The notes: generated by a model not told the origin, from the letters alone. A DNA stretch of 64,000 nt from Prorocentrum cordatum (GCA_963575745.1 CAUYUJ010000099.1:1-64000); one strand, 5' to 3'; positions 1 to 64,000 are shown, counted from the first letter of the stretch. Numbers and translations are program-made.

Positions 1-118
1 GCGTGTGTGTGCGTGTGTGTGCGAGAGCGAGTGCGTGTGCGTGTGTGTGAGTGTGTGCGTGTGTGTGTGCGTGTGTGTGTGTGTGCGTGTGTGTGTCCGT
101 GTGCGTGTGTGCGTGTGT
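1..118. repeat. (GT)n/(GTGC)n microsatellite
   Basis: Read directly from the sequence. Confidence 0.95.
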
Positions 119-176
119 GAGGACCGCTTGAAAAGCTCAGGAGGGGCTCGGGCCTTCGGGCCACTCCCTGGGTTCA

Positions 177-424
177 GTCGGGCCTGTCCCTCCACCGGGG
201 GGATCTCCAAAAATGGTCCAGAGATAGTCTGGGGACGATGTTTGGACTAGTTACGGTTGATCATTTCTGGAGCATTTCGGGAGTATCTTTTTCATTTTTC
301 GCCCAGGGGGGTCCAGAAATAGTCCGGGGACGATTCTTGGACTACTGTGTTACAGTTTCTGTTGTATTTCTATTGTATTTTCAATTTTTCGCCCCGAATC
401 CTCCTGTCGGGGGACAGGCCCGAC
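177..424. mobile_element. MITE family Y (TIR GTCGGGCMTGTCCC); other copies at 1111-1445, 15023-15175, 39465-39617, 51233-51547, partial ~43163
   Basis: GTCGGGCCTGTCCC...GGGACAGGCCCGAC inverted ends and a shared AGTCTGGGGAC core in five or more dispersed copies. Confidence 0.75.
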
Positions 425-1150
425 CTAATCCTTGGGTTCATGATGGGGAGTTCGTTCGTGGCCGAGGCTCGCCGTGGCCGTGGCCGTGCCCTTCCGTTCC
501 TCGATCCGCGCTGCACTGGTTTGGCGGAGCCCCCCTCCACCCTTCGCACGGCCGCCCTCGCCTTCGCCTCTCTCTTGCACGCCGGACAGTTTCCTGATCG
601 ATCTGCGCTGCACTGGTTTGGCGCAGCCCCCTCCGCCCGGAGGGTTCCAAAGGGGGGACTTTAGGGAGGGGGCTTTCCAGGGAGCACCCCAGGGGCCTCG
701 GAGCCTCGTCAAAACAGGGGGTGCGAAGCCCCTGGGGGACCCCTCCAGCACAACCCCCCTCCCCAAGAAGCCCCCTCTGGAGCCCTCCGGTCCACCCTTC
801 GCGCGGCCGCCCTCGTCCTCGCCTCTCCTCTTGCACGCTGGAAAGTTTGCTGATCGGTTGCCCCGAGTAGCCCCGCGCTGGTGCGGGTTGCCTCCGCCTC
901 GCCGCCGACGAAGAGTGCAGCAGCCCGCACGGAGCAGCGCGTCGCCGGGGCCGCCGCGCTGCGGCGCGCTCCGAGCAGAGTTCCCTACCGCATCGAGAGA
1001 GGCGCCCAGCCTGGGGCCTGGCCTGGAGCAGCAGTGCGCGGCCGCTCTCGGGGGGGGGCGCTCGTCCCCGGCGCGCGGTGTGGGGGGAGGGGTGGGGGCA
1101 ATAGCGTCACGTCGGGCATGTCCCTCTCCAGGAGGAATATTCAAACATGG

Positions 1151-1321
1151 CAGGAGGGAAAAAAACACACAGACACAATTAATTGACGATCCCCTGGAAA
1201 ATATAAGAAAATATAAGAAAATATAGGAAGTGGGGGGGGAGACAAAAATCCAGAAAATATACGAAAATATGGGACATCTGTTTATTTGTGTGTATTTATT
1301 TGTGTGTCCCAGGGCCCCTTG
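1151..1321 (+). mobile_element. ~165-bp dispersed element X; other copies at 46034-46193, 46858-47016, 51357-51516
   Basis: Four colinear copies of CAGGAGGGGAAAAAACACACAGACACAATTAAT...GGAAGTGGGGGGGAAGACAAAAAC...TTTGTGTGTCCCAGGGCCCCTT, all on the + strand. Confidence 0.8.
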
Positions 1322-1576
1322 AACATAGCCAAAAAGGTAGTCTGGAAACGATGTTTGTTTCGATGATCTGTTGACTATGATTGCGCATGTTGGTGATATT
1401 CTTCATTCTTCGTCCAGATGCCCCCTCTGGGAGGACATGCCCGACCTAACAACGGCGCCACGGCGGTCGGCCCGAGAGCGGTCGCGGCGGCGGGCGCAGC
1501 TGGCCCAGGGCGATGCGGTGATGTCCCGTGCAGTGGGCACATGTGCTTGGCATCGCTCGGACGTGTGCATTTCTTT

Positions 1577-1672
1577 TGGCGAGAGCCAACGAGGACCATC
1601 CTGGACCATCGAGCAAAAAATACACGCACGAGACCGAAAAATGCTGGACGTCCGAGCGACGGCAAGTGTGAC
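1577..1672 (+). repeat. Dispersed ~100-bp repeat, second copy at ~3912-4013
   Basis: CCAACGAGGACCATCCTGGACCATCGAGCAAAAAA...TGGACGTCCGAGCGACGGCAAGTGTGA is present twice. Confidence 0.75.
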
Positions 1673-1876
1673 GTCCAAGCGACGGCAAGTGCTTGGCATC
1701 GCTCGGACGTATGCATTTTTTACCTAACAGCGAAGACTGATAGGTTTCTAGTGGTCTCAAAAGCATCATGGTCTCAAAAGCATCATGGCTCCCCAGGGGG
1801 GTCTGGGCAGATGCCGGACGGGTGCCGGACGGGTGACGCGGGAATCCGGGGACTCCTTCTTTACCCAACATTAACG

Positions 1877-2222
1877 CACTTCGTGGTCTTCGAGTCCCCA
1901 GAACTCCATTCCTGGGCATGATTTTGAATGCCCGGAGCCAACTCTAGGCCACTTCGTGTTCTTCGAGTTCCCAGAACTCCATTCCTGGGCATGATTTTGA
2001 ATGCCCGGAGCCAACTGTAGGCCACTTCGTGGTCTTCGAGTTCCCAGAACTCCATTCCTGGGCCTGATTTTGAATGCCCGGAGCCAACTGTAGGCCACTT
2101 CGTGGTCTTCGAGTTCCCAGAACTCCATTCCTGGGCATGATTTTGAATGCCCGGAGCCAACTGTAGGCCACTTCGTGTTCTTCGAGTTCCCAGAACTCCA
2201 TTCCCGGGCCACATTTTGAATG
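1877..2222. repeat. 73-bp tandem repeat, ~4.7 units
   Basis: CACTTCGTG recurs at 1877, 1950, 2023, 2096 and 2169. Confidence 0.9.
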
Positions 2223-3750
2223 CTGAGGCAGGCTGAGGCTGAGGCTGAGGCAGGCTGAGGCTGAGGCAGGCTGAGGCTGAGGCCGAGGCTGAGGCAGACT
2301 GAGGCTGAGGCTGAGGCAGGCTGAGGCTGAGGCTGAGGCAGGCTGAGGCTGAGGCTGAGGCAGGCTGAGGCTGAGGCAGGCTGAGGCTGAGGCTGAGGCT
2401 GATGCAGGCTGAGGCTGAAGGCAGGCGGAGGCTGAGGCCGAGGCTGAAGGCAGACTGAGGCTGAGGCTGAAGCAGGCTGAGGCTGAGGCTGAGGCAGGCT
2501 GAGGCTGAGGCTGAGCAGGCTGATGCTGAGGCTGAGGCTGAGGCTGAGGCTGAGGCTGATGCAGGCTGAGGCAGGCTTGAGCCGAGGGCCGAGGCTAAAG
2601 GCCCAAGACTGAGCGCTGAGGCGAAGCAGGATGAGGCTGAGCAGAGGCAGTGAGGCTGAGGTGAGGGAAGGGGGGCTGATGCTGAGCAAGAGGCACAGGT
2701 GAGGCTGAGGCTGAGGCTGTGGCTGAGGCCTGAAGCAAGGCTTGAGGCTGAGGCCGAGGCGAAGGCAGCGGGAGCTGAGCTGAAGCAGGCTGAGCTGAGG
2801 CAGATGCAGGCTGAGGCTGAGGCTGAGGCAGGCTGAGGCTGAGGCCGAGGCTGAGGCTGATGCTGATGCTGAGGCAGGCTGAGGCTGAGGCAGGCTGAGG
2901 CTGAGGCCGCGGTTGAAGGCAGACTGAGGCTGAAGGCTGAGGCTGAGGCTGGCTGAGGCTGAGGCTGAGGCAGGCTGAGGCTGAGGCAGGCTGAGGCTGA
3001 GGCTGAGGCTGATGCAGGCTGAGGCTGAGGCAGGCTGAGGCTGAGGCCGAGGCTGAAGGCAGACTGAGGCTGAGGCTGAAGCAGGCTGAGGCTGAGGCTG
3101 AGGCAGGCTGAGGCTGAGGCTGAGGCAGGCTGATGCTGAGGCAGGCTGAGGCTGAGGCTGAGGTGAGGCAGGCTGAGGCTGAGGCAGGCCGAGGCTGAGG
3201 CAGACTGAGGCTGAGGCTGAAGCAGGCTGAGGCTGACTGAACTAAGCTGAGCAGGCTGAGGCTGAGGCAGGCTGAGGCTGAGGCTGAGGCTGAGGCAGGC
3301 TGATGCTGAGGCAGGCTGAGGCTGAGGCTGAGGCTGAGGCAGGCAGGCAGACTGAGGCTGAGGCTGAAGCAGGCTGAGGCTGAGGCAGGCTGAGGCTGAG
3401 GCTGAGGCAGGCTGAGGCTGAGGCAGGCTGAGGCTGAGGCTGAGGCTGATGCAGGCTGAGGCTGAGGCAGGCTGAGGCTGAGGCCGAGGCTGAAGGCAGA
3501 CTGAGGCTGAGGCTGAAGCAGGCTGAGGCTGAGGCAGAGGCAGGCTGAGGCTGAGGCTGAGGCAGGCTGATGCTGAGGCAGGCTGAGGCTGAGGCTGAGG
3601 CTGATGCAGGCTGAGGCTGAGGCAGGCTGAGGCTGAGGCCGAGGCTGAAGGCAGACTGATGCTGAGGCTGAAGCAGGCTGAGGCTGAGGCTGAGGCAGGC
3701 TGAGGCTGAGGCAGGCTGAGGCTGAGGCTGAGGCAGGCTGAGGCTGAGGC
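2222..3750. repeat. (GGCTGA)n satellite with GGCA interruptions
   Basis: Read directly from the sequence. Confidence 0.95.
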
Positions 3751-5447
3751 TGTGACTGCGACTGCCGTTGCCACTGCGACTGTCATCGCGAATGCGACTA
3801 CGACTGCGAGAACAGCAGAATTCTACAACTGGATTCTCATCTGAATCTTAAAGGGAATGCTTCCAGATATGATTCTACACATCGCTGTTAGGTTGCTTTG
3901 CCGGGAGAATATGGCGAGAACCAACGAGGACCATCCTGGACCATCGAGCAAAAAAAACACGCACGAAACCGAAAAATGCACGGGAAATGGACGTCCGAGC
4001 GACGGCAAGTGTGAGAGGAGGACAAGGGTACCCATGCCTCTGCCCTTGCCTCGTCTTCCCCTTTCTCGGCCTCCTGGGCGGCCCTCGTCGCCACCGCCGG
4101 CTTCGGCCCGCAATCCTGGTCAGGACGCACCCCGGGAGAGGTCCGAGGAGTGGCGGTAACGGTACCATTTGACGTGCCACTTGCCGTTGGGCACTTCTGC
4201 GGGGCGGGTGCGCGTGACGTTCACGGACCGGGCCGCCGGGCTTGCGGTCCGCTCCTGCCTCTTCGCCGGCTTCCCCGCGCCCCACTGTGCCCCCGCCCCT
4301 TGATAGACCCCTCGCTCACGCCGCTCCCCCTTCCTTCTTGCTTTGTCTGCCTTGCTTGCTGAGTGTTGGTTTCTCTGGTCGACTGTCTCTGTCCCTGGCT
4401 TTCTCTTGTGCTCTGGCTGTTCCCGCTGCGTTGCCCTGGCTCCCTCCCGTGTGTTTGTCCTCTTCCCCCCCGTAACGTGTTGCTCTTTGCTGCTGATGTT
4501 GCCCGATCGTGCTCTGTCCCATCCGCTGCAGCCTGCTTCGCCTTTGCCCTGCTGGAAAGGGATCTGCGTCTCCAGTGGTATCCCTCGACAGCCGCGTTCA
4601 GTCTCGAAGAATGCCCGCCCGAGGGGACTGGAGTGCAGCCCTGGCACCCTCCCCCTTCTAGCTGCGGCAGACTGGCTCAATTCAGAGCCCTGTTGCCATC
4701 TCCTCCCCGACTCCTGCCTGGACCCCCCGTACCGCAGCCGCATTGAATTTCTTCCGCAGTGGATCCCTTTGCGCCGTCAAATCTTGGACCCTCTGCGGCG
4801 CAAGGATTGTTAGCCTTCTGCCGCGCGTGCGCGCCTTGCCATTGGAGCCCTTGAACTCATCGGATGAGCGTATAACTGGCACTTGAGAGTGCAACAGGCA
4901 CTAGCGTGTGCTAGCGTGCAGCAAAGACTAGCATGCATTTACTCCTTCCTCCTCCCGCTCCTTCTGTTTCCTCCTTCTTGACATTGCGCGGACACAGATC
5001 AGATGATCGTTGCGTCGTGTGGCTCGGAAAACATTGAAGAGGCCGACTTCGGCCTGAGACAATCGAATTACGCCTGGCTGTCGCAGCGGCATACAGGAAG
5101 GCAAAGACGGCTAAGCAAAAGAGAGTGAGCCCGCAAGGGCAAGGAGCATGCGCCAGCCAGACGGCGAAGAACAGGAAGAGGACCGAAGCGACTCTATACA
5201 AAGTGATGATCACGATGATCGAGGAGCGAACCGAAGCTTCTGGTTCCTCCTCCTCGCCGCTGTTTCGCAGACAGGCGCCTTGCCTTCGAGCGCCCTGCGA
5301 CGCTCTCGCTCTCCCCCTCGCGTGTCTGGGTCCCGGGCCTTCTGCCTCGAGCGAGCGAGGGCTGTGGGGGGCCTTCGCGCGGCAGCCGGCGGGGCACCCC
5401 CTCGTCGCCATCCCCACCGACTGGGCGCAAGAAAGGATCGTTTCGCG

Positions 5448-5831
5448 GGCCTCGGGGTTGACACCAACACCAATATCGGCGGTACAGTGGGGGCGCGTGC
5501 CAAGAAACCAGTTGGATTTTGCCAGGGTGCCCTGGGTTTCTTGGATTTCGATGGGCTCCCAATCAGATCTTGACGATTTTCGATCGACACATGTGGATTC
5601 TCACTGAACAAATCGCGTATTTCAGGGTTGGGTTTCTTGCGGAGGTTTCTTGTGGCCGAGCCCCCACTGTATGCCTCCACCGGGGGAAGAAGATCCCGAT
5701 CTCGGCGACGGTGGTTATATGCTGGCTTTCAAGGTGCCCGAAGTAGTATCACCGACATCGAAGTCTGGGAGCACCTTCCGCCTGTGGAGGCATACCCCCT
5801 GTGTTGGTATCGGTGCCCATTTTCCAGGCCT
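5448..5831. mobile_element. MITE-like element; shorter copy at 6277-6473 and related internal segment at ~14200-14290
   Basis: Imperfect inverted ends GGCCTC...ACACCAACACCA / TGTTGGTATCGGTGCCC...AGGCC and a shared GAAGAAGATCCCGATCTCGG core. Confidence 0.55.
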
Positions 5832-6919
5832 CTAATGGCTGCCCCCAGGATTCTTTATCGAGGCGCTCGTGATTCGCGGTTCCCCAATCAGTGCTTGCAC
5901 TGAAGGGGTCCTAGCGGATAATGAAAGATTTGGCAAAAGTCCCGGGCCGATTTCGGTAGCCGGCTTGGTTCCCTGGTTCCCGGTTCTGGGTTCCCGGTTG
6001 CTGGTTTTGGGCCGATTTCGGGATCCCACGATCGAGCCTACCATCGATCTCATAATGTTCAAACTATCCACTGATTGGGTTTTTCCCTGGTGTAATTTAC
6101 CACACTGCAGCCAGAGGCAGACTGCGCATGCTGGAATGTGCCACGCCGAAGAGAAACACATCGCAGAGTACAGCATGAGGTGTGGCCAACCAGCTGCAAG
6201 TAGGTGATCAAGTCGTCCCACAGTTGAGCAAGTTAGTTCAGAGCAAGTGCTAGCACGGTTTTCGCACAACTTCGCAGGCCTAGAGGTTAACACCAACACC
6301 AAGATCGGCGGTGTGCTTCCATCGAGGGAAGAAGATCCCGATCTCGGTGATGGTGGTAATATTCTGGCTTCCAAGGTGACCGAAATATTGCCACCACCAC
6401 CACCGAAATCTAGGATCATCTTCCCCCCGTGGAGGCAGCCCCCTGTGTTGGTGTTGGTGCCCATTTCCAGGCCTCCAAAACTACTTCTGGAGCGTTGCTG
6501 CGGTACATTTGCAATCCGGGCTCTCGTGCTTTTCTCCTCCCCTAGCTGCGCCAGGGGGGGAGGGGGGAACCCCGCACGCGAGCCCCCCCGCGGAGGAGAG
6601 CTCCCATCCTCCTCTGGGAATTCGAGGCGGGGCTAACCCCCGTGCTCTCGAACCCCTCGCCGGGGATCTCCCTCTCTCCTCCCCCTCCTCCCCCTCCTCC
6701 TCCTCCTCCTCCTCCTCCTCCGCCTCCTCCTCCTGGAGGCCATTTTTCTTTATTGCCTGGGGCATGACGGGCGTCATGGCCCCCGCTCCCCCCCCCCCTC
6801 CCCTATGACGTGACGCTCCCCCCCCCCCCCAGTGCGCTCCGGGCACTGCCGCCGTGCGCATTGGGGGATCCGCGCAGGTGTCCGCGTAGGAATCCGCATA
6901 GGTGTCTGGTGGTCCGCAG

Positions 6920-6921
<2 letters not shown>

Positions 6922-7010
<89 letters not shown>
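6922..7010. repeat. (GTC)n microsatellite
   Basis: Read directly from the sequence. Confidence 0.95.
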
Positions 7011-7226
7011 GGTGGGGCGCGCCGAAGAACCAGGCACGCCCCGGACGTCCTCTGCTCCCGGACGGGCCCCCGTGGGTGCCACGTGTTGGCCGGCCGGGCG
7101 GTCTGCTGCCGCGGCGGCGCGGGGGCCGGACCCCCTTTCTCTTGCCTGCCCGGCGCTCCCCAGGTCTGCCGGGGAGCCGCCGAGGGCCTCTCTGAGGCCC
7201 AGGAGGGCCTCCAGCTCCGCAGGTTT

Positions 7227-7344
7227 GGGGGGCCACCTGCGAGCCCTACCCCTACCCCCCACGATTTCTGAGGGGGAGGGTGGGGTTCACTTCGTCCCCG
7301 TCAAAACTCGTGGGGGGTAGGGGTAGGGTTCGCATGTGGCCCCC
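7227..7344. mobile_element. Short fold-back MITE; half copy at ~15283-15350
   Basis: GGGGGCCACCTGCGAGCCCTACCCCTACCCCCACGA...TCGTGGGGGGTAGGGGTAGGGTTCGCATGTGGCCCCC long inverted ends. Confidence 0.6.
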
Positions 7345-8537
7345 TACAGATGCCATCTCTACAGTCGGGGCGCTGAACAAGGAACCCTTTTCGTTGGGGG
7401 GGGGGCTCGATGCCCCTTAGTTGTTCCACACCTTGCCCAAGGTTCCCCTTCAGTTTTCGATGGGGAGTCGAAGTTCACCTTACGAAAAAAGGGGCCTCGT
7501 TCCTTATTTAGGGTTCCTTAGGTCAACGCCTCGACTGTACACCACCACCGTTCCTGGCCAGGGCCACCCTGGGCTCCACGATGGTGTATAGACCCTCCTG
7601 GCCTCGGCCAGGAGGCGTATACACCACGCCAGGGCCCAGGATGGCCCTGGCGAGGAGGGGTGGTGGCGTATAGATGCCTTCTGTGTACCAGGATCCTCGG
7701 ACGGGCCTGCCAGGGTTTGGCCGTGGTGCAGAGGCGTGGCGCGGGACTGCGTGGCGAGGGGAGGGGTCACGTTGGCTCAGGCACGTCTCGCCGCCTTCAG
7801 CCAGCGTGCGCAGCGCTTCGCGCACGCCGCCGTGCTCCCCGTTGGGGCGGGCGGACTTGTCCGGGGAGCCCTCGTCGCCATGGCAAGGAACAGCCTGAAC
7901 ACCCTGTGAGAATTGTTTGTTGCTCGAGAGGGGCCCGCAGACCGACAGGGTGGTCGTGGGCAAGCAAGGTGCTTTCGTTCCGATACCCGCGAGGACAGTC
8001 ATGTTCTATTCGTCTCAGGGTGAGGGGGCGAAGGTGGAACCAGAAGCGCGAGGGCGACGAGGAGGATGCGAAGCGGAATGTGGAAGGGGAGAAGGACTAG
8101 AAGGATGAGAGGAGGAGGAGGAGGAGGAGGAGGAGGAGGAGGAGGAGGAGGAGGAGGGGATCAATACTCGGAGGTGGAGAGCGAGGAGGTTGGGGAATTG
8201 CAGAGGGAGGACGAGGACGAGTAGCGCAAGGAGGGCGCGAGGAGCAGGACGAGGGTGGCAGAGGGGCGGGCGGGGTACGACAGGGACGGGGGGACGGAAA
8301 GAGAGAGACGAGGACGCGGGGAGCGGGAGAATGGGGCAGGGGAGCGGGAGGAGATGGCGGACGAGGAGCAGCTGCAGCGAGGGGGGTCGGCTAAGAAGGC
8401 GCCAGTTGTGGCGCTCGATCCTCGCACGGCTGCTCGGAGGGCGGCGCTGGTTCCCCTGGCTTGCACTCGCCCGGTGTCGCTGCCCATCGCGCATCTCGCG
8501 CGCAGGCCCGGCGCCCCCTTCGCCCGCGGCCCGCCAG

Positions 8538-8594
8538 GCGGGCGAAGACTACATAGATCAGAGCGGCGAGCTCACCTTCGACCCGGGCGTCAAG
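8538..8594 (+). CDS. Calx-beta protein (probable Na+/Ca2+ exchanger), exon A: AGEDYIDQSGELTFDPGVK
   Basis: CAG acceptor at 8535-8537 and GT donor at 8595. The peptide has the Calx-beta A-G-x-D-Y...G-x-L-x-F-x-P-G pattern and joins exon B in frame. Confidence 0.85.
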
Positions 8595-8595
8595 G

Positions 8596-9327
<732 letters not shown>

Positions 9328-9329
9328 AG

Positions 9330-9413
9330 GTGCTCCCCATCAGCCTCCAGATCGTCGATGACACTGCGTTCGAGAACGACGAGGAGTTCTTCGTCGACCT
9401 CAAAAGTCCCGAG
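9330..9413 (+). CDS. Calx-beta protein exon B: VLPISLQIVDDTAFENDEEFFVDLKSPE
   Basis: AAG acceptor and GC donor at 9414. The I-V-D-D-x-x-F-E-x-D-E-x-F-x-V-x-L string is the acidic Ca2+-binding motif of Calx-beta/NCX CBD1. Confidence 0.9.
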
Positions 9414-9479
9414 GCTTGGCAAGGGGGAGGCGGCGGGAGGTGGGGTCGAGGGCGAGGAGAGCCGGAAACGGAGAGAATG

Positions 9480-9955
9480 AGATGGAAGAAGAGGATGAGG
9501 AGGAGAAGGAGTGAAAGAGGAGGAGGAAGAGAAGGGGGAAGAGGAGGAGGAGGACGAGGAGGAGGAGGAGGAGGAGAAGGAGGAGGAGGAGGAGGAGGAG
9601 GAGGGGGAAGGAGGGTCGCATTGGATAGACGTGACCTTAGGAGTTCCATGGAGTTCCGAGGGGGGATCAAAGATGAGGAGGAGAAAGAGGAGGAAGAAGA
9701 GGAGGAGGAGGACGAGGACGAGGAGGAGAGCAGGAGGAGTAGAAGGAGGTCGAGGAGGGGGGGGAGGGAGAGGAGGAGGAGGAAGAAGAGGAGGAGGAGG
9801 CAGAAGAAGACGAGGAGGAGGAAGAGGAGGAGGAGGAGGAGGAGGAGGAGGAAGAGGAGGAGGAGGAGGAGGGGGAGAAGGAAGGGGGATCGAATTGGAT
9901 AGACGTGCCATTAGGTCCGAGATCCGAGGGGGATCGTTTGGATGATGATGATGAC

Positions 9956-10005
<50 letters not shown>

Positions 10006-10084
10006 GGAGGAGGAGGAGGATGAGGATGAGGATGAGGATGAGGATGAGGATGATGATGATGATGATGATGATGACGATGATGAC

Positions 10085-10125
<41 letters not shown>

Positions 10126-10149
10126 CGATGATGATGATGATGATGATGC

Positions 10150-10193
<44 letters not shown>

Positions 10194-10219
10194 CTGATGC
10201 TGATGCTGATGCTGATGCT

Positions 10220-10250
<31 letters not shown>

Positions 10251-10265
10251 ATGAGGAAAATGATA
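9480..10265. repeat. Compound (GAG)n/(GAT)n low-complexity tract
   Basis: Read directly from the sequence. Confidence 0.9.
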
Positions 10266-13200
10266 AGAAGCGAGGAGGAGAGAGGAGTGAAGAGGGGAGA
10301 GTGCCAAGCCACATGCGCTCGCACCATATCTGGCATCCGACGTATCCATCCTACGAATCCTTTTCATTGCGTCAAACCCTCTTCTACCCGCCGATTGGGG
10401 TGTCCCAGAAGACATTCATCCCCTAATAGCAGTGGCAGGACTTCACCCATCGTTGGGTACGCAATCAGCGAGGCAGTCCTCTTGCGCATGGGAGACGGAG
10501 CAGGAGGAGGAGGAGGAGGAGGAGGAGGTCCCGCAGCAGCAAGAGGCATGCAGGGGGGTCAAGCATGTGGCCGCCGCTGCAGCGGGAAGGCCCTGTCGAG
10601 CGACCGAGTGCGTTCCGGTGTTCGATACGCGTCGTGAAGATGCGGGCCGCGTAGGGGCGAGAGCGTCAATGCGCTGGGCGGAAGTATGATGGGGACTGAG
10701 ACTTGTGGCCAGCGCTGCAGCGGGAGCGCCATGTGGGGTTCCTTGGGATTGAACCTGGACGTAGTTTCAGGCGGCACCTTCATGTGTGGGTGAAGCGCGA
10801 CGAAGTCTCAAGCGGGGGCGCCCTCCCGACAGGGCTCTCTGGAGCTACCAATCCGAGGGGGCCACCCAAACCTTGCGATTGTCGTCACTTTGGGGCTCCT
10901 GAGGATTGAATCTGGAGGAGGTCTCGAGCGGGAGCCTCCCTAATGTAGGAGGCAGCTGGGGGAGAAAGGAAAGAGTATGATGATGATGACCAGGAGGAGG
11001 AGGAGGAGAAAGAGGAGGAGGAGGAAGAGGAAGAGGAGAAGCATGGCGAGGAGCAGGAAGATGCGAAAAAGTCGGGAGGAGAACGGAGGAGGAGAAAGAG
11101 GAGGAGGAGGGTGAGGAGGAATAGGAGGAGGAGGAGGACGAAAATGAGGAGGGGCGGAAGGAGAGGGAGGAGGCGAACGAGCAGGGGCCGGACCACGACA
11201 ATGACCAGGAGGTCGAGGAGCTTCAGCGGCGACTGCGCAAAGGCAAATATATTCGCGCGCTTCAGGATGAAAACGAGGAGGGGACAGGAAGAAGGCATCC
11301 CCAATCACAGGGACGACGATGAGTACTCCTTTGAAGCATATTCAGGAGATTCTTATGCGGGGCCCTCCCGTCGCAGGAGTTGAAAGGATTGCGGCGCTCA
11401 GACGAGAGCCCAACTTCGAAAAAACATATTTGCTCAATTGTTCTAACTGCTCAGATGTCGGATTTCAGGGTCATAAATGCGGAGGAAAACTTACGCAAAA
11501 CGCCTGCCCCACTCTACCGACGCGCGCGGGGGTGCAACAGGGATGAGTTATTTTTTTCAAAAAGGGGATGAAGGAGGAGGAGAAGGAGGAGGAGGAGGAA
11601 GAGGAGAAGGAGGAGGAGGAAAAGGAGAAGGAGGACGAGGAGGAGGAGGAAAAGGAGGAGGAGGACGACGAAGACGACGACGACGACGCCGACGACGACG
11701 ACGGCGACGACGATGACAACGACCACGACCACGACCACGACCACGACGAGCAGGAAATGGCATAATAGCGCATGTTGAGGCCTCCGGGGGCCCTCTTGGG
11801 GCCTCTTGGGTGCTTCTTGGGGTCCGTCTGGGCGTTTCTTGGGGGCCTCTCGGGGCCTCTTGGGACTCTCTGGGGGTGTCTCAGATTGTTTCCTGGCCTG
11901 TCTGACGCCTTAACGCCTCCGGAAACTGTCTTGGAAAATTGTTTGGGGCAGTCTTGGAGCGTTCTGGTGCCGTTCTGGAGGTCTCTTGTGCCGTTTCGGG
12001 GCCTTCTCGGGGCAATGTGTATGTTTTTTTGATGTGGCAGTTGATGCAGGGATGTTCGTTGTTGCCCGACTTCTTGGGTATCCCCTGACTTTCTGCGGTC
12101 TGTGCTATCAGACAGCAATCGTGATGGACGCGGCCTCGCCTAGGCCCCGTTCGCATCCTTGGCAGCGCCCTTGTGGCTTTTCCCAGGGCGTCCTGGTGCG
12201 CGGGGGCAAGAAGGATGTTGTCTGGCGAGGGTTCCTCGCATCGTGGTGTTGGTTTTGTTTTGTGAGCAGGCGCGTGTTTCGTGTCGGCGAGTTCCAGAGG
12301 CCCTGAACCCTTCAGCTCAATCCTTCTCGTTGGTTTGGGACTCTTTGCTTCCATCCTGATCCCATCCTCCTTTCCTCCGTTCATCCACATTCTCAAGGCA
12401 GGAAAAACCACCCAGACAGGACAATTGGCGTTTACTACAAACCGCCCTGGGCGTTTACAAACAGCCCTGCCCTGTTCGATTCCTTCTTTGGGCGCGTTTA
12501 CTAAACGACTTCGCGTGTCGGGGTGGTTATGATTGGGGGGGACTTTGTTGACCTCTATTCTCCCCCTTCGTGAGGGCCGTCACAGCAGACGGCCTGGCGA
12601 GGGCTCCAGTCGGTGGACAAAATATCGAAATTTATCTGAGCATTCTGAGAAGCAGCGTGCCAACTAGGATCAGATCCCCTCGATCTCTCAGGACCCCCCT
12701 CCATCCCCACACTTCAATGCTGACTTGCACAGTTTTGCCCTCCGGGACGGGGGGGGCCACACCGACGCCAACTTTGACATGCAGGGGGCAGGGGGGGTGG
12801 CTTCGAGATCTCGTCGCAGTCCGCGTGCAGCCGCATGCGTCCACGAGCAACTTGCATTTTTTCGTCCACGCTGTGTATACGCCCTCCTGGCCAAGCCAGG
12901 AGTGCGTGACGTATACACCGCTGCTGGGTTCAGGATGGGCCTGGCCAGGGAGCAGTGGACATGCAGAGATCCCGTCGCCCTAGGAGAAGTGTGTTCCTGC
13001 TGCTGCCCTTATTTCCCCCTCCTCCTCCTCCTCCTCCTCCTCCTCCTGCTCCTCCTCGTCCTCCTCCTCCTCCTCCTCCTCCTCCTCCTCCTCCTCCTCC
13101 TCCTCCTCCTCCTCCTCCTCCTCCTCCTCCTCTCCGTTTCCCCCCACCCCTCCGCGGTTTCTTCCCCCAAAGGGGCTTTTCCTAACCGGTTCTGATCCGT

Positions 13201-13494
13201 TCTCTGCGGCATTGGGCCGGCGCGTCGGCACCGTCGCCTCCCCGCCGCCGCCTCGTCGCCGCCCGCTGTTTCGGCCTGCGCGTCGGTCTGGCGGCTGTGT
13301 GGTTTCCGTCGCCGCCCCGTCGCCGCCCCGTCGCCGCCCGTCGTCTGGGCCTGCGCGGCGGGTCCGCCGCCCTGGGATTGCCGTCGCCGCCCCGCCGCCG
13401 CTTTCGTCGCCGCTCGTCGTCTGGGCCTTGGGTGGCGATGTGGCCGCCGTCGCCGCACCGTCGCCGCGTCGTCGCCGCCCGCCGCCTCCCCACC

Positions 13495-13990
13495 GCACTG
13501 ATTTGCATTGCTCTGCACTGCTCTGCGCCACGTTGCATGGCATCGTATTGCTTTGCGCCGCTTTGGTTGCGTTGTGCTGCATTGCTCTGCATTGTGTTGT
13601 ACTGTTTTGTGTTGCTTTACGCTGCATTGCTGTGCATTGCGATGCTTTGTACTGCGTTGCTGTTGCATTGCTTTGCATAGCGCCGCACTGCGTCGCAGGG
13701 CATTGCGATGGCATTGCGTTGCTTTGCATTGCTTCGCATTGCGCTGCTTTGAATCGCGTTGCTTTGCATTGCTTCGCATCACATTGCATTGCTTTGCATT
13801 GTCTTGCGTTGTTTTGCATTGCTCTGCGTTGCTGTGCTTTGCTTGCGTTGATTTGCATTGCGTTGCATGGTTTTGCGCTGCGTTGCACGTTTTTGCATTG
13901 CTGTGCCTTGCCTTGCAACCAAATTGCATTGTCTTGCATTGCTCTGCATTGCTCTGCATTGTTTTGCATTGATTTGCATTGCTTTGCACT
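13495..13990. repeat. Degenerate (TTGCA/TTGCT)n pentamer satellite
   Basis: Read directly from the sequence. Confidence 0.85.
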
Positions 13991-14569
13991 TGTACCACCT
14001 AGATTGTATCACATTGATTGCACCACCCAGATTGCACCGCACATATGGCAGGAAATCGTTGTTTGGGGTCCACATGGGTTCGTATGCTGTTGTATATCTC
14101 CGTCCTCAGTTTCTGGTTCCCACCCCTTGTGCGAAAAGTGTTGCTGGTGTCCCCCGACCCGCTCATCGTCTTCTCCTCCTCCCGGCCATCCTCTCCCACA
14201 TACAGTGGAGACCCATGCCAAGAAACACCCCGCTTGCCTCCAGGGTGCCCTGGGTTGCTTGGGTTTCGATGCTTCTGCCATGGAGAGCGCGACGCTCCCA
14301 CGCCCAAACATCGGTGGACGCCCTGGGCCTCAGGGTTGGGCTTCTCGCGGACGGTTTCTTGTGGACTGGCCTCCGCTGTACAGTCGGCCCGGATTAGTAG
14401 GTCGACCCTGCCAAATCAAGGGCACCTTTGTGCCCTGTGTCTCGCGACCCGTGCCTCCCGCATTCCTGTGGCAGTGTGACCCTCGGAAGGGCCTTTTGTC
14501 CTCTCGCGTGTCCCGTCCAATGAAGCCCAGCTGCACTTCTGACTCCCCTCTTCTCCTCCTCCAGTAGAC

Positions 14570-14761
14570 GGGCTAACGGCGATGTTGGTAACGGCGATGT
14601 AGGTTTCGCTAGTGTGAGAACGCGTGATTCGCGCTTTCCTACAATTCGCTGTGTCGCGCTCGCTCGATGCACTCGCAGATGGGAAATGGAGGGTAGTGTG
14701 GTTCGTGATTTCCTACACTTTGGTTCCCAACATCACCGTTAAGCAACGTCGCCGTTAGCCC
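14570..14761. mobile_element. 192-bp MITE
   Basis: TIR GGGCTAACGGCGATGTTG / CAACGTCGCCGTTAGCCC (17/18). Confidence 0.65.
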
Positions 14762-14869
14762 AGCCTTGGTCCTCTCGACCGTCCTCCTCCGCTTCATGTG
14801 CTCTCTTGGGGCGTCGCTTCCTGCTCCTCGCGCGCACCCCTCCCGCCCTGCGCCGCTCGGCCCGTGCAG

Positions 14870-14978
14870 CTCCTCCTCGCCGACGGGGAGGCCACCAGCG
14901 CCGACGCCACCGGGTACCGCGTGGAGGTCGGCGAGAAGGCGACCGCGACGATAGTGATCATCGACGACGACCTGCCTG
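14870..14978 (+). CDS. Calx-beta protein exon C: LLLADGEATSADATGYRVEVGEKATATIVIIDDDLP(G)
   Basis: CAG acceptor after a pyrimidine-rich tract and a GA donor at 14979 (phase 1). A-T-I-V-I-I-D-D-D-x-P-G is the typical CBD1 end/CBD2 linker. Confidence 0.85.
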
Positions 14979-15609
14979 GACCCTGGCGGCTCTCCCGGAT
15001 GCCCTCGCGTCGCCAGGGTTGAGTCGGGCATGTCTGCAGGAGGAATGTTCAAAAATTGTCAAAAAACAGTCTGGGGACGATTGTTCTATTATTATTTTTT
15101 GTATTTTTGATTATTTGTTGCGACCATTTTTATTATTCGTCGTCCAAAATCCGCTGGTAGGAGGACACGCCGGACCTAACGCCAGGGTGTCCCGACTTCC
15201 CTCCCTCCCCACCCCCGCCCTGTGCCGACGTGTGCCACACGGCGTCCACACACGGACGACACTTCGCTAGGGAGCTCCCGAACGAAGTGAACCCCACCCT
15301 CCCCCTTAGAAATCGTGGGGGTAGGGTAAGGGTTTGCATGTGGCCCCCTACCAACTTCCCTCCCTCCCTCCCCCCCCGCCTTGTGCCGACATGCCAAACG
15401 CGGCGTCCACGCGGACGATAAGTACAGACCGTACGGATGGGTTCCTCCAGGCACGCAAGGGGCCTGTTCTGCTCTGGTGCTCCCTCGCTCGCCTCCCCCT
15501 CTCGTTCCTCCCCCTACGCTTCCTTACGTGCACACTTCCGGCGCATACTGCCGCACGTATTGGTCTTTGTTCCTCCCCTGGCTCCTCCCCTGGCCCCGCC
15601 AGGTCAGCT

Positions 15610-15811
15610 TTCGGCGGCGAGCGAGGGGGGGAGGTGAGAGGGGGTGGGCCTTCTCAGAATTCTCGGAAGTCGCCTGGCCTTCTGAGAAGTTGTTTTGAGC
15701 TTTCCCCGACGACAGAAGGAACCTGTCAGAAGGCGCGAGGGTTTCTGAGAAGTCCCGCCGCCTTTGACAAGGCCTTCTCCTTCTCACTTCCCCCCCTCGC
15801 TCGCCAGCGAA
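15610..15811. mobile_element. Free MITE of the same family as the exon A-B intron
   Basis: TIRs TTCGGCGGCGAGCGAGGGGGG...CCCCCCTCGCTCGCCAGCGAA. The internal TCTCAGAA/TTCTGAGAA blocks are colinear with 9170-9327. Confidence 0.75.
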
Positions 15812-16334
15812 TATTGATATTTCCTGGTGTTTTGTGCGACCAGTCAGTCCAGCTGTGTTGAGTGTTTAGCATATCCTGCTTTTTCTTCCTCACCGTTCCC
15901 CTCGTATGTTCGTGTTCTTTCCTCCTCGCCTTTGCCCGTTTCATCTTGACGTGCAAGGACAGCTTGTCTTCGATTGATCTGGCCAACGTTGCAATTTGGG
16001 ACAATCCATCCGAACAGTTTGGAGCGGTAACAGGAGGAGAAGGAGAGGCAAGAGGAGAAAAGGGTTTGGGGGACGACAAGGAAGTTCGGCGAGGGAGGGC
16101 GACAGGACGACAAAGACTCGAGAGGCTCACTGCGACTTTGGCTAGTGCCCGAACACCGTCGATGGAGCTCAGAGGCGACACTGCTGATTACGCTCGCGTG
16201 CATCCATCAGTTTCCCTGTCTGTCTCTGCCGTGGTTCGAAAGATGCTCCTGTAAATTCCAAAGACGAAATCCAAATGTTTCTTGGGTCGCCTCCTCGTAT
16301 TGCTAAAAGCAGTCGTAGCATTTCTGAGTATGGT

Positions 16335-22878
<6,544 letters not shown>

Positions 22879-23314
22879 TGTTGGTCTCCTCCTCGCGCGC
22901 AATCGCGAAATTCGGTGTCGCTTGCGACGGTCGGGCGCAGTGAGCAACGATGTTGACGCCCGCGTTTCACCTGTTCCTGTGGCCGCGGATTCTTTTTCAA
23001 TGGCAAACGGCCGGCTCGCGTAAGCGTGCCAACGCCCCTAGCTTTTCGTGGTTTCCGCAGATTGTCTTGGCGTTGCCGTTGTCTTTCTCCTCTGTGGCCA
23101 AGATCGGGCGCACTGCGTCATGGGCCGGCACCTCCTGGTAGAACCGATGAAGTCTGACGTGAGCGGGCGGAGCTCATGGCGATACAGCGGAGGGGTACAC
23201 GTCGCGTGCGAGGGCCAGTGTGGATGGTTTTGGGTGGGTCGTCGAGCAGGAGCCTTATCCGTGCAGGAGGCGCTTCGAGGGGAGTGGCGACGATGGTGCG
23301 GCCTCCCCGTCCAG

Positions 23315-23367
23315 GACAGCTCCGCTTCAAGGGCGACGAGAAGGGTGATGACCATCTCACCGTCAAG
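23315..23367 (+). CDS. Calx-beta protein exon D: (G)QLRFKGDEKGDDHLTVK
   Basis: CAG acceptor, with a phase that matches exon C (CCT G|GA CAG CTC CGC TTC = PGQLRF, the start of the second Calx-beta domain). AAG|GA donor at 23368. Confidence 0.75.
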
Positions 23368-24804
23368 GATCGTGGGGGGATTCTGGGGTCCGTTCGGAAT
23401 CGCTACTCACGCACGGGCCAGGAACGAATCAGTGAACAGGAGGAGGTGGAGGAGGATGATGTTGATGCCAGAGAATTAGAATCTGAGCACGATCGTGAGG
23501 ATGAAGAGGAGGGGAGGAGGAGGAGCAGGAGGAAGGGAGGAGGAGAAGAAAGAGGAGGTGGAGGAGGAGGACAGCTCGGACTGGCCTCTTGCGCGAGCGC
23601 ATCACGCACGTTCTTGTTTGCAGCCGGGGGGGGAAGGGCCGTTGAGTGATCCGATCACGGGGTTCGGACTGCATTCCTTACGGTTTGGTCGAGAGCTTTT
23701 GGGGAGCATCTTTGGAGACCTCTTGAGATGCTCTGGGTCTTGTACCAGGTCGGCAGGCCATCTTGCGGCGCCAAGGTGCTGTCAGGGGGCCGCTGTGGGT
23801 TGTCTTGTGGCTGACGAGGGTCACGTGGCCGACGTCGGCCAGTCCAGGGCCATCAAGGAGCCATCCTCGGCATATGTTGGATGGGTTTGGGGGCATTTGG
23901 GGGCCCCTCCCCAAGCCTTGAAAATCTGTTTCGGGGGATTTCCCCTTCCGACTTTGGACAGGGTAACACGAGATCTCGCTTGTATCAGGAAGCAGAAGAC
24001 GCTCAGGCGCAGTGCCAAACGCATCCCACAAATACGGTCTTTTCGCATCTGCTGTGAGGGTGGCTGGCCCTCTCTGGTGCGAAAACGCAATCGGTTTCAC
24101 GCACGCCTGCTGCTTCAGGTTGTGGTTGCGGACAAACCCATGCAGTGACACAACAACCTACTCCAGATTTCGTAATAAAAGGGAGTGGGTCACAACCCTC
24201 CCAGACGAAAAGTTTTAGACCCCTCCAGACCATCCATGAAAGGGCGGCCCTTCGCCCAGACCCCCCCGAACCCTCCGAGACAGCTCAAATCAGACCCCCC
24301 CCAAATGTGACCCCCCCCCCACTTTATTATGGAATCCGGAGTAGCCAGTACATGGTGTTAATTACGGAGCTCGGACTCCCTTCTGGATTTCGTCGGCGAC
24401 GCGTTCTGCGACGCAGACTGCGGGGCTTCGAGAGATGGGCGTGCTTGTCGCGGCCTCACCAGGGCGCTCCATTCGTCGACTGCGAACGGCTTCGTGCACT
24501 TGCACTCTGTCCACTTTGGAACGTCACTTTCGCTTGGAAAAAAATTCGGGGAATGGCTTTGCTGCGACCGGTGAGGGGAGCCCCGCGTAGCGACATCTGG
24601 TGAGGATGCCGTTGCCCAAAATTTTTTTGGTCGCGGCCACGAGCGAAAGGGCATGCGGCGAGCAGGGTGTCCGGGCCAACGGGCAAGCCTAATCCGTTGC
24701 CCAAAAGGGCACAACTATGCAAGATAGTGTCGGGCGAAGGGGGCAGCTCCACTTCCGCCTCGTCGCTGTCCCTCCGAAGTGTCCACGGCGCCCGATATCG
24801 ACAG

Positions 24805-24891
24805 GAGGAGCCCGAAGACTTCACGGTGAACTTGTGCGTGGAGCGCAATAACGGCTGCACCGGGACGGTGTCGTGCAAGTACAAGACCGAG
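24805..24891 (+). CDS. Calx-beta protein exon E: EEPEDFTVNLCVERNNGCTGTVSCKYKTE
   Basis: CAG acceptor and GAG|GA donor at 24892. Carries the V-x-R-x-x-G-x-x-G-x-V-x-x-x-Y-x-T Calx-beta motif. Confidence 0.88.
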
Positions 24892-25631
24892 GATTCGGGA
24901 GGGCCAGAAATTCATCAGGTCAGGAGGAGGATGAGAAAGAGCAAGAGGGGGAAGGATTAGGAGAAATGATGAAGAGGGATGAGGAGGAGGAGGATGAGCC
25001 GAGACCAACATGTGTAAGTGTTTGGTTGTTTCGGAGGGGCGCGAAAAGTAGAACAGTGCATTGGCGCATGGGCCAGTAGAGACTTGGACAAGTAGAAATC
25101 CGATGTTTGCCAAATGCCAAACGCGAAACGCAGGAACGTAGAAACGTAGGAAGCGGCAGTACCCAAAGTCGAAAAGTAAAAAGCACACACACACGAAAGT
25201 GGTATCGCACGTCTCTTATGTCATACCCTTCTACACTCTTTCACTTGCCTAATAACTTTCAAGTTTTCTGTTTTGTCATTTTTGAGACGGGTTACCCATA
25301 CTGTTGATATTGTACACGTTCGTATGATTGATTATACTGCTTGGCATGTATAAACTTTGGCCTGTCTGTGTCAAATAATTAAGAATAGCAGATCAGGACC
25401 GTCGGCTGAAAGTTCAAATCTTTGTGTTAGTGTCTGCTCTTCTACCTTTTCTCATGTTTCAAGTATTGGACCCTTTTGAGCCGAGCCAGTGGGACAGCAC
25501 GACAGCACATGTTGGTCCGAGGCAGAGGATGGGACTTCGATGTTGGAGTTGAGGGGCATGTGTGGCAGAAGTCGAAGTCACTGGAAACAGACATAGAGGC
25601 ATAACGCAATACATATCGATATGCATGTGGA

Positions 25632-26856
25632 TCGGAGGTTGGGGGGTGAGATCGCAGTGAAACGGAGACCCCCCGCCGGGAAATCGGTTTCGGTTTCGTG
25701 TTCGTGTTCGTGTCGTGCGCGCGGGCGAGGCGAAGTTGCGCGAGATCCTCCTGTAGCTAGGCCGAAGTAGGAGCGAAAGTCCGTTCCCGTCCGCCGGTGG
25801 CTCGGAGGTGTCCCACTTGGGCCGGGCGGTGTCCCTGGTGTCCCGGGTGTCAGTAGGAGCGAAAGTCCGTTTCCCGTCCGCCGGTGGCCGGGAGGTGTCC
25901 CAGTTGGGCCGGGCGGTGTCCCGGGTGCCCCGGGTGTCCCGGGCGTCCCGGCGCTAACGCATGTCGCTAATTTCATAATTCATTTTTTTCGGCGCCTGCG
26001 GCGGGCTTCCGTATCCAATCCAGCTTATGTTATCCAATCTGTCTTGCCCAATCCAATCCATCTCATCTTATCCAATTAATATTGTCCGATTTTATCGTTT
26101 CCCACCCAATCCAATCCGCCAACCCAATCCATCAATTCATTTGTTTTTGCGCCTGCGGCGGGCCAATCCAACCCATCTTATCTTATCCAATCCATTTTTT
26201 CCAATCCAACCCATATTATCTTATCCAATCCATCTTACCCCATCAAATCCAACCCACCCAACCCAATCCATCAATTCATGTTTATCGGCGCCTGCTGCGG
26301 GCTTTCTTATCCAATCCAGCTTATCATATCAAATCCATATTGTCCAGTCCAATCCGTATTATCTTATCCAACCCATACTGTCCCATCTTATCCTATCCCA
26401 CCCAATCCATTCCATCCAACCCAATCCATCAATTCACTTGTTTTTGCGCCTGCGGCGGGCCGATTCAACAATCCATTTTATCTTATCCAATCCACGTCTT
26501 CCAATCCAACCCACCTTATCTTGTCCAATCCATCCTATCCCTTCCAATCCAACCCACCCAACCCAATCCATGAATTCATTTTTGTCGGCGCTTGGGCGCG
26601 CTCGCGGCAGAGTGCGAGGCTCGAGCGTTCGGCGCCCTTGCGTTTCGGAAGTCGCCCCATGGCGTCCTTCCGTCCGCCTGCCATGGCGTCTCCCGCGGCG
26701 CGCATTCTCCGCACGGCGTTCCCGGGGCCAGGCGCTGCCAGCCCTGGCGCGGTCGACCGATTGGTAGATAGTGGGATTTCATCGTCATCGCGGTCATCAT
26801 TGTGGTGGAGGGAGACTCTGATAGAGAGGGAGAGAGGAAGGGCGAGAGAGATAGAG

Positions 26857-26887
<31 letters not shown>

Positions 26888-27016
26888 CAGAGAGACAGAC
26901 AGACTGAGAGAAAGAGAGAGATGAGATCAAGGTGACAGGCTGGAGGTCAGTTTGGGTGGGCATTTGATCTCACCCCAAAAAACCTCCTTATCGCCCGCAG
27001 GGGGCTCGTATAGGTA
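25632..27016 (+). mobile_element. Helentron/HINE-like non-autonomous element, copy 1
   Basis: 5' TCGGAGGTTGGGGGGTGAGATC, inverted copy GATCTCACCCC at 26966, then terminal CCTTATCGCCCGCAGGGGGCTCGTATAGGTA. The interior holds ATCCA-rich and (GA)n repeats. Confidence 0.55.
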
Positions 27017-27222
27017 TGTGAATTTGCGCACATATGTACGCGCACACATGTGAAGAAAGAGACAGGCGACAGTCGTTTATAGTACGATTGTATGTACAAG
27101 TATGTGCACGTACACGCACGCATACGCGCACATACATACATTGGTACATGTCCACAGACATACGCGTCTATACGTATATATACATATACATATATCTATA
27201 TATATATATGAAAATGAAACTG

Positions 27223-28918
27223 TCGGATGTTGGCGGGTGAGATCGCAGCGAATCGAAGACCCCTCACCGGGAAATCGGCTTCGGTTTCGCGTTCGCGTCG
27301 CGCGCGCGGGCGAGGCGAAGCTGCGCGTGATCTTCCTATAGCTAGGCCGAAGTAGGAGCGAAAGTCCGTTCCCCGTCCGCCGGCGGCCGGGAGGCGCCCC
27401 AGTTGGGCCGGGCGGCGTCCCGGGTGTCCAGTAGGAGCGAAAGTCCGTTTCCCGTCCGCCGGTGGCCAGGAGGTGCCCCAGTTGGGCGGGCGGTGTCCCG
27501 GGTGTCCCGGGCGCCCCGGTGCTAACGCGCGTCGCTAATTTCATGGTTCATGTTTTTCCCACCCATCCTGTGGTGTTGTGTCCTCGTTTTGAAGAGACGG
27601 TGCCCCGCGTCTTTCTTCCTTCCTTCCTTCCTCCTCCCCCTCCTCCCTCCTCCTCCCTCCTCCCTCCTTCCTCTCCTCCATCCTCCCCCTCCTTGCCTTT
27701 GCTCTCGGCGCACCTCTCACACGTTTCGTGGCCCCATAGGGAGCTCCACCGAAGGTCCCAGCGGCAAAGCCCGCATGCGTCCGCCACGCCCAGCACAGCG
27801 CTTCGTGGCCCCATAGGGACCTCCACCGAAGGCCCCAGTGGGGGGGGCGCATGCGTCCGCCACACCCAGCGCAGCGTTTCGTGGCCCCATAAGGAGCTCC
27901 ACCGAAGGTCCCAGTGGAGGGGGGCGCATGCGTCCGCCACACCCAACACAGCGCTTCGTGGCCCCATAGGGAGCTCCACCGAAGGTCCCACTGGGGGGGA
28001 GGGGGGGGGGCGCATGCGTCCGCCACACCCAGCGCAGCGTTTCGTGGCCCCATAGGGAGCTCCACCGAAGGCCCCAGTGGAGGGGGGCGCATGCGTCCGC
28101 CACACCCAGCGCAGCGTTTCGAGGCCCCATAGGGAGCTCCACCGAAGGCCCCAGTGGGGGGGGGGGGGGGGGGGCGCATGCGTCCGCCACACCCAGCGCG
28201 GCGCTTCGTGGCCCAACAGGGAGCTCCACCGAAGGTCCCAGTGGAGGGGGGCATGCGTCTGCCACACCCAGCACGGCGCTTCGTGGCCCCATAGGGAGCT
28301 CCACCGAAGGCCCCAGTGGGAGGGGGGCGCATGCGTCCGCCATGCCCAGCACGGCGTTTCGTGGCCCCATAGGGAGCTCCACCGAAGGTCCCAGTGGGGG
28401 GGGGGGGGGGCGCATGCGTCCGCCACACCCAGCACGGCGCTTCGTGGCCCCATAGGGAGCTCCACCGAAGGTCCAAGTGGGAGGGGGGCGCATGCGTCCG
28501 CCACACCCAGCACGGCCTTTCGTGGCCCATAGGGAGCCCCCCCGAAGGCCCCAGTGGGGGGGTGGGGGGCGCATGCGTCCGCCACACCCAGCGCGGCGCT
28601 TCGTGGCCCAACAGGGAGCTCCACCGAAGGGCTCACTGGAGGGGGGCGCATGCGTCCGCCACACCCAGCACAGCGTTTCGTGGCCCTATACGGGGCTCCC
28701 CCGAATGCGATAACCACAACTGCATGTGGTTGGTTGGGTCTTTCGCCAGGCTAATTCGGCGCCTGCGGCGAGTTCCCTCATCCAACCCAGCTTATTTTAT
28801 CAAATCCATCTTGTCCAAACCAATACATTTTATAGTATCCAACCCATATTGTCCCATCTTATATACTCACACCCAATCCACCCAACCCTATCCATCAATT
28901 CGCTTGTTTCTGCGAGAA

Positions 28919-28949
<31 letters not shown>

Positions 28950-29150
28950 CAGAGACAGAGACAGAGACAGAGACAGAGACAGAGACAGAGAGAATGACAG
29001 ACACAGAAAGAGAGAGGGAGAGAGAAAGAGAGAGACAGAGAGAAAGAGAGATATTAGATCAAGGTGACAGGCTGGAGGTCAGTCTGGGTGGGCGCTCGAT
29101 CTCAATCCCACCCCAACTTCCCTATCGCCCGCCAGGTGGTCGTATAGGTA
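27223..29150 (+). mobile_element. Same family, copy 2, interrupted by a satellite-bearing element
   Basis: Colinear with copy 1 at both ends and in the ATCCA/(GA)n interior, with an extra insertion at 27553-28756. Confidence 0.55.
27553..28756 (-). mobile_element. Satellite-bearing element (about 13 units of ~80 bp)
   Basis: Both ends are reverse complements of the ends of 33555-36567. The units share the core CCTTCGGTGGAGCTCCCTATGGGGCCACGAAAC. Confidence 0.7.
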
Positions 29151-29170
29151 TATGCGTATGTTGTTATATG

Positions 29171-31183
29171 TCGGAAGTCGAGGGTGAGATCGCAGTGGAA
29201 CGAAGACCCCCAACCGGGAAATCGTTTCGTTCCGTTCGCGTCGCGCGCGCGGGCGAGGCGAAGCTGCGTGGGCGCGCGAGAGGAATGAACCCGCCGCTGT
29301 TAGGACGAAGTCAAGACAAACGTTTCTCCTCCGTCCGGCGGTGCCCCGCAGTGTCCCGCCGCTGCTTGGGCGAAGTCAAGACAAATGTTTCTCCTCCGTC
29401 CGGCGGTGGCTCGCGGTGCCCCGCAATGTCCCGCCGCTGCTAGGGCGAAGTCAAGACACATGTTTCTCCTCCGTCTGGCGGTGGCTCGCGGTGTCCCGCC
29501 GTTGTTAGGGCGAAGTCAAGACAAGTGTTTCTCCTCTGTCCAGCGGTGGTTCGCGGTGCCCCGCCGCTGCTAGGGCGAACTCCAGACAAATGTATATCCT
29601 TCGTCCGGCGGTGGTTCGCGGTGTCCCGCGGTGTCCCGCCGCTGCTAGGACTAAGTCAAGACAAATGTTTCTCCTCCGTCCGGCGGTAGCTCGCGGTGTC
29701 CCGCCGCTGCTAGGGCGAAGTCAAGACAAATGTTTCTCCTCGGTCCGGCGGTGGCTCGCGGTGTCCCGCCGCTGCTAGGGCGAAGTCAAGACAAATGTTT
29801 CTCCTCCGTCCGGCGGTGGCTCGCGGTGTCCCGCCGTTGTTAGGGCGAAGTCAAGACAAACGTTTCTCCTCCGTCCGGCGGTGGTTCGCGGTGCGGTGTC
29901 CCGCCGCTGCTAGGGCGAAGTTCAGACAAATGTTTCTCCTCCGTCCGGCGGTGGCTTGCGGTTTCCCGCGGTGTCCCGTGGTGTCCCGTGGTGTCCGCCG
30001 TTGCTAGGGCGAAGTCAAGACAAATGTTTCTCACACGTCCAGCGGTGGCTCGCGGTGTCCCGCGGTGTCCCGAGGTGTCCCGTGGTGCCCCGTGGTGTCC
30101 GCCGTTGCTGGGGCGAAGTCAAGACAAATGATTATCCCCCGTCCGGCGGTGGCTCGCGGTGTCCCGCGGTGTCCCGAGGTGTCCCGTGGTGTCCCGTTGA
30201 GTGAGATCGTCAGTGGTATCGATAGTGAGATCGGTACTGAGATCGATAAGATCGATGGTGAGATCGATACTGACATCGATGTGGTGCCCCGAGGTGTCCC
30301 GTGGTGTCCGTTGATGCCCCAAGAAGTGATATCGATAGTGAGATCCATTGTGAGATCGACAGGTGTCCCGTGGTGTCCCGTGGTGTCCGCCGTTGCTAGG
30401 GCGAAGTCAAGACAAATGTTTCTCACACGTCCAGCGGTGGCTCGCGGTGTCCCGCGGTGTCCCGAGGTGTCCCGTGGTGCCCCGTGGTGTCCGCCGTTGC
30501 TGGGGCGAAGTCAAGACAAATGATTATCCCCCGTCCGGCGGTGGCTCGCGGTGTCCCGCGGTGTCCCGAGGTGTCCCGTGGTGTCCCGTTGAGTGAGATC
30601 GTCAGTGGTATCGATAGTGAGATCGGTACTGAGATCGATAAGATCGATGGTGAGATCGATACTGACATCGATGTGGTGCCCCGAGGTGTCCCGTGGTGTC
30701 CGTTGATGCCCCAAGAAGTGATATCGATAGTGAGATCCATTGTGAGATCGACAGGTGTCCCGTGGTGTCCCGTGGTGTCCCGTTGAGTGAGATCGATAGT
30801 GAGATCGATGCTGAGATCGATGTGGTGCCCCGAAGTGTCCCGCGGTGTCCCAAAAAGTAAAATCGATAGTGAGATCGACAGGTGTCCCGTGGTGTCCCGT
30901 GGTGTCCCGTTGAGTGAGATCGATAGTGAGACCGGTAGTGAGATCGAGAGGTGTCCCGCGGTGTCCCGTGGTGTCCCGTGGTGGCCCATGGTGTCCCGTG
31001 GTGTCCCGTTGAGTGAGATCGATAGTGAGATCGACAAGTGTTCCGTGGTGTCCCGCGGTGGCCCGTGGTGTCCCGTTGAGTGAGATCGATAGTGAGATCG
31101 ATTGAATCAGATGTTGGTTCCCCCCCCCTTCCCCCCCCCACAAGCTCCAGCTCCTTATCACCCGAAGGGTGGTCGTATAGGTA
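29171..31183 (+). mobile_element. Same family, copy 3, with a different internal tandem array
   Basis: Shares the 5' ~110 nt and the 3' CCTTATCACCCGAAGGGTGGTCGTATAGGTA. The interior has ~65-95-bp TAGGGCGAAGTCAAGACAAA units, GTGAGATCGATA repeats and a 392-bp duplication. Confidence 0.5.
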
Positions 31184-31446
31184 TGCATGTACAAAGATAT
31201 GCGTTCATACATACATACATACATACATACATACATACATACATACATACATACATACATGCATGCATGCATGCATTGGTACCGCTCCAACGCAGCCCCA
31301 AAAAATGCCGTGAGGGTCCCAAGAGACCCCCAATAACGTCCAAGAGAGCCGAGGGTCGCCGAAAGATCGCTCCAAGACGCCCAAGATGGCCTCAAGACGG
31401 CCTAAACTCATCCAACACGGCCCAGGGGGCCTTCAAGAGCATTCCC

Positions 31447-32835
31447 AAAAAGGCCCCACGAGGCGAACCTTTAGCTATGGACAAGGTTTCTTGTAGTCGA
31501 AGTATTGAATCTTGAATATTGATGCGTCTTGCCTTTTGCATGGCTTCTCCATTTGTGTGGCTGCCCCTTGCACGGCTTGTCCTGCCGTTGCACGGGTTGC
31601 GACTGAGACATCCAGGAACTAAGACTCGTGATCGTTAGATACTTCTGATTACAGGGGACGAAGGCATAGGCAGCTGGCGCCCGTTTATCGCAGAGTTTCT
31701 GTTTCCATCAAAAAACCGACTCCGTTCTTGTGGTCCCACGAATTGTGCAGGGCCGTTCAATTCCATGTTATGTTACCCACACTAAATACATGTTGACCGA
31801 TTATTTTGACGAGGCTCTCTTCGAACAATCCATAACAAGTGGACCACGTATGACAATTGCATGCAAGATGTCACTACGAACAATATCAGTGCTTCTTTCT
31901 GGCGCGCTCACACTGGAAGCCCACTAAGTGGCTGTCATGATGATTATGTTCAATATTTGTGCGCGCCTAAGTTCAGCAAGAGGTTTTACACATCGAATCA
32001 CGGGCCAACCATGAACGATGTACACCACACATGGGGGGGGGCAAATGACGTCCTTACAATATTTAGGTACCGCAGACATGCTTTCCTCATTTCGGCAGAA
32101 GAAACATTAGCAGGACTATCGGCAATGACTTTTTCAGGGGCCTTGCAAGCAGACGGTAAGCGACTTGCCTCGCAACTCGGATTGGTGGATGGGTACACGG
32201 CAAGTCAGTGGAGGAGTGAAACTGTCGAGCATTACAAACAATGCACAAAACATTTGGCAGCCCTTGCAAATAATAGCACGTTGCTAATGTATGGTTTCAC
32301 GTCTGATCCCAATACGGCATTGTGGATTGGATGGGAGAATTACAACGCAAATGTTGACCAACAGCAGAGAGCATTCAAGTACTTGCTCGAAAGAGGGATC
32401 CGCAGCTTGGGCCATCTCCTTGGGATTAAAGAAAAACACATTGATACCGATGTGCTATCGCTCTTGGAACTTCCCCTGGGAGCCGAAGGGAGCTATTTCT
32501 ATACATGCGTCTGTGGAGATCGGATATGCAATACCTGCATGCGGACGCGCTCGGCATTCGCCCGGGCAATTATCAACGAGCGCCAAAAAAGGCGCAAGTC
32601 CTCTTTTACATCGTGGCCGCAGTTGATGGCGGCCCAAAGGAATGGCATCGAAGATGACGAGTGCCCTGCGCAGACGGCGCCAGATTTCACACCGTCGATA
32701 TGTCCGAAATGCGGGCACGAGGTTCGGCGGGGCTTCAGACGAGGCATGAGGAGGTAGATCATCCGTTGCGCACTTGGCGTGCTGTTGACCTGGCAGGAGC
32801 TGAGGTACCGAGAAAAAAAGGCCCCATGAGGCGAA
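31447..32835 (+). mobile_element. 1347-bp insertion with a 21-bp target-site duplication (TPRT-type retroposition)
   Basis: AAAAAGGCCCCACGAGGCGAA (31447-31467) and AAAAAGGCCCCATGAGGCGAA (32815-32835) are 20/21 identical and interrupt a CCCCAAGA-type dispersed repeat. Confidence 0.75.
31861..32757 (+). CDS. Orphan intronless 298-aa ORF with C-terminal Cys clusters, inside a retro-insertion (retrogene or young pseudogene)
   Basis: Non-repetitive ORF that is visibly less GC-rich than the host exons. It carries CVCGDRICNTC and CPKCGH motifs and lies within the TSD-flanked insert 31468-32814. Confidence 0.5.
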   Translation: MQDVTTNNISASFWRAHTGSPLSGCHDDYVQYLCAPKFSKRFYTSNHGPTMNDVHHTWGGANDVLTIFRYRRHAFLISAEETLAGLSAMTFSGALQADGKRLASQLGLVDGYTASQWRSETVEHYKQCTKHLAALANNSTLLMYGFTSDPNTALWIGWENYNANVDQQQRAFKYLLERGIRSLGHLLGIKEKHIDTDVLSLLELPLGAEGSYFYTCVCGDRICNTCMRTRSAFARAIINERQKRRKSSFTSWPQLMAAQRNGIEDDECPAQTAPDFTPSICPKCGHEVRRGFRRGMRR

Positions 32836-33554
32836 GTTATTTTTTCCTTCGTGTTTGATGGAGTTTCGCGTTGCTGCCTTCTCGGCTTCCCGACGCTCCG
32901 TGGCGGTCCCCAAATATCGCCCCAACACAACTTCACAGAGGGCCCCCAAGAGGGCGCTGAGACGACCAAAGAGGCCCCCCCAAGAGGCATCCAAGGCAGC
33001 CCAAAAGGGCCCCAATAACGCCTCCAGAGAGACCCCAGAGGGGGAAACGCGAAACTACATTTCGAGCTCTCCGCCCCTCGAGGCCCCCAAGGGGCCCCAC
33101 GCGGTTCCCAAAGGGCCCCTCCGAAGCCCCCAGAAGTCCCCAAGAAACACCAAGGAAACCTTGTGGGAAAAAACACAGTGGGGAAAAACACACACTGTGG
33201 CAACAAACACACACACACACAGTGTGTTTTTCCCACCGTGTGTTGAAAACACACACACACAGTGTGTGTGTGTATGTGTGTGTGTGTTCCCACAGTGTGT
33301 GTTTTGTGTTTTTTCCCCACAGTGTGTCTTTCCCACAGACTGTGTTTGTTTGCCCCCAAGAGGCCCCCGAGAGCTTCCCCCCAGACGCCCTGAGGCACTC
33401 CTGACGGTCCTCGACGCCGCCCCATCACCGAGCGCCAGTTGCATCCCATGTCCCGCTTGCCGGGGGGGCAGCATGGGGGCCTCTTGGGGCTTCCGGGGCA
33501 GCTCTCGGGGGCTTTTATTCAGTGGGAAAACACACACCACACACACACACACAA

Positions 33555-36500
33555 AATTAGCCTGGCGAAGAACCCAACCATATGCAGTTGTCAGTACCGC
33601 AGCTGCGGGTTTCATCTTCAGTGGAACTCCCCAAAGGACTACGGAACGTGTGAGGGGTGTGCCGAGATGGGTGCCACTGGGGCATTCGGCGAATAAGCTC
33701 CCTATGTGGACATGAAACACGCGCGGGGCGTGCCGACATGGGTGGCGGAAACGCATGTGAGGGCTGCCACTCGGGCCTCCAGTGGAGCTCCCTATGGGTC
33801 CCCGAAACATGATGCTGCTGCGGGGGGGGGGCGGGATGGGTGGCGGAGACGCATGTAAGCGCCGCTACTGGGGCCTTCGGTGGAGCTCCCTATGGGGCCA
33901 CGAAACGAATGACGGGTGTACTGGGATTTGTGGCGGGGACGCATATGAGCGCCGCCACTGGGGCCTTCGGTGCAGCTCCCTATGGGGCCACGAAACGTGT
34001 AAGGGGTGTGCCGAATTGTATGCGGGTGGTGACGCATGCGGGCGGTGCCACTGGGGCCTTCGGTGGAGCTCCCTATGGGGCCACGAAACCTGTTGTTGTG
34101 AGGGGCGTGCCGGGATGGGTGGCGGGGACGCATGTGAGCGCGGCCGCTGGGGCCTTCGGTGGAGCTCCCTATGGGGCCACGAAGCGTGTGAGGGGTGTGC
34201 CGAATTGGGTGGGTGTGGGTGACGTATGTGGCCGCCGCCACTGGGGCCTCCGGTGAATGATGGGGCCACGAAACCTGTCAGGGATGTGCCGAAATGGGTG
34301 TGCGACACGCATGCGCATGTGAGCGCCGCCACTGGGGCCTTCGGTGGAGCTCCTTATGGGGCCACGAAACGTGTGAGGGGTGTGCCGAATTGGGTGTGCG
34401 TGACGCATGCGGGCGGCAGCACTGGGGCCTTCGGTGGAGCTTCCTATGGGGCCACGAAACGTGTGAGGGGTGTGCCGAATTGGGTGTGCGGGACGCATGC
34501 GGGCGGCACCACTGGGGCCTTCGGTGGGGTTCCCGATGGGGCCACGAAGCGTGTGAGGGGTGTGCCGAATTGGGTGTGGGTGACGCATGCGGGCAGCAGC
34601 ACTGGGGCCTTCGGTGGGGCTCCCTATGGGGCCACGAAACGTGTGAGGGGTGTGCCGAAATGGGTGTGCGGGACGCATGCGGGTGGCAGCATTGGGGCCT
34701 TCGGTGGGGCTCCTTATGGGGCCACGAAACGTGTGAGGGGTGTGCCGAATTGGGTGTGCGGGACGCATGCGGGCGGCAGCACTGGGGCCTTCGGTGGGGC
34801 TCCCTATGGGGCCACGAAACGTGTGAGGGGTGTGCCGAATTGGGTGTGCGGGACGCATGCGGGCGGCAGCATGGGGCCTTCGGTGGGGCTCCCTATGGGG
34901 CCACGAAACGTGTGAGGGGTGTGCCGAATTGGGTGTGCGTGACGCATGCGGGCGGCAGCACTGGGGCCTTCGTGGGGCTCCTTATGGGGCCACGAAACGT
35001 GTGAGGGGTGTGCCGAATTGGGTGTGGGTGACGCACGCTGGCAGCAGCACTGGGGCCTTCGGTGGAGCTCCCTATGGGGCCACGAAACGTGTGAGGGGTG
35101 TGCCGAAATGGGTGTGCGGGACGCATGCGGGTGGCAGCACTGGGGCCTTCGGTGGGGTTCTTTATGGGGCCACGAAACGTGTGAGGGGTGTGCCGAATTG
35201 GGCGTGCGGGACGCATGCGGGCGGCAGCACTGGGGCCTTCGGTGGGGCTCCCTATGGGGCCACGAAACGTGTGAGGGGTGTGCCGAATTGGGTGTGCGTG
35301 ACGCATGCGGGCGGCAGCACTGGGGCCTTCGGAGGCTCCCTATGGGGCCACGAAACGTGTGAGGGGTGTGCCGAATTGGGTGTGCGGGACGCATGCGGGC
35401 GGCAGCACTGGGGCCTTCGGTGGAGCTCCCTATGGGGCCACGAAACGTGTGAGGGGTGTGCCGAATGGGTGTGCGGGACGCATGCGGGCGGCAGCACTGG
35501 GGCCTTCGGTGGAGCTCCCTATGGGGCCACGAAACGTGTGAGGGGTGTGCCGAAATGGGTGTGCGGGACGCATGCGGGCGGCAGCATTGGGGCCTTCGGT
35601 GGGCTCCCTATGGGGCCACGAAACGTGTGAGGGGTGTGCCGAATGGGTGTGCGGTGACGCATGCGGGCGGCAGCATTGGGGCCTTCGGTGGGGCTCCCTA
35701 TGAGGCCACGAAACGTGTGAGGGGTGTGCCGAATTGGGTGTGGGTGACGCATGCGGGCGGCAGCACTGGGGCCTTCGGTGGGGCTCCCTATGGGGCCACG
35801 AAACGTGTGAGGGGTGTGCCGAATTGGGTGTGGGTGACGCATGCGGGCGGCAGCACTGGGGCCTTCGGTGGGGCTCCCTATGGGGCCACGAAACGTGTGA
35901 GGGGTGTGCCGAATTGGGTGTGCGTGACGGATGCGGGCGGCAGCACTGGTGGCCTCGGATGGGGCCATGGGGCCAAAACGTGTGAGGGGTGTGCCGAATT
36001 GTGTGGGGACGCATGCGGGCGGCAGCATTGGGGCCTTCGGTGGGGCTCCCGATGGGGCCACGAAACGTGTGAGGGGTGTGCCGAATTGGGTGTGGGTGAC
36101 GCATGCGGGCGGCAGCATTGGGGCCTTCGGTGGGGCTCCCTATGAGGCCACGAAACGTGTGAGAGGTGTGCCGAATTGAGTGTGGGTGACGCATGCGGGC
36201 GGCAGCACTGGGGCTTTCGGTGGGGCTCCTTATGGGGCCACGAAACGTGTGAGGGGTGTGCCGAATTGGGTGTGAGTGACGCATGCGGGCGGCAGCACTG
36301 GGGCCTTCGGTGGGGCTCCCTATGGGGCCACGAAACGTGTGAGGGGTGTGCCGAATTGGGTGTGCGTGACGGATGCGGGCGGCAGCACTGGGGCCTTTGG
36401 CGGAGCTCCCTATGGAGCTACGAAGCGTTGTACTGGGTGGGTGAAACGCAGGGAAGAGGGGGAGGAGGGATGAGGAGGGGGAGGCGGAGGAGAGGAGAGG

Positions 36501-36567
36501 AGAGGAGAACGCGGGGCACCGTCTCTTCAATACGAGGACCCAACACCACAGGATGGTCGGGGAAAAA
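33555..36567 (+). mobile_element. Satellite-bearing element (about 30 units of ~90 bp)
   Basis: Starts AATTAGCCTGGCGAAGAACCCAACC and ends CACCACAGGATGGTCGGGGAAAAA. The period is 90 bp (GCCACGAAAC at 34361 and 34451). Inserted in a CA/TGTGGGAAAA repeat. Confidence 0.75.
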
Positions 36568-36591
36568 CACTGTGGGAAAAACACGCACACA

Positions 36592-36642
<51 letters not shown>

Positions 36643-36675
36643 TGGGAAAAAACAACACACGGTGGGAAAAACACG

Positions 36676-36709
<34 letters not shown>

Positions 36710-36994
36710 CTGTGGGAGAACACACACACACACAAAAGGGAAACCACACACACACACAACAAAAACACACACTGTGGGAAACACACACACACAAGCACAC
36801 AGTGTTTTTGGTCCCACCCCAGGAGGCCCGAATACGTCCAAAACCGTGGTAAACAAAACGCTGATATCCGTAAGCGTTTCGCCCCCATGCCGCCAGCCCC
36901 CCTCTCTCAGAATGAGATTGGCCAGAGCTGTGTTGGGATGTCTGGACGCTGGCGCGAAGCAATGTCGGGATGTCACACATTGCGGAAGATCCCG

Positions 36995-37480
36995 CAACTA
37001 CGAACATTACGTAATTTACGATGGTTTATGGCTTCGATGGCGCGAATATCGCGTAATCTACGAGGGCGTATGGCCTCGAGGACGCAACTATTCCTACTTT
37101 ACGATGTTCTATGGCTTCGGGGACGCGAATGTTGTATAATGTATTGAGGCTTATGGCCTCGAGGGCGCGAATATTGCATAACGTACTATGGTTTATGGCC
37201 TCGGGGACGCGAATATCGTGTAGCATACGAAAGTTCACAGCGTCGACGACGCAAACATCGCATACTTTACGAGGGCTTATGGCCCCGGGGACGCAAACAT
37301 CGTGTAATGTACGAGGGTGTGTGGCTTGGTTTATGGCCTCGGGGAATCAATCATTGTGTAGTCTACAAGGTTGTATTGCTTCGGAGACGCGAGTATTGCG
37401 TAATTGTCGCGGGTTTGTCGGCTCGGGGACAATATTGTGTTGGTTACGAGGGATTCTGGTTTTGGTGGCGCGAATATTAT
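36995..37480. repeat. Degenerate ~45-bp tandem repeat (TTATGGCYTCGGGGACGCGAAT), resuming at ~38660-38795
   Basis: The motif recurs on both sides of the inserted element at 37487-38655. Confidence 0.7.
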
Positions 37481-37486
37481 ATACTT

Positions 37487-38655
37487 TACCTATACGACCA
37501 CCCTGCGGGTGATAAGGAGGTTGCGGGGGGGTGGGGGGAGGGGGGTGGCTCATGACGACAATTGTGATGAACGTGGTGCTGATGGGCGATGATGGCGTGG
37601 ATGACGTGGCGGATTTTTTTTGTTCCTTCGCTTGGGCGACTTGTGTCGTTCGGTTTGCCGCTGCGCGACGCGGCACTCAGCCCACGACGTCCCAGTCGAC
37701 GATGGGTGCACGAGGCGGATGAAGATGAAGACGGTCATGATGATGATGGTGATGGTGGTGATGATGAGGAGATGCTGATAAATGCAAATTCCCACAAGCA
37801 GGGGAACTGGAAGGACGGCGTGGCCAATCAATGACGGCATTCATTTGTCCTCTGACGACTAAGTGGTCCGAGAACGGCCCCCCCCGGCCCATGATACCAA
37901 ATGAAAGTGGCCGCCATCCTCTGAGGGGGGAGGAGAGGAGGAGGGAGGCGATGAGTGGCAATCGAGCCTTCGTCCTAGCAAAAAGGCGACGAGCTGACCG
38001 ACTTGCGTCGCATGGCCTGGGCCCTTGCGCCGAACTAAAGATCTAAGTAATTAGGTTAGAATTAAAAAAGGAAGAGTACGAGGAGGAGAAGCAAGAGAAG
38101 GTGTCCCATGATGAGCAACCATGATGGTGTCCCATGATGAGCAACCATGATGAGCAACCATGATGAGCAACGGCGGGACAATGATGAACAACCATGATGA
38201 GCAACAATGATGGGCAACCATGATAGGCAACCAGCGGGACAATGATGAGCAACCATGATGAGCAACCGGCGGGACAATGATGAGCAACCATGATGAGCAA
38301 CCATGATGAGCAACCGGCGGGACAATGATGGGCAACCATGATGAGCAACCGGCGGGACAATGATGAGCAACCATGATGAGCAACCGGCGGGACAATGATG
38401 AGCAACCATGATGAGCAACCATGATAAGCAACCATGATGAGTAACCGGCGGGCAACCGACGGGACAACGTGGGCTACCGCTTGACAAGGCCTGGGGGGAA
38501 ACATTTGTGTTGGCGGACCCCTAGCGACAGCAGGGTGAATTCCTCTCGCTGGCCCACGCAGCTTCGCCTCGCACGCACGGCACGAGCACGAACTCGAAAC
38601 TCGATTTCCCTGTGGGGGAACTCCGTTACACTGCGATCTCACCCCCAACTTCCGA
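37487..38655 (-). mobile_element. Same family, copy 4 (inverted), with an ATGATGAGCAACC array
   Basis: Reverse complement of the 5' block at 38555-38655 and of the terminal hairpin motif at 37487-37520. Confidence 0.5.
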
Positions 38656-40239
38656 TGAGGGCATATGGCTTCGGGAGGTACTAGCGCATAATTTACGATA
38701 GCTTATGGCTTCGGCGGCGCGAATATCGTGCCTTCGGGGACGCGAATGCCACGTAATCTACGAGGGTTTATGGCCTCGGGGACGTGACGCGAACATGGCG
38801 CAATGTGTCCCACAGCCCCCCAGAAGTTCTGGGCACACGATTCGGGGGTGCTAGCCGGGACGCTTTTCGGTTCCCCCCCTCGCGCGTTCAGCAACAGTCA
38901 ACAGTAAGGATGCAGAAAGCAGGGTTGCAACAGTGGAAACTGAAAATTGCAACTGCCATAGGGAGCTGCAATCCTCATCCTCGCAGCCTGGGGGCCCCGC
39001 AAGGGGGCCGGCGAATTTGGCCTTCTCTCCGAGGCCTCTTGGACCGTCTTGGATGCCTCTGGGGGGCCTCGCGGGGTCTCTTGGGGGTCTTCTGGGAGCC
39101 TTTTAGGGGCATCGTGGGGGCCTCTTGGGCACCTCTTGGGACCTTTTTGTTCGGGGGCCATCTAGAAGCAGATCGATCAAAGGAGGGGCCGTAGTACATG
39201 AGGGTACCACCCCAGGAGGCCCAAATGTTGCCAGAACCGATTGAACTCACTGCATCCAAAAGCCCTGTTAAGTACGAGCCTACCCTTAATCATGACAGTA
39301 CTGTAGGTCCCCCAAAGCATCGCAACCGCTTCGGCCCGACCGCAACCGGCTGCCCGAAGTGGTTGCGACCCGCCCCTGTCGCGGAAGGGAGGAGGTGGTA
39401 CGGGACAAGTGGGAGAGAGAAGGATGGAACATGGCAGAGATTAGCAGGAGGGAGTTAGGATTCAGTCGGGCTTGTCCCTCTACAGGGGGAATGTCCAAAA
39501 ATAGTCAACAAATAGTCTGGGGACTATTTTTTGAGTATCTTTGCGCATCTTTGGGGCATGTTTGGGGATTGTTTTCATTTCTCGCCCAAAATCCCTCTGT
39601 AGGGGGACAGGCCCGACTTAAAGTTGGGAGCAGAAGTGCAGGTGGCAGAGCCGGACGGGCGGGGCGGGGCGGGCGGGCGGGCCCGGACGGCGGGGTCGAG
39701 CGGGCGGGTAGCTGGAGCGCCAGCCGCGCACGGGTCGCGAGGCACTACGGTAGAGGGAAATAAATAGTGAACACCCCCCCCTTGCCCCCCAAACTCAAAG
39801 TTGGCACGCGCGGGGGAGACTGCGGTCGAGGTGCAACTCATCAGATCCACCGCCAACTTTGAACATTGGGGGGAGGGGGAGGCGTTCACAGATGAATGTG
39901 GCATGAGTGTTCGCTATGTTGTTCCGAGGCCTGCAGTTCTCCAGCGATAGCGCGATTCCCAAGTAACCGCGACTTGCAAGTATCGACCCCCCCCATTTCG
40001 GCGAAGCTATACGCTTTCCACCCCTGGAAGTGATGTCCCGCCTCCAGAGCCTTCAGTGCGGGATCTCACCAAGCTCATAGTAGGATCTCAATATGAACCC
40101 AATCGGATTCCAACTGGATTCTTCCAGGATTCCGGAAGTTTCCCGAGGGTTCCTGAGATTCTTCGGGATTACAGAAAGTTCCTGAGGATTCCTGAAAAGT
40201 TCACCCTATAATTATCTCTGAAGGACGGCTGCGGCCCAA

Positions 40240-41130
40240 TCGCCGTCCCTGAGTGCACAGGTTTCAGCATTTTCTTTGATGTGCGCATGGGTCTGGACCA
40301 AATCCGTGGCCCCAATCCCTACCCCTGAGTGCACAGGCCTCAGCTTATAGTCTGATGTACGCACGGGTCTGGGCCTGGATCTGGATCCAGATCCGAATCT
40401 GTTATCCCAATCCCCGCCCCTGAGTGCACATGTCTCAGCTTTATTCTGATGCACGCACGGGTTTGCACCTGGCTCCCGATCCAGAATCGGATCCGGATTG
40501 GGATTTGCAAATCCGTGATCCCAGTCCGCGCCTGAGTGTACAGGTCTCAACTCATTGTGCGCACGGATCCGGACCGGGATGCGGAGCCAGATCCAGATTG
40601 GGATAGTCTAAAACGTGATCCTAATCCCAGCCCCTGAGTGCACAGGTCTAAGGTTATTCTTGTGATGTTCGCACGTCTACGGACCCGGCTCCAGATCCAT
40701 ATCCAAATTGGGATAATCCGAGCTCGAGATCCCAACCCCGCCCCTGGGCACGTAGGCCTGAGCTTCTTCCTCGGATGTGCGCACGGATCTGGACTTGGAT
40801 CCGGATCGGGATTGGGATGATCTGAATTTGTGGTCCCCACCCCCGCCCCTGAGCGTTCAGGTCTACGTTTGTTCCTCTGGTGTACGCACGGGTCTGGACC
40901 TCTGTCCAGATCTGGATGGGGATAATCCGAATCCGTGATCCCAGTCCCCGCCCCTCAGTGTACCAGTCTCAGCTTCTCCGTCTGATGTGCGCACGGACCA
41001 GGACCTGGATCTGGATCTGGATTTGGATCCGGATCGGGATAATCCGAATCCGTGATGCTCATATCCACCCCGTGAGCAAACAGGTTTGGTTGGTTGGTCG
41101 TTCTTCTGATGCACGCACGGGTCCGAACCT
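40240..41130. repeat. Degenerate ~100-115-bp tandem repeat (CCCCTGAGTGCACAGG...GGATCTGGATCC)
   Basis: CCTGAGTG-like anchors at ~40248, 40325, 40419, 40531, 40633, 40743, 40848 and 40952. Confidence 0.75.
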
Positions 41131-41544
41131 GGCCCCGTTGTCGTGAAAGGCACCATCCTCTGGAAGCGCACCATTCTTTGCATTGGGATCTGGGGATCGA
41201 GCCGGATTCACGACAGATCCGAAGATGACAGATGCTGACCACCAGGGCCCCAAGAGATACGCTCTGTGATGAGATTTAATACTCGGCCACCGTTAGAACC
41301 CTCGGGTTGCATCCGTCCTCCCGCCCCTCGCTGGATTCTCTCTGGTGCATTCTGCCGGCTGGTGCATCCTCTCTCCTTTATTCTTATGTTGATCTCCGAA
41401 CAGGTAAGAGGGAAGAGGAGGGAGGAAGGAGCAGGAGGAGGATGAAAAGAAAAGTAGAACAGTATCGAATGGCTTTCGGCCCATCCCGCCACCGTGCTTG
41501 GGTTGTGTGCATGGAGCTTATTGGTTGTTCGTCGGGATCTCGTA

Positions 41545-41935
41545 GGAGGCCTCTCGGGGGCCTCCTTGGTACGGGTATGAAGCCTCTTGGGGGCCGTTTG
41601 GGGACCTCTTGGGGCCTCATTTGGGTCTCTTGGGGGCCTTTTGGCGCCTCTTGGGGGCCTCCTGGCAGCCTCTTGGGGCCTCTTAGGCGCCTCTTGGGGC
41701 CTCTTGGGGCGGAAGGCTCGGATTTTCAGTTTGTGTTCCCTCTCTTGGGCCCCTTTTGGGGCCGTCTTGGTGCCAATATGAGCCGTCTTGGGCGCCTCTC
41801 GGGCCGACTTGGGGCGCTCTTAGGCCGTCTTGGGGCCCTCTTGGAGGCTTCCTGGGCCCTCGTGGAATGGTCTTGGAGGCCTCTTGAGCCGCCATTTGAG
41901 CGGCGGAAAGCAGAAAAGGCGAGAACGCCCAAATC
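41545..41935. repeat. GCCTCTTGGGG/CCCCAAGAGGC-rich dispersed repeat family (also ~11780, 31290, 32840, 39020, 43670, 49630, 63560)
   Basis: The same short motif-based low-complexity element recurs in both orientations. Confidence 0.7.
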
Positions 41936-41952
41936 TTGAAGTTTGGCTCAAT

Positions 41953-42880
41953 TTTGCCACCGCGGCGCGAGACGCTGACTGTTGTATTTTTATGTATTTT
42001 TACGAGCCGAGTTTGGACCTGGTTCGAAATTGTTCTCGTGGAAGGCCCGCACGGGACGCTGATTTTTCTAACGTCAGTTCGAGTTCGAACCTTGCTCGAA
42101 CCTGCTTGTCGAGTAAAGCTCACTTTTCTACTGCTCCGAACTGGCTTCTATGGTTTGTTTCGAAACGACTTCCGCGTGTGGCTCGGCTTCTTTCGGGAGG
42201 AAGCTCCACGCGGCCTGCCGTTTTTCGAACCGCCATCCAGTGTAGCCTCATAACCATCGAGTTTGGGGTCCAGGCCCGAGGTTGTCCGCCCCCCACTGGT
42301 GCAGCTCCACTCGCAGTGGATGTTTTTTTGAGCCGGTCGTGCAGTTCGTCGGCCAGGGCTTGGGCGCGCTCGGCCATTTGTGGAAGCCGCGCCGCACTTC
42401 TTCTTTGCAAAGTTTCGCGCCGTTTTCCCACGATCCCGCCGAAGGTTCCCCAGCGCATCATCAGTCGGCATGGCTGCTCAAGCGCAGTTCGGCCACTTGA
42501 ACCAAGATGGCTACTGAAAGCACGACCTGCCATTGTCAGGAGGACGGTCTGACATTGCCCGCGGGCGTGATCAAAAGGTTGGCCCGACATTTGCCACCGC
42601 GGCGCGACACGCTAAGTTCCCAATTGTTCGAGCCGAGTCAAAGATTGGTTCGAACATACTTTTCAAGGAAGTCCCGCACGGAACGCTCACGTCTATAATG
42701 TCTTCGAACCGAGCTCGAGCCTCGTTCGAGCTTGCTTTTCGAGGAAGTCCGGCACCACCGAGCGCTCACTTTTCTATGGCTTCGAACCGGCTTCTGCTGT
42801 TTCACACCGACTTCCGAGGATGGTTCGGACTTTTCTGCTGGGGGGAGTGCCACGCGGCCCGCCGCTTTCGAGCCGCCATC
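41953..42880. repeat. Two diverged ~290-bp direct repeats (41953-42237, 42590-42880) around a unique spacer
   Basis: Both start TTTGCCACCGCGGCGCGA, share GCTCACTTTTCTA and CCACGCGGCC, and end CCGCCATC. Confidence 0.7.
42496..42517 (-). other. Spliced-leader relic upstream of a GCCATG start
   Basis: The minus strand reads TCAGTAGCCATCTTGGTTCAAG (19/22 to DinoSL). GCAGCC-ATG follows with the ATG at 42471. Confidence 0.65.
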
Positions 42881-45170
42881 ACGTTGAGCCTTGCAGACAT
42901 GTAAGGGGCGGCATGCTCGGGCCGGACGAAAGGGGGGGATAGGGACAGGGGGGGTGCGAAGTTTGCTGCCTGCAGCTGGTGCCGGCCCCACCGAGGGGCC
43001 CATTCCTCGATACATGGCCGCCTCCAGCGCCGGGAGGCGCTGGGATAATCAGCTGCGTGAGCTGATTCTCGAACCCCCCCTTTGCTATCCCCCCCTGTCG
43101 CCCGGCCCATAGGCCCCCCGCGGGGGCGCGAAGATCGTCGCGCTTCGCGGGTCTCGGCTCGCGTCGGGCATGGCCTTCTGCGGGAGGAGTCTTCCAAAAT
43201 AGCTGTTAATAAAATCTATGTCGTCTGGGGACTGCTTTGAAACGATCTCTCGTCCTCACTATAAGGGCTTCTGGATTACGCGAGCTGATTCTCAACCCCC
43301 CCCTTTGCTATCCCCCCCTTTCGCCCAGCCCGGTATACGCCCCAGGTTGCCCGCCCCCCGCCGGCGCGGCTCCACTCCCGTCACATTGGGCGCCGCGTAA
43401 TGGGGGGGTCATGAATTGGGGGGTGGCGAGCGTGGCCCGAAAAGGTACCCAAACGGTACCCAAACGAGCCCCCTGGGGCTCTGGAGGGGCCCGAAAGGGG
43501 CACGAAAGGGGACCTGTTCTGACCGCCCCCATTTGTGACCCCCCCAATTAAGCCACGCCCAGTCGCATGGCGCCAGGCTCCGCGCGCCGAGCGGGGCACC
43601 TCCGACCCACGCTGCGCCAGCGCGCCAAACCTTCGGCGACCTCTCGTCGCGGCGCGGTGCTGCTGCCTCCTGGGGCCCTCTTGGGAGGCCTCTTGGAGGC
43701 CAGTCGGGGCGTCTTGGAGGCCTCCTTGGGTAGTCTTGAGGCCGTCTTGTGGGCGTCTTGGGCCGACCTTTCGGCGATTCGGGGCCCTCTCGGGCCGCCG
43801 CTGGGGCCTCTCAGGGCCCGCCTGGCTCGTCTTGGGCCCTTCTTGGCCCCGAAAAAGTCACGCGATAGGACGCGAGATTCCCCGAGAGATTTTAGAGGAG
43901 GATGCACAGGAAGAGGAATAGGGTGATCATCAACAGCAGTCGGAGGCGTTGACTCGTGCATGTCTTCATACATTGGTGTTTGGGGGGTTGACAGGTTCCT
44001 TGTCGCCCCCACCGGGACATAGTGAATCCCGTTCGCGTCGGACGTGACGTGGGTGCGGAGTTCTGGGCGAGTTGCCTAGGCCGTTAGGTGAACGGGGGGT
44101 AAGAAGTAGTCCTATTAACTGTTTCTGCGGGGGGGGACTGGTTCTGTGGTGTCGTGGTGTCGTCGCGGTGTCGTGGTGTTGTGATTTCGCGGTGTCTGAG
44201 AGTACGCTGTTGATTGGCTTCTGCTGGGCGGGGTTACGAGCGGGAGGCCAGAGGCTTGGGACGTCCATGGGGCGTGTTTGACAGGTGGGCTCCTCCTCCT
44301 CCCCCTCCTCCTCCTCGTCCTCCTCCTCCTCCTCCTCCTCCTCCTCCTCCTCCTCCTCCTCCTCCTCCGCCCTCCTCCTCCTCCTCCTCCTCCTCTTCCT
44401 CCTCCTCCTCCCGTTTGAGGACATGCGAAACTAGTGCGCACCCCATCCCTTGACCCCAGCTTTCTTCGAGGGCTGCGCAGGAAAGTCATGCGATGGCGCA
44501 GACCTGTCCGGGCAGATGAAGCCAGGACCCCAACGGCGGGGCCCGGCGGGAAAGTATTGCAAGCCCAGCGCACAGGTGTGCCCAAGGCTGGGACCTTGGG
44601 TGCGTGACTCCATGGAAAACGACAGCAACCACAGTGCGCCTGCACAAATATAGCCAGGACCCTTGGCGCGGGACCAATGGGCAACCATCGGGACCGCAAC
44701 GCGCATGCGCAGCTGAAGCCGGGACCTTCTGATCGGGACCGTGCGGGCCATTCACCACAGCCCGAGCACGCACGGCAAAGAAGGCCAGGGCCCCAGTGGC
44801 AATTCGCAGCGGGTGTTTGATCATCACGCACTGAGCCCCATTGTTTGGGCAGCACTGTACACTACACGCGTGATCGAATGAGTCATGTTGGATCTTTGTT
44901 CTAGAACTGTCTGGTCATTGCGGAAACGATAGACGCACGGATTAGACGTTCAAGAGTGTTGGGTGTGCTGGTTTGGCCCGCGGAGCACAAGATCCGCACA
45001 GGCCTGGCCAGCCCAGCTCTTCCCTCTCCCGCCTCCTCCTCCTCCTCCTTTTCATCCTCCTCTCCGCCTCCTCCCTCCTCCTCCTCCTCCTCCTCCTCCC
45101 CCTCCTCCTCCTCCTCCTCCTCTTCCTCCTCTTCCTCCTCCTCCTGCCGTTGCTTCTGCCGCTCCTACAG

Positions 45171-45326
45171 GATGCGTCCGCGCAGGCGGGGATCGACTAC
45201 GTGGCGATGGAGGGGACGCTCGTGTTCGAAAGCGGCATGATCCAACAGACCATCCCGTGCATCATCAAGGGCTCGGGCCGCTACGAACGCAAGGAGTTCT
45301 TCCGCGTGATCCTCTCGGACGTGGAG
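45171..45326 (+). CDS. Calx-beta protein exon F: DASAQAGIDYVAMEGTLVFESGMIQQTIPCIIKGSGRYERKEFFRVILSDVE
   Basis: CAG acceptor after a long (CCT)n tract. Continues exon E in frame (YKTE|DASAQAGIDY...GTLVF...YERKEFFRVIL). The likely donor is GA at 45327. Confidence 0.88.
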
Positions 45327-45826
45327 GAGCGTCCCTCCGCTGGCGCATTGCATGCCGTTGGGCAGGGTCCCGCAGAGGAGGGAGGGTAAAAGAGCGTTCG
45401 CAGAGAGAAGGGGGGACTGAAAGGAGGAAGATGGAGAGGGGATTCGCAAAAAAGGCGAAGACGGAGGACGGAGAAGGATTGAGAAGGAGGCAAGGGGGGG
45501 GGGGAGGGAGCCTGGACCCTGTGTGATTCCCCGGGGAGACTGGCTGGAGGGTAACAGAGGGAAAGGAAGGAAGAAAGCGGTAGCGAACGAGGCATGGAAA
45601 AGGGGGTTGGGGGAGTGAAATAAGAGAGCGGAGGAAAGACGGATGAATGAGAGGAGGGAGGGTTCTTCAGTCCATGCTCCGCGTCCTCATCTTCTTCCCG
45701 TTTCTCCCTACTCCAGATTACTACGGATCGGGGTAATTGGGGGGGGGGCTCGTTCCGCACACGAGTCCAAGCCAAACCTTCCCCGTCCTTCCCCGTCGTC
45801 GGTTTCTCCACATCCTACGCCTACGG

Positions 45827-45848
45827 TCCGTAGCCATTTGGGCTCGAG
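45827..45848 (+). other. Spliced-leader relic
   Basis: TCCGTAGCCATTTGGGCTCGAG, a 20/22 match to DinoSL. Confidence 0.8.
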
Positions 45849-47578
45849 GTCTCGAGGCTCGCAGCGGACCGAGTGGACACCGCTGCTCCACGGCCAACTC
45901 TCGCAGCCTCTTCCAGCAGCTGGTCCGGCCCAGGGGATGCTGCCGCTCGCGCCCGAAAGGGGTGCGCAGCCCGCTCGTTCTTTGGCACGCCCAGCTCTGG
46001 CCGCACCCCGCCAGTTGACGAACGAACAACACTCAGGAGGGGAAAAAACACACAGACACAATTAATCGGCGATTCCCAGAAAATATAGGAAAATATGGGA
46101 AGTGGGGGGGAAGACAAAAACCCAGGAAATATGTGAAAATATGGGGAATATTTTTATTTGTGTGTATTTATTTGTGTGTCCCAGTTCCCCTTCAAACACA
46201 CACCCATACCCATAGGGAGGTCGTTGGGATGAGGACTGGCTATGGGTATGGGTGCGGGTGGTCGGACCCTGGGGGACGCTCCCGCTCGAGCGGGGGCCCC
46301 CATCCGACAACACGCACCCATAACCTTCTCCGATCCCCCTGTGGGTACGGGTGTGTGCTGGTGGTTCGTCACCAGTAGCATGGCGCCTCTCTCTGCCGCT
46401 CGCGGCGACGCTGCAGAGGGTTGGAACTGGGTCCGGCCACCGTGGGTGAGGAAGCCTCCGAGGGGCCCAATGCGGAAGCGCCCAGGGGGGACGGGTGCGC
46501 AAAGAGCCCCTTTAGCTTACTGTTGGTGCAGACATCGCGGGGACTCGAAGCCCGCCGGACCCGCCGACGGATGTTACCGTGAGCTTCCCCCCAGGGCTCC
46601 AGTGGGCCACGGGACCCCCACGGGAGCACCCCGCAGCGAACGTGTCCAGCCTCAGCTTCGAAGAGCCGGAAGTTCTTGCGACTGTACTGCGGGGGAGTGT
46701 GGTCAGAGCGATCTCGCGCAGGCGTGCCATCCTCGCGTCGAGCAGCTCCGCAAAGACCCCGGCGCCGCCGCTGTCCTCGAGAGTCGGCTGGCTGCGGCAG
46801 GGAGAGGGGGACCCTGACGACCAGGAGAGCAGGCTGCACAGAACGACGTGCAAATATCAGGAGGAGAAAAAGCACAGACACGATCCATCGTCCACTGCCA
46901 GGAAAATATAGGAAAATATGGGAAGTGGGGGGGAAGACAAAAACCTTGGAAACGTGGGAAACTATGGGGGATACTTCTATTTGTGTGTACTCATTTGTGT
47001 GTCCCAGGGACCCTTCAAAACACCACGAGCGGCAGGCCGGCCTCGAGCAACACCGGAGCTCCGCTGAGTCGGTCAAGCAACAGAACCGACGGGCCCCAGG
47101 ACAGCCGCGAGAAGCTTGCGCTCTCGGCCGCCTCCTCCGCCACCGGCCCAGAGTCCGAGGCTTCCGCCCAGCCCACCCTGCCCCTCGCCGCCCTCCTTGA
47201 TGGGAAGCCGGAGGGGTTCGCCATCTGACGCGGAGGAGCTTTGGACCTGTCTGGCGGAGAAGATCTGGACCTGGGGGGGGGGGCGGAGATCACTCAGCTC
47301 GCTCCACTTCTAGCGCCTCCTCCTCGGACGTATCGGCTTTGTGCCCGTCCACGGACGTAGCCGCTCGCGGGGGGGTTCCACCTCCCCCTCCGCTCAGACG
47401 ACGTAGTCCAGGTGATCGCCGAACTTGCCATTCCCGAACTTGGCCCCCCCTCGGGGGCCGCCATACCCCTCCCCCTGTGGGAGGGCGGCACGCTCACCCC
47501 TGAGGGGGGCGATGGCGATGAGGGGCGATGGCGATGAGGAAGCCGAAGGTGCCGAAAGCGATCGCGACGACCTTGGGC

Positions 47579-48720
47579 CTACCCCCTCGCCCTGCCGGGG
47601 TGGCCGCGGCCTCCACGGTAGGGCCTACCCCCTCGCCTTGCAGGGGTGTCGCCGTAGTGCCTACCCCCTCGCCCTGCAGGGGTGTCGTCGTGCTCCGTGT
47701 ACGTGGTCTCGCCGTCGCACTCGCTGTCCGTGGTGTGGCTCTCTGTGTCGTTTTGGCTCGCTGGGCCGCTGTCCTCAAGGTCGCTCTTGCACCCGTCGTC
47801 CCGAACGGTGCCGTCCCAACCTGCGGCCTCCTGGTAGGTGCGGTCGACGAGGTCGTGGCACATCTCTAGGGCCCTTTCGAATTCGGCGTTGCTTGTGCCA
47901 TCCGTCGCTGTGACGACCAGCTCGCAGCCTCCGCGCGGGTAACTGATCAGCTGCAGGGTCACCCCTTTATTTCCTGCACGAAGTTTATGAACCGCCTGTC
48001 TTCGCCGCTGATATAGTGCTCCCACGGGAAGTTGTCATCATAGCCCTCGATGTGTATTGGTATGGCATGCTCTCGCACAGCGCCTGAACTGATGGCGTAG
48101 TGATGCTGCCGCTCTTGCCCGCTGTCGCTGCAGCTGCCGTCCCCCTCGCTTCGCCTTTGCCCTGACCCCTGGATCGTAGATGATCACATCGGGCTCCATC
48201 TTCGCTTTCCTTCGTCTCGCGCGCGTTGTCTGGGTCCTCGGCTAGGTTAGTAGTGAGGGGCTCCAACCACGCCGCCTGCTTCTCGCAATGCAGTGTCTGC
48301 GATGGCGTCTGGGCTCTGTCCTCTCGATGGCGTGTGTCATCGCCCTCCAGCTTCACTGGCGCTGGTGTTGGCGTCACGTCTCGCGCACGGGCGGCCGCGC
48401 CTGCAGCTGATGACGACTGTGCTCCTTTCCTAACGCCAGTTCCCGCGGTCGCCTCCAGCTTGTCCTGATCCCTGAACCGTAGATGATCGCATCGGGCTCC
48501 ATCTTCGCCTTCCTTCGACTCGCACATGGCTGGGTCCAGGCCTAGGTTAGTGGTTACGGGCATCGACCTCGCCGCACGCTTCTCGCAATGATGTGTCTGC
48601 GATGGCGTCTGAGCTCTGTCCTCAGAGTGGCTTGCGTCGTCGCCTTCTGGAAACCTGCTGGGGCAAAGCTGTTGAGCCAAGATGTTGCGTTTGGGCCAAA
48701 ATGTTGTTTGAGCCATGGCA
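47579..48720 (-). pseudogene. Frameshifted intronless pseudogene with an internal duplication (300-bp period) and a KH-like domain
   Basis: Joining two frames gives HAIPIHIEGYDDNFPWEHYISGEDRRFINFVQE/KGVTLQLISYPRGGCELVVTATDGTSNAEFERALEMCHDLVDRTYQE, which resembles a type I KH domain. The duplicated blocks are at ~48160-48350 and ~48460-48650. Confidence 0.5.
48671..48720 (-). other. Three tandem degenerate SL-like relics
   Basis: The minus strand reads GCCATGGCTCAAA-CAACATTTTGGCCCAAA-CGCAACATCTTGGCTCAAC, each resembling the truncated relic CCATTTTGGCTCAAG. Confidence 0.5.
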
Positions 48721-50542
48721 TTGTTTCTTGATTCTTGACCGCTGCTGCCACTGCCCTCGCTTCCGCCAGCCGCCTGGGGCGACGCCCCTCCTTTCCCGCG
48801 GGGGTCCCTCGCTTCGGCGCTGTAGCTGATGGCGTCTGGCGTCCGGCGAGGTCCCCCAAAGAGGCTCGTGATGGGCTGGTTGCCACCACAGATGCCACGC
48901 TCGCAAGTGGCCCTGCAGCTCGGAAATGAGTTGACGCTGAGACTGCAAGCGATGGCTCGCTGCCCGCTGCGCCGCCACCCGGCGCCCTTTCCGCGCGAGG
49001 GCGGGCCTGTGGAGCCCAGGGGTTATAGTCTGCTGTTGCTGCTGCACTGGCTCCACGCTCTGCGTGCCTATCGAGGCACCATGAGTCAGAGGCCAGCAAC
49101 ATATGTACACGTACGCGGTTAGTTTCCCCTGGAGTGCGTGTCAACGCGGACGTTCGTGCAGGCAAGACCGCGGAGGGCGTACATGTACATATGTCGTTGC
49201 TCGCCCAATGAGCGTCATGCCAAGGCCGTGCCACACGACGAGGCTCCATCGCGGCGCGGCCGGCAGATCCGGCGAACGCACGCGCCTGGGGCCCCCCCGC
49301 GCGGCGGCCCTCCGGCAGGGGAGGGGGAGCCCCGGTTCGGGCCCCCGATGGCCTTGCGTCTCTTCCTCCTCCTCCTCCTGCTCCTCCTCCTCCTCCTCCT
49401 CCTCCTCCTCCTCCTCCTCCTCCTCCTCCTCCTCCTCCTCCCCTCCCCCTCCCCCTCCCCCCCCCCCCCTCCTCCTCCTCCTCCCCTCCTCCTCCTCCTC
49501 CTCCTCCTCCTCCTCCTCCTCCTCCTCCTCCTCAATATCATCCCTCCTCCTGCCTCCGATGACTCTGTAAGAAAAAATCATGCGTTTTTGAAGATCTCGT
49601 TTTTCCGCTTCCGATAGGCTTATGAGGCTTCTGGATGGCTGTCAAAGGGCCCAAGCCTGCCCCAAGAGGAGCCCCACAAGGCCACAAGACGGCCCTCTGA
49701 GCGCCCCAGAGTCCCCCACGACGGCCCCAGAGACTTCCCAGAGTGCCCCCCAGACGGCTTCTGAAAGCCCGAGGGCGCTCCAGAGGCGATAGCCTCGATA
49801 CGGTCCACTAGGGCCCCCGGAACTCTTCAAGATGGCCCCGAGACGGCCCAGTACGGCTTCAAGACGGCTCTCGAGGCCGCCCAGACATCTCAAGATGGCC
49901 CCCAGACGGCCCCAAGAGGCCTACAAGAGGCTTCCAAGAGGCCTGTTAGAGGCGCCCAGGGAGCCCAAATCCTTCCAACGCTGGCAGGAAACTGTGGATT
50001 TCTGAAGACCTCACCTCTTCTCTTCCACTGTGCCTCTGATGCCTCAGGATGGCCCAACAATGGCTCCACGGGAACACGAGAGCAGGAAGGACGCAGGAGA
50101 TAGGAGAGAAGAGCGAGATGGGATGGACAGCGGCTTCAAGGGAGGACCCAGAAGGAGGAGGAAGTAGAGGAGAGGAGACGGAACCGAGATTGGGGAGGAC
50201 GGGCAAGAAGAGGAGCGCGGAAAATCCTTCAAACGGTTCGAAGCATTGGCATGACAGACGAGGAGATACGCACCCCGTGCGTCAAGACGTTGACCTGCGC
50301 TGAGCTGGAACCTGAGCGCGCGCGAAGCGAGAGGGCGCCTGCACTCACAAGGGCCACGATGAGGTTCACTTCCAGGTTTAATTGTTGGGAAATCATCATG
50401 CGGGTTACTACCGTCGGAGTAATCGGTTCAGGATATCCCCACATCCAAAGGTGGGGTTTGTGTTTCCTCTGCACGCCCCCCGCGCAGGATCTCTTCTCCT
50501 CCGCCCTCTCTGCTTCATCAGCCACACAGCAGCATCATCACC

Positions 50543-50576
<34 letters not shown>

Positions 50577-51889
50577 TCATCGTCGTCGTCGTCGTCATCA
50601 TCATCAGCATCATCGCACACACTGACACACCCACTCACACCCTCTCATGTCTGTCAGTGGAATACACACATCCTCAATATCATCCTCACCGTCGTCATCA
50701 CCGTCATCATCCTTACCAGTACCACCGTCACCACCATCACGATTGTTCTTATTCATAACCGTCATCGCGACCACAATCTCGCCGTGATCATCATTCCCTC
50801 GTCATTACCAGCATCGATCTCGCATCACCATCGTCATCGCACACACCCACATACACTGACCTTGGGAAGTCTCAGGCGGGAGCTTCGTTTGTGAGTGAAT
50901 TGCGACGGCGTCTCAGGCAGGAGCCCACTCCCTACGGGGACAGGACTCATGTTAGTAATCCGACCGGGTCGTCGTAAGCTTGTCGCTGTCGTCACGGGCC
51001 GGAGAGACGCCCGTGCTGGCCGTGGCGGCAACGGCGCCGAGGAACATTGATTTGCGCGCCCTTGCTAACAGGGCGGGGGAGGAGGTGGACGGGGAAGGAG
51101 AAGACGGGCGGACGAGGAGGCAGAGCAGGGGGTGCGCAGAGCACCTCCGCCAAAGCGAAAAAACAAAGGGTGACGAGGAGACGGGAAGGGAGCCTCTGCA
51201 TCCACAGGGACGACGACGAGGCTTGCTTTGGAGTCGGGCCTGTCCCTCTACATGGGGGAAATCTAGACAGAGTCCAAAGATAGCCTGGGGAATATGTTTT
51301 GGGTATGTTTGTCCATGTTGGAGTATTTTTTGAATATTTGTTCGTCGAACAAAAATCAGGAGGGGAAAAAACGCACAGACACAATTAATCGTCGACTCCC
51401 AGGAAAATATGGGAAAATATGGGAAGTGGGGGGGAAGACGAAAACCCAGAAAATATGGGAAACTATGGGGAATCGTTTTATTTGCGTGTATTTATTTGTG
51501 TGTCCTGGAGCCCCTTCAAAAAAAACCTGTAGGGGGGCACGCCCGACGGAAGCCCACTTCCAGACTGGCTTTGGGGGCAGCCCTCGTGCAGGGGCCTGCC
51601 GCCCGAGCCTCTAGAGCCCGCCGCGCGTGCGGCGCGAGCAGCGCGGGGGCGCCGCCGTCTCGTCACGTGCAGCGCGCGGCGGAAGGAGGAGGAGGAGGAT
51701 CGAGGAGGAGGATCGAGGAGGAGGGGGAGGAGGAGGAGGAGGAGGAGGAGGGGGAGGGGGAGGAGGAGAGGAGAGGAGGAGGAGGATCGGGAGGAGGATC
51801 GAGGAGGAGGAGGAGGAGGATCGAGGAGGAGGGGGAGGATCGAGGAGGAGGGGGAGGAGGAGGGGGAGGAGGAGGAGGAGGAGGAGGAG

Positions 51890-52752
51890 ATGCAATCACA
51901 GCGTGCACGCGAGTGTCCTGGAGGGGTTTGGCGATAGTGGAGAGAGGCGCATCCCCAGGGCCAAAACGTATCCTTTGCAGTTTTGCCGCTTTCTGGCTGA
52001 GTGTTTGTTCGAGGATGCCACCCGTGGGTTTAATGTTCCTGGTGTGCCCCCGTTGGACCTGCCCGAGGATGTTGCCCCGTTTGCTGTGCCTTTGGACCCA
52101 TACTTTAACCTCCAGCACGGGCGGGATTATGCTCGCACGGCACCTTTCTCAACTCAGACCCCCACGGATGGTGTGCGCGGCACCTCACACTCGCAGTACC
52201 TCTAGTGGTCTTGGCCCTTTTGAGGGAAGGGTCCGTGGGCTCCTTGTTTTTGTGCCCCCCAAGGGTGTGCGCAGCACCTACTTTTGCCGTAACTTGGGGG
52301 GAGTTTTATGCTGTCGTGTGCGCGGCAGTTTAACTCGCAGTATCATAAAGAAGGGGGCCTTTTTGGCTTTTCTCGATGTTTTACGTCGAAGTACTTATGA
52401 GAAGGTGACAGCGCCAGCTAAGTCTGGCTTCCCCTTCCCCACCGTTTTGGTTTTCGTTCATCTCGGGTCCCAAGCGCAGTGTCCTAAGTGTCGTGCAGCT
52501 GACCCTGATCTACGCCTTCCAGGTGGTGGTCGGTGACTCCGACCGTGCCCTCGAGGACAGGGCTATTTAAATCACCCAATAGCGGAGGGTTTGGGCCTTG
52601 CACATGGGCGGGGGGGGATTCATGGAGTTGCACGTGGAGGACGCGCCGCTGCCGCGATCGCTGCCTCCCTTTTTTTCCTCTTACCTATCGCTGCTCTCTG
52701 CTCCAGCTGTGTGGGACCCAGACTCTGTCCCTAAGGTCACGAACGAACGAAC
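51890..52752 (+). mobile_element. 5'-truncated retro-insertion with a (CGAA)3 tail encoding a C-terminal methyltransferase-like fragment
   Basis: Unique sequence between two GAGGAGGAGGATC tracts. It encodes CNHSVHASVLEG...RAKTYPLQFCRFLAECL...PLDPY...GRDYA up to the stop at 52205 and ends in CGAACGAACGAAC. Confidence 0.45.
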
Positions 52753-53514
52753 GAGGAGGAGGAGGATCGAGGAGGAGAATCGAGGAGGAGGATCGAGGAG
52801 GAGGGGGTGGTGGAGGGGGAAGATCGAGGATCGATCTCGTTGGGCGTTGTTTGATGATGTCATTCCACCGAGTCGCCCGGCTGCGTGTGAGCAGCGCGCC
52901 AGGTGGCGCCCGACTGCTGGGGGCGAGTCGCCGATGGGAGCCCGCGCAGTGTCGAGTCGCAGGCGATGCTCCTGTCCCAGCCCCCGACTCTTCGACGAAG
53001 CATGGAGGGGCCTCCGAAGGGAGGGAAACCCTGGGATGCACCCCCCGGGGGGCTGTTCGGACGCACCCCATATCGAGGAGGGGCGCCCCGCCTCGTACAT
53101 CCCAGGGTTGGGCCCCGATTTTTTGGGTCCAGTCGAAAACCCCACGAAGCCTGGGATAGGGGTCGACAGATCCCCTGCTGTTGATGGAGGCGTTCAAGAT
53201 GGAACGCTGCGGGTGGCCCAGAACCGGTCGATATGGAACGACTTAGCGCTCGGAACATTGCCGATCGCTCCAGGTTAGACGATCCACGCGGTGTCAGAAA
53301 AGAAGGCCGAGGTAATTAGTCACGACACGTACTTGCCGCAGTCACCCTGAAGGACTCCCGGCGACAAGCGAGGGTGCCATCGCCCCGACATGAAACAGTT
53401 TCCGACAAACCTCTCGAAGCAAGTGAGCTGGTAGATCAAGGATCCAGAAGCGAATAGAAGCGCTGTTTACGCCTCAACCCGCCACCGTCCTCATCCTCAT
53501 TATGATCATCTTCC

Positions 53515-54357
53515 TCAGGGTTTGCCGAAATGGGCGGGGGGGCCGCATGCAATGCCTTGCCGCTGAAGCCGTCGGTGAAGCTACTCGTGGGGCCACGAGA
53601 CGTGTGATGGGTGTGCCGTCATGAGCGAGGGAACCGCACGCGACACCTTGCCGCTGAAGCCTTCGGTGAGGCTCCCTGCGGGACATCGAAACGTGTCAAG
53701 GGCGTGCCGAAATGAGCGGAGGGACGCTGCGCGAGAACCTCCCACTGAAGCCCTCGGTAAAGCTCCTTCTGGGACCACGAAACGAGTGAGGGGTGTGCCA
53801 AAATGGGCTGGTGGACGCTTCCCTTTCACAGAAGCCTTCGGTGGAGTTTCTGGTCGGGCCACGAAACGTGTGAGGGGTGTGCCGAAACGGGCGGGCGGAG
53901 ATTATACAATGCCTCGCCGGTGAAGCTTTCGGTGGTGCTCCCTATAGGGCAACCAAACGTGTCAGGGCCTTGCCGAAATGGGCGGGGGGACGTTATGTGA
54001 TACGCTGCCACTGAATCATTCGGTGGAGCTCCCTCTGGAGCCGCGAAACATGTGAGAGGTTTACCGATATGGGCGGGGGGCGCTATGTAATACCTCGCCA
54101 CTGAGGCTCTCGGTGGGGCTCCCTGTAGGACCACAAAACGGGTGTGCGGTGTGCCGAAACGGGCGTGGGGGACCGCATGCAATGCCTTGGCACTGAGGAC
54201 TTAGGTGGAGCTCCTCATCACGAAACGTGCGAGAGGTGTGCGGAAGCAGAGACATGCGGAGGGCAGAAGCAGGAGGAGGGGGCAGCGGGAAGGAAGGAGG
54301 ACGCGGGGCGCTACTGGCTCGAAACAGGACCCGACATCACAGGATGGTTCGGAACAG
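53515..54357 (+). mobile_element. Older, diverged copy of the satellite-bearing element
   Basis: Degenerate GCCACGAAACGTGTGAGGGGTGTGCCGAAA units, with a 3' end ACGCGGGGC...CACAGGATGGTTCGG matching the other copies. Confidence 0.6.
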
Positions 54358-55515
54358 AAATCGACGATCTTGGGTCCTTGGTAGAGGTCCTCTCGGGGTT
54401 CTCTTGACCCTCCCAAGACCTCCTCTGGGACCCCTCCCAGGACCCCCCTCCCCGAGACCCCCCCATCCAGGACCCAACCCCCGGGACTCCCCCCCCATGA
54501 GACCCCGCCCCCCCCATGTGGGGAAGGGATCAAAATGAGGGGTATCTCGTTCGACTAGACTAGATTAGGACCCGGTTCGATTCACCTCGTGGTGGCGGAG
54601 CTGGAGAGCCAGGTCGACTCAAAGAGCGTCTCCCAGGAGCACCCTTGGATGACCTGCGGATTCCTCCCGCACCGCCTATCCACGAGTGAGCTTATTTGCT
54701 GGTCGCCACCGGGGGTTCCAACACCACCGGGTTTGGGAATATCGTTTCTGGCTCTCCTTCTGAGTGGCTGCCCGCTCGCTCGCTTCGCTTGCCTTTCTTT
54801 TCCTGCTGCCTAGTCGCGGCCCGACTGGTGTTCGGACGGCTTTCGACCCGCCTCGCGAGCCTGTTGACCAAAAAGCTATCCACGAGTGAGGTCTCAGCAG
54901 CCTGGGAAGGGTGGCATTGGCGCGTTCCTGGGCGCGTGTTCGACGGCTCCACAAACGAGCGGGCACGAGAGGCACACTGGCCGAAGTCCTGCGCGCTGCC
55001 CTGGGCGCGCCGGCACGTTTATATCGGGTCCGCGTGCGAAGGCCAAGAGGCCCACAGGCACGGAGGACACCTCGGGGTCTTCCCCCTGCGGCGCCAGGCC
55101 CATCAGTCTGCAGGGGGCCCATCAGTCTGGGAAGGGGGCGCGCTGGCGCGATTCGGGGTGCGTGCCCGAGAGCTGATGCAGCAGACGGGCATGACAGAAG
55201 CCGTGTCTCCTCGCCAGCCGTTGCGGATGTTCTTCCCGCACCGCCAGGTTTACGACCTTCCCGACCCACGCGCCCACGGCCCCAGATGCACCAGCGCCCT
55301 CCCGACTCGCGCGCCCATGGCGTCAGATCGGGTCGGTGACCCTCCCGGCTTCCTGTCCCTCCTTTTCCTCCTCATCCGCCTTCTCCTCCTCCTCATGTTC
55401 CTCGTCCTGCTCCTCCGCCTCCTCCTCCTCCTTTCCTCCTCCTCCTCCTCCTCCTCCTCGTCCTCCTCCTCCTCCTCCTCCTCCTCCACCTCCTCTGCTT
55501 CTCCTCCTCCTCCTC

Positions 55516-55537
55516 CCTGTAGCCATTTTGGCTCAAG
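55516..55537 (+). other. Dinoflagellate spliced-leader copy (SL relic)
   Basis: CCTGTAGCCATTTTGGCTCAAG. The last 19 nt are identical to the DinoSL consensus DCCGTAGCCATTTTGGCTCAAG. Confidence 0.92.
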
Positions 55538-58500
55538 CTCGAAACCTTGCAGCGAGGTTTCGAGCTTGTCCGCAGCTGTGCGACAGGCTCGAGACCCCAT
55601 TGCAGGAGTTTTGGCATCACGGCGGTCTCTGCCAGTTGTGTGAGGGCTCGCCCCAGGCGGGCCAGCTTGGCTCTGCGGCATTGCGCACGGGCGGCAATGG
55701 CAATCGCGGACCGAAGGCTGGGAACCTGGGGGGAGCGCACATCCTATTCCAAGTGCAAGGCCTGCGGCTACAAGCGGAACTGGGTCAGCAACACCTCGTG
55801 CTTCCAGTGCCGCAGGGGCTTGCAACCTGCGCGCTCGCAGGAGAGGGCGCCGATTGGGGCATGGGCAGCGCCAGGGGGGCTGTCGCGCGCGGGCAGTCGC
55901 CCACGGCGCCAGTAGCAGGCCGCCTCAACCGAGGAACTGCTGCGCCAGCTCCGTGCAGTGCTGCCGTCGGGCGACGCCGCCACGGCCTTGAGGGTACAGG
56001 ACCTCGCCGCCGCCCTCGGCGCACGCCGACGTCGTGCTCAACCAGGCGCGGGCGCGCGTCCGCAGGGCTGAGCACACCCTCAAGGTGGCCATCACGGCCG
56101 TCGCGGACGCCGAGAAGTGGCTGGTCGCCAAGCGTGCCGAGCAGGAAGGCGCCATCGTGGAGGTGGCCGAGGCCGAGGCTGCGGCGGCCCAGGCCTACGC
56201 TGCCGCCGCTCCCGAGGGCGCCGCCGCCCCCGCGGCGCCTGCCGCGCCAGCAGCCAGCGCCCCTGCCGTCGGCGCCGCCCTGGACCTCCCGCGTTTCCTG
56301 GAGCAGGACGCGGCGGTCCTGGACGTCAACGCGGGCGCGCTCTTCGACCTCGAGGGCCTCGACATCTCCGACGCGGAGAAGGCGCAGTTCCAGGAGCAGG
56401 TGGCCAACGTCGTCAAGCAGGTCCAAGGGGAGGTCCAGAAGCACTTCGGGCCCGCCGCCGAGGGTTGGCAGGCCGTGCGCGCGGAGCTCAAGACCACGCA
56501 GGACCGCCTCAAGGCGAAGCGCCCGCGATCGGCCGCCCCAGAGCCCGCCGCCGAGGCCGCCGCAACCGCCGCCCCGCAGCCCCAGCAGCCTGCAGAGAAG
56601 GCGGCAGGCACAGGAGGAAAGGGTGCTGAGGAGCCAGCCACGAAGGGCCCCGCCGACGGGACCAACGCCCCCCCTCCTGGCCAGGGTCCCGGACCTGCTG
56701 CTGATTCTGCTGGGCCAAGCACGACCGGTAGCGCCAGCGGGGCTCCGCGAGCTCCACGCCGCCAGGTGGGCCCTGCCGAGCGGGGCCGAATCTTGGCCAG
56801 GGCGGGCGGGGCCAACGAGGCCCCGCAACAGCGAGCCTGAGAGCGCGGCCTCAGGAGGCCAACGCACACCGTGGCTGACTCCCACCCCTTTGGCACGATG
56901 CCGCTCGGCTCCAGCGACGCCCCGCTCGACGCGGACTGCGCCGCGGGCGTGGCAAGCGCCCTGCCGCCCCCGCGCTGCTGGCCCCTGGCGTTCCCGCGGC
57001 CTACGTGAAGCGGGTTGGCTTCTTCGTCGGCGGCTTCGTCTACCAGCCGACTACGGACGCGCGTTTGGCAGCGGCTTCGGCGCAGGAGGGGCGCCAGATA
57101 CTGCGCCAGCAGCAGGCGCCGCCGCGGGCTCAACGGGGCGCCGTGGAGGCCAAAGACCAAGACCTTGCGCGTCGGCGAGCCCTGCGCGACACGTGGACCT
57201 TGGAGCGTCGCCTCCGCACGTACGCGGGCCACTGGATGGAAGATCCGCTTTCAGATGACGACGACATGGACAGTCTCCTCTGGCGCAGGGCTTGCGCGCC
57301 GCATGTTGCTCGGCACCTGGAACGCCCGCTGATGTGCTCCCTGGTTATCGAACGAGCTGGGCGCGATGGCACCTCCACCCTAAACGTCCGTGTCGACGTG
57401 GTCATCGAGATTTGCCTTCGAGCTTTTCGGCAGAGGCGACGGCAGCGACTCCGCCATTCCCAATGGATGCGGCACCTTTCCATCTATGACGCGGAGGAGT
57501 GGATGAGGCGATGGCGCGAGCACCAGGGCTCGATGCGCAGAGAGACCGAAGACTTAGACAGCGGCCAAGGGCTAGCTTACGCCTTCATCGCGCGCACCAC
57601 CCTGGACATGGACGCCCTGGCAGCATGCCACCAGGACGGCCCCAGCCACCTCCAGAGCTTCAGCCGATTGCAGGACGACCCCAAAGAGGTGATCAGCATC
57701 GCCAGCACCCAGAGGGCCACTCGCGGGAAACAAGCCAGGCATGACCACACGGGGGCTGAACGCCAACCCCTGGGCACCTCGTGTCGGCCTGACGGCCGCC
57801 GCGAGTGGGCCTGCTGGTGGACGCGCTCGCGTACTTCGACGGCGTCGGCACCTTCGACGCCCCCCCCCCTGGCTCGCTTGGGCGGTTCGCGGCCACGTGG
57901 GCCCCAGGATTCCAGAAGGGGGGATCACGCTGGTCACCGCGTACTTCTGGGCGGCAGAGGGCTGGGCCATCCGCGACCTCCTCGCTCCTCGGCGCCATCG
58001 ATGAGCTGGCCCGCTCCTGCGACGCCCCCTGAGTGCCCCAGGCGGACTTCAACAACGCGCCCGACACGCTGAAGAGTGGCGACTGATGTGCCGACGCCGG
58101 GCATTCTCTTCGCCCCCGAAGAGCCCACCTGCCAGGGGCGCGGAGGTGGACGGGTCATCGACTTCTTAGTCGTCGACACTCGTATCGCGCACGCCTTCGC
58201 CGACGCCGCCGCCATGGACGCCCCCGCGCCCCCGCGCAGCCCAGCGCGCCTCACCGCGGCTAGACCCCTGCGTGCCATGACGGCCCGCGCTCGACGAAGC
58301 CAAGGGCCTCCCCTACGCGGGCCCCAGTGGGCCGCAGGCCCCAGCCGCCCAGCTGGCCGCAGTTGGACCCCGACGCTAGCCACGACGACCAGCAGCTTGA
58401 CGACCCCTGACGCCAGTTCTCGGCCGCGGCCGAGTCCGACCTCCAGGGGCTGTTCGACCTCCGCGGGGAGGATAACTACACAGGCTGGGGCGAGGCCCCG

Positions 58501-61500
58501 CGCTGGGCACGCGCCCCGCTGGCAGGGCCAGAAGCGCGCGCTAGGCCGCGAGGTTCCACGCGATCCCGAGCCTGGCGCCGAGCGGCGGCGCGCCTGGGCG
58601 ACATCATCCTGCTGGCGGACGCGGCGCGGCGCCAGGGCTGGACGCCGCTGGCGGGCCGCTGGCGCCGCCCCCAGCGCCCCGCGCATGGCGCGGCGCGCTG
58701 GCGTGGCGCCCTTGGAGGGGAGGCCCGCGAGATCCACTGCAAGCTGCTGCGGATCGCGGACCTCGCCTGGACGGGCGACGCGCCGATGATCGAGGCCCCG
58801 CAGGCGATGGCCCCCCAGCGCCGAGCCGTCGCCGAGGCCCGCTCCATCGAGAGCTCCCTCCAGTCGCAGCGCGCCACGGCCTGGCGCGAGCGGCTCCGTG
58901 ATGGCTCGGCTGGCGGCGCAGGCTTCATCCACCACGTGTCCAAGTGAAAGGCAAGGTCGTCCCCACAGTAGGCGCCAGGGGCCACGCGAACCTGGACATG
59001 ACGGACCCTCAGATTGCGGTGGGCGCGGCGGCCATAGACTGGATCGACCTCTGGCGGCAGTCCCGCGGCGCCGAGAGCCGCGGCGAGCGCCCAGGCAATG
59101 GGAGGATGAGGGATTCCCTGCCTGCCTGCCTGGCCCACCCCGATCCAGAAGACGTTCGAACGATTTGCCGAGCTTTTCCCGAGCACGCGGGGTGGGGGGG
59201 TGACAATTGGCACCCACGGTGGTGGTCATTCCTGAGTGATGGGGGGTTGGCGTTCTTGGCCGCACTTGTGGCCTACGTTCCACGCACGGCGCACTGGCCC
59301 ACCCAGCTCCGCTTCGTGTTTTCTTTCTTCCTGCCGAAACAAAAGGGGGCACTCGGCCGATCGGCCTGCTCACCTCCCCCGGCCGACTCGTCGAGCGAGC
59401 GCATGCGTTTCTGTTTTTTGTTTGTTTTTGTGTGTGTTTTTTTTTTCCGGTTGGGGGCGTACGATTCGACGTGCTTACGATTTCGCGGCCCCCGAGGGCG
59501 GTTCCGAAAACGCCATGTGGCACCATATGCTAGCTGATGAAGGCCCCCCCCTGGCGGGACGTCGGGCACGGCGGTCCTAGATCTGCACGAAGCCTTCGAG
59601 CATTGCAGCATGTATCTCTTGTGCGCGGAGGCGCCCAAGCATGGGTTCCCGCCCCAGTTACTTAAACTGTTGAATTCGATTTGTACTGGTGAGCGTCTGG
59701 TGACCTTCTGGGGCATCGTTTCGGCGCGCACCACTCATACCTATTCGGCGGTGGTGGCGGGGAGCACGGGGGGACTCCGTGCCTAAAGCTTGCTTTCCTG
59801 TCCGTCACTGACGCCTTGGCCAGCGTCAGCCCCCCCTTTTGCAACTTAAGCTTTTTTTGGGGCGACCTCAGCATCCAAGCCACGGGCGAGGAAGCTGAAG
59901 TTCCCCAGCAGCTCTTCGATGCCACGGTTCAGTACATTACCGCCATGGAAGCTAAATGTATCCTTGTTTCGCTTTCCAGGCCTGGCGGCCCTCCAGGTAA
60001 TGGTTACATCCTGGCCTCCCCCCTCTCTCTCAGGACCCGAATGCGTGGTTGGGCTCGCCAGTTGGGCTTACATATCCAACGCCATAGCACGCAACTAGAG
60101 GTCGACTCGGCGGGAGGAGCTCCCCTGAAAGGCACGCCCAGGTTCGCGGGAAGATTGGCCGGCGCACGCAGGCGTCGCACCACACTCACCAGCCCGGCCA
60201 AGCAAGGGTCTCGTCCGTACAAGGTCGCTCGAATAAGGTTCATGCCGTCGGTGTTGCATGGTGCGTCGCGCTTGGGAATGGACCCCGCTCGAGTGAACCG
60301 GGCAGGCATTCTAATGGCCAGCGCGTTGGGGGGCCAAGCGATAGGGAAGGGTAGAGCCATTCGCCTGTGGGTCTTCAAGTCAGACCCCCTGGTGGACGCC
60401 TGCACGTGCCCCCTCTTTGCACTGGGCCAAGGCGGCGTGGGAAGGCCGCCATGAGGTGCTGATGCGGGCTGTCTGGCGAAGGGCTGCGGTCGCGGCTGCC
60501 CAGGCCAAGCCAGGCCAGAGCATGTGGCGCGTGGTCAAGGGACCCGCTTCCGCCGTCCTCGCCACGCTCCGTCGGCTCGAGTGGAGCTGGCCCACCTATG
60601 CCACACTTTGTGAACACCTCGGGGGGGCTCTGGGATCTTCATCGGTTGGCCCCCAGCGCTTTGAAGGCCTTAGATGCTGCCAGGATCGAGTTTCTGACCT
60701 CATGGGCTGAAGTTCGAGGTTTGGGAATTTCCATGCCGTTTCTGGAGCCCGTTCGCGCGCTGTTGCGGTCCAAGGGATATCGTTCCCCCCAGAGGCGGTC
60801 GGCCGCCTTGGCCTATGTTGGCTGAGAGTTTTGGACTCTGGACGATTCGCGGCGCGCAGGGTACACTGAGGACTGCGCGTGCCGACAGTGTGCCGCGGAT
60901 ATAGGCTGCCAGCACCATCGTTTCGCTAAGTGCCCAAGGCACCACGCTGCGCGCCACCAAGTTGCCGTCGAGTGGGGCGTCCACTGGATAGTGCATCGTT
61001 TCGAGTCCTCCGAGCCTGAGTCTCTCCTCTTCTCCCGTGGCATTGTGGAACATGGGCCCGTATATGAACCCTCCACTCTGCCAGGGCCGCGCCTATTCAG
61101 ACGGCTGTGGACGGGGGCCGCCAGGGCTCGAAAGTTACGGGTGGGGGCGTGTCTTTTTGGATGACGACGGTTCGATTATCAGGGCCATGCACGGCTCACT
61201 TCCTGGCCCGCGTTTCCTTTGCACCGTTTTGAGGGCTGAGATGTTCGGCCTCATGAAAAGTTCTGGAAGTTGCCACCCTTCCCCTCTGTGTCGGCATAGA
61301 CAATGCCACAGTCATCAGAGGCCTGCGCAGAGGCCAGAAGTGATGCTGCCGAGCCTCTCGCCCGCATGCTGACCTGTGGACTGGAGTCTGGTTTCTCCTA
61401 TGGGAAAGTTTTGCCGACCACGGTTCTTTCGCGAAGTTTCGGGCCCAATCCAGAGGCCCAGCCGACGAGTCGCATGACGGTTTCCTGGATTTCCAAGGGA

Positions 61501-62280
61501 AACAGCGTGCCGACGTTGAAGCTAAGGCAGGCGCAGATTTGCCGACGGTCCCCCAGTGGATGAGCGCCACCTGGACCTCCCGAGCGGCCGAGGTCCAGGG
61601 GGTGCTCGGACTGGTGGCGGGGATGGCGGCGTCGGTGGGGGAAGTTCGGAGATTCCGCTGAGAGACCTGCCGCAGTTGCTCGACCCCGTCGCTCTCGACT
61701 CCCGCCTGGCTCCACCCCTCACTCCCTCCTCAGAGCACGTGGCGCGTGGCGTTGCACCCCGTGTTGTCGCTGCGAACGCACCATGTGCGCTGGGCGCGCT
61801 CTGGCACGCAGACCTCGCGGGAGGAGGCGTCGTGTCGACCGGCGCTGGGTCGGCCCAGAGGGGGGGAGGAGTTCAAGATTCCTGCCGCACTCCGCGGCGA
61901 GGCCTTGGGGCACGAGCTCCATCGTGCTGGCCAGTGCACGCACTGCGCCCGCCGCGGGGCCTTCACGATCGACAGAGGGTGCGAGCTCGTCGTCGGCTGC
62001 AGGAAATCTCCTGCACACCCGACGGCAGCGCACCGCCCCTCGCTCTTGGCCCGAGCGAGGCATCCTTACCGAGTGCAGCTCGCTCTTGAGCAGGCGTCCC
62101 GTTCCCTGCTCCCTTGGGAATGCGACGCCTTCCGGGAGCGGGCGCTCTGACCCACGCCCTCTCATTGGGCAGAGTTTTCTGGCGGGGAGGGGTGTGGCAC
62201 CTCAGCAGTGTGCCCCCATCCGCCGCCTGGACTGAAGGCTGGCTGGGGCAGGGATCTGCCAGGCGGGTTCTCGCAGCAAA
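55516..62280 (+). mobile_element. Degenerate near-full-length non-LTR retrotransposon (ORF1 zinc finger/coiled coil; APE-RT-RNase H) with a 5' spliced leader
   Basis: ORF1 from ATG 55697 has CKACGYKRNWVSNTSCFQC (RanBP2-like) and an Ala/Glu-rich coil to 56840. APE motifs: VTAYF, QADFN, EPTC...RVIDFLVV (~57900-58200). RT motifs: GGDNWHPRWW, FLPKQKG, VLDLHEAFEH, VVAGS, FFWGDL (~59150-59880). RNase H: YSDG...GWG...TVLRAE, DNATV, KGN (~61090-61510). His/Cys tail to TGA 62150. Many stops and frameshifts. Confidence 0.85.
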
Positions 62281-62784
62281 CCTCCTCCTCCTCCTCCTCC
62301 TCCTCCTCCTCCTCCTCCTCCTCTTCCTCCTCCTGTTCCTGTTCCTTCTCCTCCTCCTCCTCCTCCTCCTCCTCCTTCGCCTCCTCCTCCGCCTCCGCCT
62401 CCTCCTCCTCCTCCGCCGCCTCCTCCTTCTCCTCCGCCTCCTCCTTCTCCTCCCCCATTCACCAGCCTCCCCCTCGTGGCCCCACCCTTCCCGCTTCCTC
62501 CCACCCACCCCAGTCCCCCCAGGTTTGTTCCACTTCGCTCCAATTGCATCCGCCTCTGCCGCTTTCTCCGGATGCAGAGACGAAGCATGTGGAAGCGCAG
62601 TAGGAACAGGAGGTGGTTGAGGAGGAGGAAGAGGAGGAGGAGGAGGAGGAGGAGGAGGAGGAGGAGGAGGAGGAGGAGGAGGAGGAGCGAGGGGTGCGTC
62701 ACAAATTGGTCCGAGTTCTGGTGAGTATTGAAAACATTGTCGCAGTCAAAGCCTCGGCTTTATTTGGTTGGTTTGTGGTGTACG

Positions 62785-63310
62785 CATCTGTGTATGCTTG
62801 TCAGTATGTATGTATGCGTGTCTGTATGTATGCATGCATGTATGCATGTGTGTACGGATGCATGTGTGCACGTGTGTATGTTTGTATGTATGTATGTACG
62901 TATGTGTGTGTATGTATGTATGTATGTATGTATGTATGTATGTTTGTATGTATGTATGTATGGATGGATGGATGGATGGATGGATGGATGGATGGATGGA
63001 TGGATGGATGGATGTATGCATGCATGCATGCATGCATGCATGTATGTATGTATGTATGTATGTATGTATGTATGTATGTATGATTGTATATATAATATAC
63101 ATGAACGTAAGTATGTAGGTAAGTATGGGTGGTTGGATGTATGGATGGATGGCTGTACGTAGGTATGTCAGTAGGTAGATCGGTAGGTATGGATGGATGC
63201 AGGCATGCATGGATGCTTACATGCTGAGCTTCCTAAACGACGCGTGAATATACATGTGATTACATATATTTACATACAAACAGATATATATATATATATA
63301 TATATATAAT
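62785..63310. repeat. (TATG)n/(TGGA)n/(TGCA)n/(TA)n compound microsatellite
   Basis: Read directly from the sequence. Confidence 0.92.
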
Positions 63311-64000
63311 ACGCATGTATGTGTGTGATGTAGAACTCGGCCTCCGTGCCGCTAAGCACGAAGTCTCTTTTCGTCTCCAACAATCCTTTATGCTTCAACA
63401 TTTAGTGAGGCAAGTACTGTTACATGGGCCCATACCCCCATTGGCGGATTTCCCCAGGGTTATCGCATGCGTCCGTGGGCGCCCCGCGTGAGCATTGGGC
63501 CGTCCGCATGACTGTGCGGGGTGCGTCGCGTGACTTTCCATGGGCACGAGAATTCAAAGACGAGCCAAACGGGACCCAAGAGGTCCCTTATACGGTCCAA
63601 GAGTGTTCCGAGGCGGCCCACGAACTCTCCAAGATTGCACAACATGGTTTCCATACGGCCAAGAGGCTCCCAACACGCCCCGAGAGGGCCACAAGAGAAC
63701 CCCCCATGAAGGTCCCAAGGGGTACACAGCATCACTGTTTTTTTGTATGTGCTGAAGGGTTTTTCCCCTGTTGCCTTTTCTGGCTTCCAACCGCGCAGTA
63801 TCGCCCCAATGCAGCCAAAACAGCTCCCGAGAGGGCCCGTCGACGGCCCCAAGATCGCCGAAAAGCGGCATAAGAAGCCCAGGAGATTGCCCAGTTGGTC
63901 CCCAGGAGGGCCCCAAGAGGGGGAGATCAAAGGGGCGTTGAAAGCCTTTCCCCAGAGCCCAAACTCCAAGATGCTCCCATGAGGCCTCCGAGAGGCTCCC

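What the first reader, a model, noticed from the sequence alone, without database searches (positions are those of the whole stretch)
55350..62450. LINE retrotransposon that begins exactly with a spliced leader and sits in a (CCT)n tract: candidate promoter-less element living on trans-splicing
Seen: a (CCT)n tract runs directly into a near-perfect DinoSL (55516-55537), then a 159-nt leader, ORF1, APE-RT-RNase H remnants and a short 3' UTR ending GCAGCAAA, after which (CCT)n resumes. The element is on the same strand as the host gene, downstream of exon F. Established: dinoflagellate mRNAs receive the SL by trans-splicing, SL relics mark retroposed mRNAs, and some APE LINEs target microsatellites. 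Inference: this LINE's template was a trans-spliced mRNA copied to its 5' end. Inserting in this orientation puts a pyrimidine tract right before the SL's own AG dinucleotides, which rebuilds a trans-splice acceptor. A new copy could then be cut out of host pre-mRNA and capped without an internal promoter. This copy is dead (stops, frameshifts, FWGD where YxDD is expected).
Basis: partly seen in the sequence, partly recalled or inferred. Interest (0 to 1): 0.9.

Follow-up and report, generated by a model that had tools for sequence, protein, structure and literature searches.

The report
Dead LINE headed by spliced leader
This is a broken, full-length copy of a dinoflagellate jumping gene (a LINE) whose first letters are the short leader that these algae splice onto every messenger RNA, which shows it was copied from a finished mRNA; the idea that the family needs no promoter could not be tested here.

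Summary
A (CCT)n tract (55358-55516) runs into a spliced-leader (DinoSL) relic at 55516-55537; its 19 3' letters are exact. A 159-nt leader, a broken ORF1 and ORF2 remnants follow. The 3' end is ...GCAGCAAA at 62280, where (CCT)n resumes.

Pfam found none of the three ORF2 domains in the window. A whole-library search found relatives that carry RT and RNase H families. One relative's N-terminus folds as an AP endonuclease. These relatives align to 57835-62066 with many frame changes, and the window's FWGD aligns to their YVDD.

So this is a dead, full-length APE-type LINE, copied from a trans-spliced mRNA to its 5' end and inserted in a (CCT)n microsatellite. Each ingredient is known: DinoSL relics on retrocopies, and APE LINEs that target microsatellites.

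The bold part could not be tested: a promoter-less family living on host read-through plus trans-splicing. No genome is held, no second copy lies in the window, and no RNA run holds it. The read-laying tool skipped the junction.

Two points count mildly against it. The copy has no tandem relic head. Published dinoflagellate acceptor sites show no pyrimidine-tract consensus.

A neat example and a testable idea, but not a demonstrated new mechanism.

The parts
55358..55516 (.). Left (CCT)n flank, a degenerate microsatellite
   Evidence: TRF period 3, 53.7 copies, 79% matches; sequence
55516..55537 (+). DinoSL relic forming the 5' terminus of the element. 55519-55537 is exact; the first 3 letters are ambiguous with the microsatellite
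   Evidence: 1 exact hit; 0.01 hits expected with up to 3 mismatches; consensus from a PMC7245778 passage
55538..55696 (+). 159-nt 5' UTR, strongly structured
   Evidence: RNA fold of 55516-55700 gives -95.8 kcal/mol, z -4.56, 0 of 200 shuffles as stable. No Rfam family, no ribozyme
55697..56840 (+). ORF1 remnant. ATG at 55697, premature TAG at 55913-55915, continues in another frame 55992-56840 to a TGA. The N-terminus has a C-x2-C-x10-C-x2-C motif, followed by an alanine/glutamate-rich helical-looking part
   Evidence: No Pfam family at E<=1 apart from a sub-threshold ApoLp-III match. No homologue found for 55523-55912
57300..58270 (+). AP-endonuclease (APE) domain remnant of ORF2, spread over several frames (LLGTWNAR at about 57306-57329; TAYFWAAEGW; GRVIDFLVVD at about 58148-58177)
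   Evidence: tblastn places P0013 residues 135-505 and P0044 residues 38-406 on 57835-58944. P0013 residues 30-300 fold as an ExoIII/APE/LINE-1 EN fold. Motifs read
59110..60420 (+). Reverse-transcriptase remnant in at least 3 frames, with FWGD in place of YVDD and a T-rich low-complexity insert at about 59406-59450
   Evidence: RVT_1 in relative P0023 (35.7 bits, cut-off 29.6). Alignment A1. The insert was flagged as a repeat
60410..61060 (+). Post-RT region, aligned to the part of the relatives that carries a C-x2-C...H...C motif
   Evidence: tblastn of P0003, P0013, P0005 and P0044; consensus of A3
61076..61643 (+). RNase H remnant
   Evidence: tblastn of P0015 612-766, P0023 1576-1664, P0005 520-653 and P0044 1207-1289. 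These stretches carry Pfam RNase_H in the relatives. Profile A3 hits RNase H chains in the PDB at E 0.002-0.03
62090..62280 (+). Short 3' UTR ending GCAGCAAA, with no poly(A) tail
   Evidence: The last homology to relatives ends at 62066, and the frame stops at 62087-62089
62281..62453 (.). Right (CCT)n flank. This is either the resumed target microsatellite or the element's own repeat tail
   Evidence: TRF period 6 (CCTCCT), 28.8 copies, 86% matches

Best explanation
Window 55516-62280 (+) is one dead, structurally full-length copy (6,765 nt) of a dinoflagellate APE-type non-LTR retrotransposon. Its layout is 5' UTR, ORF1, ORF2 (AP endonuclease, reverse transcriptase, Cys/His motif, RNase H) and a short 3' UTR. 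Like every nuclear mRNA of a dinoflagellate, its template RNA had received the 22-nt spliced leader by trans-splicing. Target-primed reverse transcription ran to the 5' end of that mRNA, or to within 3 nt of it, so the leader became the first letters of the DNA copy. The copy landed in a (CCT)n microsatellite, oriented so that the + strand reads CCT on both sides. That fits either an endonuclease preference for this repeat or pairing of a (CCU)n-ended RNA with the nicked (AGG)n strand. The copy has since decayed. Shown: anatomy, boundaries, SL identity, domain homology and decay. Inferred: the trans-spliced template, the TPRT route and the targeting of the repeat.
For: The SL relic is exact over 19 nt at the 5' boundary. 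It abuts the UTR without any SL-intron sequence. The same microsatellite lies on both sides of one 6.77-kb unit. There is no poly(A) run or other internal 3' end between ORF1 and ORF2. A phmmer search of 1.84 billion representatives with window 59693-60451 gave 46 hits at E<=0.001, 8 of them at E<=1e-10. Of 11 hits scanned in Pfam, RNase_H scored above its cut-off in 4 (P0015, P0023, P0044, P0027) and RVT_1 in 1 (P0023). RVT_1 scored below its cut-off in P0015, as did RNase_H in P0005 and P0037. tblastn lays the relatives on 57835-62066 in collinear order, with at least six frame changes along P0003's path. Motif C aligns. The N-terminal 271 residues of relative P0013 give a model with pLDDT 71 and pTM 0.77. 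Its best Foldseek matches are ExoIII/APE enzymes and the LINE-1 and TRAS1 endonucleases, at E 3e-10 to 2e-8. One public run (X1) holds 125 contigs that lie on the element at 80% or more identity: 8 at >=99%, 5 at 95-99%, 27 at 90-95% and 85 under 90%. They cover all 30 bins, so a diverged multi-copy family exists. CCT/AGG tracts of 30 nt or more are 1,495 nt of the window, or about 2.2% of the non-element part once the 222 nt flanking the element are left out. APE LINEs that target microsatellites are established (PMC3812793 passage). DinoSL relics as marks of retroposed mRNAs are established (passages of PMC7245778, PMC6050394 and PMC12014239).
Against: Pfam sees none of the three domains in the window's own frames (0 of 27 ORFs), so every domain call leans on relatives of 22-35% identity. 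The first 3 SL letters do not match the consensus, so 'copied to the very end' is true only to within 3 nt. Targeting of (CCT)n rests on one insertion that a reader picked out after the fact. There is no poly(A) tail, which a copy of an ordinary polyadenylated mRNA might be expected to carry. A target-site duplication cannot be read in a microsatellite. ORF1 has no detectable homologue. That it belongs to the LINE rests on position alone.
Confidence: 0.8

Rival explanations
1. The family has no promoter of its own. Copies inserted in the sense strand of transcribed regions are cut out of host read-through RNA by SL trans-splicing at an AG of their own genomic SL relic. The upstream (CCT)n acts as the pyrimidine tract, so the SL relic is a heritable 5' processing signal.
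For: The anatomy is as required: pyrimidine tract, then SL relic with two AGs (GTAG|CC and CAAG|CT), then UTR. Splicing at the terminal AG would regenerate exactly the single-SL head seen here. A passage of PMC2488372 reports a gene with a genomic SL-like sequence at the exact trans-splice site. Song et al. (PMC5585692 passage) find 'RNA-dependent DNA replication' enriched among genes with DinoSL relics, and propose that the relic helps retrocopies to be expressed. No ribozyme was found that would offer another way to free the 5' end. One + strand exon lies upstream.
Against: Nothing here tests it: there is one copy, it is dead, no RNA holder was listed, and the junction was skipped by the read tool. 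The usual re-splicing site of relics leaves a 15-nt truncated relic behind the new SL (PMC12014239 and PMC7245778 passages). This copy has none. PMC2488372 finds no simple consensus beyond the AG at dinoflagellate acceptors. An intronic, sense position is not shown. A preprint (10.1101/783902 passage) reports no overlap between functions enriched in DinoSL-relic genes and in RT genes in two Symbiodinium genomes. Every dinoflagellate mRNA is trans-spliced, so an SL head does not tell a promoter-less LINE from one with a promoter.
Confidence: 0.15
2. Two events rather than one. An SL-headed retrocopy of an unrelated mRNA (55516 to about 56840) and a 5'-truncated LINE (about 57300 to 62280) lie side by side by chance.
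For: ORF1 has no homologue and no family. None of the 46 relatives aligns upstream of 57835. In run X1 the stretches 55699-56156 and 56615-57759 have low depth, 1.5-5.5.
Against: No poly(A), repeat or other 3' end separates the parts. The same (CCT)n tract borders only the outer ends. The order 5' UTR, ORF1, ORF2 and the 6.8-kb size are those of an ordinary LINE. The APE N-terminal motif (LLGTWNAR) is present, so ORF2 is not 5'-truncated.
Confidence: 0.04
3. The SL was added by template switching of the reverse transcriptase from the LINE RNA's 5' end onto a free SL RNA or another capped RNA, as in U6/L1 chimaeras (recalled, no call). The LINE RNA itself was not trans-spliced.
For: The chimaera-forming ability of LINE reverse transcriptases is established for L1 (recalled).
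Against: A switch onto SL donor RNA would copy its intron part between the SL exon and the LINE 5' end. Here the exon's last AG abuts the UTR, and no SL RNA family or other small-RNA gene is seen.
Confidence: 0.02

Closest known systems
DinoSL-relic retrocopies (retrogenes) of dinoflagellates (Slamovits and Keeling 2008, seen only as cited in passages of PMC6050394, PMC7245778 and PMC12014239; Song et al. 2017, PMC5585692 passages)
   Same: A genomic copy of the 22-nt leader sits at the 5' end of a reverse-transcribed mRNA. The relic's AG can serve as a new acceptor. RT-related GO terms are enriched among relic-bearing genes.
   Different: Here the retroposed mRNA is that of the retrotransposon itself, so the relic is the terminus of a mobile element. 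The passages I read do not describe a LINE family with an SL head.
Microsatellite-targeting APE-type LINEs: Waldo (ACAY), Mino (AC), Kibi (TC), Koshi (TTC), Dong (TAA) (PMC3812793 passage)
   Same: An APE-type LINE flanked on both sides by one microsatellite, with no poly(A) tail.
   Different: The target would be (CCT)n, in a dinoflagellate. Only one insertion was seen, so specificity is not shown. The clade is unknown.
LINEs co-transcribed with host RNA that free their own 5' end: R2 and L1Tc with HDV-like ribozymes (abstracts of PMC3185411 and PMC3383444 in the listing)
   Different: No ribozyme was detected. The processing step would be host SL trans-splicing, and it is not shown here.
SL-gene-targeting LINEs: SLACS/CZAR/CRE of trypanosomatids and NeSL-1 of nematodes (recalled; only the listing was seen)
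   Same: A LINE physically joined to spliced-leader sequence.
   Different: Those elements carry a restriction-like endonuclease and insert into SL RNA genes, splitting the SL exon. This one is APE-type, carries the whole SL as its head, has no SL-intron sequence next to it, and sits in a microsatellite.
SL-bearing retrotransposon annotations in Schistosoma mansoni (PMC5832876 passages)
   Same: [quoted passage not shown]
   Different: A different phylum and a different SL. The authors themselves could not exclude assembly chimaeras, and the structure was not resolved.

Membership tests
APE-type non-LTR retrotransposon (LINE) | Reverse transcriptase domain with motif C (YxDD-like) | tested here: met
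   Relatives found with window 59693-60451 (46 hits). RVT_1 scores above its cut-off in P0023. The window aligns to the relatives' RT at 59110-60420. FWGD aligns to YVDD. Pfam on the window's own frames gave 0 of 27.
APE-type non-LTR retrotransposon (LINE) | N-terminal AP-endonuclease (EEP fold) domain in ORF2 | tested here: met
   Tested on a relative, not on the window's own product. The AF2 model of P0013 residues 30-300 (pLDDT 71, pTM 0.77) matches ExoIII/APE and the LINE-1 and TRAS1 endonucleases at E 3e-10 to 2e-8. The window aligns to P0013 135-505 at 57835-58944 and keeps LLGTWNAR and GRVIDFLVVD. Pfam found no APE family in P0013, P0044 or P0003 even at E<=10.
APE-type non-LTR retrotransposon (LINE) | No LTRs; a 3' end without terminal repeats; insertion as a single unit with variable flanks | tested here: met
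   blastn of the element against the rest of the window found no match to the element's ends or any other part of it; repeats inside the element were not examined separately. The unit is bounded by one microsatellite. A target-site duplication is unreadable in the repeat.
APE-type non-LTR retrotransposon (LINE) | Multi-copy, dispersed family | tested here: met
   125 contigs of run X1 lie on it at 80-100% identity over all 30 bins. About half run on into unlike sequence. There is no second copy in the 64-kb window.
RNase H-bearing LINE clades (I, Tad1, LOA, R1, Ingi and others; list recalled) | RNase H domain C-terminal to the RT | tested here: met
   RNase_H scores above its cut-off in 4 of 11 relatives scanned. 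The window aligns to those stretches at 61076-61643. PDB RNase H chains are hit by profile A3. Clade assignment by an RT tree was not done, because no reference LINE sequences were on hand.
DinoSL-relic retrocopy | Genomic DinoSL at the 5' boundary of reverse-transcribed, intron-less mRNA sequence | tested here: met
   20 of 22 letters match, with the 19 3' letters exact, directly abutting the UTR.
DinoSL-relic retrocopy | Re-expression with a new SL spliced in front of or into the relic (tandem heads in cDNA) | not testable with these tools
   No RNA holder was listed. The genomic copy has no tandem relic.
Microsatellite-specific LINE | Most copies of the family are flanked by the same repeat in the same orientation | not testable with these tools
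   Only one copy has readable flanks. The read tool skipped 55470-55523 and 62272-62330. No genome is held.
SL-gene-targeting LINE (SLACS/NeSL type) | Insertion inside an SL RNA gene, with SL exon/intron sequence on both sides and a restriction-like endonuclease | tested here: not met
   The flanks are (CCT)n, no SL-intron sequence or SL RNA family was found, and the endonuclease is APE-type.
Ribozyme-processed co-transcribed LINE (R2/L1Tc type) | HDV-like self-cleaving ribozyme at the 5' end | tested here: not met
   The Rfam scan of 55000-62800 at E<=1 gave only two sub-threshold miRNA-like matches. The 5' UTR is nevertheless unusually stable.

The most novel reading that the evidence does not exclude
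A dinoflagellate LINE family that carries the host's spliced leader as a heritable, self-renewing 5' processing signal. Copies that land in the sense strand of long host transcription units are released by trans-splicing at the terminal AG of their own SL relic. That regenerates an identical single-SL head in every generation. (CCT)n targeting fixes the orientation and supplies upstream pyrimidines, so the element needs no promoter.
Probability: 0.15. Interest if true: 0.8.

Novelty: new member of a known kind. Interest (0 to 1): 0.45.

Why it matters
Dinoflagellate genomes are very large, and which retroelements make their thousands of SL-tagged retrogenes is debated (PMC6050394 favours LTR elements). 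A LINE copy whose own 5' end is an SL relic shows three things. At least one LINE lineage was expressed as an ordinary trans-spliced mRNA. Its reverse transcriptase could copy such an mRNA to the end. The same machinery is therefore a natural candidate for making SL-tagged retrogenes. If the family proves to be SL-headed and sense-biased throughout, it would be the first retrotransposon shown to use SL trans-splicing in place of a promoter or ribozyme.

Tried and rejected
- **Other copies in the window:** blastn/tblastx of the element against the rest of the window gave none. tblastn of the 46 relatives gave 70 matches, all inside 55300-62500.
- **Earlier notes of this scan:** nothing on this genome or sequence. 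The single 'DinoSL' note concerns giant viruses and is unrelated.
- **Protein word searches:**
  - RT fragment, longer proteins: none.
  - 55523-55912, the frame in which other copies would start PFWLKL: none.
  - P0013 residues 30-300: 2 further relatives.
- **Cluster look-up:** switched off.
- **Metagenome scans:** a 27-letter 5' UTR pattern gave 0 loci. P0001 gave 131 pattern matches but no relative. Alignments A1 and A2 were too unconserved for the tool.
- **Sequencing runs:** no RNA holder was listed. One DNA run (X1) holds 0.17 of the words.
- **Laying X1-X3 at 80% identity:** the tool skipped 55470-55523 and 62272-62330 as repeats, so the SL junction and the flanks of other copies stay unread. 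X2 laid 0 contigs. X3 laid 3 short low-complexity pieces.
- **Rfam:** no ribozyme and no SL RNA.
- **PDB by sequence with P0013:** none.
- **Host exons:** only the Calx-beta exon was found, in Pfam scans of 89, 40, 33 and 100 ORFs.
- **The two other SL relics:** they share nothing with the LINE head beyond the SL.
- **RT tree for clade assignment:** not built, because no reference LINE sequences were available.
- **Literature:** searches found no paper describing an SL-headed LINE family in dinoflagellates. Supplements were not opened.

Full report
**What is there.**
- TRF reports (CCT)n at 55358-55516 and at 62281-62453.
- The left tract runs into CCTGTAGCCATTTTGGCTCAAG at 55516-55537. The DinoSL consensus printed in PMC7245778 (passage) is DCCGTAGCCATTTTGGCTCAAG, so 20 of 22 letters agree and the 19 3' letters are exact.
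- Allowing up to 3 mismatches, the 19-mer has three hits in the window against 0.01 expected from 100 shuffles. Only the one at 55519-55537 is exact.
- The first three letters (CCT) are in register with the microsatellite. The copy may therefore lack the first three SL letters, or have integrated by micro-homology.
- A 159-nt leader (55538-55696) leads to an ATG at 55697.
- The element ends ...GCAGCAAA at 62280 and (CCT)n resumes at 62281. There is no poly(A) tail.

**Is it a LINE?** Pfam alone says nothing: 0 of 27 + strand stop-to-stop ORFs between 55523 and 62232 hit an endonuclease, RT or RNase H family at E<=1. The evidence comes through relatives.
- A phmmer search of 1.84 billion representative proteins with the 253-residue frame 59693-60451 gave 46 hits at E<=0.001, 8 of them at E<=1e-10 and 2 at E<=1e-30.
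- I scanned 11 hits in Pfam.
  - RNase_H scored above its cut-off in 4 (P0015, P0023, P0044, P0027) and below it in 2 (P0005, P0037).
  - RVT_1 scored above its cut-off in P0023 and below it in P0015.
  - One hit (P0016) is an unrelated bacterial Ig-repeat protein.
- tblastn lays the long relatives (P0003, P0013, P0023, P0044) collinearly on 57835-62066. There are at least six frame changes along P0003's path.
- In alignment A1 the window's FFWGDLSIQ stands where relatives have YVDDLSLQ, FVDDLS or VVDDLAIQ.
- The endonuclease was the weakest call. Pfam found no such family in P0013, P0044 or P0003 even at E<=10.
- I therefore folded P0013 residues 30-300 with a 5-row alignment, which gave pLDDT 71 and pTM 0.77.
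- Foldseek against the PDB returned exonuclease III and AP endonucleases, and the LINE-1 (2v0r, 1vyb, 8sp7) and TRAS1 (1wdu) endonucleases, at E 3e-10 to 2e-8.
- The window keeps the N-terminal LLGTWNAR at about 57306-57329 and GRVIDFLVVD at about 58148-58177. ORF2 is therefore not 5'-truncated.
- ORF1 (55697-56840) is broken by a TAG at 55913 and a frame change. It has a C-x2-C-x10-C-x2-C motif that I read by eye, but no family and no homologue.
- No poly(A) run or other 3' end separates ORF1 from ORF2.

**One unit, in one microsatellite.** The same repeat borders only the two outer ends. The simplest reading is a single 6,765-nt insertion whose first letters are the SL and whose last letters are the LINE 3' UTR.
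- CCT and AGG tracts of 30 nt or more cover 735 and 760 nt of the window.
- Without the 222 nt that flank the element, that is about 2.2% of the non-element sequence for either orientation, and about 0.9% for the CCT orientation.
- A random landing there is unlikely but not absurd, and the case was picked after the fact.
- APE LINEs that target microsatellites (Waldo, Mino, Kibi, Koshi, Dong) are established (PMC3812793 passage).
- The orientation is what one expects if a (CCU)n-ended RNA pairs with the nicked (AGG)n strand. That step is my inference.

**A family exists.** Only one public run (X1, DNA, 0.17 of the sampled words) was found, and no RNA holder was listed.
- Laid at 80% identity or more, X1 gave 125 contigs over all 30 bins: 8 at >=99%, 5 at 95-99%, 27 at 90-95% and 85 under 90%. 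Half run on into unlike sequence.
- Contigs of >=99% identity confirm the window's letters where they lie. One example is 58756-59210, with 1 difference and no gaps. The frameshifts there are therefore not assembly errors.
- The tool skipped 55470-55523 and 62272-62330 as repeats, so it says nothing about the heads or flanks of other copies.
- Three contigs with a summed depth of 215 cover the UTR around 55558, all reading C for the window's T. I cannot explain this excess over the rest of the element.

**The mechanism.**
- *Supported:* the template was a trans-spliced mRNA. The SL exon's last AG abuts the UTR with no SL-intron letters, which argues against template switching onto SL donor RNA. 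No SL RNA family and no ribozyme is found in 55000-62800.
- *Expected rather than surprising:* all dinoflagellate nuclear mRNAs receive the SL, and SL relics mark retroposed mRNAs (passages).
- *Related published results:* Song et al. already found 'RNA-dependent DNA replication' enriched among relic-bearing genes, and proposed that the relic helps retrocopies to be expressed (PMC5585692 passages). A preprint on two Symbiodinium genomes reported no overlap between functions enriched in relic-bearing genes and in RT genes (10.1101/783902 passage).
- *What I did not find:* in the passages I read, and in the searches, no explicit description of a LINE family whose terminus is the DinoSL.

**The promoter-less model.** It remains a hypothesis.
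- *For it:*
  - The anatomy fits.
  - Splicing at the relic's terminal AG would regenerate exactly the single-SL head seen here.
  - PMC2488372 (passage) describes a gene with a genomic SL-like sequence at the exact trans-splice site.
- *Against it:*
  - Relics are usually re-spliced so that a truncated 15-nt relic remains behind the new SL, and this copy has none.
  - The same paper finds no simple consensus beyond the AG at acceptors.
  - The sense and intronic position is not shown. The only supported exon is a + strand Calx-beta exon inside 44946-45386, 10 kb upstream, and none was found nearer or downstream.
  - An SL head cannot tell a LINE with a promoter from one without, because both would be trans-spliced.
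- I put the model at about 0.15.

**Verdict.** The core interpretation (a LINE copied from an SL-capped mRNA into a microsatellite) is well supported and combines known phenomena. The life-cycle claim is untested. The closest known processing-dependent LINEs (R2 and L1Tc, with HDV-like ribozymes) and the SL-gene-targeting LINEs (SLACS/NeSL, recalled) differ in defining features that I tested and did not find.

Noticed in passing
window 45827-45848 (+): A second DinoSL relic, TCC-headed, with 2 mismatches in the 19-mer. It lies about 450 nt downstream of the Calx-beta exon ORF on the same strand, followed by about 190 nt and an A-rich stretch but no long ORF. It is not preceded by (CCT)n and is not alike to the LINE head beyond the SL.
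   Followed up: partly
window 42496-42514 (-): A third SL relic (2 mismatches) on the minus strand. It is followed after 24 nt by an ATG and an ORF of about 109 codons (42151-42477) with no Pfam family. It is probably another retrocopy, antisense to the Calx-beta exon, and its upstream flank is not a pyrimidine repeat.
   Followed up: partly
window 55516-55700 (+): SL plus 5' UTR folds far more stably than shuffles (-95.8 kcal/mol, z -4.56, 0 of 200), with a long hairpin around 55556-55596. No Rfam family matches it.
   Followed up: partly
window 55524-55698: In run X1 the 5' UTR bin has mean word depth 46. Three contigs of summed depth 215 carry C for the window's T at 55558, against depths of 2-34 elsewhere on the element. 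Possible causes are an abundant 5' fragment or a non-autonomous derivative. The variant breaks the perfect 10-bp hairpin just behind the SL.
   Followed up: no
window 55740-55810 (ORF1 N-terminus): A C-x2-C-x10-C-x2-C motif (CKACGYKRNWVSNTSCFQC) that resembles a RanBP2-type zinc finger, read by eye. Pfam gave no hit. It would be an unusual ORF1 nucleic-acid-binding module for a LINE.
   Followed up: no
window about 16250-22000: A very large satellite of 9/12/15-nt periods (more than 400 register-shifted copies). It is AT-richer (GC about 0.40) with strong C-over-G skew (-0.42 to -0.55), unlike the rest of the window.
   Followed up: no
window 53518-54172: A tandem array of a 91-nt unit, 7.3 copies at 68% matches, 1.2 kb upstream of the element.
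   Followed up: no
window 59406-59450: A T-rich low-complexity insert inside the RT remnant (its translation reads FCFLFVFVCVFFF). The read-laying tool flagged it as a repeat.
   Followed up: no
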